Assembly: GCA_900088475.1 (NCBI GenBank)
Contig: FLMG01003376.1
Coordinates: 1 to 41,851 of the forward strand
Reading direction: 5' to 3'
Origin: Hyphochytrium catenoides
Lineage: Eukaryota > Protista > Hyphochytriomycota
Length of the DNA: 41,851 nucleotides
Shown: positions 1-41,851 of the stretch, piece by piece
Position numbering within the stretch: the first letter of the stretch is position 1
Layout of the letters: each line of letters begins with the position of its first letter
Notes under the pieces: generated by a model
Told to the model about the DNA's origin: nothing
The model's input: only the letters and a program-made list of their open reading frames with translations
Database searches by the model: none
Position numbers and translations under genes: made by a program

Positions 1-323
1 TGATCCTTCTCTTCCTTCTCCTTTTGCCTCTCTTCTCTCCCTTCAATTCCTTGTCCTGCTGCTGAATCTGACCCTTGTTTGGCGGCACCTGCCAGCTCTC
101 TTGCGATGCCTGGGTCACTGCCGATCCCGCTGTGGATTCCTATTGGTGGCCTACCTGGCTTGTTACTCTGATTCTTTCTGTCGAGAGTTTTGAATTTCTT
201 TGTCTTTTGTCTGTTTGTGGAACTGTTTAGCTTGTGTCAGGTGTCGCGATCTCTGCCTCGCGTTCCTCTCTCTTCCGCCCGGCTCTCTCTCACTCTTTTC
301 TCTCTCTCTCTCGCTCTTTGCAG

Positions 324-1105
324 TTCGTGCCTTTGATGCTGTGACCGACTTCATTATGCAAACAAGGAAGAGTAAGTACTCTGTCTATTCTGCCCTTTCT
401 CGAAGATGTAGGTCTTCCGTAGTGACCAACCCTTCCAAAGGCTGGCATGCCCCCGCTCCGTCTCGCGTCTTTTCTGTGCAAATGCCGTAGATTCTTGTCG
501 AATTTCTTTCTGTCTAGCCTGGTGCCTCAATCGTACTCTCTACAACGTTGGTCGCCTTAGTCCTGTCTAGCTGGTTTATTCAAGCTCTCTTCCTGTTCCT
601 CATCTTTTCGACAGTTTCTCTCTCTTCTTTCCTGGTGGCAGGCGCTAGCAAGCGTGGCTGGACTTCCTGGCTAGCCGCAGCTGTCGATTTGCGGGTCGTG
701 GGCGTTATTCCTGTCGTCATGGATGAGCTGAACCTTAGGAAGAACCTCAAGCACCACTTTCAGGTCTGGCACAGCCGGTCCTTCCTCTCTCTTTGCAATC
801 CCTCTCCCTCCTCTTACTCTTCTTCCCGTGCAATGTCACCTCTTCTCCTCTCCGTCTGCCCCAGTTCTGCAGTCGCTTTATCTCTTTCCGCCGCCAAGCT
901 CCTTCCGTTGCCGCAATGCCACTCTCTCTCTTCCTAGCGCTGACGCTATCTTCTGTGTTCTCCTTTCCTTTCCTTACCTTCTAGGCGTATGGCGGCTGGA
1001 GCTTCGCTTTTACGCCATACTGGGAGCTAAATCTTACTAAACATCTTGACGGTATGACAAACCGCCACGGTATCCAACTCTTGGCCCCGCCTGTCTACTG
1101 TGCCC

Positions 1106-1155
<50 letters not shown>

Positions 1156-1811
1156 GCTTCTTCCTCCTAATATTGAGACTTGCTACTGCTAGTATTTCTA
1201 TCTCTTCTTCCATCGTTTTCTGATGGTGCGGCTGGTGCTTGAGAGAAATACCTCGTCGAGGTCTCGTCTACTCACTCTTATTCTCTTTCGTTCTTTCTCT
1301 TTCTCTGCACTAGATCCTGAGATGGATGCCCTAGCTGATCTGGTGGATCCCTTCAGTTATCGTAAGGCCGCGGCATGTCTACATAGATCGTTGCGCACGC
1401 TTCATCTCTCTGCCTTCGTTCTCTTTCTGTGCGCCACTTCCGCCCTTATTCCTGTCATCTTTCTCTCTCTCTGTCACGCTATACCTAAAGGCCCACAGGA
1501 TGTCTGTTTCTCCTTTTTCTTTCTCTGTTCTTAGGGGAACGTTTGTCCATTCCCAAGGTAAAAAGCTTGCTTCCCCACTATCTGTGCGCCTTCTTATCTT
1601 TGCTTAGGTTTCTCTGTTTCACTTATAATGCTTTGCCTTGTCCTCGCAGGAAAGATTCGTGTCTCCTTACCGCCCCGCTCTTCGTTCCATCGATTCCTCT
1701 TCGTATGTGGCCTCTCTCCCTTAACTCGTGTGATCGCTCTTCATTTATTATGGTCATGGCCCTGTGAGAGCTGACTTCATGCTCCTCCCTTTGTCTCTCT
1801 TTCTCTTCTCT

Positions 1812-1864
<53 letters not shown>

Positions 1865-4140
1865 GGGGCACACACAAATCTTCTCTGTCTCCTCCTCTCT
1901 CACCCCTTCCACTTTTGTAGTTGGTGATGTCAGCTACAGGCGACGAGTTCTTTCTTCCTGATGACTGGGCATACTTCTGGAGCAAACTGCAAGGATTCAA
2001 AGGCCTTCTGATGATTCCGAATAGCGAGCATTCCTTGGTCTGGAAGCCGCCTTCTTCCTCTCACAGTTTCCTCTTTTCCTGTGGCAACTCTACTGTCTAT
2101 GTGTCTCTTTCTGTCACTCTTCCTTCTTCCTCCCTCTTATTGGCGGTCTCGTCTTTCCTCTCCTACTTCCTCTTCTCTCTCTCTCTCATACCAACCTCTT
2201 CCGCTCTCCCTTGCTCTCACTGCCCTGACTTCTTACGAATAACTCCATCCACCCTTTGGGACGCTATCCTTTGTGCCATTGAACCAGACTCCACTCTCTC
2301 TTCCCTTGTCGGTATCGACTCTTGCTTCTAGTGATGATACTCGCCCTCGTCAACCTTCCTCTCTCTCTGCCCTATGATGTCAGCGACATCTATACTGACC
2401 ATACGCCTCTTTCCTCATTCATAACTTTGCTCTCTATTTTCTTGCTCTTTTGTCCCCTCTCTCTCTCCCCTCGCTCTCTACCTCTCTTGCGCTCTCTCTC
2501 CTTCTCACCACACTCTCTGAAATGCTTCCCTTAGATCACAGGCTTCACAGAGGCAATTCCGTCTGTTGCTGCCTTCATCGGAGGCGTGGCGGCGGGCGGG
2601 CTTCCAGAGCTAGCTTGGAACATATCTGCGGGAGGGACTATCATGATGAGGACTAACACACATCCAGAGGTACGAGCCCGCCGGCCCTTGGCGGTCAATG
2701 CTTTTCCTTTTTCTTGGCTCTCTCTCTCTTCCTCCCTCGCTCTTTTCCTCATCTCCCTTTGCTGTTTCTCTCTCTCTCTCTCTCTCTCACTTTGTGCCTT
2801 CCTCCTCCTTGCTTTGTGTCTTGTTCCTCAAAGATTATCACCCTCTTGGTCGTCTCTCTCACTGCATCCCAAACTTCTCCTTGTCGCTGTCAGCTTCTTT
2901 CTTCGCCGCCTCATCGGCTTGGCGGCTGGTCAAACTGCTCTTCTCGTACCAGTGTCACCTAGCTTTGGACTCTCTGTTCTCTGATACAATCATTCTCACT
3001 CTCTCTCTCTCTTTCTCTCCCTCTCTCTCTCTCTCCCCTTCTGTGTATGTGCCTCTGGGTTTTCTTTCTGTAGCGAGCGCTAGTTTGGAAGGGCCATTCC
3101 TGCAATTCCAAGAGAAGAGACTTCCGAGCTCTCTTTCTTCCTTCCTCAGCCTTTCCTCTGGGCTGCGGCTGGTGCGGCGTCCCTTTCCCTCCTAAACCTC
3201 ATCTCTGTCTCAACACGGTCAGCCGATGGAGCTCTAAGGTAAAGGAAATAGCTACAAAATCGTGAAAGGGACAGGGCTGACTTCAAAGTGGTGAAGAAGA
3301 GAGGGAGACAAGGAACAGAGAGGGGAGAGAGGACAAGTGACGGTGAAAGAAATAGTGACAGAGAGAGAAGGAATGTAGAAAACGGAATTGTGACTATTTT
3401 GGGGGTCCTGTCCTCTTCTCCGTGCCTCTCTTATCTTTAACTGCTGCCACTCCTTATCCTCTCTCCTTTTTTTTTTCTCTCTCTCTCTCTCTTTTCTCTT
3501 ACACTCTTTGTCACTTGGGCTGCAGACACTGGACCCAATGTCCTTTCCTCCGGTGTCGGGGGTCCCTTATGTCTCTTCTTCTTTGTTGGAGCGGTGGGTG
3601 GTCTATCAGGCAGAGGAGAAGGAGGAGAGAGGACGATGGGTTGGCTACTTTATCGACCTCACCTTTCCTCTCAACGAGAGCAAAGGCGTAGACACCTCGT
3701 ATGAGTTTCTTCTCGGAGGAAGAGGTACAGTCTCAATCTCTCTCTCTTTCTTCCCAATGCTCCCTTGTTTTTGGACCCTGAACCCTGGTGTTTTATCTCC
3801 TGACTCCGTTTCTCTCGTGCTCTGAGTTCTCTTTTGGATTGTGCAACCATCATATCTCTCTCTCTCTCTCTTCCGTCCCAGCTCTTTCCCATCTCCATGG
3901 AGTTCCGATGTCACTCTGGTTCATTTTTCCTCAACGCGCTAAGGCGGCTTAGTAACTTGCCCGGCGTTTCCCGCGCTCGCTCGCTCTCTTTTGACTGGGC
4001 TCGTCTCTCTCTCTCTCCGTGCATCTCTCTCCTCCCGTCTTACAGGCGCCCTCCGCTTCACCTCTGGAGTGGCGATCCGCCCTCGTTCATTCCCCTATCC
4101 TCCCTGTCAAGGGGAAGCCTGTTACGGCCGACTCGTCTAA
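324..4140 (+). CDS. PhoPQ-activated pathogenicity-related (PqaA) / AprA-like alpha/beta-hydrolase family protein, 5'-partial
   Basis: Phase-consistent exons 324-371, 615-763, 985-1051, 1314-1361, 1535-1557, 1921-2037, 2535-2669, 3074-3238, 3526-3724, 4046-4140. Family motifs: VRAFDAV, FLVAGASKRGWTSWLAAAVDLRV, YGGWSFAF, VDPFSY, ATGDEFFLPDD, IPNSEHSL, RRDFR and C-terminal FPYPPCQGEACYGRLV*. The N-terminus lies upstream of the window. Confidence 0.9.
1109..1152 (+). repeat. (CT)n microsatellite, representative of many intronic tracts
   Basis: About 21 perfect units. Similar tracts at 1816-1862 and 9026-9092, and flanking most N gaps. Confidence 0.95.
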
Positions 4141-4475
4141 GAATAAGGGTAGAAGCAGGATGAAGGAAGAAAGAGGATGTTCCTTATTATTTCGGTCAAT
4201 GTGCTACATCCCTTGTGTCTCGCAGCGCCTCTCTCTCTCTCTCTGTGTCCTCTGGTGTTCCTTTCTCTTTCTTTTCTACCTCCCATGCGTCCTCTCTCTT
4301 CTTCTTCCGCTCATCAATCACTGTTCTCAGTCAAACGTTTTGGCTCAAAGATGTCTGTTGAATGTTTCTTCATTACTACGCTCAACTCTATGGGGAAGAG
4401 ACCACTCGAAGACTTATCACACACTTTCTCTCTCTCCTCTCTCTCCTCTCTCTCTTTTCTCTACCATAGTGGTAG

Positions 4476-7400
4476 CTATCGCCTGTACCGGTGCGGGGGA
4501 GGAGAGACTCTTCTTCTCATATCTCTTGGGTTAGAATATCTCTCTCTTGAGGAGGAAGGCCGACGGTGGTACCCTCCTCGCCCGCCTCCACTCTGTCTTC
4601 CAGTGGAAGCGGAGCGGCTGGGCGGGTAGTGATGATGTGAAGGAGGAGGAGGAGGAGCGTTGCGATGGCCTTTTCGACGTGGAGAGGAGCTGCCATATCT
4701 TCGAGGGGGAGGAGGCCTTTCGCCTTAGGAGAGGAGAGAGTGTTGGAGGACGGAGAGAGAGAGAGAGAGAGAGTCAAAGACACCGGCATATGAAATGCGA
4801 GGGAGAATTAGTCGATCCAAAAGACAAGAGAAAATCAAAAGACAGAGCTTCAGGAGCGGATGAACCACAAGGGTGAGCCATCTCATAAGAGTCAGAGCTT
4901 AAGAGAGTAATGCAGAAGAAGCTTTGTACCTCTGACGGGGCTCTTGTCTCTCTCTTCTCTCCTAAAGTTTCTCTCTCTGGGTTCCTCACTGTCATCGTAG
5001 GGGGAATCATCCCCAGCCCCATGAGTAGATATCACTTCCTCCACCGGCGGGCTATAGAGAGCAAGAAGAGATGGGAGAAATTAGTCATTAGAAAGAGCTT
5101 GTGGAGAGAGTAAGAGAGAGACACACAGAGAGAGAGTGCGACATGATATGTGGGACTGCCTTTGAAAAGGGAGATATGGACAAATAAGCTGAATGGCTTG
5201 CTTCTCCCTCTGTCTGTCTGTCTTTCTCGCTCTGTGTTTGCCGTAGCATGAGCAACTTACCTATCAATTCTCTGTTCTGACTCCTGGGGAGAAGCGCCGC
5301 GCTGCTCTTGTGCTGTTGGAAGCGAAGAAGGTTCGTCTTCTGGCTCTAACTTATTGATCTCTTCTCTCTCTGTTGCTCTTTCGTCGTCTCCTTCTAGCTC
5401 AACTCCTTCCATCTCATCGACCTCGAAGTCTACCTCGTTATCCTCTACATTGTCGGTTTCCATCCGTCCCGACTTTCTTCCTTGAACAGAAGAGGAAGAA
5501 GAGAGACGAGGCCGTCTCTCTGTTTGGTCTCTACTCTCTCTAGAGGGAGAAAGACGCGCCTTCTCTTTCACGTCTGGGTCTTGGTCGGGTTCAATACCGG
5601 TTTCTCTCTTTGTTATCCTATAGTCTTCTTCCCGATCTTGGCTTCTCCTAACCTCTGCCTCTGGCTCGTGAGGAAGAGGAGAGACGGGACTTTGCTCATC
5701 TTCTCTCTTCGGCAGCCGAGGAGGAGAGGGCAGGGATGGAGCTGAAGGCTCAGGTCCGTTCTCGCTTCGTCTTCTTTTGGCAGGATAGTGTGCTGGGCTT
5801 TGAGACCTGGAGCGGCCTCTTCGAGAAGGAGGGAGAGAACCAGCAGGGAGAGAATGTGAATGAGGAGGCGCTCGTGGGCGCTCTCTCGAACGTGAGCGCG
5901 GCTCCTCTCTCCTTCCAGGCTGGCCCATTTCTCTCTCTCTTCCCCTTCGAGCATCTTCTTCTCTCTCCCTCTCGTATCCTCGAGGTGCCCCCTGCCAGTA
6001 TTGCGGTGGAGGCGGAGATCGTCTCTCTCCTGCTATTCTTCTCTCTTGGCCTGCTCTCCGTCTATCCTCTCCTCTTGAGCCTCTGCCGAAAGGAGAGGGA
6101 GAAGGAGAAGACTCTCGTCCTCGGACCCTTCCTACGTGGCGCGCAGGGTCTCTCTCCCTCTCCTGATACCGAGGAGGAGGAAGATGGCTCCGGGGTGACG
6201 GTGGTCTGGCAGCAAGTGGAGGCTGTTCCCGTCTCTCCCAAGAGCGAGAGCGATGGTGTGGCACCCGGGGAGGATAATCTTCTCGTCCTCTTCTTCCTCT
6301 CTCCACGTCGTTGCGTCTCTCCTCTCCTCTTCTTGGCAGCTCTTCAATAACTCCAGGCCTAGTGCTGCCCCGATGACGATCCCGCGACCTTGACCGATAG
6401 CCTTGGACAGGCCGCGGGGAACGAGGAGCCACGCCATCTCTGTGAGGCTCTCTTCCTCTCCCTTGTCCTTCTCTAGTAATCGATCCTCTCCCGTCCCTTT
6501 GTTCCCTCCTACTCTGTGCGTTCAAGTTGTCGTTTGAAGGGAACGGCAAGGCTTCTGTTCCTCCTTTTCTAACCTCTTCTCTCCTTACGTGACCCCCTGG
6601 TCCTTCAATGATGGAGGCTGGTCGAGGTAACAAGCCCTTTCTGTCCGCGTCTAACACTTCCCGTTCTTTCTCCTCTGCTCGTCCTTGATCGCGTGGCTCT
6701 CCCAGCTCGTCCAACCCAGAAGCATGAGGGCCGGCCAGGGAGGAGTCTTCCCAATCATCTGACAGGAGAAGCCCCATAAGAGCGCGGACCAAAGAGAGGA
6801 TAAAAGGTCGTGGCTAGAATGAATGACCTCTAGCGCCGAAGAACAGGCTGACAAAGGGAAGGAGATAATTTTCCCTGGAGATCTAAAGCAGCACGGTGTT
6901 ACCTTCCGACTCACGCAGGGCAGGCATCTGCGGAACCTTGTCATAGCTTGAGTCTGGGGAACCCTTGCTTTCTTCATCTCTACGTGCCTCTCTTTCCTCT
7001 CCTTCAACTCTGTCTTCATGGTCTGTGCGCTCCTCACTCTGCGTGACCACCTCAGACACCATACTTTCCCTAGTGGCCAAAGGCGCAGCTGCAGAGGTTG
7101 CCAGAAGAGGATTTGCATCCTCTCTCGTCCGAGATAACTCGACCCGCAAAGGTACATTTTTGCCGACAACCAGCTTATCGAGGGCATGCACGGCCTCTGC
7201 AGCATCACAGAAAAAGAAGGGAAGAGAGAGAGAGGAAGTTAGCCAGCCATCGGGAAAGTGCAGGACAGAGTTATAAAAGAAGAAGGAGGGCGGCCAAAAA
7301 TCTTTGACCCTCTAAGTCGAGCTGGATAGAGCCGACGCTGTAGAGGGACCATATGAGGAGGAAGGAGAGTGGCAGTGCAGGAGGTAGGAAAGAATGAACG

Positions 7401-9026
7401 ACAGACAGGCTAGAAAAGGCTAGAGACAGCGACATTCTCTTTTTTACCTTCTGCTATCTGCTTACTCCGAAAGCCCAGAACCATAATCCGATCCTCAGGC
7501 GCCCAAAGCAGCTCTCTGTAGCTGTCGATCCTATGGTCATATTATTCAACGACAATCAGGAATTGGTCTAAAAGAGTGTGGGCCAAAGGCGCGGCAAGGA
7601 GCAATGAAGAAATCTTCTACGGTTGACCAGGACGGACGAGAACACAGCGGCAAGAGTGCTCTCTCCGATTGTTCACAGCCAAGATGACCAGTGAGACAAA
7701 GTGTTGCTAGCGAAGGAAAATGAAGAGGAAGAGCCGACGAAGAACATGACAAGGGTAACATAAGATGGGGAACACAAAGAGAGAGAAGGAAAGAGAGAGA
7801 AAGAGAGAGAGACCGCTAGACCGACAAAGGAAGAGACAGAGGAGAGATGAGAGTTAGGAGTGAAAGAGAAACATAAGATGTACCGCACCTTAAAGCTCTG
7901 GTTAGGACTTCCTTCCTTGTGGCCTCACTGGCCACCCGCCGGACCTCAACCTTACTGTCTGTTCCAACCTCCTCCTCGGGAAGAAGCTGCTCTCTGTTGC
8001 CCTCTCTTCTTTCCTGCTCTTCTCTCTCGGGCTCTACCTGATATATTCTCACCTCTTCCTCTTTTAAGGCATTCTTCTCTATTTCTAGAGTGGGAGCCTC
8101 TACCCTCCCCATCGACGAAGTGCCAGCCCGAGGAGAGGGCCGTGTTGCTCTCTGTGCCGAAAGAGGGAGGGACAGCTGACTTGGAAGGGGCTTATCCCCA
8201 ATAAGGCCCGATGCTTCTTTCTTCTTTTCTCCTTTCTCTCCCTTAGGCCCATTATCGTAGCATACATAGAGCTTCTGCCCGTTGAGAACAACTCCTTTAG
8301 TATCCTTGACAGCTGCTGCGGCTTCAACGACCTTGTGAAAGGTGATAGAAAGCCTCCCCGGCTCCTGTTGATCTCCATTGCTTTCCAGCTTCTCGGTAAC
8401 AGGAATGAGCGCGGAGTCTTCTATAGTCCCATACTTGGCCATCTGACGTACAACCTCCTGGAAGACCCAAAAGAAAAAGAAGTTTAGACCTTGGTCTCTG
8501 ACTTGCTCTGAGCATGTCCGGCCTCTCACGATGTTCTTGTTCTCTTTGGCGTCCTTCTTTTGGAATCCTCTCTCTCTCTTTAATCTTCTTATGAACCTTG
8601 CGGATTCTTACCTCTTGGTCTTCCTTTCGACATGGCTCTACCAGGACTTTTTTGCACGAGGGTCCGAAAGAGAAGTTCACATTCACTTTCCTGTTCAAAA
8701 GAGTGAAGTCCTTGAGCTCAGACACTGCACGCCTGGCCTCCTCCTTTGTCCGATAAGAGACAAAAGCATAACAACTGGTGCGCCGTTGTCCTTTCCCTAA
8801 TAAATACATGTGCAGCGAGAGGAGATTCAGAACGAGGCACAGGGAAAGAACTGACCAGAGGAGAACCGTAAAGCTAGAGAGCTATACCATGGACCATAAA
8901 ATTGAAGCAGAAAGGGACAGAACGTTGTCAGAGCCGCGCGCTAGGTGTAGGAGGTAGCCGCAGCTTGAGAAACATTTGGAGCTGAGTAAAGTTTATTCAG
9001 GAGAAGGCGAGCAAAGGCCCTGGAGT

Positions 9027-9059
<33 letters not shown>

Positions 9060-10903
9060 AGAGAGAGAGAGAGAGCGTGCGCGCGAGAGAGAGAGGTGCG
9101 AAGGGCGTAAAGGGACAGTACAAGCTAAGCTGGGACAATTCAAGGACGACAGTCCGCAGGCAGCAGGATACCTTTGCCTCCTATCTGCTTCTTCAGCACT
9201 TGGACATCCTTCGCCGTGACATGACCATATTTGTTTAGAGTTGGGAGAAGATCTTTGGCGGTAGCGTCTCCAGGAAGAAGGCTAAGGAAGACAAAGCGCG
9301 TGGGTCTGGACGGCTCTTCAAGCTCTTTTTTACCGTTATCTGATGCCTCCTCTTTGACCTTCTTCTCAGGTCCTTTGGTCGTCTTTTCTCCGCCTGTTTC
9401 TCCCCTGGATAATGCCTGGTTTCCTTCAGGCCCAGGTCCCGGGCCCGGTAGCTTCGGGCGCTGGCTGGCATCTTCTTGTTTCTCGTTTTTGGCAGGAGGA
9501 CTCGGAAGGGGCTGCCTTTGCTGGGTACTCTTAGGTTCTGCTGGCTTCTGCGCCGTTGCTGGGGGAGGCTTGGCTGGGGGAGTGGCCACCGTGGTGAGGA
9601 GCGCCCGAAGAGAGCGCTCAATCGCCCTTGACTTCTCTTCTTTTAAGTGTGACGCCGCTATTGCTTTTACCTGAGCAGCCACAGAGCAAACACAGTCAGT
9701 CACATGAGGGGACTAATGAGCGAGAGAGAGCATCGAGCCGTCGAGACAATGAATGGAATGGCTTCGCTGACGACAAGTCCTTAGAAGTAGCCTGATCGAG
9801 CACAGAAGACGTATCCGCAGGAAAGGAGCGATACCAAGAAGCGTGAGTGCAGGGAGCGAGAGAGAGAGATAGCCTGATCGAGCACAGAAGACGTATCCGC
9901 AGGAAAGGAGAGATACCAAGAAGCGTGAGTGCAGGGAGCGAGAGAGAGAGAGAAAAAGAAGTGTAGGGGGAAGGAAGATGGTCAGGATGGAGAAACAGGT
10001 AAACGCCTGATACCTTGTCCCTGACATCATTCCCTGCTGCTGGTTCTCTGATCAGTGCAGTGATGGCTCGAATGGAATGTACGCGGATTGCTTGGTCATG
10101 CTCAGGACTAGCAAACTTCAGCAGGGCATCCACACTCTCAGAGATGTGCTCCGGGAACAAGGATATATGCTAATGTAGGAGAACGATCGCTTAGCGTGAG
10201 ACAGCGGACAAGAGAAAGAGCATAATGAGGGAGAACGTGGAAGTGTAGCAGTCCTGGAGGTCGGAGTAAAAAGGTGTATCTATAGAAGAGAAAGGGAGAG
10301 AGACTAAGAGAGGGCAAGAAAGAGACAGAGCGCATTGAAGCTAAGATAATAGCTTGGTCTCGGTGTTCTATCAGACAGATGCGAATAAAATAGTCTAGAG
10401 GAAGGTAGGTAGAGAGATGAGTGTCTTCTGAAGAGGACAAAACATTGCTGCTGGGCACTGAAGAAAGGCTGTAAGACCTTCGTAAGGATCTGTGAGGCTA
10501 CTCCGATGGTCCGGACATTGCTCTTGGCATCTATGTAGGGAAAGTAGTTAGAAAACTACGGAGCCTGACACCTTTTGTGACACTCCTGAGAAATAAGCAA
10601 GAACTGCTGAACGACATACGGAGAAGGAGCGAGAGAGAGAAATGCGGCGAGAGATGGAGCGAGAGAGGAGATAATGGAGAAAAGACTGATCCCTTCACTC
10701 GCCTTACCGACTGCATTGAGTGTGGATAATATTCTGCTAAATGCCTTGGCATGTTCTTGCCCGATCGTGCCTCCTTTCGGTCTTGATAGTGCTGTGTCTA
10801 TGGAATATAGCACGGTGATGGGATCTGCTAGATACCAAGCGGTGCGATGCATGCAGCCAATCCGAGAGGAGCAGTTCTTAGAGACGAGGAGGGAGTAACC
10901 CAT
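4476..10903 (-). CDS. ~1276-aa protein: API5-like helical N-terminus, three RRM-like domains, long RS/RE/P-rich tail (putative RNA-processing factor)
   Basis: Phase-consistent exons 10903-10900 (or in-frame read-through), 10827-10708, 10530-10478, 10169-10014, 9670-9172, 8796-8612, 8457-7889, 7530-7448, 7196-6903, 6758-5261, 5051-4930, 4723-4476. RRM1 has FVFLSLLP...CYAFVSYRTKEEARRAVSELKDFTLLNRKVNVNFS. The tail has RSRSRDR, RSRSWER, RGRSRSQSP and ends RRRVSPPPHRYRR*. Confidence 0.8.
9788..9951. repeat. Two near-identical 82-bp tandem copies inside an intron
   Basis: tagcctgatcgagcacagaagacgtatccgcaggaaaggag(c/a)gataccaagaagcgtgagtgcagggagcgagagagagaga starts at 9788 and again at 9870, with one substitution. 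Confidence 0.95.
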
Positions 10904-11000
10904 GCCTTTCCTACATTAGTGCGCACCTCGACTTTCTTTTGGAGACGACATGGATCTTCGGTAGGCGTATCAGTCAGGGACAAATGGCCTTAGCAGATAG

Positions 11001-11018
11001 CGAAAATCAACTAATGAC
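11001..11018 (-). promoter_or_regulatory. Inr-FPR-like core promoter of the API5-RRM gene
   Basis: Minus strand GTCATTAGTTGATTTTCG resembles the oomycete consensus GCTCATTYBNNNWTTY, ~110 nt upstream of ATG 10903. Confidence 0.35.
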
Positions 11019-12994
11019 AGGCCAGCGCTTCATGTGGAATCAGGAGGATGGTAGAAACAACCAAAGCTATAAAGGTTAGCCGCCACGGCAGCAGCCTACG
11101 TGCCAAGTGACATGCTGAAATAGTCTGAGATTCAGCGGACAGGTATCTCCTTCTGCGGTGAAGTCACAGCTGCTGCACATGGAGATCGGATCTCTTTCTA
11201 GGGCGTTGAGACTCTGGAGATCTGAAGCTTGAAGCTTCGGCCGAAGATTTTTTGTCATCGTATTTCTTTGGGATTGCAAGCGAGGGAAGGCTCCTGGCGC
11301 CACAGGGATAGGTCTCCTCTCACTGTGGCCTAACACTCAATCTATCAATGTAGATGGGGGTGACCCCAACGAGACGAAGTGGGAGGAGGTGAGGTTACCC
11401 CTTCGCAGTGTTAATCTTAGGGTTACATAATTCGGAATATATATATGCACATCAGTGACCATACCAAAGTAACAGCAAACGATCGAGAATAATGGAATAA
11501 TGGGACGCTTGGGGCTGGCCGTTAGCGGACGGCGTTATGGGCGTTCTTCCAGATCCCAGATCTCCGAAGCTCAATTCTCTGTCTCCACGTCTCCACCAGA
11601 CAGTGCAGATCTAATCTTCATAGCAGTGCAGTTCAACAGAGACATCATCGCTCTGAGGCAGCTTGGGCCCCGGCGGTAGCTGATAACGAGTAAGATTAGA
11701 CACCTTTCTTCTTCGTTCTTGATCGTTGAGGTTACTCGCTTGTTGCTACGTGACTTTGCCTAAGAAAAGCGGTTCTGAAGGAAGCGTATCTCATCAAGAG
11801 ACATATGCCTCTACTCGCATCTCGTCACAACTCAACTCACTCTTCGCGAATAAGAGAAGTAAGCTTGACCTGTGGGTGGCCGCGCTCAGCAGTCTTAAGC
11901 TAGGCATGTGACCTATATTTAGACTAAACCTTGTTGGATGATAGTGCTCTGCTCTTTCACCTCCAACGATGGATCCGCATCTGCTAGCTTGCTGCGGCCT
12001 ACCCGCAACGAGGCTCATAATTCGAGGGCCACATTATAGCATCATGACGTAGTCAGTGAAAGCTCTGGGATGTACCCGTAGCAGGGCGCTCTTTCTGAGC
12101 AGCTCGTAAGCTGTGCAATACATTTCTCTCAATAGTTTACCAGGAAGAGGAATCTTGGCCGTCGCTCCGGGAGTCTATGCCCCACGTCCCACTCAGGTCA
12201 ATTGTGGCAACTTCAGCAAGATTGGGCGTGGACGCGAGCTGGGCCCGTCGTCTTAGTGGGCGTCTCTGCTCTAAATTTTCACTCTGTGCTAGTGGGCACC
12301 AAACGTCTCTGGGCAGAATGATAAGCTCCCTTATACGCTGAGACGATAAGGGCTCTATCACCTCGTGTTCTCACTCCGCCCTGCACTATTATACTCTTCC
12401 CAGTGCTTCCACAGCTTCCTCGGTGCTACCCTCTCCCTTCTTCTCCGTTTCTCTCTACCAGTCTGGGTATTGCGTGCTATCGCATAGAGCGATGTCCGGT
12501 CTATCGTATTCTCCTTTGTAGAGCTACCCGGTGATCAGTCTTTTCCAAGTTCCCTTCTTCTGTATGGCCACGGCACCTTCTTCGTCCTCATGAGATCCCT
12601 CTGCCCCTTCTCCTGCCACTCTATATGCGTCTTTCCCCCTCATGTTGGCCAAGGTTTCCTAGCGTTGGACTTTCAGGACCATTCTTATCCAAGAAGCCGA
12701 GCATGGAATGAATCATTGATTATCTTAAGCTTTGTTAAATATCTCTCCTCCTCCTCCTCCTGTGGTCAGAGCAAGTCAGTTGTCCATAAAGCTGCGATGT
12801 AAAAAGGACGCGTACGTTCGGATCTTCTCTCTCTACAAAACCTTCTACTTTCAGGTTTACCCTTTCTAAAGGGTGAGACACGAGTAGGATTAAGGGAAGA
12901 ATGACGGGAAGGCGAGAGAGAGAGAGACAGGAAAGGCTAAGGCTAGCAATCCTTTCCTCTCCTTGCATTGCCTCTATTCAAGCCTGCCTGTCAC

Positions 12995-15900
12995 TCAGAT
13001 TTCCGCCTCCATGCTATCCAACGCCAATCGCTTTTGCCAGCGCAGCAGCACAGGCTTCGAGAGAGTCTTTAAAGTCCTTAAGCTCTGCTCAAAGCCAATC
13101 TCCCATGTGCTAATACCGTTGATCGTGAGGAGAATGTCTCCAGGGGAGACCAGAGCCAGGTCAGGATAGTTGCCTTTCCCTGTCAACCTGCTAACGACGG
13201 GCAAATGGCTGACATCGTCCTCGTAAAGAGAGAGCCCCAGCGGTCCTTGCAACCAGTTTGTGTTAAACTGCCCTTCCTGCATTGAGTTTGATCGCAAGAG
13301 AACCTCACTGTTAGGGGCTGAGGACTGGCCCTCCGTCGGCCTTGGAGCAAGTCCTCCTGCTGGGTCATAGGGCCGCCGGAACACTAGAGTTACTGGCTTT
13401 ACGGCCGAGCCTAATAAGTTAATGATCTCATCAAAGTTCTTCCCTTCTACGGCGCTGCCTCCAGCCCTGATAAGGAGATCTCCCTTGTTCACTTTACTGA
13501 TCTCTGGGCAGACAGACCGGCCAGTGAGCCTTCGCACGCAAGGAAGACCCGTAAGCCCGTCTTTTTTCATTGTGATACCCAGTGGCCCTTCCGTCCAGTG
13601 GAAGGAATATTCATCGCCAGGAAAGGACGGTGACGAGAAAGACGGAGTAGGAGAGGAAGAAGGAAAGGAAGAATGTATAGGGGGCGAGGGAACAGGTTGA
13701 GGCGGCATTGGAGCCGATTGCCGTGTGATGCTGATGGTTTGACTCCCGTCTCTGTGCGCTGGAGAGTTCTGCTGCTCGCCTCCATAGCCTCTGCTTCCTC
13801 TGCTAGGAGGTCGCTCAGATGTGTACGTAGAGGCCAAAGAAGATGCAGGAGGCGGTGAAGGAGAAGAAGCCACGGGTCCACCAAAGGCGGAAGCATAACT
13901 AGATGGTGGAGCTTGCTGCCAATCACTCTGTGAAGCGTAATGGGTTGACGTTGACTGATAGAAAGGAGAGGTTGAAGACGAACCCGTGAAATTTGGCAAT
14001 GGCTGCTGTTCGACCACCGAAGAGTAGGAGGGCTTCTCAACTGCAGAGGAGTAAGGAGGAGAGAGAGGCTCATAGAACGAAGACGGGGCTGCAGGAGGTG
14101 CATTCTGATAAGAAGACGGCGGGGTCTGTCCCTCTTTGAAAAAAGAGGATGAGCCCTTTCCTGTGGTCTCGAGGGCCGAGGCTGACGAGTAATCTCCGCT
14201 GCTTCCACCTCGAGACAACGCCGCAGTGCCCTGCATGCCTCCTCGCGAAGTCCGTCCTCCGCTGTGTCCTCTAGATAAAGAGGGCGCGGAAGAGGGTCCT
14301 GCATAGGCAGGAGAGTTCAGTGGTGATGCCTCACGCGTCTGGCGACTTTCAGGAGCTGAAGCATCATACAAGCTAGCTGCAATAGGGCCAGACAGAGATG
14401 ATGACAGATGCGTGGAGCCGGAAGAAGCTGGAAAAGCAGACGTCAAGGACGATGAGAGAGACCCCATGTCATTGGCCACAAGAGATTGATTTGAAGGAGA
14501 TTGCGAGAGGGGTGGCGCAAGCGTCGTCGCAATCTGGGAAGGACGGAGCTTCTGAAATCTCAAGATTATCGGCTTCTCCAGCTTAGCTAGAGATTCCATC
14601 ATCTCTGTGTAGCTCATACCAAAGGCAGACGTAGAGTTGAAAGAGAGAAGAAGGTCTCCCACAGCCACTTTCTCTCTCACTTCTCGTGAGCCCTTTCCTG
14701 TCAATCTTTTAACGGAGGCGGTGTGCCTCTGTTCATCTCTCTGGAAGGCAATGCCCAGCGGTCCACCGGCCCAGACCACGGTATACTCTTCTGCCCCGCT
14801 GTCAGAGGATGAAGATGCAGACCGCGAAGAGAGAAGAGAAGCACCATGGGATGTAGAGGTATATCCGCCCCCTGCTCCTGTTGCTTGAGCTGTGCCATTG
14901 AGCATATAGTCGCTGCCACCTCTTGAGTCATAGAAAGAGTCTTCTTTTCCTCCGCCACTTCTCTCTCTTTCAAAGCTATTCCTTTTGTGAGTCTGAGAGG
15001 GAGGGATGGGAGGGCGAGCGTGGGGAGAGACTTCTGGAGTGAGAAATGCTCCCTTTTTCGACGGAGAAGAGGGGATGCTGGACGCCGTTCCGTTCTCCGC
15101 CTCTCCATTGTTTCTGCTTGAGGCAGAAATAGCCCTAGGCACTGGAGAGAGATCCTCCCTAGGGGTTGAAGCTAGAGGAGAGGGACTGAGAGAGAGCTTT
15201 TCTTGCGACTGCTGTCTTCCATTTAAAGGAATTGGAGGAGGAATCTCAAGCGTCTTCAGGTTCTCCGCTGTCAGAAGGCTATCTGTCTTCTTTCTCGCCC
15301 CCTCCTGCCCTGAAGCAGCCCCAGCAGTTGCTGTCGCGGCAGCAGAGGACTGAGCACCTGCATCTCTTTCTCTTCTCCGCTCTCCGCCACTTCTGGACTT
15401 CTTCCCTCCGACTAATCGACTGAACTGCATGACGACCGGCCTCTGGTCAGAAGTGAGGATGTCGCAGACCGCCTTATAACCTATTTGAGAGCACACTTTG
15501 TTGTTGACTAACGTCAGGATGTCGCCCTGAGCTGCATGTTCCAGACCCGAACTTGTCCCTTTGCCTGTCAGGCGCTTGATCATGGGGCGAGAGTCCGCTG
15601 TCTTAGTAAGTACAATCCCTAGAGGCCCATCTTGCCACAGGACCGTGTACATTCTGACCTCTCCCTCTCCTGAGGAGCGAGAGGGCGATGAGCGAGAACG
15701 TGAGGAAGCAGAGTGCACGCGAGAGAAGCGAAGGATGACAGGCTTGGGCAGATCTCGGAGTAGCTTCATGCTGGCATCGAAGCCATTCTGCGCCGTAGAC
15801 TTGTCGTTAAGCGCGATTAGCTCGTCGTTGACCTTAACCACAGCGCGAATCGTCTCGCTGGCACGCTCTGTAACGACAAGAATGGCCGGAATGTTATTCT

Positions 15901-17041
15901 TGCTGCGGACGAAAGAGATACCGAGGTCTCCTTCAGTCCAGGTGACTGTGTATTCCTTGGGCTCAGGAGGAGGAGAGAGAGAAGGAGCCGATAAAGGAGC
16001 AGCCTGAAGTCCAGCGAGCTGCATATTCTGCACTTGCAGCTGCAGTGTCTGCTCTAATTGGGCTAAACGCGACTGCAAAAGTTCTAACTGCTGTGCCTCA
16101 ACACTCGTTCCTCCTCCTCGCCCGCCGCCTTCGTCGTCATCTTCACGGGGTCTTCGTGGCTTCTTAGGCTTCTCTTTCTTTGGTTTTCCTTTTGGTTTGC
16201 TCTTGGCCTTAGCCGCTTTACTAGCAGCAGCGGCAGCCTGCGCGGCTTGTGCGGCCTTTCGAGCCCTGACGGGTATGGATTCATCATCAAAGTCTTCGTC
16301 CGAATCTTCGTCGGAGTCGTCGGAATCATAGTCTGAAGAGCCTGTTTCATCATCCCATGCTGGGGAGAACAGAACACGAAGAGAGAGAGAGAGAGATGCG
16401 GTCAAAAAGAGGGGGCCAACACCAAGGATGGAGCTCCATTTCGAGCAACAACAGATGAGACACAGAGAGGAAGCGAACAGCGAGGTTCTCAGAGAGCTAA
16501 GATCAAAGCTCGGAGGTGCATTAGCAGTAAGAAAGAGTAATGACAACTGCAAAGCGCCAACGAGAGGAAAAGCTGTGCACTGATGAAGAAAGAAGAGCTC
16601 TGGAGCTTCAAAAACTTACCATTTCCATTGATCTTCGCGGTAAAGCAAGCTCTTCGATGATGGACAGCGTTATTCCTGAGGCAAGCCTATGGGTCGAAGA
16701 AGAGAGAGTTATCCAAGCTGTAGAAGTGGAAAGGAGAGAGAAGCCTCCACACAGAGCCTCAGACATCAATAACAGAAAAGAGTGACAAAGAGCACATACA
16801 TAGAGAGATTGGAAGAGAGAAAGCCGCCCAGAGAGGACGACAGAGCGCCAAGCGATCTACTCACCATCGTGCAGTAGTACACTGATTTGCAGTTGTTACA
16901 AGGAAAGTTAGCTCCCAGCTCCCCGCAGTTAGCACAAGCCTCAGACATCGAGGAGCGGCGACTAAGGTGTGAAGACGAGACACTCTCAGTGTCATCATCC
17001 TTCATCTGCCGCAAGGCAGCGAACAAATCGTGGTTTGCCAT
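12995..17041 (-). CDS. ~1202-aa MYND zinc finger + five PDZ-like domains, scaffold protein
   Basis: Exons 17041-16865, 16686-16620, 16359-12995, phases consistent. Spliced finger: CANCGELGANFPCNNCKSVYYCTM|ACLRNNAVHHRRAC. Five repeats of Y/F-x-x-x-W-x-x-G-[DP]-LG-[IL]...K/R-P-V/I-x-L-x-F/W separated by Ser/Pro-rich linkers. Confidence 0.88.
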
Positions 17042-19203
17042 CCTTCTTGCTCCCTACTTCTTTCCTAGCCGGAGGGTTTTTCCCTCAATTGTTATCTAGC
17101 AGGCAACACCAAGCCTTATGACTCCTGGGGCACAGCTTGGAACCGTGGGCCGGCACGCTTGGCCTTACCCCGATCTCAGATCATCTTGGGCTCCCTTCAT
17201 GAGTTCGCAGGCACCCAATTACCCTCCGTCGCCGTCCTTCTCAGAATCTCTACGTTCTAATGCCCCACGAGCTCTTCCAATGCAGCCCAAACGCGCCAGG
17301 CAGAAAAAAAATAATGTAGCCGGCGGTATGGTCGCTGAGAATAAGCGCTCAACGGCTTGCTTTAACAGGAGAGGAGAGCTGTGTCATAGAAAAGATGAAT
17401 CTGGAGCTTGAACAAAAGAGAGGAGATCTATAGCAAAGGGAGCTGCCTAGCAATCTGCAGATGTTATTGAGAAAGCTCTGATTCTCTCTCCTGCAGTCAC
17501 CTGCTGCTGCACTTCCCAATGACAGACGGTACATACAGACACAATTATATCACAGTGCGAGAGAGGAGAGCACGAAGAGAGCAGGGAGCGAGGAAGTAGG
17601 AAGAGAAGACAGAGGAAGAGGAGAAAGGAAAGAGAAAGAGAGAGAGAGAGAGAGAGAGNNNNNNNNNNNNNNNNNNNNNNNNNNNNNNNNNNNNNNNNNN
17701 NNNNNNNNNAGAGAGAGAGAGAGAGAGGGAGAGAGAGGGAGAGGACTGAGTGCCAAACCCCAGAGACAAAAAGGGCCGACATCTCATGTCCATTCGTCAC
17801 CTCTCTGTCTCTTTGAGGTAATACCTATAACTCTAAGTACTTACATATATATCTCCCTCTCTGTCTCACCCCTGGTCCCCTTGTGTTGCGTCTTTCTACA
17901 TAAACAACGGGAGAGGAGGAAACCCTCCGTCCACCAGCCACAAGGTTTCCCCTAAGTCTCGGTCTGCACTCACTCATCATTGTCGATCGAGGAGACAGAC
18001 AGGCAGACAGAGAGAGGGACAAAAGGTATTTAGTGGTAGACATAATGAGAATGTTCACGAGAAAGAAAGAGCAAGAGAGAGAGGAAGAGAGGCGGAGAGG
18101 ATCGGTCCACTTTCCTTCTCCAGCCTTCATCTCGGTTCTTTTTTTTTCTCTCTCTTCCTCTGTCTCTCTAACACACATACCTATAACCCCTATGGTACGC
18201 ATCTCTTATGGTTCTAATTCGCACATCATACTTCGACGTAGGAATAATAACGGGCAACATCAAGACAGAGCCCGGCAGTTTCCATGCATTATGTTAGTAG
18301 TTCTACCCCATAGAGGCATGACCGTCGTACTTCTGAACAAAATTTGGGGTCTGCTGTGTGTTTGCCTTTGGACCTTGGGACTGGTCTGATCAGTGCGAAA
18401 GGGGGTCCCTCAACAGAACCAACCACAATTCACTATATTTTAAATAGAATCAGCCATAAACTGGGCTATACTTGATTCCGTAGTTCTTCATTCGGGACAA
18501 GCACGATTCATCTGATTCGAGGGTAGAATACATATGGCCTGCTGATTAACCACCAGTGACTAGTTACCAAATAAGAACTAGTGATTGATCTGATGGAGTT
18601 GGACTGTGAAGGTTTCATCTACAACTGAGTAAAAGAAGTAATTAAACCCGTAATAATATCCCTCGTGGAAAGAAAGATTGAAAGCTTCCTAAAGCTTTCC
18701 CGTCTTTTAGCGGTTGAAGGTAATGTTCAATTCTGAATTGTAATTTTATCAAAACCTCTGTAGGAGGTAAGAGGGAGAGAAGATCTTACTTTTCGTCTTC
18801 GTAAAATACCATTCCACGTAGGCCAAGGCAAGGAGACAGAAGAGAGAAAGACAAAGCAAAATATCCAAAGCGCCCGAGCTTCATCTGCAGACAGAGTGAA
18901 GCTCCAGACGAAGCTTCAAGCCAGAGACTATCTAAGAGTTACCCGGGCTGTTATTGCTCTGGCAAAAAGACAGGTGCTGGAACCTAGAGGGCGGTCGTGG
19001 AGCTCAATAACTTGGTGAATATAGCTTGGAGCGCCTCCAACTTTGGCTCCTGCATCTTAACCTGAGCTGGTTGCGCGTTGATGAACCGACTCATTTAAAG
19101 GACCACAGCCCGAAAGGACCACGGGCTTGGTAAGATGCACCTCTTCAGCTGAGCTATACCGTGTCTCTAACTGTGCGAAAAATAGGGGAGCCCTTCCAGT
19201 GCC

Positions 19204-22203
19204 ATGATCTCACAGTTCTACGTCCTATCTAATAGAGGAGATACCATTATCTCCAGGGACTATCGGGGTGACTGTCCCCGGAGGTCGGGAGAAATATTCT
19301 TCCGTAAGGTTAGTCGAAGTGTCCCATCGTTTCGGAGTGTCTCATCCTCTACGTTTCTCTTATTCTTCGTCCTCTAGACCTATGCAACCTTCAGTCTTAC
19401 TTTGCCGTCTACTTATACAAGGCAGAGACACCCTAATATACTTTCTTGGGTTGCAGGTGAAGTTCTGGGAGAAGGGCGATGCGCCGCCGTGCTTCATTGT
19501 CGATGGCGTGAACTACCTCTTCGTTAAGAAAAATGCCCTATACTTTGTGGCAACCACAAGGTACAGCTCCTTATCCTTCCACCTTCATGGATTTCTAGTG
19601 CGAGAGAGATCTACATCAGCCATGAGTATGTTCCTTGATTTCTTCTATGTATACCCTTCAACCTTCGTCCCCGTTGCTGTCTAGCCATAGCCACTTGATA
19701 ATCCTGTTCTTTGACAGATTTAATGTATCGCCGTCCTTCATTCTGGAGCTATTGACAAGGTTATGCAGAGTTTTCAAGGTGTGAAGCCAGGGATATGAAG
19801 CTTGTGCTCCTACCTATTCCCGCGTCTCACCCTCATCACTAACCCTTACTCTGCCCGCGGTCTCGCTTCTTCTTCTTTCTCTATGGCTCTCATAGTCAAT
19901 CACTATCTACGTCTTCTTTTTTGCTCCACCTTCTCTGACTCTGACCTCTCCCCCTATCGGTCCTCGCTCTTTAGGACTATTGCGGAGTGCTTAGTGAGGA
20001 GACTATCCGGAAGAACTTCATTCTAGTCTACGAGCTTTTAGATGAGTGTGTGGATTACGGCTACCCGCAGGACACCAGCACAGAGGGCCTTAAGGCACAC
20101 GTGCACAACGAGCCAATCCTCGTAGGAGCGGCCGCACAGGCCAAGACAGCAAACAAAGGAAAGCTTCTCAACCGTTCCACGAATATTAAGGCAGCGGCAG
20201 CAGTTAGGAAGCCGGTGGCGACGGGCCAGCAACGGAAGGCAGATGAGAACGAGCTCTTCTGCGATATTCTGGAGCGCCTTAATGTCGTCTTCAGTCCTTC
20301 AGGACAGGTTAGCAAGCAGTTTGAGGGAATGGACTCCTACGCCATGGTCTTATCGGTCTTTTTCTTCTTCTCACGTTCTTCCTCTTGAGCCTTCGAGATC
20401 GTATGGCACTGACGCGCGTCCTCATCTTTTCATTTGAACTGTCTCCTCGTCTGGAAGATGCTGAACTCCTCCATTGAGGGGCGCATACAAATGAAGAGCT
20501 ACTTAGCTGGGAACCCTGAGCTTCGGCTAGCGCTTAATGAGGATTTGGTTATTGGGCGCGGTATGGGAGGCTCAGTTATCCTGGATGACTGCAACTTCCA
20601 CGAATGTGTACAGTTGGACGAGTTCGAGAGAGACCGAGTCCTCATCTTCCAGGTAACATCTCTCTCTGGGTCGATACCTAGCTTCTTCCTACAGTTTCCT
20701 CTTTCTACTCATGTCTCTCCGATTACTCCTGTATTCAGATGATTCTCTTTTTACGTCTTGCTCGTGTGCCAACGTTCCTCTACTGCCTTGGCCGATGCTT
20801 GTTGTGGGAATCTACTAACCCTGTGATGCTCTCTCTCTCTCTTTCTTCTCTCTCTGTCTCTTTCACCTTCCCTTTCAGCCTCCAGACGGAGAGTTCACTG
20901 TGATAAACTATAGGATCACAGGAGAGTTCCGGGCGCCTTTCCGAATTTTCCCTTTCTTAGAGGAGCTCTCTCCCACGAAAGTGGAGGTACGACTATTGAG
21001 CACTTCCTCCCTTCCTCACCTTCATCTCCTTTCTCCTGCAATTAAAAGCAGAGCTCTCTCCTTCTTTCTCCTTCTCGTTTATTCCCTAGTGCTACCCTCT
21101 TCTCTTATTCCACTCTCCTCTATTTTGCCGTTGCCTAAACTGCCTTAGTCTAATGTCTGCGCTCTGGCTCTTGCTCACTCGCTTCGTCATTGCCATCGCA
21201 GCTCGTAGTGAAGATCCGCGCTGACATGCCCGAGGCGAACTATGGTGCAAACGTTATTATCAGATTCCCTGTCCCTCAGAAGACCGTCAGCGTTAGCTGT
21301 GATATTGGGAAAAATGCCGCTGGACAGATTGCAGAGTACAGAGAGAATGAGCATCAGGTGTGTATGTGTATGGAAGGGTCCATCTCCTCTCTCTCTCCCT
21401 TCCTCTCTCTCCTTCTCTCTCACGCTCTCGCCCTCTGACTCACACACACAGGCACACTTACACCCTTGTCGTTTCTAAAGAACCAACTGTTTACTCTAAT
21501 CCATAGAGGCTCTTTCAGCAAGCGCGCTCTCACTCGATCCCTAGTTCCACCTTGGCTGACTTTTCTTCTGTCTCTTTCGGACTCCTCTGCCCTCCCATCA
21601 GGTCCGATGGGCAATCAAGCGCTTCGCTGGTGCTTCAGAGATGACTCTGCGCGCTAAGATTACACTTTCTGAGCCTTCTCCCATGTGGAGAAAGGAAATT
21701 GGACCGGTTTCCATGAACTTCGAGGTCCCTATGTACAACGTATCGAATCTACAGGTGAGGGCGAGCGGACAAGGATGCTGACTAAAGCGGGAAGAGAGGC
21801 GAGGGAGAGAGAGAGAGGTGGCATTTCTCCTTTGGAAGCATTAGACCAAGAGAGAAAATCTTGGATGTAGAAGCTTCATGACGTAAAGGACGGCGAATGG
21901 TTTCAGGAAGACTCTTATTCTTAAAGAGATATTAGAGACTGACAGCGGAGGAATAGAGGAGGATGGCGGCGCAGGGAAAGAGCGCGGATAATTGGGGAGG
22001 AGGAAAGAGAGAAAGAGATGAAGAAGAGTGTCCCATTGCTTCTGAACAGAGAGTTCATAAAAGAGAGAGAGTTGTTTTCTGACAGCATTCTTTCCCAGGT
22101 TCGCTATCTGCGCATCCCTGAGCACGCTCGACATCCGAGCTACAAGTACAAGCGTTGGGTGCGATACGTTACTCAGTCTTCCTCATACATTTGCAGGCTC
22201 TAG
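19204..22203 (+). CDS. AP4M1: Adaptor protein complex medium chain, AP-4 mu subunit (439 aa)
   Basis: Exons 19204-19308, 19457-19560, 19718-19778, 19975-20307, 20458-20652, 20879-20986, 21202-21357, 21602-21754, 22099-22203 (1320 nt). Motifs: MISQFYVLSNRGDTIISRDYRGD, DYCGVLSEETIRKNFILVYELLDECVDYGYPQ, LDDCNFHECV, PPDGEF, and the end RWVRYVTQSSSYICRL*, typical of mu4. Confidence 0.95.
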
Positions 22204-22703
22204 GAGAGCTTGAAAGAAGGCGCGCGAGAGAGGGAGAGAAAGGCACAAGGAGTGACAGAGAGTTTGTGGATGGATTTGGAGCGAGTAGAGTTGCTCTAAC
22301 AGCTTTTGTTAGATAGATCTTACAGCTGAGTGCGAGCTGAGGCGTGGTCCATAGTAAATCAATGAAAAGCAATAATTATTAGTTGGACATAGGCGGGATG
22401 ACCTGTCCAATAGCAAAGAGGAAAGAAGATCAGAATGAGGAAGAGAGAGAGGAAAAGAGAGAAAGACGACGGAAGAAGCGAAAAGGAGAGACAAAAGTTA
22501 AGGCGGAAAGGAGACCAAGAACAGAGGAAGGTAGATGACGACAGAAAGACAGAGAAAACCAAGAAAGAAAGAGTCAGGAAACCGAGGTCTCTCTTATGAA
22601 AAAAGGAAGAAGGCACTGTCGTTGAAACGATGGAGGACCAGAAGTTAGAGAGGGAACCAGCTTTAAAGAAGAGAAAGATAGATGGGAGAGAGAGAGAGTT
22701 CGC

Positions 22704-25459
22704 TTAGATTTCGACGATCTCTGACTCTTCTTCAACGTCTTCCGACTCGCTAAAGCTGTCTTCCGCCTCAAAGTTTGGCTTTGAAGGCTCATGGATGAGC
22801 CTTCTCCCAGACCGTCCAACTCTCTTTCCCTCTCCTCTTTTCCTCAGTTCTTCCACTCGAGTAGGCTTCGGGCTTTCTGCTTCTGGGCCAGTTCTATGCT
22901 GACCCAAGGTAAAGGAGCCAGAGGATGATGCGTAGTCTCTCTCTACGATGTCGGACAATCTACCGCTCTCAGAGAATTCTCTTTCCGTCCTGTCTCTATC
23001 TCCCGCTCTGGCTGGGCCGTCGATATAGGGAGACGGCGCCTTGGGCTCTTCATAACGCCGAATAGAAGACTCTCTGACGCTGTAGAAGGACTCAGTGGAC
23101 TCGAGAGGGTGTAGAGCGGGTCTTCCTCTCTCTCCCCGGATCTCCACTTCCCGCTCCCCTTGCTCACTTAAGTATCCGGCGGAAGGAGGAGAGGCTCTTC
23201 GGGTTGTGATGGGGCGAAGGATGAGAGAAGGGTCAAACGCTGGCTCTTCTTCCTCTCTCTCCCAATGAAGGGACGGAGCTGCAGTGTAAAAGGACGTAGT
23301 GTCTGACACTATGCTGCTGTCATGCGGGGAGGGGAAGGAAGGCAGACTGGTGCGACCAGTAAAGTCTGAGCAAGAGAAGAGAGGGATCAGCCATTGTCCA
23401 AGAATGGAAAAAGCGGACGTAGGAAAAGGACGCAAACGAGAGAAAGAGGCCCCCACAAGGCGGAGAAAGGAGAAAAAAAAGAAAGAAAGAGAGGAAAGGG
23501 GCAGGGACTTAATATTTACAGAGAATAAGGGGCAATGGTGAGCCTATCTAACGAGACAAACAGAAGCGGGAGAACGGAAAGAGATTAAACGTGGGAGAGA
23601 AGGGATAAGAAGCGAGGGAGAGGAGAGAGATAGGAAGAGGCAGAGAGAGAGGCAGCGGAAAGAGGAAGGGGAAAGAGAAAGGATCTTACCTGTCGGTGTT
23701 CTTCCTGGGAAGCTCCCGCTCTCAGAGCGCCTGCTCCCAGCGTACGAGTCCACTGGCTCCGTGCGTCTAAAGCCAGCTCCTTCTGAGACCCTAGAGCCTC
23801 CATAGGACTCGCGTCCATGTGAGAGGGAGGCACCACCCGTGAGCCGTCCGCTGTCACTTGCCCTTGAAGTCCCATCCAAAGAACCTCTCTCCCCAAGCCT
23901 TTCGCTACCTCTCTCCTCTCCAGGCTCGCTCTTGACGATGCGCTAACAAGCAAGACAGAATTAGCTAGCTGCGATGCAGTTGTAGGATTCTTACGTCTTG
24001 GCCCGCGACCCGTCTTCTGTGCGCCATCCACATCCCCGAGATAGACAGCATGGCATCTCTTTCCTTCTTGATCTACTTTACCTCTGGATCAAGTATTTCC
24101 ATAGCTTTCTCTCCAGAGTCTCCGTCGCTCGCTTTGCCTCTCTCTGTGACTGTGTCTCTCCCTCCTGGTGTCCCTCTCTCTCTCTTCCTTTGCCTGCCTG
24201 CTTTGGCTCCGCTATTACTCTCTCTCTCGTCGCTTGTGGCCATGCCCCATTGCCAGGTTTTCCTCGCACAGCCTTCACGGCTCAGCTCTTCGGCACTGAC
24301 CTCGTAGCGTTGTCTCAATCTACTTCCCCAGTCCTTGGCATCCTGGAAGCTCCGCCCACCAGTAGAGTCTCCTCTGTCTCTCCCTACGGACCCTTCCCGA
24401 GTAATCTGGCTGCCTATATCTACGGCCGCGTTCTGCGCAGAGACATGATAAGTTTAGAGACTAATAACAAACCCAAGGGATGGATAATGCAATGCAGACA
24501 GCGCCAGACCACGGAAAATAAGACAAGCAGAGAGAGACACACACAGGTACACCCACACAGCGGGAGAGAGAGAAAGAGGGAAATGCTCTTCAGGCTGACG
24601 AATGCGACATGCACTGGGGCAATGGCACGACCCAGAGAATAAGGAAAGAAAGGAAAGTACAGCGGGAGTTGGGCAAACTCTGTCCAGAGAAGAGAAGATA
24701 ACAAGAGAGAGACATCACCTTCGCATCTCTTCGAAGCTGGCTCTGAAGCGCCAGCGTGTGATACTTGGGACCCTCCGACATACCGAGCTGGGCCCGCAAC
24801 AGCTTCAAGTGTGAATGAATAAAGCAGAGCAAAGGAGACAATGTCCAGAAAGAGAGAAACAGCGAGAGAGACAGTGTGTGTGAGAGGGAAATAATAAAGA
24901 GGTAGACCGAGGGGAACAGAGAGCCGGAGAAGCAAGAGGAGACAAGTCCTGGTCATAAACGGCTAGAGAAGTTTGATCACTGCGGATGCCAGAGGCAACA
25001 CAGATTGGAGACCGTTGCGGTACTGACCAGCAGCAGGAAAGAAGACAGAGGAGCCTCATGAGCACAACAGCTGAGGAAAGCTGGAAAAGAGAGAAGGGAG
25101 AAAACGAGAGAAGATTGGAACAAGGAAGAGAAATGAGTGAGATGGTAAAATAAGCGAGAGAGAGAGAGAAAGAAGTAGAACCACACATTAATATCCTCTC
25201 GCGTCCTATCCATGTCTTCCTTCTGTTCTTCTTCTATGGCTTGCAGCTGAACTGTCTCGTCGGAGAGAGGGACAAACTCTTGCCCTCTATCTATTGGAGG
25301 GAGGCCGATAATACTGTGCAACTCATTGATCAACGTCCGTTTCTGAACCTCGAGCTGCTCAGATGATTCCGTAGCTACGAGTGGCGAAGGGNNNNNNNNN
25401 NNNNNNNNNNNNNNNNNNNNNNNNNNNNNNNNNNNNNNNGAAAGAGAGAGAGAGAGAGG

Positions 25460-25490
<31 letters not shown>

Positions 25491-27362
25491 CATGGACAGC
25501 GAAAGATAGAGAGAAAACGAAAAGTCTGTCCAAAGTAGCCCAAAGATTGAACAAAAGAGAAAAAAGAGAGGATCTGGCGATCTGACAGTTAAGACAGCCT
25601 ATAGGAGGAGAAATCTTATGTGCACGCAGGAGGAATGTATAGACAGAAAGAGAGAAGAGAAATTACAGCGGGAAGATGAGGCTTTCGCATTGAAGAGCTA
25701 GAGAGACAGAGGCCCAACCTTACCCCTTCTTTGCTCTTCTTTTCCAGTTCTTCTTGTAATCTATTCTTCTCTTCCAATAGAGCTTGAAACTCTTTCTCTT
25801 TCTCCTCTAGTCGCTGCTTTGCTGCTCTTTCTGCTTCTCTTGCTGCATTCGCCATCTTTTCCTGAATCTGGTGCGGGCAAGACACGCCGTTAGCACAAAG
25901 TAAAGTCTTTCGCCTTCTCTCTCTTTCTCTCTCTCTCACTCTCTCTCTCTCCCAATAGACACACACATTCTATTCCTTGTCAGCCAATGTTTCCAAAGGA
26001 GTCCAAGCGAGGAAAAAGTGAAAGCCAAAGAAGTAAAGAGACGCATGGAACAGAAGGAGAGAGAGGATGAGAGAGAGGAAGACAGGGACAAAGAAGAGAG
26101 CGAGAGAGACAAAGGGAGAGCGAGAGAGAGAAAGGGGTAGAGAGAGAGAAAGGGGTAGAGAGAGAGAGAAAATCTGTGTACCAGGACTTCCACGTTTTCA
26201 GGCGTCTTGACAGCTGTCTTGATATTTTTCATGTTCGCAAGCCACTTTGATAGAGCTTCCGCCCTATAAAGCAGTTCCGTCGCTTTGCGTTTGATGCTGT
26301 CAATGCGAAAGAGAGACGAACCGCCAGACGTCAGAGTAAAGAGGAGAAAGGGCATGAGGGAAGAGAATTTTAAGATAGAGACCAAGCCAAAGAGAAGACA
26401 GAGAGAGAGAGAGAGAGAGAGAGATGAGAAAAGCAAGAGAGAAAGAGAAGAACAAGGAAAGAGGTGGGCCGGGGTGAGGGTAGAAGACCGAGAAATCAAG
26501 GTCAGCACGCGGGATATTCTTCCCAGAATGTAAGGAGGAGAGAGAGAGAAGGTGGTGCGCTATAGATCGAGCAGAATAAGAGAGAAAGTAGAGAAAAATT
26601 GCAGGAGAGACCTACATTTCTTTCGTCCCTGGGTCTCTCTCCTCCTGCCCGAGACCTATCAGGATCCTTCCAGCATCGCAGTAGAGAGCGATTGCCTTGT
26701 CGTACTCTTTCTTCCTCTCTGCCCTGGAGGCAGAGTACCCGAGACGGAAGCCTGACTCCAAGACAGAGCGCTTCATGCCGTACCGGTCATCGGACATATT
26801 GATCTCATCCAGAGACGGAGAGGAGACTACAGCGGGGTAAAGGCAAGAGGCATAAAAACTGTTATTAACGCGCGAGAGAGACAGAGACAGAGAGANNNNN
26901 NNNNNNNNNNNNNNNNNNGCGGAGAGAGAGAGGAAGGACAACGTAACCTGGTAAAAGGAGGGGCAAAAGACCAAAAGAGAAGGAGGCAGAGGGTTCGACA
27001 AAGAGAGAAAACAACTGGAGAGACAGGAAGGATAAACCAAGCAATGGAGAGCAACACGACAGCAAGGAAAGAAGAAAAATCTAGGAGAGAGGGAGAGACA
27101 GGAAGAGAAGAAGCCCTTCTTCACTCCACCTGAAGAGGCAGAGTCTGAGCGTGGTCCAAGCTGGGGGACAGACAGAGAGGAAGAGAGCCTGCCACTGTCT
27201 CCCTGAAAGGCAATGGATCCAGACGCAGAGCGGGAGGGAGGCTGAGACGATGGCTGCGCCACTGACGCCGCATGGTAACCTACAGAGCTCTTCGATAAAC
27301 AAGAGAAGAGGCAGGATGAGCATTCCAGAGCAGATAAGAAGAGAGAAAGAAGAAAGAAAGAG

Positions 27363-27393
<31 letters not shown>

Positions 27394-28357
27394 GAGAGAA
27401 GATGGGAACTCTAGCCAAGAAAGAGAAGGAAGAGGTGTGAATACGAGCAAGGGAAAGATGAAGCGCCGAGGCAAGGAGAGAGAGAACAGACAAGAGAAAA
27501 CGCCAAATAAAGAGACAATGAGAGATAAGAGAGAGGATAGGGAAAGAGAGGAGAAAGAGAAGAGGGAGAAAGAAGGGACTTACTGTGGGCGCAGTGGGCG
27601 GAAGTGACCAGGAAACTTGGGGGCTCGCTTGTGGTGCTGGAGGAGGTGGCAGAGGAGAAGAGACAGACGTTCTGGAGACCGAGAAGGAGCCAGACAGAGC
27701 CGCCAGGCGAGCTGCCAGATCATCATTGGGACTAACCAGATGAAGACGAAGAGCAAGAGAGAGAGAGAAAAAGAGAGAGAGAGAAAGATCAACAAAGAAA
27801 GGGAAAAACAAACAGAGAACGCACGATGTCAGAGAGATAGAGGCAGAGAGAGACAAGGAAAAAAAGAGACAGAATGATAGAGAGACATCCGTAAGCGAAC
27901 GAAGTCTCAGATAGATCTTGCAGCTTTCAGAGGAGCGAGCAGGAAGAGGGAAGAGCTAAAAGCTAGAAATAGCAGTAACCTGGAGAGAGCACACAAGAGA
28001 GAGAGGGGCAGAGAGAAAGAGAGAGTGACTGACAGACGGCCAGAAAGAAAGAGAGAGAGAGAGANNNNNNNNNNNNNNNNNNNNNNNNNNNNNNNNNNNN
28101 NNNNNNNNNAGAGAGAGAGAGAGAGAGAGAGAGAACGACACAGAGAGACCGACAGAGAAAGCAGGGAGAGAGAACAGAACAGAGAAAGAGAGAGGGTGAG
28201 AGTGGAAGAGAGCTTGAGAGTCTCTCCTTCCTTACCCCGCAGTGGGGACGGTTGGCTGTGGTTGAGGCGGAAGGGGAGGCGGAGTGGCCGCTGGTTGTGC
28301 TGAAGGTCCGCTCCCGGCCTGCAGCGCCTTCCATCGCTTCATCAACTCGTCCTCCAT
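22704..28357 (-). CDS. MIT-domain protein with N-terminal MIM1-like helices, coiled coil and disordered Ser/Arg/Glu-rich tail (~740-815 aa)
   Basis: Exons 28357-28236, 27731-27584, 27289-27130, 26826-26616, 26296-26182, 25867-25724, ~25374-25187 (junction unresolved next to an N gap), 24802-24719, 24432-24301 (or 24079), 23942-23690, 23365-22704. MIT-like three-helix segment: GFRLGYSASRAERKKEYDKAIALYCDAGRILI...KEIIKRKATELLYRAEAL. Confidence 0.75.
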
Positions 28358-28507
28358 AGTGCCCGACTAGTCTTCCTTCTCCTCTTTCCCTCTCTCTACC
28401 TCTCTTTGTTTCTCTCTCTCTCCCTCTTAGGTGTCTTGGTACTAGGCTCTGGCCTCTTGCCCTATCGCGGTTTTCTCTCTCTCTCTCTCTCTCTCTCTAA
28501 CAAAATA

Positions 28508-28816
28508 TTAAAGAATGACGAAGATCCAGTTCCATGCGCCGCAGAGGCCGCTCTGGCCCTGGAACTTTGCCAATGTCAGAGCAGCTGTCAGAGCTGCTTC
28601 TCTCACTCTCAGAAAGTCAGAAACGAGAATCAGAGATGATGGGAAGAAGGAATGAAGTTCAACAAGAGCTGCTTGGGCAGTTCCTACGAGTGTGCGAGAG
28701 AGAAAGAGAGACAAACAGAGAGACAGAAGAAAGAGAGACCAAACAGGGGGAGAGGAGAGCGACATAACTCAGAAAGAGGAGGAGGGGGACAAACAGAGGA
28801 GAGAGAGAGAGCGAGA

Positions 28817-28849
<33 letters not shown>

Positions 28850-29185
28850 NNNNNNNNNNNNNNNNNNNNNNNNNNNNGAGAGAGAGAGAGAGAGAGAGAG
28901 AAGACAAGAACAGGAGGAGGATCCAGAACGAAGTACTGTAGAAGGACAAACCTCATACACCAGGGGGATCTCTGAAATTCGGGCTTCTGATTCGCAGTAA
29001 TGCCCGACCAGCGCCGATCCTTCTTTCCTTTCCTCCAGGGCGCGCAGCAGACAGGCGCGAAGCCGCTAAAGCCTACGAGAGATAAGCTCAGAGTGTCATC
29101 GGTGCATGGCCGCAGATAGGAACAGCGGTTATGTATATGAGACTCATAGCAGTAAGAAGTAGGTTTCTCTCACCGTGGAGGACAT
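28508..29185 (-). other. Possible short spliced transcript or 5' leader exons upstream of the MIT gene
   Basis: ATGTCCTCCACG|gtgag at 29185-29174, acceptors near 29070 and 28684, and a CT-rich (sense) intron at ~28690-28950. The reading frame is ambiguous. Confidence 0.3.
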
Positions 29186-30276
29186 GAGCCACTACCACAC
29201 AACCCAACAGCACGAGCAGCAGACAGTAATGCTAGTAGAACGCATTAGTTCGTGGAAGGGCCTGCCCAGTGCGGCGAGAGAGGCAGCGGCGGTAGAAGAA
29301 GCCAAGAAGCCGGAGCCGAAGCCAAGAGTGGCACCACTCAGTTAGCGTAGCATATATCAGCAGTAAATTATAGCACCAAGGACCCAACGATGTAACAAAT
29401 AGAAGTCTCTATGGAATCCTTAATAACGGATGGTGCCAGTAGTAGACAAGACTTAAAGACCAAAGTAGCTTTGAGCAGGGCTCGGAATTCGAGAATATGG
29501 CGCATCGGATGATGCCAGACAGAGCTTCTCATAGAAATCTGATAGAGGTTGATATCGGTTAGCGCTTGTCGGCCCAGTCACATGATGGCGCTAGTCCTTG
29601 CTGAACGAGCTAATCAACTCCATGGCTCTCTGTCTGCCAGATGAACACGGCTCTATTTCTCCTTCTTGGTGAGACTAAGGAGTAAAAAAAGCGGACAACG
29701 TCAAAGAATGCGAAACGACGACATTTGAGCACAATAGGATAGAGCTAATGCGCTATAAAGGATGGGAATGTAGGGGTGAGGGTGAATTGCTGATGGCGTG
29801 GCGCGAGTAAATGAGCCTTAAAGAGCGGCAATCTAGGAGATAACCTAGCGCTTCAGAGGCCAAGCCCAAAAGCATAGGTTTACCTGACTTCAGGTCCCAC
29901 AAGCGAAGGTCAACATACCTTCCTAATGAACATCTATAATCCTAGATACCTGTCTCAACCCGCCCAGCCAACACTAGCTACCTATAGCCAGTTACTCTCA
30001 GATCACATGTCCTTATCTTATAGAGCTGGAGTCCTACAAAGTAAGAGAGTTCGCCTAAGGCTCAGCATATGCTGCCCAGAGAGAGGGAAGTCATGGGCAT
30101 TTGGATCGCACCAGGGGTCGTAGGACGAGAGGGGCGCTCAGACCAAAGAAGAGAAGAAGAGACTGGCTTTTTTATAAAGGCGCGCCCTACACTGTCTTTA
30201 GAAGCCGACCACGACTGCATTTACATAAGTTATAGCTCCCCGTGCTGGAAAAGGTGAAGGACAAGGTGACGAGAAA

Positions 30277-31176
<900 letters not shown>

Positions 31177-31215
31177 TGTAGCTAAGACTCAGAGCGACTC
31201 TGTCACTAGTTGTTC

Positions 31216-31234
31216 GCAAATTGTACAATGAAAG
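31216..31234 (-). promoter_or_regulatory. Inr-FPR-like core promoter of NDUFS7
   Basis: Minus strand CTTTCATTGTACAATTTGC, close to the oomycete TCATTYYNCAWTTT element, ~53 nt upstream of the ATG. Confidence 0.5.
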
Positions 31235-31702
31235 TATGCAAGCCGGAGCTATGTGGAGTCTGTGATATCGAACGACCAAGACAGCATACACTATCGGGTC
31301 GTGCAAAGAGCTCTGTCGCCACGCCGATGCTGTTCGATAGAGCGTCGCCGCTGCGAGAAAGAGTTCTACTTCTGAAGCTTTTTCGGGCTTGTTCTGCCGC
31401 AGAGCCCTGTGCCTGCAGAGCCGGCGAGGGCCCAGGGAATGCGCTTAGATCATTTCAGTCAGCCTCGAGTTTGACATATTACCGTTTCATTTGTTACAGG
31501 GAGCATTGGTTGTACGAATACTTCCAAAGCTTCAAATGTAGCCCCTGTGAGCTCGACAAATGAAACAAGAATGTATCAAAGGTTTCTGATGTTCCTTTCG
31601 TACCAGTAAAAGTACGAACCCAAACTCCAAATTGTATGCCTTTAGTCTCGAATAAAATAAAGTTTCATTCCTGATAAGCAGTTCCTATTTATAATGCCCC
31701 TG

Positions 31703-31745
31703 CCTTCCACCTTCCACCTTCCGCCTTTCCAGCCTTCAACCTTCC
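31703..31745 (+). repeat. Degenerate (CCTTCCA)n heptamer repeat downstream of a TATTTATAA box
   Basis: ccttccaccttccaccttccgcctttccagccttcaaccttcc. Confidence 0.6.
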
Positions 31746-32625
31746 TACGATCCTCTCCCGATTATAAAAGATGCAACGTCCCTCGAGAACACCTTCTCTT
31801 CCTTTCTCAACACCTGACAGCCAGACGGCTCTTCCCGAAACCTAAAATAAGCTTGATTGATGCTCGTTTTGAGAACTCAATTTCGCTTGGAAGTCCCAAA
31901 TGATTTCGAAGAAACTCAAAAAGCAGATTTCCGCATCTTGTGCATCTTGATTTTTGGTTGTCTTCTATTTCTCTCTCAGCGTGGTATATTATGTTAGGAC
32001 TAGCGGCGCTTGTTGCGGTTAGCACGGCGGTGAATTGAGTTCTGGAGAAATGTTTTCCTGATCCCGATAATTAGCTCCATTTCTCTCAGTAGTTAGATCA
32101 CATCTCTCTGGATAGGTTTCTTGAGATCAATGAACTCCATTACATTTGATTGAGATTTAGTGCCCTGACTCTTTGCTTCTTGCAGCCCTGCGCCGTCATG
32201 ATTAAGTCTTCTCGGCCTCTGCTTAAGCTGTTTTAGGCTTCGGCCTTCTGTTGGGTTGCTGTTACTAAACGTTATTGGCGCAGCGGCTGAGTGATTGACG
32301 CAGCGGCTGACCGCATTTTGAACTCTATTGTCTGCTCCCTGAAGGCTATTAAAGCTAGCTAGCTGAAGAATGGCCGCCGACTACCTTCTGATGGAGGTTA
32401 CCACGAGTCGATCCATGTCCTTGATAAAGCCCGTAACAAATGGAGTTCATCAGATGGAGGCTATCACTTCAGTCACTCAGAGTAAGATTAGCATTGTCTA
32501 TGCTAGCACTACGCTCATAGCAATAATACTCCATGCTAAACCAATTGCTCTCTCGGCTGTATTCCTGGAGAGAAGCCCAACGAGTTCAAGATCTTGTCTC
32601 AAGTAGCTTCGCACAACTTACAGGA

Positions 32626-34690
32626 ATGAAGAGGAAGACTATATTCCGAGATCAGCCCTCTGACGACGAATATGGTACTAATTACTCAAGAAAAGTTCTG
32701 GCCTTCATGCAGCATGATCAGTGTGGAGGTCTCTGTCTAGCACTCTAATGGTCAAATGGAAAGTCCGAGGTCTCTAATATTTTGTCCATACGTTGGGAAC
32801 CAGCTCTTAAGACAGTCATGGATATGCGGGAGGCGAATGCGCGGGGCCAAGGCACTCAGTTGGCAAATGTCAATGCCGAAAGCTCTCAGTTTTTAGAAGG
32901 CTGCCCACCAGACAGCGAAAGTGCCGTTTTGCAACCGCGCTTATCATTGGACGATTGGATGCAAATAGACGGCGATCAGCAGCAGGCTTCTCGGCCTGCA
33001 CGCCTTCGGCTTTCTTGCCCCGCTCAAACTTCAGATGATGAAGGTATGCAGGTTTCTAGTAATGGTGATAAATGGTTTACCTACACAAGGATTTGTGTGC
33101 TGTGCGGCAAACAAGCGTCCGAGCTAAGTCTGTCTCTTGTGCTAGGAAGAGAGAGTAATAACGTTCGGCCGATCAACGCTTTGGGTTTACCACGGAGTAT
33201 GGCTTGTTATTTCAAAAGCTAGTTCAGGCTTTGTCTGACGCTGCACTTGTAGTACTGAACATGATGAAAACAGTTTCTTCTAGTCCGCAGGAAGAGGAAG
33301 ACCACAACTCAGAATCAGGAGGTGGCGAGAGCTTTCAAGAAGTTTTCCGTGAGGAACCACATCCGTTCAAACCAAAGACTGCGACCGAAAATCGGACGTT
33401 GGTGTTACCTGGATTGAACTCCCGAGAGGGGCTTTGGGCAAATAGAGACTCTATGCGGGTATGTGTAAGACCATACCCGTCAAAGGGGCCATCTCCGTTT
33501 TATTAAGGGATTCTGGTGATCCAGAATATTACGGGCTATCCGCCCCGGCTCGAAAGTGGGTCGATAGCGAGAGAGTGGTGACCTTAGCTTACTTGGGGAG
33601 AGGAAGTCTAGCGTTGAAATTATTGGGTACCAAATTGACCAGTTTCTTTACCTGATGTTCAGCAACCAATAGGTAGTCTCCCTCCCTTAACGGCTTTAAA
33701 GTTCTCGGAATTACGGTCGCCTGAGAGCGCTGACGACGTCAAGGTGTTAACAGCCCTTAACAGCCCTAAAGTTCCATATCCAAGCACCAATAAAAGGCTA
33801 TCAAGGCCAGATCGGACGGCCAGACGTCGTTTTCGTGGCAAAGGAAGCATTCTGTTTGCAAGACCAGCTGTTCTACCCCAAGAAAGTGAGATGAGCTCAA
33901 GTTCATCAGTGGGTGACGATACAACTTCCACGCTATCAGAACAATCTGCATCTGCAAATGCTGAGGATAGAGAAGAGGTTTTCCATGGAGATGAGGGATT
34001 ATCTTCTCCAGGAGAAGAGGAAGAGTCGGGGTGTCAGTCAGACGGAGCTGAGTATCCACCTGCTGAGCGGCAGGACTTGTGCCCCAATGGAGGGCCGCAC
34101 CAAGGACCTAGCACCACGGAAGACCAGGCCGTCAACAACCTTTATTTTATCCCTTCGTCTCCGGCCAGCATTGAAGACTTCGAGCCCTTATCTCCATGTA
34201 TGGGGGTCTTTGGGTCACTGGGAAGCTTCAAAGACGTTCTCGGGTCATTGAAGGGTGTCTCTTCCCAAGATTGGGAGTTTACCAACAACCTCTCCTCGCT
34301 GTTGTCTCCCGTTGCTGCTGAGCAATCAGTAAACGAGGACAGTAAAGAGGCGTCAAACGGTAAGATGGAGCCAAGTAGCATTTCTTTGTGAATACGTTGC
34401 TGCTGACCCTATTGTTGACTGATGCACCCCATACGGGGCAACAAAACCATGGTATTGGTCCAGGCCTGATAAAGGAACCAATGGATGTCGACGAAGAGAA
34501 AGGACATAGGTCATCTCCTTCCTTGACTTCTATGTATGCTCCTCCCTCTTCTTGTGAGTCTCTACTTTCTCCATTGGAGGCGTGGAATGAGCGCATTGAG
34601 GTGATTCGCAGGCAGCACAGCCTGCTGTCGGCCACCGCAGCAGTGTCGTCGGCTCAGAAAGGGAGCCTTACGAAGACCCAAGCCTACTGA
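32626..34690 (+). CDS. Hypothetical low-complexity Ser/Glu/Pro-rich protein with basic NLS-like motifs
   Basis: A phase-consistent chain can be built: MKRKTIFRDQPSDDEY | ALKTVMDMRE...SDDE | GRESNN...LPR | IRRKRKTTTQNQEVARAFKKFS | QPIGSLPP...ASN | GLIKEPMDVDEE...KTQAY*, with donors gtacta, gtatgc, gtatgg, gtgagg, gtaaga. No recognisable domain; the start is uncertain. Confidence 0.5.
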
Positions 34691-35365
34691 GAAGGTGAGG
34701 CTCGAGTGGCCGCTCTCTGGATAATGGAGTGGAAAACAGTCTTGCCAAGGAAGAGACAGAAGTTGGATTGGTGTGCCTTTGACAAGTGAGACGAAGAGAT
34801 GGCTCTTGGTATCTGAGAGCACATGTACAGAAGAAACAGCTTAGTTTATCATCTACAGTCCTGATATGACAAGGGAAAGATCCATGTGAAGATGGCCAGT
34901 ATTCCGCTTGGCACAAACCAAATAAAGACTCATCTTCTTACTGTCGTGACCCATCTGGAGAATACCACGACGTAAGAGAGAGAGAGGCGAGGATGCTTCC
35001 ACGTCAGGAAGAGTATCAGACGCTACCACGACATGAAGGTTTATACAATGGGCATTATCATGTCGTAGAAGGGCGAACTAGATCAGCGACGGTCAAAAGC
35101 CGCGAACGATAGGCGCGCTTTGACCCATTGATAATAGCTTTACTAGTGGCGGCAGGACAACTTCTCATTAGCGGGCACTCAAGAAGGTAAGTGGCTTGGA
35201 CCATCTTACTGGATGTCCTTGTGCTCTATATTCTTCTCCTTTGCTCTGCCTGTCCTCTTAGGCTCGCGGTGACGGATGAGGGTACGCGTGTGAACTATGG
35301 AGACTGTGTATCATGGCTGCTATGTTACAATCATTATTTGGAAAAAGGTCTACCTTGAACAACCA

Positions 35366-36835
35366 CTAAGATAAAAGAGTGAAGACAACGAAGCTCAATA
35401 GTGATACTAGCGACAACGTGCTCACAAATCTATGGGAACTAGGGCTACTGCTCTGATCTGTGCCGCCGCTCTGTCCCTTGTCATTCACTCGTGCTACGTT
35501 AGAGCCCGAGGACCCCACATAGAAGTGGAAAGAGGAGTCTGCAGGCGGCATAGGAGTGACCGGAGGCCCATAGAGCTTCTGGAAGTCTTTGATATACTGG
35601 CGCGTAGGATATTTTGGTGGGTCGCATCCAATGTTAATTTGTTTGACTGGCTGATAGATCCTGACATAGTCCACAGAGAAGACTGCCGGTAGCGTGGTCT
35701 TTTCAGGTCCTCCAGCCCAAGAGGTGGCAGATCCCATGGCAAAGTTGATGATCATGGTAAGCGGCTCCTCCGGAACGAGACGCTGCTGAGTGCATGCCAG
35801 CGTGGCGTTTGTAGGGTCGCAGTATTTGCCCAAACTCTCTGCCGTCATGCCAATGATCAGCTTGTCATTGAAGAACATTTTGATCAGTCCCTTGTCGCCC
35901 GGGACCCACTCGACAACGTAGACATTCCACGCATAAATATCCTCAGGCGTGTAGTCATAAGATGCCGTCACAGCGTCAGTAAAGTAAGTCTTGACGTCAG
36001 TGTTGCCATAATACTGAGTGTTTCTTGCGCCAGGGCCCATGGTAATACCCCGATACCAGGATCCAGGCCCGTTAGGCACCTTCGATACCGGAGTTGTGAC
36101 CGTCTCAGGGCGGTAGTAGAAAGGAATGGAAGGCGCAACTTGGTAAGACATCACTACGAATTCTGGCTTTAGCGTCCAGCCCTCGAGAAGGTCAATCTCT
36201 GGAGCTCCCCTACCCTGGTTGGGGTTTAGTCCGTGCCCAGGGTTAGCGTTGCAAGCGTTAATCTTTTGCTGTTTCTTCGATATTTCATCGCAGGAATTAT
36301 AGCTGAATGGCCACACATTCTTCGTGCTCTCTTCAAATTGTGCTCGCCCTAAGTTTCCGATGGTCCAGAGCGCAGGCCAGACACCTTCACTCTTGGGCAT
36401 GTTAGCCCGGATGCTCATCACACCGCCAGTGAAGCAAAACTTGTTCCATGACTGGATGTGCGCACCGGTGTAAAGCTTACCGCCTTGTGCCTTCTCTGTC
36501 ATCGTCATGCGCAGCGCCCCACCGTAAGTCGTTACCGCGTCTGGAGACATGTACTCCTGCGCCTCATTTGTGACATCTGGCTGGTCAAGTGCCGTCCACA
36601 TCTTATCCTTCCCGTTTTCAAAGCGTCTGTTGTCCTTATTGAACTCATCAGAAGCGACCAGGACATACTCTTGATTGAATGAGGTCTTGTACATGTGAGC
36701 CCCCGCTGGTGTGTCAGGGTCAATCCAAAACTTTAGGTTCTGGTACGCCGCAGGGTTTAGTTTCGAAAGCTGCGCGCTTGTGCTTGCGGCGCCTGCCAGA
36801 GCTAGCAGGCAGGAGACAGCTAGCTGGGCCTTCAT
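35366..36835 (-). CDS. Beta-glucan synthesis-associated KRE6/SKN1-like GH16 protein (489 aa), signal peptide and hydrophobic C-terminus
   Basis: Single-exon ORF. Likely start MKAQLAVSCLLALAGAA. Motifs: WIDPDTP, LVASDEFN, QSWNKFCFTGG, GVWPALWTIGNLGRA, catalytic GRGAPEIDLLEG, VPEEP, VDYVRIYQ, GCDPPKYPT. Ser-rich spacer followed by a hydrophobic tail. Confidence 0.93.
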   Translation of the reverse strand: MKAQLAVSCLLALAGAASTSAQLSKLNPAAYQNLKFWIDPDTPAGAHMYKTSFNQEYVLVASDEFNKDNRRFENGKDKMWTALDQPDVTNEAQEYMSPDAVTTYGGALRMTMTEKAQGGKLYTGAHIQSWNKFCFTGGVMSIRANMPKSEGVWPALWTIGNLGRAQFEESTKNVWPFSYNSCDEISKKQQKINACNANPGHGLNPNQGRGAPEIDLLEGWTLKPEFVVMSYQVAPSIPFYYRPETVTTPVSKVPNGPGSWYRGITMGPGARNTQYYGNTDVKTYFTDAVTASYDYTPEDIYAWNVYVVEWVPGDKGLIKMFFNDKLIIGMTAESLGKYCDPTNATLACTQQRLVPEEPLTMIINFAMGSATSWAGGPEKTTLPAVFSVDYVRIYQPVKQINIGCDPPKYPTRQYIKDFQKLYGPPVTPMPPADSSFHFYVGSSGSNVARVNDKGQSGGTDQSSSPSSHRFVSTLSLVSLLSFVVFTLLS

Positions 36836-38775
36836 CTTACTAGTAGAGGGGATAAATCTCTGCTTTGGAAAAAAGACTCGATACACCAATCTGCAGAAAA
36901 ACTTGCACTCAACAATGGGAAACAATGAAGGGAGTCGCTGAAGCTTAGTTAGAAGGAGAGAGAAAAAGAGTCATTGACTCCCAGAAGATTCGGCTTTGCT
37001 ACGATTGGACGGTGCTCAGGAATGGAAGAAGGAGAAATAAAAGGAGAGCTCGTTCGCAGTCGTGTGGGAAGAGCAGAGTCTGTGAAAGATGTTGCGGAGT
37101 CAGAAAAAGACCGTCTGTGGGCAGCGAGAGGGAGAAAGAGAGGCACGTGACAGGAGAAAGAGCGAGCGCGGGCCGTTATTAGGAGTGCCGAGTGAGGGTG
37201 TACATGGAAGGATCAGTTGTGGTGATACGTCGGACTTCGTCGCGGGCAAAATGCCAGACAGCAGACTCACGCCATGCAACGGAAGAAAGTATCTCCCACA
37301 AGTCAAGGCTTTTTGCACTTGCTGGTCTCTGGCACTGGCTTCTCGGTAATCTCAGCAAGCTCTCCGTCACTTCCAATCTTTATGTGTGCTGCACGGCCTG
37401 CAGCAAACCCTACCGTCTCTGCAGAACATCAAGTGAGAGAGAGAGAGGAGGAGTTCTTAGGGAGAATTGACAGTGGAAAGAGAGGTGAGGAAGAGAAGGG
37501 AGAGAGAGAGATAGTTGACCCGACAGAGAGCAAGACAGGAAGTGGACAACAGATCTGATCCATTGTGGCCGAGAGCCAGAGCAAGAGACAGAGGTAAATT
37601 AAGGGCAGACAGAGTAAGGGAGAAAGGAAGAGAAGACAAGAGCCCAACCTGATAGGGATGTGGCATTGAGTCCGTCCTCCTGTCTTCCCCCTCCTCTCCT
37701 CTTCGGTCCAACCCTAGCACGCGCTGGCATCGAGTAGCAAGAAGAAAAGGAGAGCCAGTTAATAGAGATGAGAGTGAGGGAAGAAGATGGATGGAGTATT
37801 GCAAGTGCACTGAAGAGAGGGAAAACGGCCGTCAAGCTGCATGAAGAAGTGCAAGGAGAAGGCTTCCTAGAAAGAGGAAGGTCAGTGCCGCCTAAGAAGG
37901 ATAACGACCCTCTTTTCTAGAGCATTTGATATTACTACAGCTATCTCACAGTGTTAATTATATGGCAACGTTGGAATCAGGATGGCCTACTACTACAAGA
38001 GAGAAGGTCCATTTCTCTCCTCAGTTTTGTCACTTGCTTCATCAGAAGTGTTGGGGGCCAACCCCCAGGAGACATCAATGTCCCATGGAAGCATTCCCTT
38101 CGAATTTATCAGGTAAATATCTTTCGCCAGGCTGGACAGTACAGGTTGACTGTGAGTAAAGCCCTAGAGGCCCATTTAATCATTTGCCTGATGATGATAT
38201 AACTGAAGCTGACCTTTAAGCCCTTTCTTTGGGCCTACACAGAGTCGTAGTTTTATGTATAATACCGGGCTTAGAGCTTGACCGGCGAAGACTTCAGTTT
38301 TGAAAGATAGTGGAAACATTGCAGTTGGAGGCTGATCCCCATCATTGTCTTCTACCTTCCCTGTTTCTCTGTGAGAATTGGCCGCCATCTTCCCTCAAGC
38401 CAAAGCACTGAAACCCCACCCTTTCGTCCAAAGCGGTATTGTGCGTATTCTGACCAGAACTGTATTGTTTTCTGGCCCTCTGCTTCCTGTCTGTAGGTCT
38501 TGGCTCAATGTGTGAGCTACCTATTTTAGATGAAGAGTATCCAGTTGGCCTCTATCGAGAATGTAAGGGGATATTGGTCAGGCACCGTACAGTTGTACAA
38601 AAAGAAAGACAATTGAGTAGGTAATAACTAGACAATCCTAGGTAAATCATCTCCCCAAAGCCATAGTTATGACCACACTGTAGCATCGTAGGCTTACTTC
38701 ACACAACATCTCATAAACATTCAAAAGTAACGACAATATCCGACTGTACCGCCCAAGCCTTGAGAAGTAAAACAG

Positions 38776-38793
38776 TACAGTACCGGTACTGTA
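38776..38793. repeat. Perfect 18-bp palindrome TACAGTACCGGTACTGTA
   Basis: The sequence equals its own reverse complement. Confidence 0.9.
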
Positions 38794-38852
38794 GCAAGAG
38801 CAACCCTACACAACTACTACTTAGCCATAGAACCACCATTGGTCCTCTTACG

Positions 38853-38880
38853 AGGGTTAGGGTTAGGGCTCCTAGGGTTA
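38853..38880 (+). repeat. Short interstitial telomere-like (TTAGGG) cluster
   Basis: agggttagggttagggctcctagggtta. Confidence 0.6.
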
Positions 38881-41024
38881 ACTCACTTGGTTGGTCTCCT
38901 TCACTGTCGTACGAAGGGCCTGGTGGTCGCTCTACCTCTTTCTAAGAGAACTCCTCAGTAGTTCTCTCTTCTCGAGAAATCGTCAAAGGGAAAACACGAT
39001 GACTCTTCGCACTATAGTTTCCTTGGTAGAACTATCTGCTGTTAATAATTACATCCAGAACAAAGGTCCATGTTATCAGCGGCACGAGCGGATGATGAGC
39101 AGCACGCGTCCACGCACGCCTCCCTCTTCTTCCGGTTTGGTGCCTGTTCCCTGTTCCCTCAGTAGCGCAAGACAAGCATGAAGTATATCTGTTGTTTATT
39201 GTCTTGCCTAAGCTCAGCTGAAGCAGGCATGAAGAAATGTTTGATCCACTTCATTACCCATTGGGGGACCAGCAGCAAGCACAAGCACAGCGGCGTGTGA
39301 GGGCCACGTGCCTGTGTTAACCAAATACTACCTCTGGAGCCAATGATGGATGGAATGAATATTAATGTTGTTTGTGGGCGGATTATTTTTAGCTTTATTA
39401 AGCTCGTCTCCCTAGTCTCTGGATTAGCCAACAGCCATCTACCAAAGGCGTCTCGTGCCTCATCATACTGGTCCTGTGTCGGTCCATAAGGCCAGTGGAA
39501 GGATTGGATGGGTACATGATCTCTGCCTTCTTCAATTGCCAAATAATTGTCAATAAAGCAGAGGGGTCTACTTCTATCTATGACATTCTGCAACACTTGG
39601 CCATTTGGCAGAACAGCACCATTCTGGTTATAACAATAGAGAATGTGTGGCGGGTGGACAGCAATTTCAGATCGGAGAGGAGAAGAAGCGAATATCGGTG
39701 AAAGCTGGGCGTAGTAATGGCAACGTAGTAGCGTGCAGTGACAAGGCTCGTGTTTCCTGTCGCAGTGCCCTTCTTACTACGCTTAACTCCTCATTTCACC
39801 ACAACAAAGAAAACTTCTCTTCTTTTCTGAGAGTGGTGCTTGGGAGGAAGAGAGTTACTTAGGATGATCAAACAGAACCAACTCTCTTTCTCTTTATCTT
39901 CCTCGAATTTGTGGCTGTTGCCACCAGCTTCTTCTTTTTTGGAAGGCAAAGAGTCCACCCCTTAATATCACCTGCTGTCCGCGGGCCTTCGTCCTTTGTT
40001 TCGCTTAACTATCACCGTTAGGAGAGATGGGGAACATCAGGAAGCGTGTGGCGAGTTAGGAAAGGAAAATGGGCTAAATAGCCAAAGAGGGAGGTGCAAG
40101 CGCAGCAGAAAGAGCTATCAATGACGATCTTATCGTTCCAAAATTGGGCTGATAAATGAGGGCAGAGCGCCAATGGGAATGACGAGCAACGAAGGCACAA
40201 GAGACAGGAAAGATGTTGATGAAGCACCAGAGCAGGCAGCTCCTTCTTCTCTCCCGTCCTTTAGACATCCTGGCCTATTCATCACATGCTTCCTCGGTCA
40301 TCTTATAGTACAGGGCGACGCTGAATCTATCTTTTTTTTTCCGTAAGGAAGCTCATAATCCAAAGAAAGGAGGGCTCTCTCTTGTTCTCTTTCCCTCTTT
40401 CCTTCCGTTTGCCTCTTCTGTTCCTTGTTGAAATAGGTGATGAATGAAAGGGAACAACCTATCTTCACCGGATGAGCCATATTCCGCCAGCAGCAGATGA
40501 AGTACTTGGCATCAACGTCTTCTTTTGCTTCACGTAGAGGGCGCAGACTATAAGGACAAGGGGAAAGCGGCTATAGTAGTGTTGGAAGCTCTGAGAAGAC
40601 AATTCGATATAAGACAGTGTGAGGGGCGATGAACATGCCCAAAAGATGAATTTTTCTTGGATGCAAAGCTTCATAAGAAGAAAGGAAGCAAGGAAGAAGG
40701 ATAGCGAGTAGCCAAAAGAGATAGAGAAAGAAGAAGGACAACAAGACGGCGGAGAGTAAGGAAGCTTTCAGGAAGCAAGGGCAGGAGGATGAAGGCGGTC
40801 GATTAAGACCGATCGGGGACAGAGAGATCAACCGGCCAGAGTGAGAGGCANNNNNNNNNNNNNNNNNNNNNNNNNNNNNNNNNNNNNNNNNNNNNNNNNN
40901 NNNNNNNNNNNNNNNNNNNNNNNNNNNNNNNNNNNNNNNNNNNNNNNNNNNNNNNNNNNNNNNNNNNNNNNNNNNNNNNNNNNNNNNNNNNNNNNNNNNN
41001 NNNNNNNNNNNNNNNNNNNNNCGG

Positions 41025-41851
41025 ATGTCAGACGGCACAGCTTCAACTTCACTTGCGCTACCCGGGTTAAAAGAAGCTCGAGCCTCAGAGCAACATATTA
41101 GCAATGAAATTGAGGTAAGTACTCGAACTGAAATTCCGGGTTGAGTTAATGTCCAGCGGTAAAACGGTACCCGCTCTTCCATGGAAATCAGTCACTCCAT
41201 CTTATGCCTAGGAAGGCTCTTAGACTCAGGACTCTCTGTCTCTCTCTTTCTCTCTCTCTCCTTCTCTCGCTCCTTCTCTCACTTCTTCTCTCGCTCCTTC
41301 TCTCTCTCTCTCTTGGTCTCTCTCTCTCTCGCTGTCTCTCTCGCTTTGTGTCTCTCTCTGTGCTCTTCTTCCCTTCGCATACTTTATCCCCTTTCTCTCT
41401 TTCCTCCTTTCCTCCTCGGTTCTTAACCTCTCTCTCTCAATTCTTTTCTCCCCCTCCTTTTGCTCTTATGTTCTCTCTCTCCAGCAGTCTCTCTCTGCTT
41501 GGTTATCCCAGTCGTGGTCTCTCTTTCTCTCAATCTGTTTCCCTACGGTGGGCACTTCTGTTACTATCCATTTATCCAGACGGCTGAGGAGCGGCGTCTA
41601 CTTTTGCCCAGACGTCTTTCCCTTTCTTCCTCACCGTGTCTTTTCTCTGGACTGCCTTAACTCTTAGACCCATCGTTGGGACTTTTGGTCTCTCTGTCTC
41701 TCTCTCTCTCTCTCCCTCTGCACGCCTCTCTCTCACTCTGTGTCGTGTGTGTGGCTTCTTGTCCTCTATCTTTCTAGGGGTTAAATAACGTGAAGCCGCA
41801 CCGCAAAGATAATAAGTCAGTTGCGCTCAGTCAATCTCCTTCAGGAGAAGA
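41025..41851 (+). CDS. Partial gene of unknown function running off the window end
   Basis: Exon 41025-41114 (MSDGTASTSLALPGLKEARASEQHISNEIE), perfect gtaagt donor, 663-nt CT-rich intron, acceptor tttctag, then in-frame GLNNVKPHRKDNKSVALSQSPSGE open to the end. It follows an N gap, so the true start may be earlier. Confidence 0.55.

Follow-up and report, generated by a model that had tools for sequence, protein, structure and literature searches.

Apoptosis inhibitor 5 (API5) is a scaffold of ~500 aa that is helical throughout, its HEAT helices α1-α11 being followed by the ARM-like helices α12-α19 (PMC7293033). The segments of API5 that contact FGF2 have been mapped to residues 142-148, 183-191 and 219-237 (PMC7293033). 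The protein is nuclear and has been tied to mRNA export through UAP56, for which the binding site on API5 is unmapped (PMC7293033, PMC10813780). A helical N-terminal module placed ahead of RNA-binding domains is found in another group, that of the CID-RRM-RS proteins. A third point of reference is given by the canonical SR proteins, which under the 2010 nomenclature have one or more N-terminal RRMs followed by an RS domain that is 50 aa or longer and has an RS content above 40%. Here we describe a locus of the protist Hyphochytrium catenoides that most likely joins a short helical head, RRMs and an Arg-rich tail in one gene, and we compare it with these systems.

The window, that is the whole stretch of 41,851 nucleotides analysed, holds on its minus strand a reading frame that can be followed through 12 exons from an ATG at 10903 to a TAG at 4476 (Table 1). 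This model comprises 3,981 nt, or 1,327 codons for a protein of ~1,326 aa, and contains no internal stop. All 11 junctions are phase-compatible, ten of them being GT-AG and the remaining one GC-AG. The initial annotation had quoted three spliced N-terminal peptides, and these are indeed encoded as written, letter for letter, in the three small exons 1, 2 and 3, with GT-AG borders, matching phases and CT-rich introns in between. Two start codons are available in exon 1, the ATG at 10903, which has a G at both -3 and +4, and a second in-frame ATG at 10852. Exon 2 is required for the frame, since it bridges exon 1 (phase 1) to exon 3 (phase 0), and with 17 aa it lies below the usable query length of every search tool. 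Exon 3 joins exon 4 in phase 0, position 9670 being the next acceptor followed by an open frame. Beyond exon 4 the model was built by splice-site and phase bookkeeping down to the TAG at 4476, the end that had been named in the initial annotation. Exons 7 to 9 are its least certain portion. Exon 10 ends at a consensus AG/gtaagt donor that overlaps the ORF stop at 5257.

Table 1. Features of the 12-exon gene model, in order of transcription (positions are those of the window; a slash marks an exon-intron border).
Feature	Position	Strand	Description
Exon 1	10708-10903	-	First helical hairpin; donor G/gtaagg, outgoing phase 1
Exon 2	10478-10530	-	53 nt; ~17 aa of helix; acceptor ag, donor gtctta
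Exon 3	10014-10169	-	52 aa, one HEAT-type helix-turn-helix hairpin; acceptor ag, donor gtatca; phase 0 on both sides
Intron 3	9671-10013	-	343 nt, 70% pyrimidine; holds an 82-bp tandem duplication
Exon 4	9172-9670	-	166 aa: ~28-aa helix (by eye, no fold), P/K/E-rich linker of ~90 aa, N-terminal half of RRM1
Exon 5	8612-8796	-	C-terminal half of RRM1 (RNP1-like CYAFVSY) and first strand of RRM2
Exon 6	7889-8457	-	Remainder of RRM2 (divergent) and 116-aa E/R-rich linker; donor AG/gtgcgg, phase 2
Exons 7-9	7530-7448, 7321-7244, 7196-6903	-	Compact third RRM-like region and acidic linker; by eye and phase bookkeeping
Exon 10	5261-6758	-	~498 aa, Arg/Ser/Glu/Asp/Pro-rich RS-like domain
Exons 11-12	5051-4930, 4723-4476	-	In phase; acidic stretch, then R/P/S/G-rich tail; stop TAG 4478-4476

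Several other features were observed in the window. The upstream neighbour, at 12995-16552 on the minus strand, is a long ORF that is rich in Ser and Pro and exceeds 1,000 aa. In it, a PDZ-like unit of ~90 aa is repeated about six times with a common motif, YTV.W..GPLGI, and the last copy matches Pfam PDZ at 3.7e-8. At 35369-36835 on the minus strand, a single exon encodes a protein with a signal peptide that belongs to the SKN1/KRE6/Sbg1 family of beta-glucan synthesis (Pfam 2.1e-77). On the plus strand, an exon at 19987-20388 resembles by eye the N-terminal part of a mu subunit of clathrin adaptors (..FILVYELLDE..GYPQ..), and Pfam returned no match for it at 1e-3. Runs of N near 25400, 26700 and 40900, which appear as X in the ORF translations, are assembly gaps within the window.

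The initial annotation had also proposed that the helical exons are fused in frame to the RRMs and to an Arg/Ser-rich tail, and the frame logic upholds this. Exons 2, 3, 4 and 5 contain no Met codon at all, and the first Met after exon 1 lies inside RRM2. Exons 4 and 5 encode RRM1 but offer no Met, so that RRM1 would be translatable solely from exon 1, which argues for one gene. We regard this RRM1 without a start codon of its own as the main argument for a single transcript. Exons 1 to 12 would on this basis most likely be spliced together as one gene. One could also imagine two transcription units, with a small helical protein made from exons 1 to 3 and ending at a read-through stop at 9696, and an RRM/RS gene starting downstream. 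The frame of exon 3 indeed stays open through intron 3, with a stop 26 nt before exon 4 (ORF 9696-10160), and a search for RNA sequencing runs, which might have linked exons 1-3 to the RRM exons, returned none. However, a bona fide RRM would then stand on exons 4 and 5 with no Met to start it, the next one being inside RRM2, and the open frame of exon 4 starts exactly at an AG acceptor placed behind a pyrimidine tract. The composition of intron 3 points in the same direction. Pyrimidines make up 65-71% of introns 1-4 and 6, where CT/TC dinucleotides number 31-36 per 100 nt, against 39-52% pyrimidine and 11-17 such dinucleotides per 100 nt in the exons. Intron 3, lying between the helical exons and those of the RRMs, is like the other introns and unlike the 5' flank, and it does not look like an intergenic spacer. 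The 82-bp unit that it carries at 9788-9951 (2.0 copies in tandem, 98% identical) appears to have been duplicated very recently, within sequence that does not code. We consider two transcription units unlikely.

One would also wonder whether exons 1 to 3 are coding at all, as they could be 5'-UTR exons or open frames that arose by chance, in which case the helical peptides would not be made. A crude codon-usage score (log-odds, trained on two neighbouring ORFs) cannot tell exons 1-3 from other frames, and the searches returned no relatives that could reveal purifying selection. But the same score fails equally on exon 5, a certain RRM exon, and is powerless here. Moreover, three consecutive exons that are free of stops, matched in phase and translated into amphipathic hairpins speak for coding sequence, and RRM1 would be left with no other source of a start codon. 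Non-coding exons 1-3 therefore appear very unlikely to us, and a single coding transcript remains our preferred reading. Additional HEAT exons hidden upstream of exon 1 or in introns 1-3 were considered and rejected, the ORFs there being short and not helix-like and the composition intronic.

Intron 5 (8458-8611) differs from the other introns in being purine-rich, with 38% pyrimidine. It is open in the frame of exon 5, where it would encode a K/E/R-rich stretch, and retention of its 154 nt would shift the frame of RRM2. By analogy with SR-protein genes, it may be a regulated retained 'poison' intron.

RRM1 is, by its sequence, a classical RRM. Exon 5 matches Pfam RRM_1 (PF00076) above the gathering score, with an E-value of 2.1e-5 and 24.8 bits for a cut-off of 20.7, over profile positions 36-69. 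The last 53 aa of exon 4 cover profile positions 1-32 at 13.1 bits. A phmmer search of the PDB with exon 5 returned the RRM-containing chloroplast ribosomal protein cS22, Sxl and PABP at 1.5e-5 to 5e-4. RRM2, on exons 5 and 6, is divergent, with a sub-threshold match to RRM_1 (profile 39-69, 12.7 bits, E 0.12) and a weak match to PABP in the PDB. The third RRM-like region, on exons 7 to 9, was recognised by eye and has no Pfam match. Its frame needs an intron of 47 nt at 7197-7243 with GC-AG borders (gctaac...tgcag), while the other introns modelled from exon 1 to exon 7 measure 154-375 nt. This 47-nt intron may be genuine and of minimal size, or it may reflect a mistake in the assembly.

The tail that follows is Arg/Ser/Glu/Asp/Pro-rich and extends over ~600 aa in all. 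Its main part, exon 10, is composed of 19% R, 14% E, 12% P and 10% S, and contains 24 RS/SR, 35 RE/ER and 11 RD/DR dipeptides. RS/SR dipeptides cover at most 13 of 50 residues (26%) in any 50-aa window, below the content that defines the canonical SR (SRSF) proteins. The tail is thus RS-like and of mixed charge, but it is not a canonical RS domain. The "SR tail" of the initial annotation holds in so far as the region is Arg/Ser-rich and RS-like.

The helical head was analysed exon by exon, so that the power of the tests is that of pieces of ~50 residues. AlphaFold2 predicted helices 11-23 and 29-47 for exon 1 alone (10852-10709, pLDDT 72) and helices 6-18 and 22-40 for exon 3 alone (pLDDT 74.6). 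In these single-exon models, exons 1 and 3 show the ~40-aa helix-turn-helix hairpins in tandem that are expected of HEAT repeats. The head, of up to ~165 aa, would consist of three to four HEAT-type hairpins.

The initial annotation had likened this head to the N-terminus of API5 and had suggested a Pfam search. Run by exon, that search gave a match of exon 3 to API5 (PF05918) with an E-value of 0.11 and 11.8 bits, residues 3-42 aligning with positions 51-89 of a profile of 536. API5 is the sole Pfam family that matches exon 3 at E<=10, and its placement is colinear, as ~60 residues of the model precede exon 3. However, the gathering cut-off of PF05918 is 27.4 bits, and no exon tested singly attains this score. 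Exon 1 and the helix of exon 4 gave no API5 match, the latter matching no family at all, and when all PDB sequences were searched by phmmer with exons 1 and 3, none of the chains matched at E<=10 was of API5. By eye, the resemblance to API5 seems to run on colinearly through the end of exon 3 and the helix of exon 4, which we use as a lead only. What stands of the API5-like head is a short all-helical module with one colinear match to API5 alone; the family assignment itself stays below the threshold.

Whether this signal reflects common descent can be argued both ways. That the head descends from the N-terminus of API5 is a tentative reading, which we find quite possible but short of probable. 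The same gene could instead carry a generic or other helical-repeat module unrelated to API5, belonging to another HEAT/ARM family or being CID-like as in SCAF4/8 and Nrd1. The match of exon 3 would then reflect the common HEAT consensus, whose second helix is of the Asp/Glu-x-x-Ile-Arg-x-x-Ala-Ile type. The low API5 score, reached on one exon only, fits such an unrelated module, as does the lack of an API5 chain in the PDB search. Protein language-model features point the same way, for they place exon 3 nearest to HEAT clusters (PP2A-A-like, EF3, TOR, CAND1) at 0.95-0.96 and list no API5, with a recognition value of 2128 that is under the reliability mark of 2300. The order of a head of ~140-165 aa, RRM and RS/RE tail also mirrors that of the CID-RRM-RS proteins. 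On the other hand, no generic HEAT, ARM or CTD_bind family of Pfam matched any exon at E<=10, a result of little power with exon-sized pieces, whereas API5 did. A match colinear near the N-terminus would in addition arise by chance in about 1 in 25 cases, taken alone. A head unrelated to API5 is in our opinion a serious possibility, though not one that we would call probable. Foldseek against the PDB and a shape search of the Atlas with the 52-aa hairpin of exon 3 were uninformative, as expected for a single hairpin. A Pfam match of exon 1 to Urb2 was set aside as spurious. An identity of the head as a CID or PWI domain was rejected, as there is no profile signal and the hallmark motifs of the CID are absent by eye.

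Searches for relatives found none. A phmmer search with the RRM2 exon against 1.84 billion representative proteins returned only two hits, at E ~4e-4 to 9e-4, and both are junk tandem-repeat proteins. These sequences (P0001 and P0002) are translations of tandem repeats with the unit ..SITHDKTVITLEAVKDTDSP.. and show many spurious Pfam matches. E-values of ~1e-4 in a library of 1.84 billion proteins can thus stem from a repeat artefact. Metagenome scans with exons 3 and 4 found no relatives, nor did word searches with exon 6 and the region of exon 3, in which a length filter shuts out full-length kin. This absence is weak evidence of novelty, exon-sized queries being short in reach. Among the papers searched, none describes an API5-RRM architecture. 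Altogether, we consider the protein to be lineage-restricted and SR-related, a variant of the SR-related RRM proteins with an unusual HEAT-type head.

We propose, as a reading that we hold to be fairly probable, that the 12 exons form one minus-strand gene whose product, an SR-related protein of ~1,326 aa, binds RNA in the nucleus. It would consist of a ~165-aa helical-repeat head that a P/K-rich linker joins to two RRMs, after which come a third RRM-like region and the ~600-aa tail. In this protein the RRMs would hold pre-mRNA, and the Arg-rich tail could engage the network formed by SR-type proteins and the kinases acting on them. The HEAT-type head may offer a docking surface for a protein partner. 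The whole protein would then serve, while bound to RNA, as an adaptor for splicing or mRNP packaging.

The initial annotation had seen in the fusion Rosetta-stone evidence for a splicing/export adaptor. This argument is weak, because the head lacks the API5 segments known to bind partners. As none of the mapped partner-binding elements is kept, the fusion cannot yet serve as such evidence for a particular API5 interaction. It is conceivable but rather doubtful that a true relic of the API5 N-terminus survives as this head, in covalent fusion with RRMs and an RS-like tail. If it were true, the fusion would be natural evidence that the N-terminal HEAT repeats of API5 originally served to act on mRNPs during splicing or export. 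It would also mark the segment kept in the head as a docking surface for partners, one not yet mapped in the human protein. API5 is a scaffold of relevance to cancer that has only recently been linked to mRNA export through UAP56. If its first HEAT repeats were naturally fused to RRMs, this would hint directly, in a testable way, at which part of the protein works on mRNPs. If the API5 link fails, what is left is a lineage-restricted SR-related protein, unusual for its helical docking head, whose interest is local, for the annotation of a poorly sampled protist, and hardly goes beyond that.

By its weak sequence signal, the closest family would be API5 (API5/AAC-11; PF05918; PDB 3U0R). The protein shares with it an all-helical HEAT-type start at the N-terminus and the weak alignment of exon 3 to profile positions 51-89. 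Of the API5 features that were looked for, colinear placement was found, whereas the profile score, the scaffold, the partner elements and the similarity in the PDB were not. API5 has neither RRM nor RS tail, and the protein described here has both. Where API5 is a two-part helical scaffold of ~500 aa, the helices here end ~28 aa into exon 4 and give way to the P/K-rich linker and RRM1. The part that is kept corresponds at most to API5 residues 1-130, and the entire ARM-like half is missing. The acidic segments that contact FGF2 (142-237), the heptad leucine repeat and the NLS region of API5 have no counterpart here (PMC7293033, PMC10813780).

A parallel can be drawn with the SR and SR-related proteins (the SRSF family, U1-70K and the RE/RD proteins of the RBM25 type), which likewise combine one or more RRMs with an Arg-rich tail of alternating charge containing RS, RE and RD dipeptides. 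Canonical SR proteins, however, start with an RRM and exceed 40% RS content, whereas here a helical head precedes the RRMs and the content reaches at most 26% per 50 aa. By the order of its parts, the closest functional analogy would be the CID-RRM-RS group (SCAF4/8, Nrd1). In human SCAF4/SCAF8, yeast Nrd1 and Seb1 of S. pombe, a helical N-terminal docking domain of ~140 aa, the RRM(s) and an Arg-rich RS/RE region follow one another in the same order as here. In contrast to these proteins, exons 1, 3 and 4 gave no CTD_bind/CID signal at E<=10, a comparison of little power with exon-sized pieces, and exon 3 resembles a HEAT hairpin. The protein described here differs as well in the number of its RRMs, two to three, and in a tail that is much longer. 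The analogy suggests nevertheless that it may be an adaptor of the same kind, coupling a protein partner to nascent RNA.

Follow-up and report, generated by a model that had tools for sequence, protein, structure and literature searches.

A predicted Hyphochytrium catenoides protein with an MIT domain and two MIM1-like motifs near its N terminus

Can a single natural protein carry both an MIT domain and helices of the MIM1 type that MIT domains bind? A locus of Hyphochytrium catenoides raises this question. The window, that is, the whole stretch of 41,851 nucleotides that was analysed (contig FLMG01003376.1), had been given a first-pass annotation that placed two MIM1-like motifs ahead of an MIT domain on one predicted chain, and all of these elements were found at those sites on the minus strand. 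A second check of the coordinates confirmed the placement of the two motifs, the two proline tracts and the MIT region. The same window also encodes a complex I 20 kDa subunit (PF01058) and SKN1/KRE6, in view of which an apicomplexan source, suggested by the GA-rich introns, was rejected.

Gene model on the minus strand

The locus was modelled as 11 exons running from 28357 to 22704 and comprising 733 codons, with GT-AG borders at 10 of 10 introns. The exons are as follows.

Exon 1: 28236..28357, minus strand; residues 1-40 plus 2 bases of codon 41; GC 0.66 versus 0.47 in intron 1
Exon 2: 27584..27731, minus strand; residues 41-90; paralogous copy of the exon 1 module
Exon 3: 27130..27289, minus strand; residues 91-143 plus 1 base; Ser/Pro-rich linker
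Exon 4: 26616..26826, minus strand; residues 144-213; MIT helices 1 and 2
Exon 5: 26182..26296, minus strand; residues 214-252; MIT helix 3, then a short linker
Exon 6: 25724..25867, minus strand; residues 253-300; Glu/Lys/Arg/Ala-rich, proline-free helix with a lone Gly at its very end
Exon 7: 25187..25357, minus strand; residues 301-357; tandem acceptor at 25357 or 25354
Exon 8: 24719..24802, minus strand; residues 358-385
Exon 9: 24301..24432, minus strand; residues 386-429
Exon 10: 23690..23942, minus strand; residues 430-513 plus 1 base; Ser/Gly/Arg-rich
Exon 11: 22704..23365, minus strand; residues 514-733 plus stop; Ser/Arg/Glu-rich tail with the acidic end EEESEIVEI

The 733-codon chain contains no stop in the model frame, as against 20 and 30 in the other two frames, and by codon score no other frame surpasses it in any of exons 1-7 or in the last exon. 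The lower edge originally assigned to the finding, 26182, turned out to be merely the end of exon 5; the gene most likely continues to a stop codon at 22704-22706. At the other end, the ATG start codon (28355-28357) is flanked by A at -3 and G at +4, and is preceded by an in-frame TAG four codons upstream. Two acceptor sites were rejected: using 27279 as the exon 3 acceptor would put exon 4 out of frame, and an exon 7 acceptor directly past the gap (tag at 25375-25377) leads, in phase 0, to a stop after 14 codons, whereas 25357 and 25354 keep the best-scoring frame.

The stretch has three N gaps, all of them intronic and adjoining (AG)n microsatellites, and two of the three fall within the span first assigned to the finding (26182-28357).

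28065..28109, unstranded: gap in intron 1, with (AG)n repeats on both sides (27996-28064 and 28110-28202)
26896..26918, unstranded: gap in intron 3, adjoining (GA)n at 26874-26895
25392..25439, unstranded: gap in intron 6, adjoining (AG)n at 25443-25490

In the model, the gaps of introns 1 and 3 do not overlap coding sequence, and the exons that flank introns across gaps have compatible phases. Exons 1-3 are non-repetitive islands with a GC content of 0.61-0.66, set among microsatellite-rich introns of 0.44-0.48, and the logic of the sequence predicts that they are spliced onto the MIT exons. In the introns, which are CT-rich on the minus strand, all three frames are largely open, so open frames by themselves are little proof of coding.

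Exons 1-3 could instead be noncoding, whether as 5'UTR exons, through a mis-scaffolded join over the gaps or as spurious frames, with translation starting at Met154 within exon 4 (ATG 26795-26797); the MIT domain would then be N-terminal, as in VPS4, MITD1 and NRBF2. We regard this as distinctly unlikely. Met154 does lie nine residues ahead of the first MIT helix, gaps separate exon 1 from exon 2 and exon 3 from exon 4, open frames are cheap on this strand, and the codon score of exon 1 ties with that of another frame. However, each of the three GC-rich islands, which contain no repeats, begins exactly at an ATG or AG and ends exactly at a GTAAG-type donor. Their phases lead without a stop into the MIT frame, and if the exon 3 donor were unused, the frame would still stay open into exon 4. 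Exon 3 also has the highest codon score of all exons, and its model frame is clearly the best of the three (0.20 versus -0.15 and -0.23), while exons 1 and 2 are related at the protein level only.

MIM1-like helices and polyproline tracts

In the model with exons 1-3 coding, the N-terminal region contains the following elements.

28319..28354, minus strand: MIM1-like helix 1, EDELMKRWKALQ, residues 2-13
28244..28282, minus strand: polyproline tract 1, PPPLPPQPQPTVP, residues 26-38, beginning 14 residues past the last core Leu
27692..27727, minus strand: MIM1-like helix 2, NDDLAARLAALS, residues 43-54
27617..27655, minus strand: polyproline tract 2, PLPPPPAPQASPQ, residues 67-79, beginning 14 residues past the last core Leu

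The MIM1 consensus, attributed to work of 2007 by Obita and by Stuchell-Brereton, is reportedly (D/E)xxLxxRLxxL(K/R). The core LxxR[L/W]xxL occurs exactly twice in the predicted protein, at residues 5-12 and 46-53, each time after at least two acidic residues: LMKRWKAL follows EDE in motif 1, and LAARLAAL follows NDD in motif 2. When the protein was shuffled 20,000 times at its own composition and the core was scored as LxxR[LFWIMV]xxL, 0.078 cores per protein were expected, against two observed; two or more cores arose in 0.27% of the shuffles, and two cores with at least two acidic residues in front in 0 of 20,000. The resemblance to MIM1 stood for the core and its acidic lead-in but failed at other positions. 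The closing K/R is replaced by Gln13 and Ser54, Trp stands in for the second Leu of motif 1, and the canonical acidic residue is an Asn in motif 2. Nor do the motifs, at residues 2-13 and 43-54, lie in the C-terminal tail of an ESCRT-III (Snf7-family) protein. Such a location is not obligatory, since ZFYVE19 carries a MIM1 outside ESCRT-III (PMC12884770).

At the protein level, exons 1 and 2 align end to end (score 56 versus 36 +/- 6, p 0.0055), which implies a duplicated module of helix plus polyproline. A duplication at the DNA level was rejected, the sole match between the two exons being a weak one of 22 nt. Residues 44-53 form the sole helix in the AlphaFold2 model of exon 2, which is of low confidence, as are all the single-exon models (pLDDT 60-66). 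Exon 2 matched no Pfam family or feature, its Atlas scores (below 0.8) being uninformative.

The MIM2 core consists of hydrophobic-P-x-hydrophobic-P with an optional x-x-P-hydrophobic-P (PMC8970359), with acidic residues in between (PMC11218997). The stretch LPPQPQPTVP fits the pattern L-P..P...V-P, but its inner hydrophobic position is occupied by Gln and acidic residues are absent; polyproline tract 2 is a poorer fit. The resemblance of the tracts to MIM2 is weak, as proline-rich tracts satisfy such patterns trivially.

The gene model might be right and the helices nevertheless not be ligands of MIT domains. The protein would then be an ordinary MIT adaptor recruited by ESCRT-III, whose disordered N terminus offers generic helices and polyproline to SH3, WW, EVH1 or profilin-type partners, or to nothing specific. 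Runs of proline such as PPLPP often serve as ligands of other domains. Neither helix ends in K/R, the Trp of motif 1 is off consensus, the hydrophobic moments of the helices are modest (70th and 36th percentile within the protein for helices 1 and 2, and unremarkable), and exon 2 has no recognisable family or feature; these points speak for this alternative, which we nonetheless consider somewhat doubtful. Against it, two copies of LxxR[L/W]xxL with an acidic lead-in are very improbable by composition, the helices were retained in a duplicated module, and they share a chain with a domain that reads such helices. These last points favour reading the two helices as putative MIM1-type ligands.

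MIT domain and C-terminal region

The MIT domain proposed from the first reading of the sequence was borne out by a partial Pfam match, by Atlas features and by a third helix on the following exon.

26621-26761, minus strand: MIT helices 1-2, on exon 4
26230-26295, minus strand: MIT helix 3, IKRKATELLYRAEALSKWL, on exon 5, with an RAE signature read directly from the sequence

Exon 4 alone matched profile positions 1-47 of 66 of PF04212 (E 4.7e-5, 23.8 bits); the curated threshold of the family is 30 bits, and this query did not include the remaining 19 profile positions, which are encoded on exon 5. The Atlas feature score of exon 4 for MIT was 0.95, and its ten best family-bearing matches all belong to one family or clan of MIT type. 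AlphaFold2 modelled exon 4 alone as two long helices, 13-30 and 34-61 (pLDDT 66). On exon 5, IKRKATELLYRAEALSKWL with its RAE signature directly follows the helix 2/3 loop EERDPGTKE. The helix presumably has a Leu, that of ELLYRAE, where VPS4A has L64, and a Glu at the site of E68. In VPS4A, L64 is a residue of the MIM1 groove (PMC11218997). A canonical three-helix MIT bundle at about residues 163-236, predicted from the split exons, is the best explanation of these data. Phosphatidic acid binding has been reported (PMC8851075) for oomycete MIT domains of the kind said to be fused to wall synthases, for which a clear protein ligand is still lacking.

The coiled coil claimed in the first-pass annotation corresponds to a charged, proline-free helical stretch after the MIT domain. 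This candidate, of roughly 60-130 residues, is probably a coiled coil, and the Ser/Arg/Glu-rich tail of about 350 residues is probably disordered. The absence of an ATPase or protease also held, as no Pfam domain other than MIT was found in any exon piece. The exon pieces likewise gave no Pfam match to a Snf7-type core, and exon 11 matched no Pfam family.

NRBF2/Atg38 likewise combines an MIT domain with a coiled coil behind it and has no enzyme domain (PMC5103362, PMC12758336), and the predicted protein could thus be a very divergent subunit of this type in autophagic PI3-kinase complex I, its N-terminal helices being irrelevant to ESCRT. An NRBF2_MIT cluster did appear in the Atlas search, at rank 27 with a score of 0.85. 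However, Pfam assigned PF04212 and gave no match to NRBF2_MIT or NRBF2 (PF17169, PF08961) at E up to 10 for exons 4 and 6, and sequence searches yielded no relative linking the two. NRBF2/Atg38 further differs in having no MIM-like helices and an N-terminal MIT domain, which the model does not have, and in being much shorter, the predicted protein being 2.5 times the length of NRBF2. Such a relationship is very unlikely.

The proposal that this is possibly an undescribed module agrees with the sequence searches, in which no described relative was found. A word search with the MIT exon gave no orthologue, and a phmmer run of exon 4 over 1.84 billion representatives yielded nothing beyond TPR-repeat noise with the word KKEYDKAIA in common; a 69-residue query needs about 37 bits to register in a set of this size, which is more than relatives of about 35% identity or less would reach. 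No relative was found in JGI metagenome loci, with exon 2 in a word search at E up to 10, or with the last exon in a word search. PDB sequence searches with exons 4 and 5 gave nothing meaningful, and an exact look-up of the neighbouring KRE6-like protein found no annotated copy of the locus.

Relation to known MIT and MIM proteins

Several known systems share parts of this layout. The tail of IST1 carries a helical (Type 1/3) and an extended, proline-containing (Type 2) MIM which, joined by a short linker, can together engage one MIT domain (PMC9477494). The likeness would lie in two elements of putative MIT-binding type, one helical and one proline-containing, on one tail. However, IST1 is built on an ESCRT-III core, lacks an MIT domain and carries its motifs at the C terminus, the extended one ahead of the helical one, whereas in the predicted protein the motifs are N-terminal, the helix comes first, there are two copies, an MIT domain lies on the same chain, and no Snf7-type core was found. 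In yeast Vfa1 and Vps20 and in HCMV pUL71, the Vps4 MIT domain is bound by a helix together with the extended, proline-bearing stretch that comes after it (PMC11218997). The helix there abuts the extended part, which binds the groove between helices 1 and 3, whereas about 13 residues separate the two in the predicted protein, and its tracts lack the acidic and Val/Leu positions of MIM2.

ZFYVE19/ANCHR contains several ARLAAL-type repeats, much like NDDLAARLAAL of the predicted protein, but it differs in its FYVE-type zinc finger and in lacking an MIT domain, and the searches showed no relation in sequence. Its MIM1, outside ESCRT-III, binds the VPS4 MIT domain (PMC12884770). MITD1, listed among the human MIT proteins (PMC9477494), is a non-enzymatic MIT protein, as the predicted protein would be, and ESCRT-III tails recruit it. 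It differs by a phospholipase-D-like lipid-binding domain, and the N-terminal helices, the coiled coil and the long disordered tail are all missing from it. MITD1 also self-associates through dimerisation. The plant positive regulator of SKD1, PROS, carries a MIM-like region; it differs in having no MIT domain and shows no detectable similarity. PROS is a lineage-specific, non-ESCRT-III regulator of VPS4/SKD1 (PMC12051064).

In the known cases that we found, MIM ligands (ESCRT-III, ZFYVE19, Vfa1) and MIT domains (VPS4, spastin, LIP5 and others) are on different proteins, and the pairing of an MIT domain with MIM1-like helices on one chain was found nowhere else. Our tentative explanation, which we hold at somewhat less than even confidence, is an orphan ESCRT-network scaffold of 733 residues that would act both as MIT receptor and as MIM1-type ligand. 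Its predicted layout comprises two tandem modules, each on its own exon and each with a short amphipathic helix of MIM1 type that a linker of about 13 residues connects to a polyproline tract, followed by the Ser/Pro-rich linker, the MIT three-helix bundle, the charged helix and the Ser/Arg/Glu-rich tail, with no enzymatic domain. The MIT domain would dock on ESCRT-III tails, as MIT domains do, and the N-terminal helices would fill the helix 2/helix 3 groove of some MIT domain. That domain might be on the same chain, giving autoinhibition in cis, or on another copy of the protein, giving head-to-tail oligomers in trans, or it might belong to VPS4 or another MIT-bearing protein. Within the ESCRT-III/VPS4 network, the scaffold may thereby function as an adaptor, either switchable or multivalent. 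More speculative, and in our judgement unlikely, is the specific version in which the single chain of receptor and ligand is autoinhibited in cis and opened by ESCRT-III, or polymerises head to tail, its two modules bridging ESCRT-III/VPS4 to other MIT proteins.

If the helices do not bind MIT domains, the protein would be another lineage-restricted MIT adaptor with a disordered N terminus. If they do, a natural chain with both partners would help to show what MIT domains do in this lineage, and would equip the ESCRT-III/VPS4 network with a simple switch, or a unit of polymerisation, that is built into one protein.

Gene model and neighbouring genes

The gene encoding the MIT protein, a predicted product of 733 residues, lies on the minus strand, and its introns abound in (GA)n/(CT)n microsatellite. 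Because of these introns and the scarcity of stops on the CT-rich strand, open frames alone say little here, and the gene was therefore modelled from splice sites, phases and composition. One frame at 26615-27955 (minus strand) remains open for 447 codons across exons 2, 3 and 4 and both intervening introns, owing to the same paucity of stops, and ORF-based gene callers would give a false 414-aa protein there. The exons are as follows:

28357-28236, minus strand: exon 1, GT-AG model
27731-27584, minus strand: exon 2, GT-AG model
27289-27130, minus strand: exon 3, GT-AG model
26826-26616, minus strand: exon 4, GT-AG model
26296-26182, minus strand: exon 5, GT-AG model
25867-25724, minus strand: exon 6, GT-AG model
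25357-25187, minus strand: exon 7, downstream phase extension
24802-24719, minus strand: exon 8, downstream phase extension
24432-24301, minus strand: exon 9, downstream phase extension
23942-23690, minus strand: exon 10, downstream phase extension
23365-22704, minus strand: exon 11, downstream phase extension

Spliced together, exons 1-6 read through 300 codons with no stop, whereas the two alternative frames contain 9 and 7; for the complete 11-exon model the counts are 0 versus 20 and 30. The start ATG at 28357 is flanked by A at -3 and G at +4, and four codons ahead of it lies an in-frame TAG. The model frame was best or tied-best for exons 1-7 and the last exon by a codon score that is weak because of its small training set. 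The acceptor of exon 7 is a tandem of the NAGNAG type (25354-25360, minus strand; gag|cag|), both sites being in frame and differing by one Gln. Exons 1-3 are repeat-free islands with a GC content of 0.61-0.66, compared with 0.44-0.48 in the surrounding introns; that they are non-coding, the protein beginning at Met154 in exon 4, nine residues ahead of the MIT domain, appears improbable.

Three assembly gaps interrupt the introns:

28065-28109: gap 1, intron 1, splitting an (AG)n array (27996-28064 and 28110-28202)
26896-26918: gap 2, intron 3, adjoining (GA)n at 26874-26895
25392-25439: gap 3, intron 6, adjoining (AG)n at 25443-25490

In the model none of the three touches coding sequence, and the flanking exons are phase-compatible at every gap. 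The exons on either side of 28065-28109 encode related modules, which argues that the join between exons 1 and 2 is real.

About 6 kb from the MIT gene, a 1185-aa open frame (12995-16552, minus strand) contains repeated modules of ~90 residues (YTV.W..GPLGI...RLTGKG...), the C-terminal copy of which is recognised by Pfam as PDZ (E 3.7e-8); the frame is read as a multi-PDZ protein. The MIT protein terminates in ...EIVEI, which is hydrophobic and of the broad type recognised by PDZ domains; that its neighbour reads it is speculation only. A single-exon SKN1/KRE6/Sbg1 beta-glucan synthesis-associated protein (35369-36835, minus strand; PF03935, E 2e-77) begins with a signal-peptide-like stretch and is hydrophobic at its C-terminus, and exact look-up in a public gene collection, as a route to an annotated version of this locus, returned no record of it. 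The window also includes the last exon of the complex I 20 kDa (NuoB/NDUFS7) subunit (30280-30612, minus strand; PF01058, E 1e-26) and an open frame whose product resembles the N-terminal region of a medium (mu) subunit from an adaptor complex (19987-20388, plus strand; no Pfam match at E up to 0.001). Genes for the complex I subunit, the SKN1/KRE6 protein and the multi-PDZ protein in one window rule out an apicomplexan source, and the complex I exon also speaks against other myzozoans, GA-rich introns notwithstanding. Downstream of a gene annotated earlier as API5/RRM (10014-10903) lies a 511-aa Arg/Ser/Glu/Pro-rich, RS-domain-like open frame (5257-6792, minus strand) with no Pfam family.

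The MIT domain and the search for relatives

The translation of exon 4 alone matched positions 1-47 of the 66 in the Pfam MIT profile (PF04212; E 4.7e-5), and its 23.8 bits fall below the 30-bit cut-off, as expected since exon 4 represents two thirds of the domain. An Atlas feature search with the same 69 residues retrieved MIT clusters at a score of 0.95, with 213 features in common; its ten best matches with a family assignment all had a common family or clan (MIT-type). AlphaFold2 modelled exon 4 as two long helices with low confidence. Exon 5 starts with IKRKATELLYRAEALSKWL, a helix with the RAE signature of MIT helix 3, whose Leu and Glu presumably align with L64 and E68 of VPS4A. Mutation of VPS4A L64 blocks MIM1 binding (PMC11218997). 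The domain on exons 4-5 is thus very probably MIT, as the first-pass annotation had proposed. Pfam recognised no family in any other exon piece, and so no ATPase, protease or Snf7 core, in agreement with the claim in the first-pass annotation that ATPase and protease domains are absent.

When exon 4 was run with phmmer against a library of 1.84 billion representatives, eight matches came back, all with 4-9 matched stretches, and the two inspected were TPR-repeat proteins with KKEYDKAIA; no relative was found. None was found among JGI metagenome contigs, or by word searches with the MIT exon (proteins of 246-782 residues), exon 2 and the last exon. A 69-residue query requires about 37 bits in a library that large. 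Because orthologues below roughly 40% identity escape, the blank searches show only an apparent lack of close relatives, and more distant ones may exist.

Two MIM1-like helices in a repeated module

Helix 1 (residues 2-13, EDELMKRWKALQ) and helix 2 (residues 43-54, NDDLAARLAALS) contain the only two LxxR[LFWIMV]xxL cores in the 733 residues, each preceded by at least two acidic residues. Composition predicts 0.078 cores per protein. Among 20,000 shuffles, 0.27% contained at least two cores, and not one contained two that both had the acidic lead-in. The polyproline tract begins 14 residues past the last core Leu in both copies. The products of exons 1 and 2 align end to end (Smith-Waterman 56, against 36 +/- 6 for shuffles; p 0.0055) and no DNA-level repeat was found between these exons, which shows that a module of helix, linker and polyproline was duplicated long ago, each exon now holding one copy. 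The sole helix in the AlphaFold2 model of exon 2 spans residues 44-53 (pLDDT about 60).

The MIM1 consensus, (D/E)xxLxxRLxxL(K/R), reportedly derives from the 2007 Vps4 MIT structures. Both helices have its Leu/Arg core and acidic lead-in, which, with their non-random occurrence, supports the earlier designation as MIM1-like, but the closing K/R is replaced by Gln13 in motif 1 and Ser54 in motif 2, so that both deviate at one defining position. Motif 1 also has Trp in place of the usual Leu; IST1 has Phe at this position. Helical hydrophobic moments are ordinary for the MIT protein. Both motifs are N-terminal and on a non-ESCRT-III protein; functional MIM1s outside ESCRT-III are known from ZFYVE19 (PMC12884770).

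The proline tracts, previously likened to MIM2, do follow each helix, and LPPQPQPTVP fits L-P..P...V-P, but the inner hydrophobic and acidic positions of MIM2 (PMC8970359, PMC11218997) are lacking. The resemblance appears only loose, such patterns being cheap in proline-rich sequence. With the tracts present and the closing K/R missing, a rival reading, somewhat less probable than MIT binding, is that neither helix is a ligand of MIT domains and that the N-terminus serves other polyproline readers.

A putative MIT receptor and ligand on one chain

By working principle, the nearest analogues are the IST1 tail, with a helical and an extended MIM (PMC9477494); ZFYVE19/ANCHR, with MIM1s on a non-ESCRT-III scaffold (PMC12884770); Vfa1, Vps20 and pUL71, with a helix and an extended MIM2 (PMC11218997); and plant PROS, a lineage-specific VPS4 regulator (PMC12051064). 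NRBF2/Atg38 and MITD1 are nearest by architecture. None of these pairs a MIT domain with a MIM1-like helix on one chain, and a full-text literature search returned no case of intramolecular MIT-MIM1 pairing. A very divergent NRBF2/Atg38 would share the order of MIT domain then coiled coil (PMC5103362), but the MIT protein has no Pfam profile match to that family, and this identity is highly improbable. Residues 601-612 (23080-23110, minus strand) form an acidic/Ser-rich stretch, ESTESFYSVRES, with F-x-x-V after acidic residues, an arrangement broadly like that of an Atg8-interacting motif. This bears only on the NRBF2/Atg38 identity; a motif of this kind occurs in fission-yeast Atg38 (PMC7595586).

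The combination of MIT domain and MIM1-like helices is unusual and statistically solid. It confirms what the first-pass annotation had observed and partly supports its interpretation, the consensus mismatch standing against it. Tentatively, the MIT protein may be an orphan scaffold within the ESCRT-III/VPS4 network that acts as a MIT receptor and also bears two ligands of the MIM1 type. Its MIT domain would read ESCRT-III tails, and we infer that the two helices would occupy the helix 2/helix 3 groove of a MIT domain, the Type 1 mode (PMC9477494). That groove may be the protein's own, giving autoinhibition or head-to-tail assembly aided by the putative coiled coil, or may be one in VPS4 or in another MIT-bearing protein.
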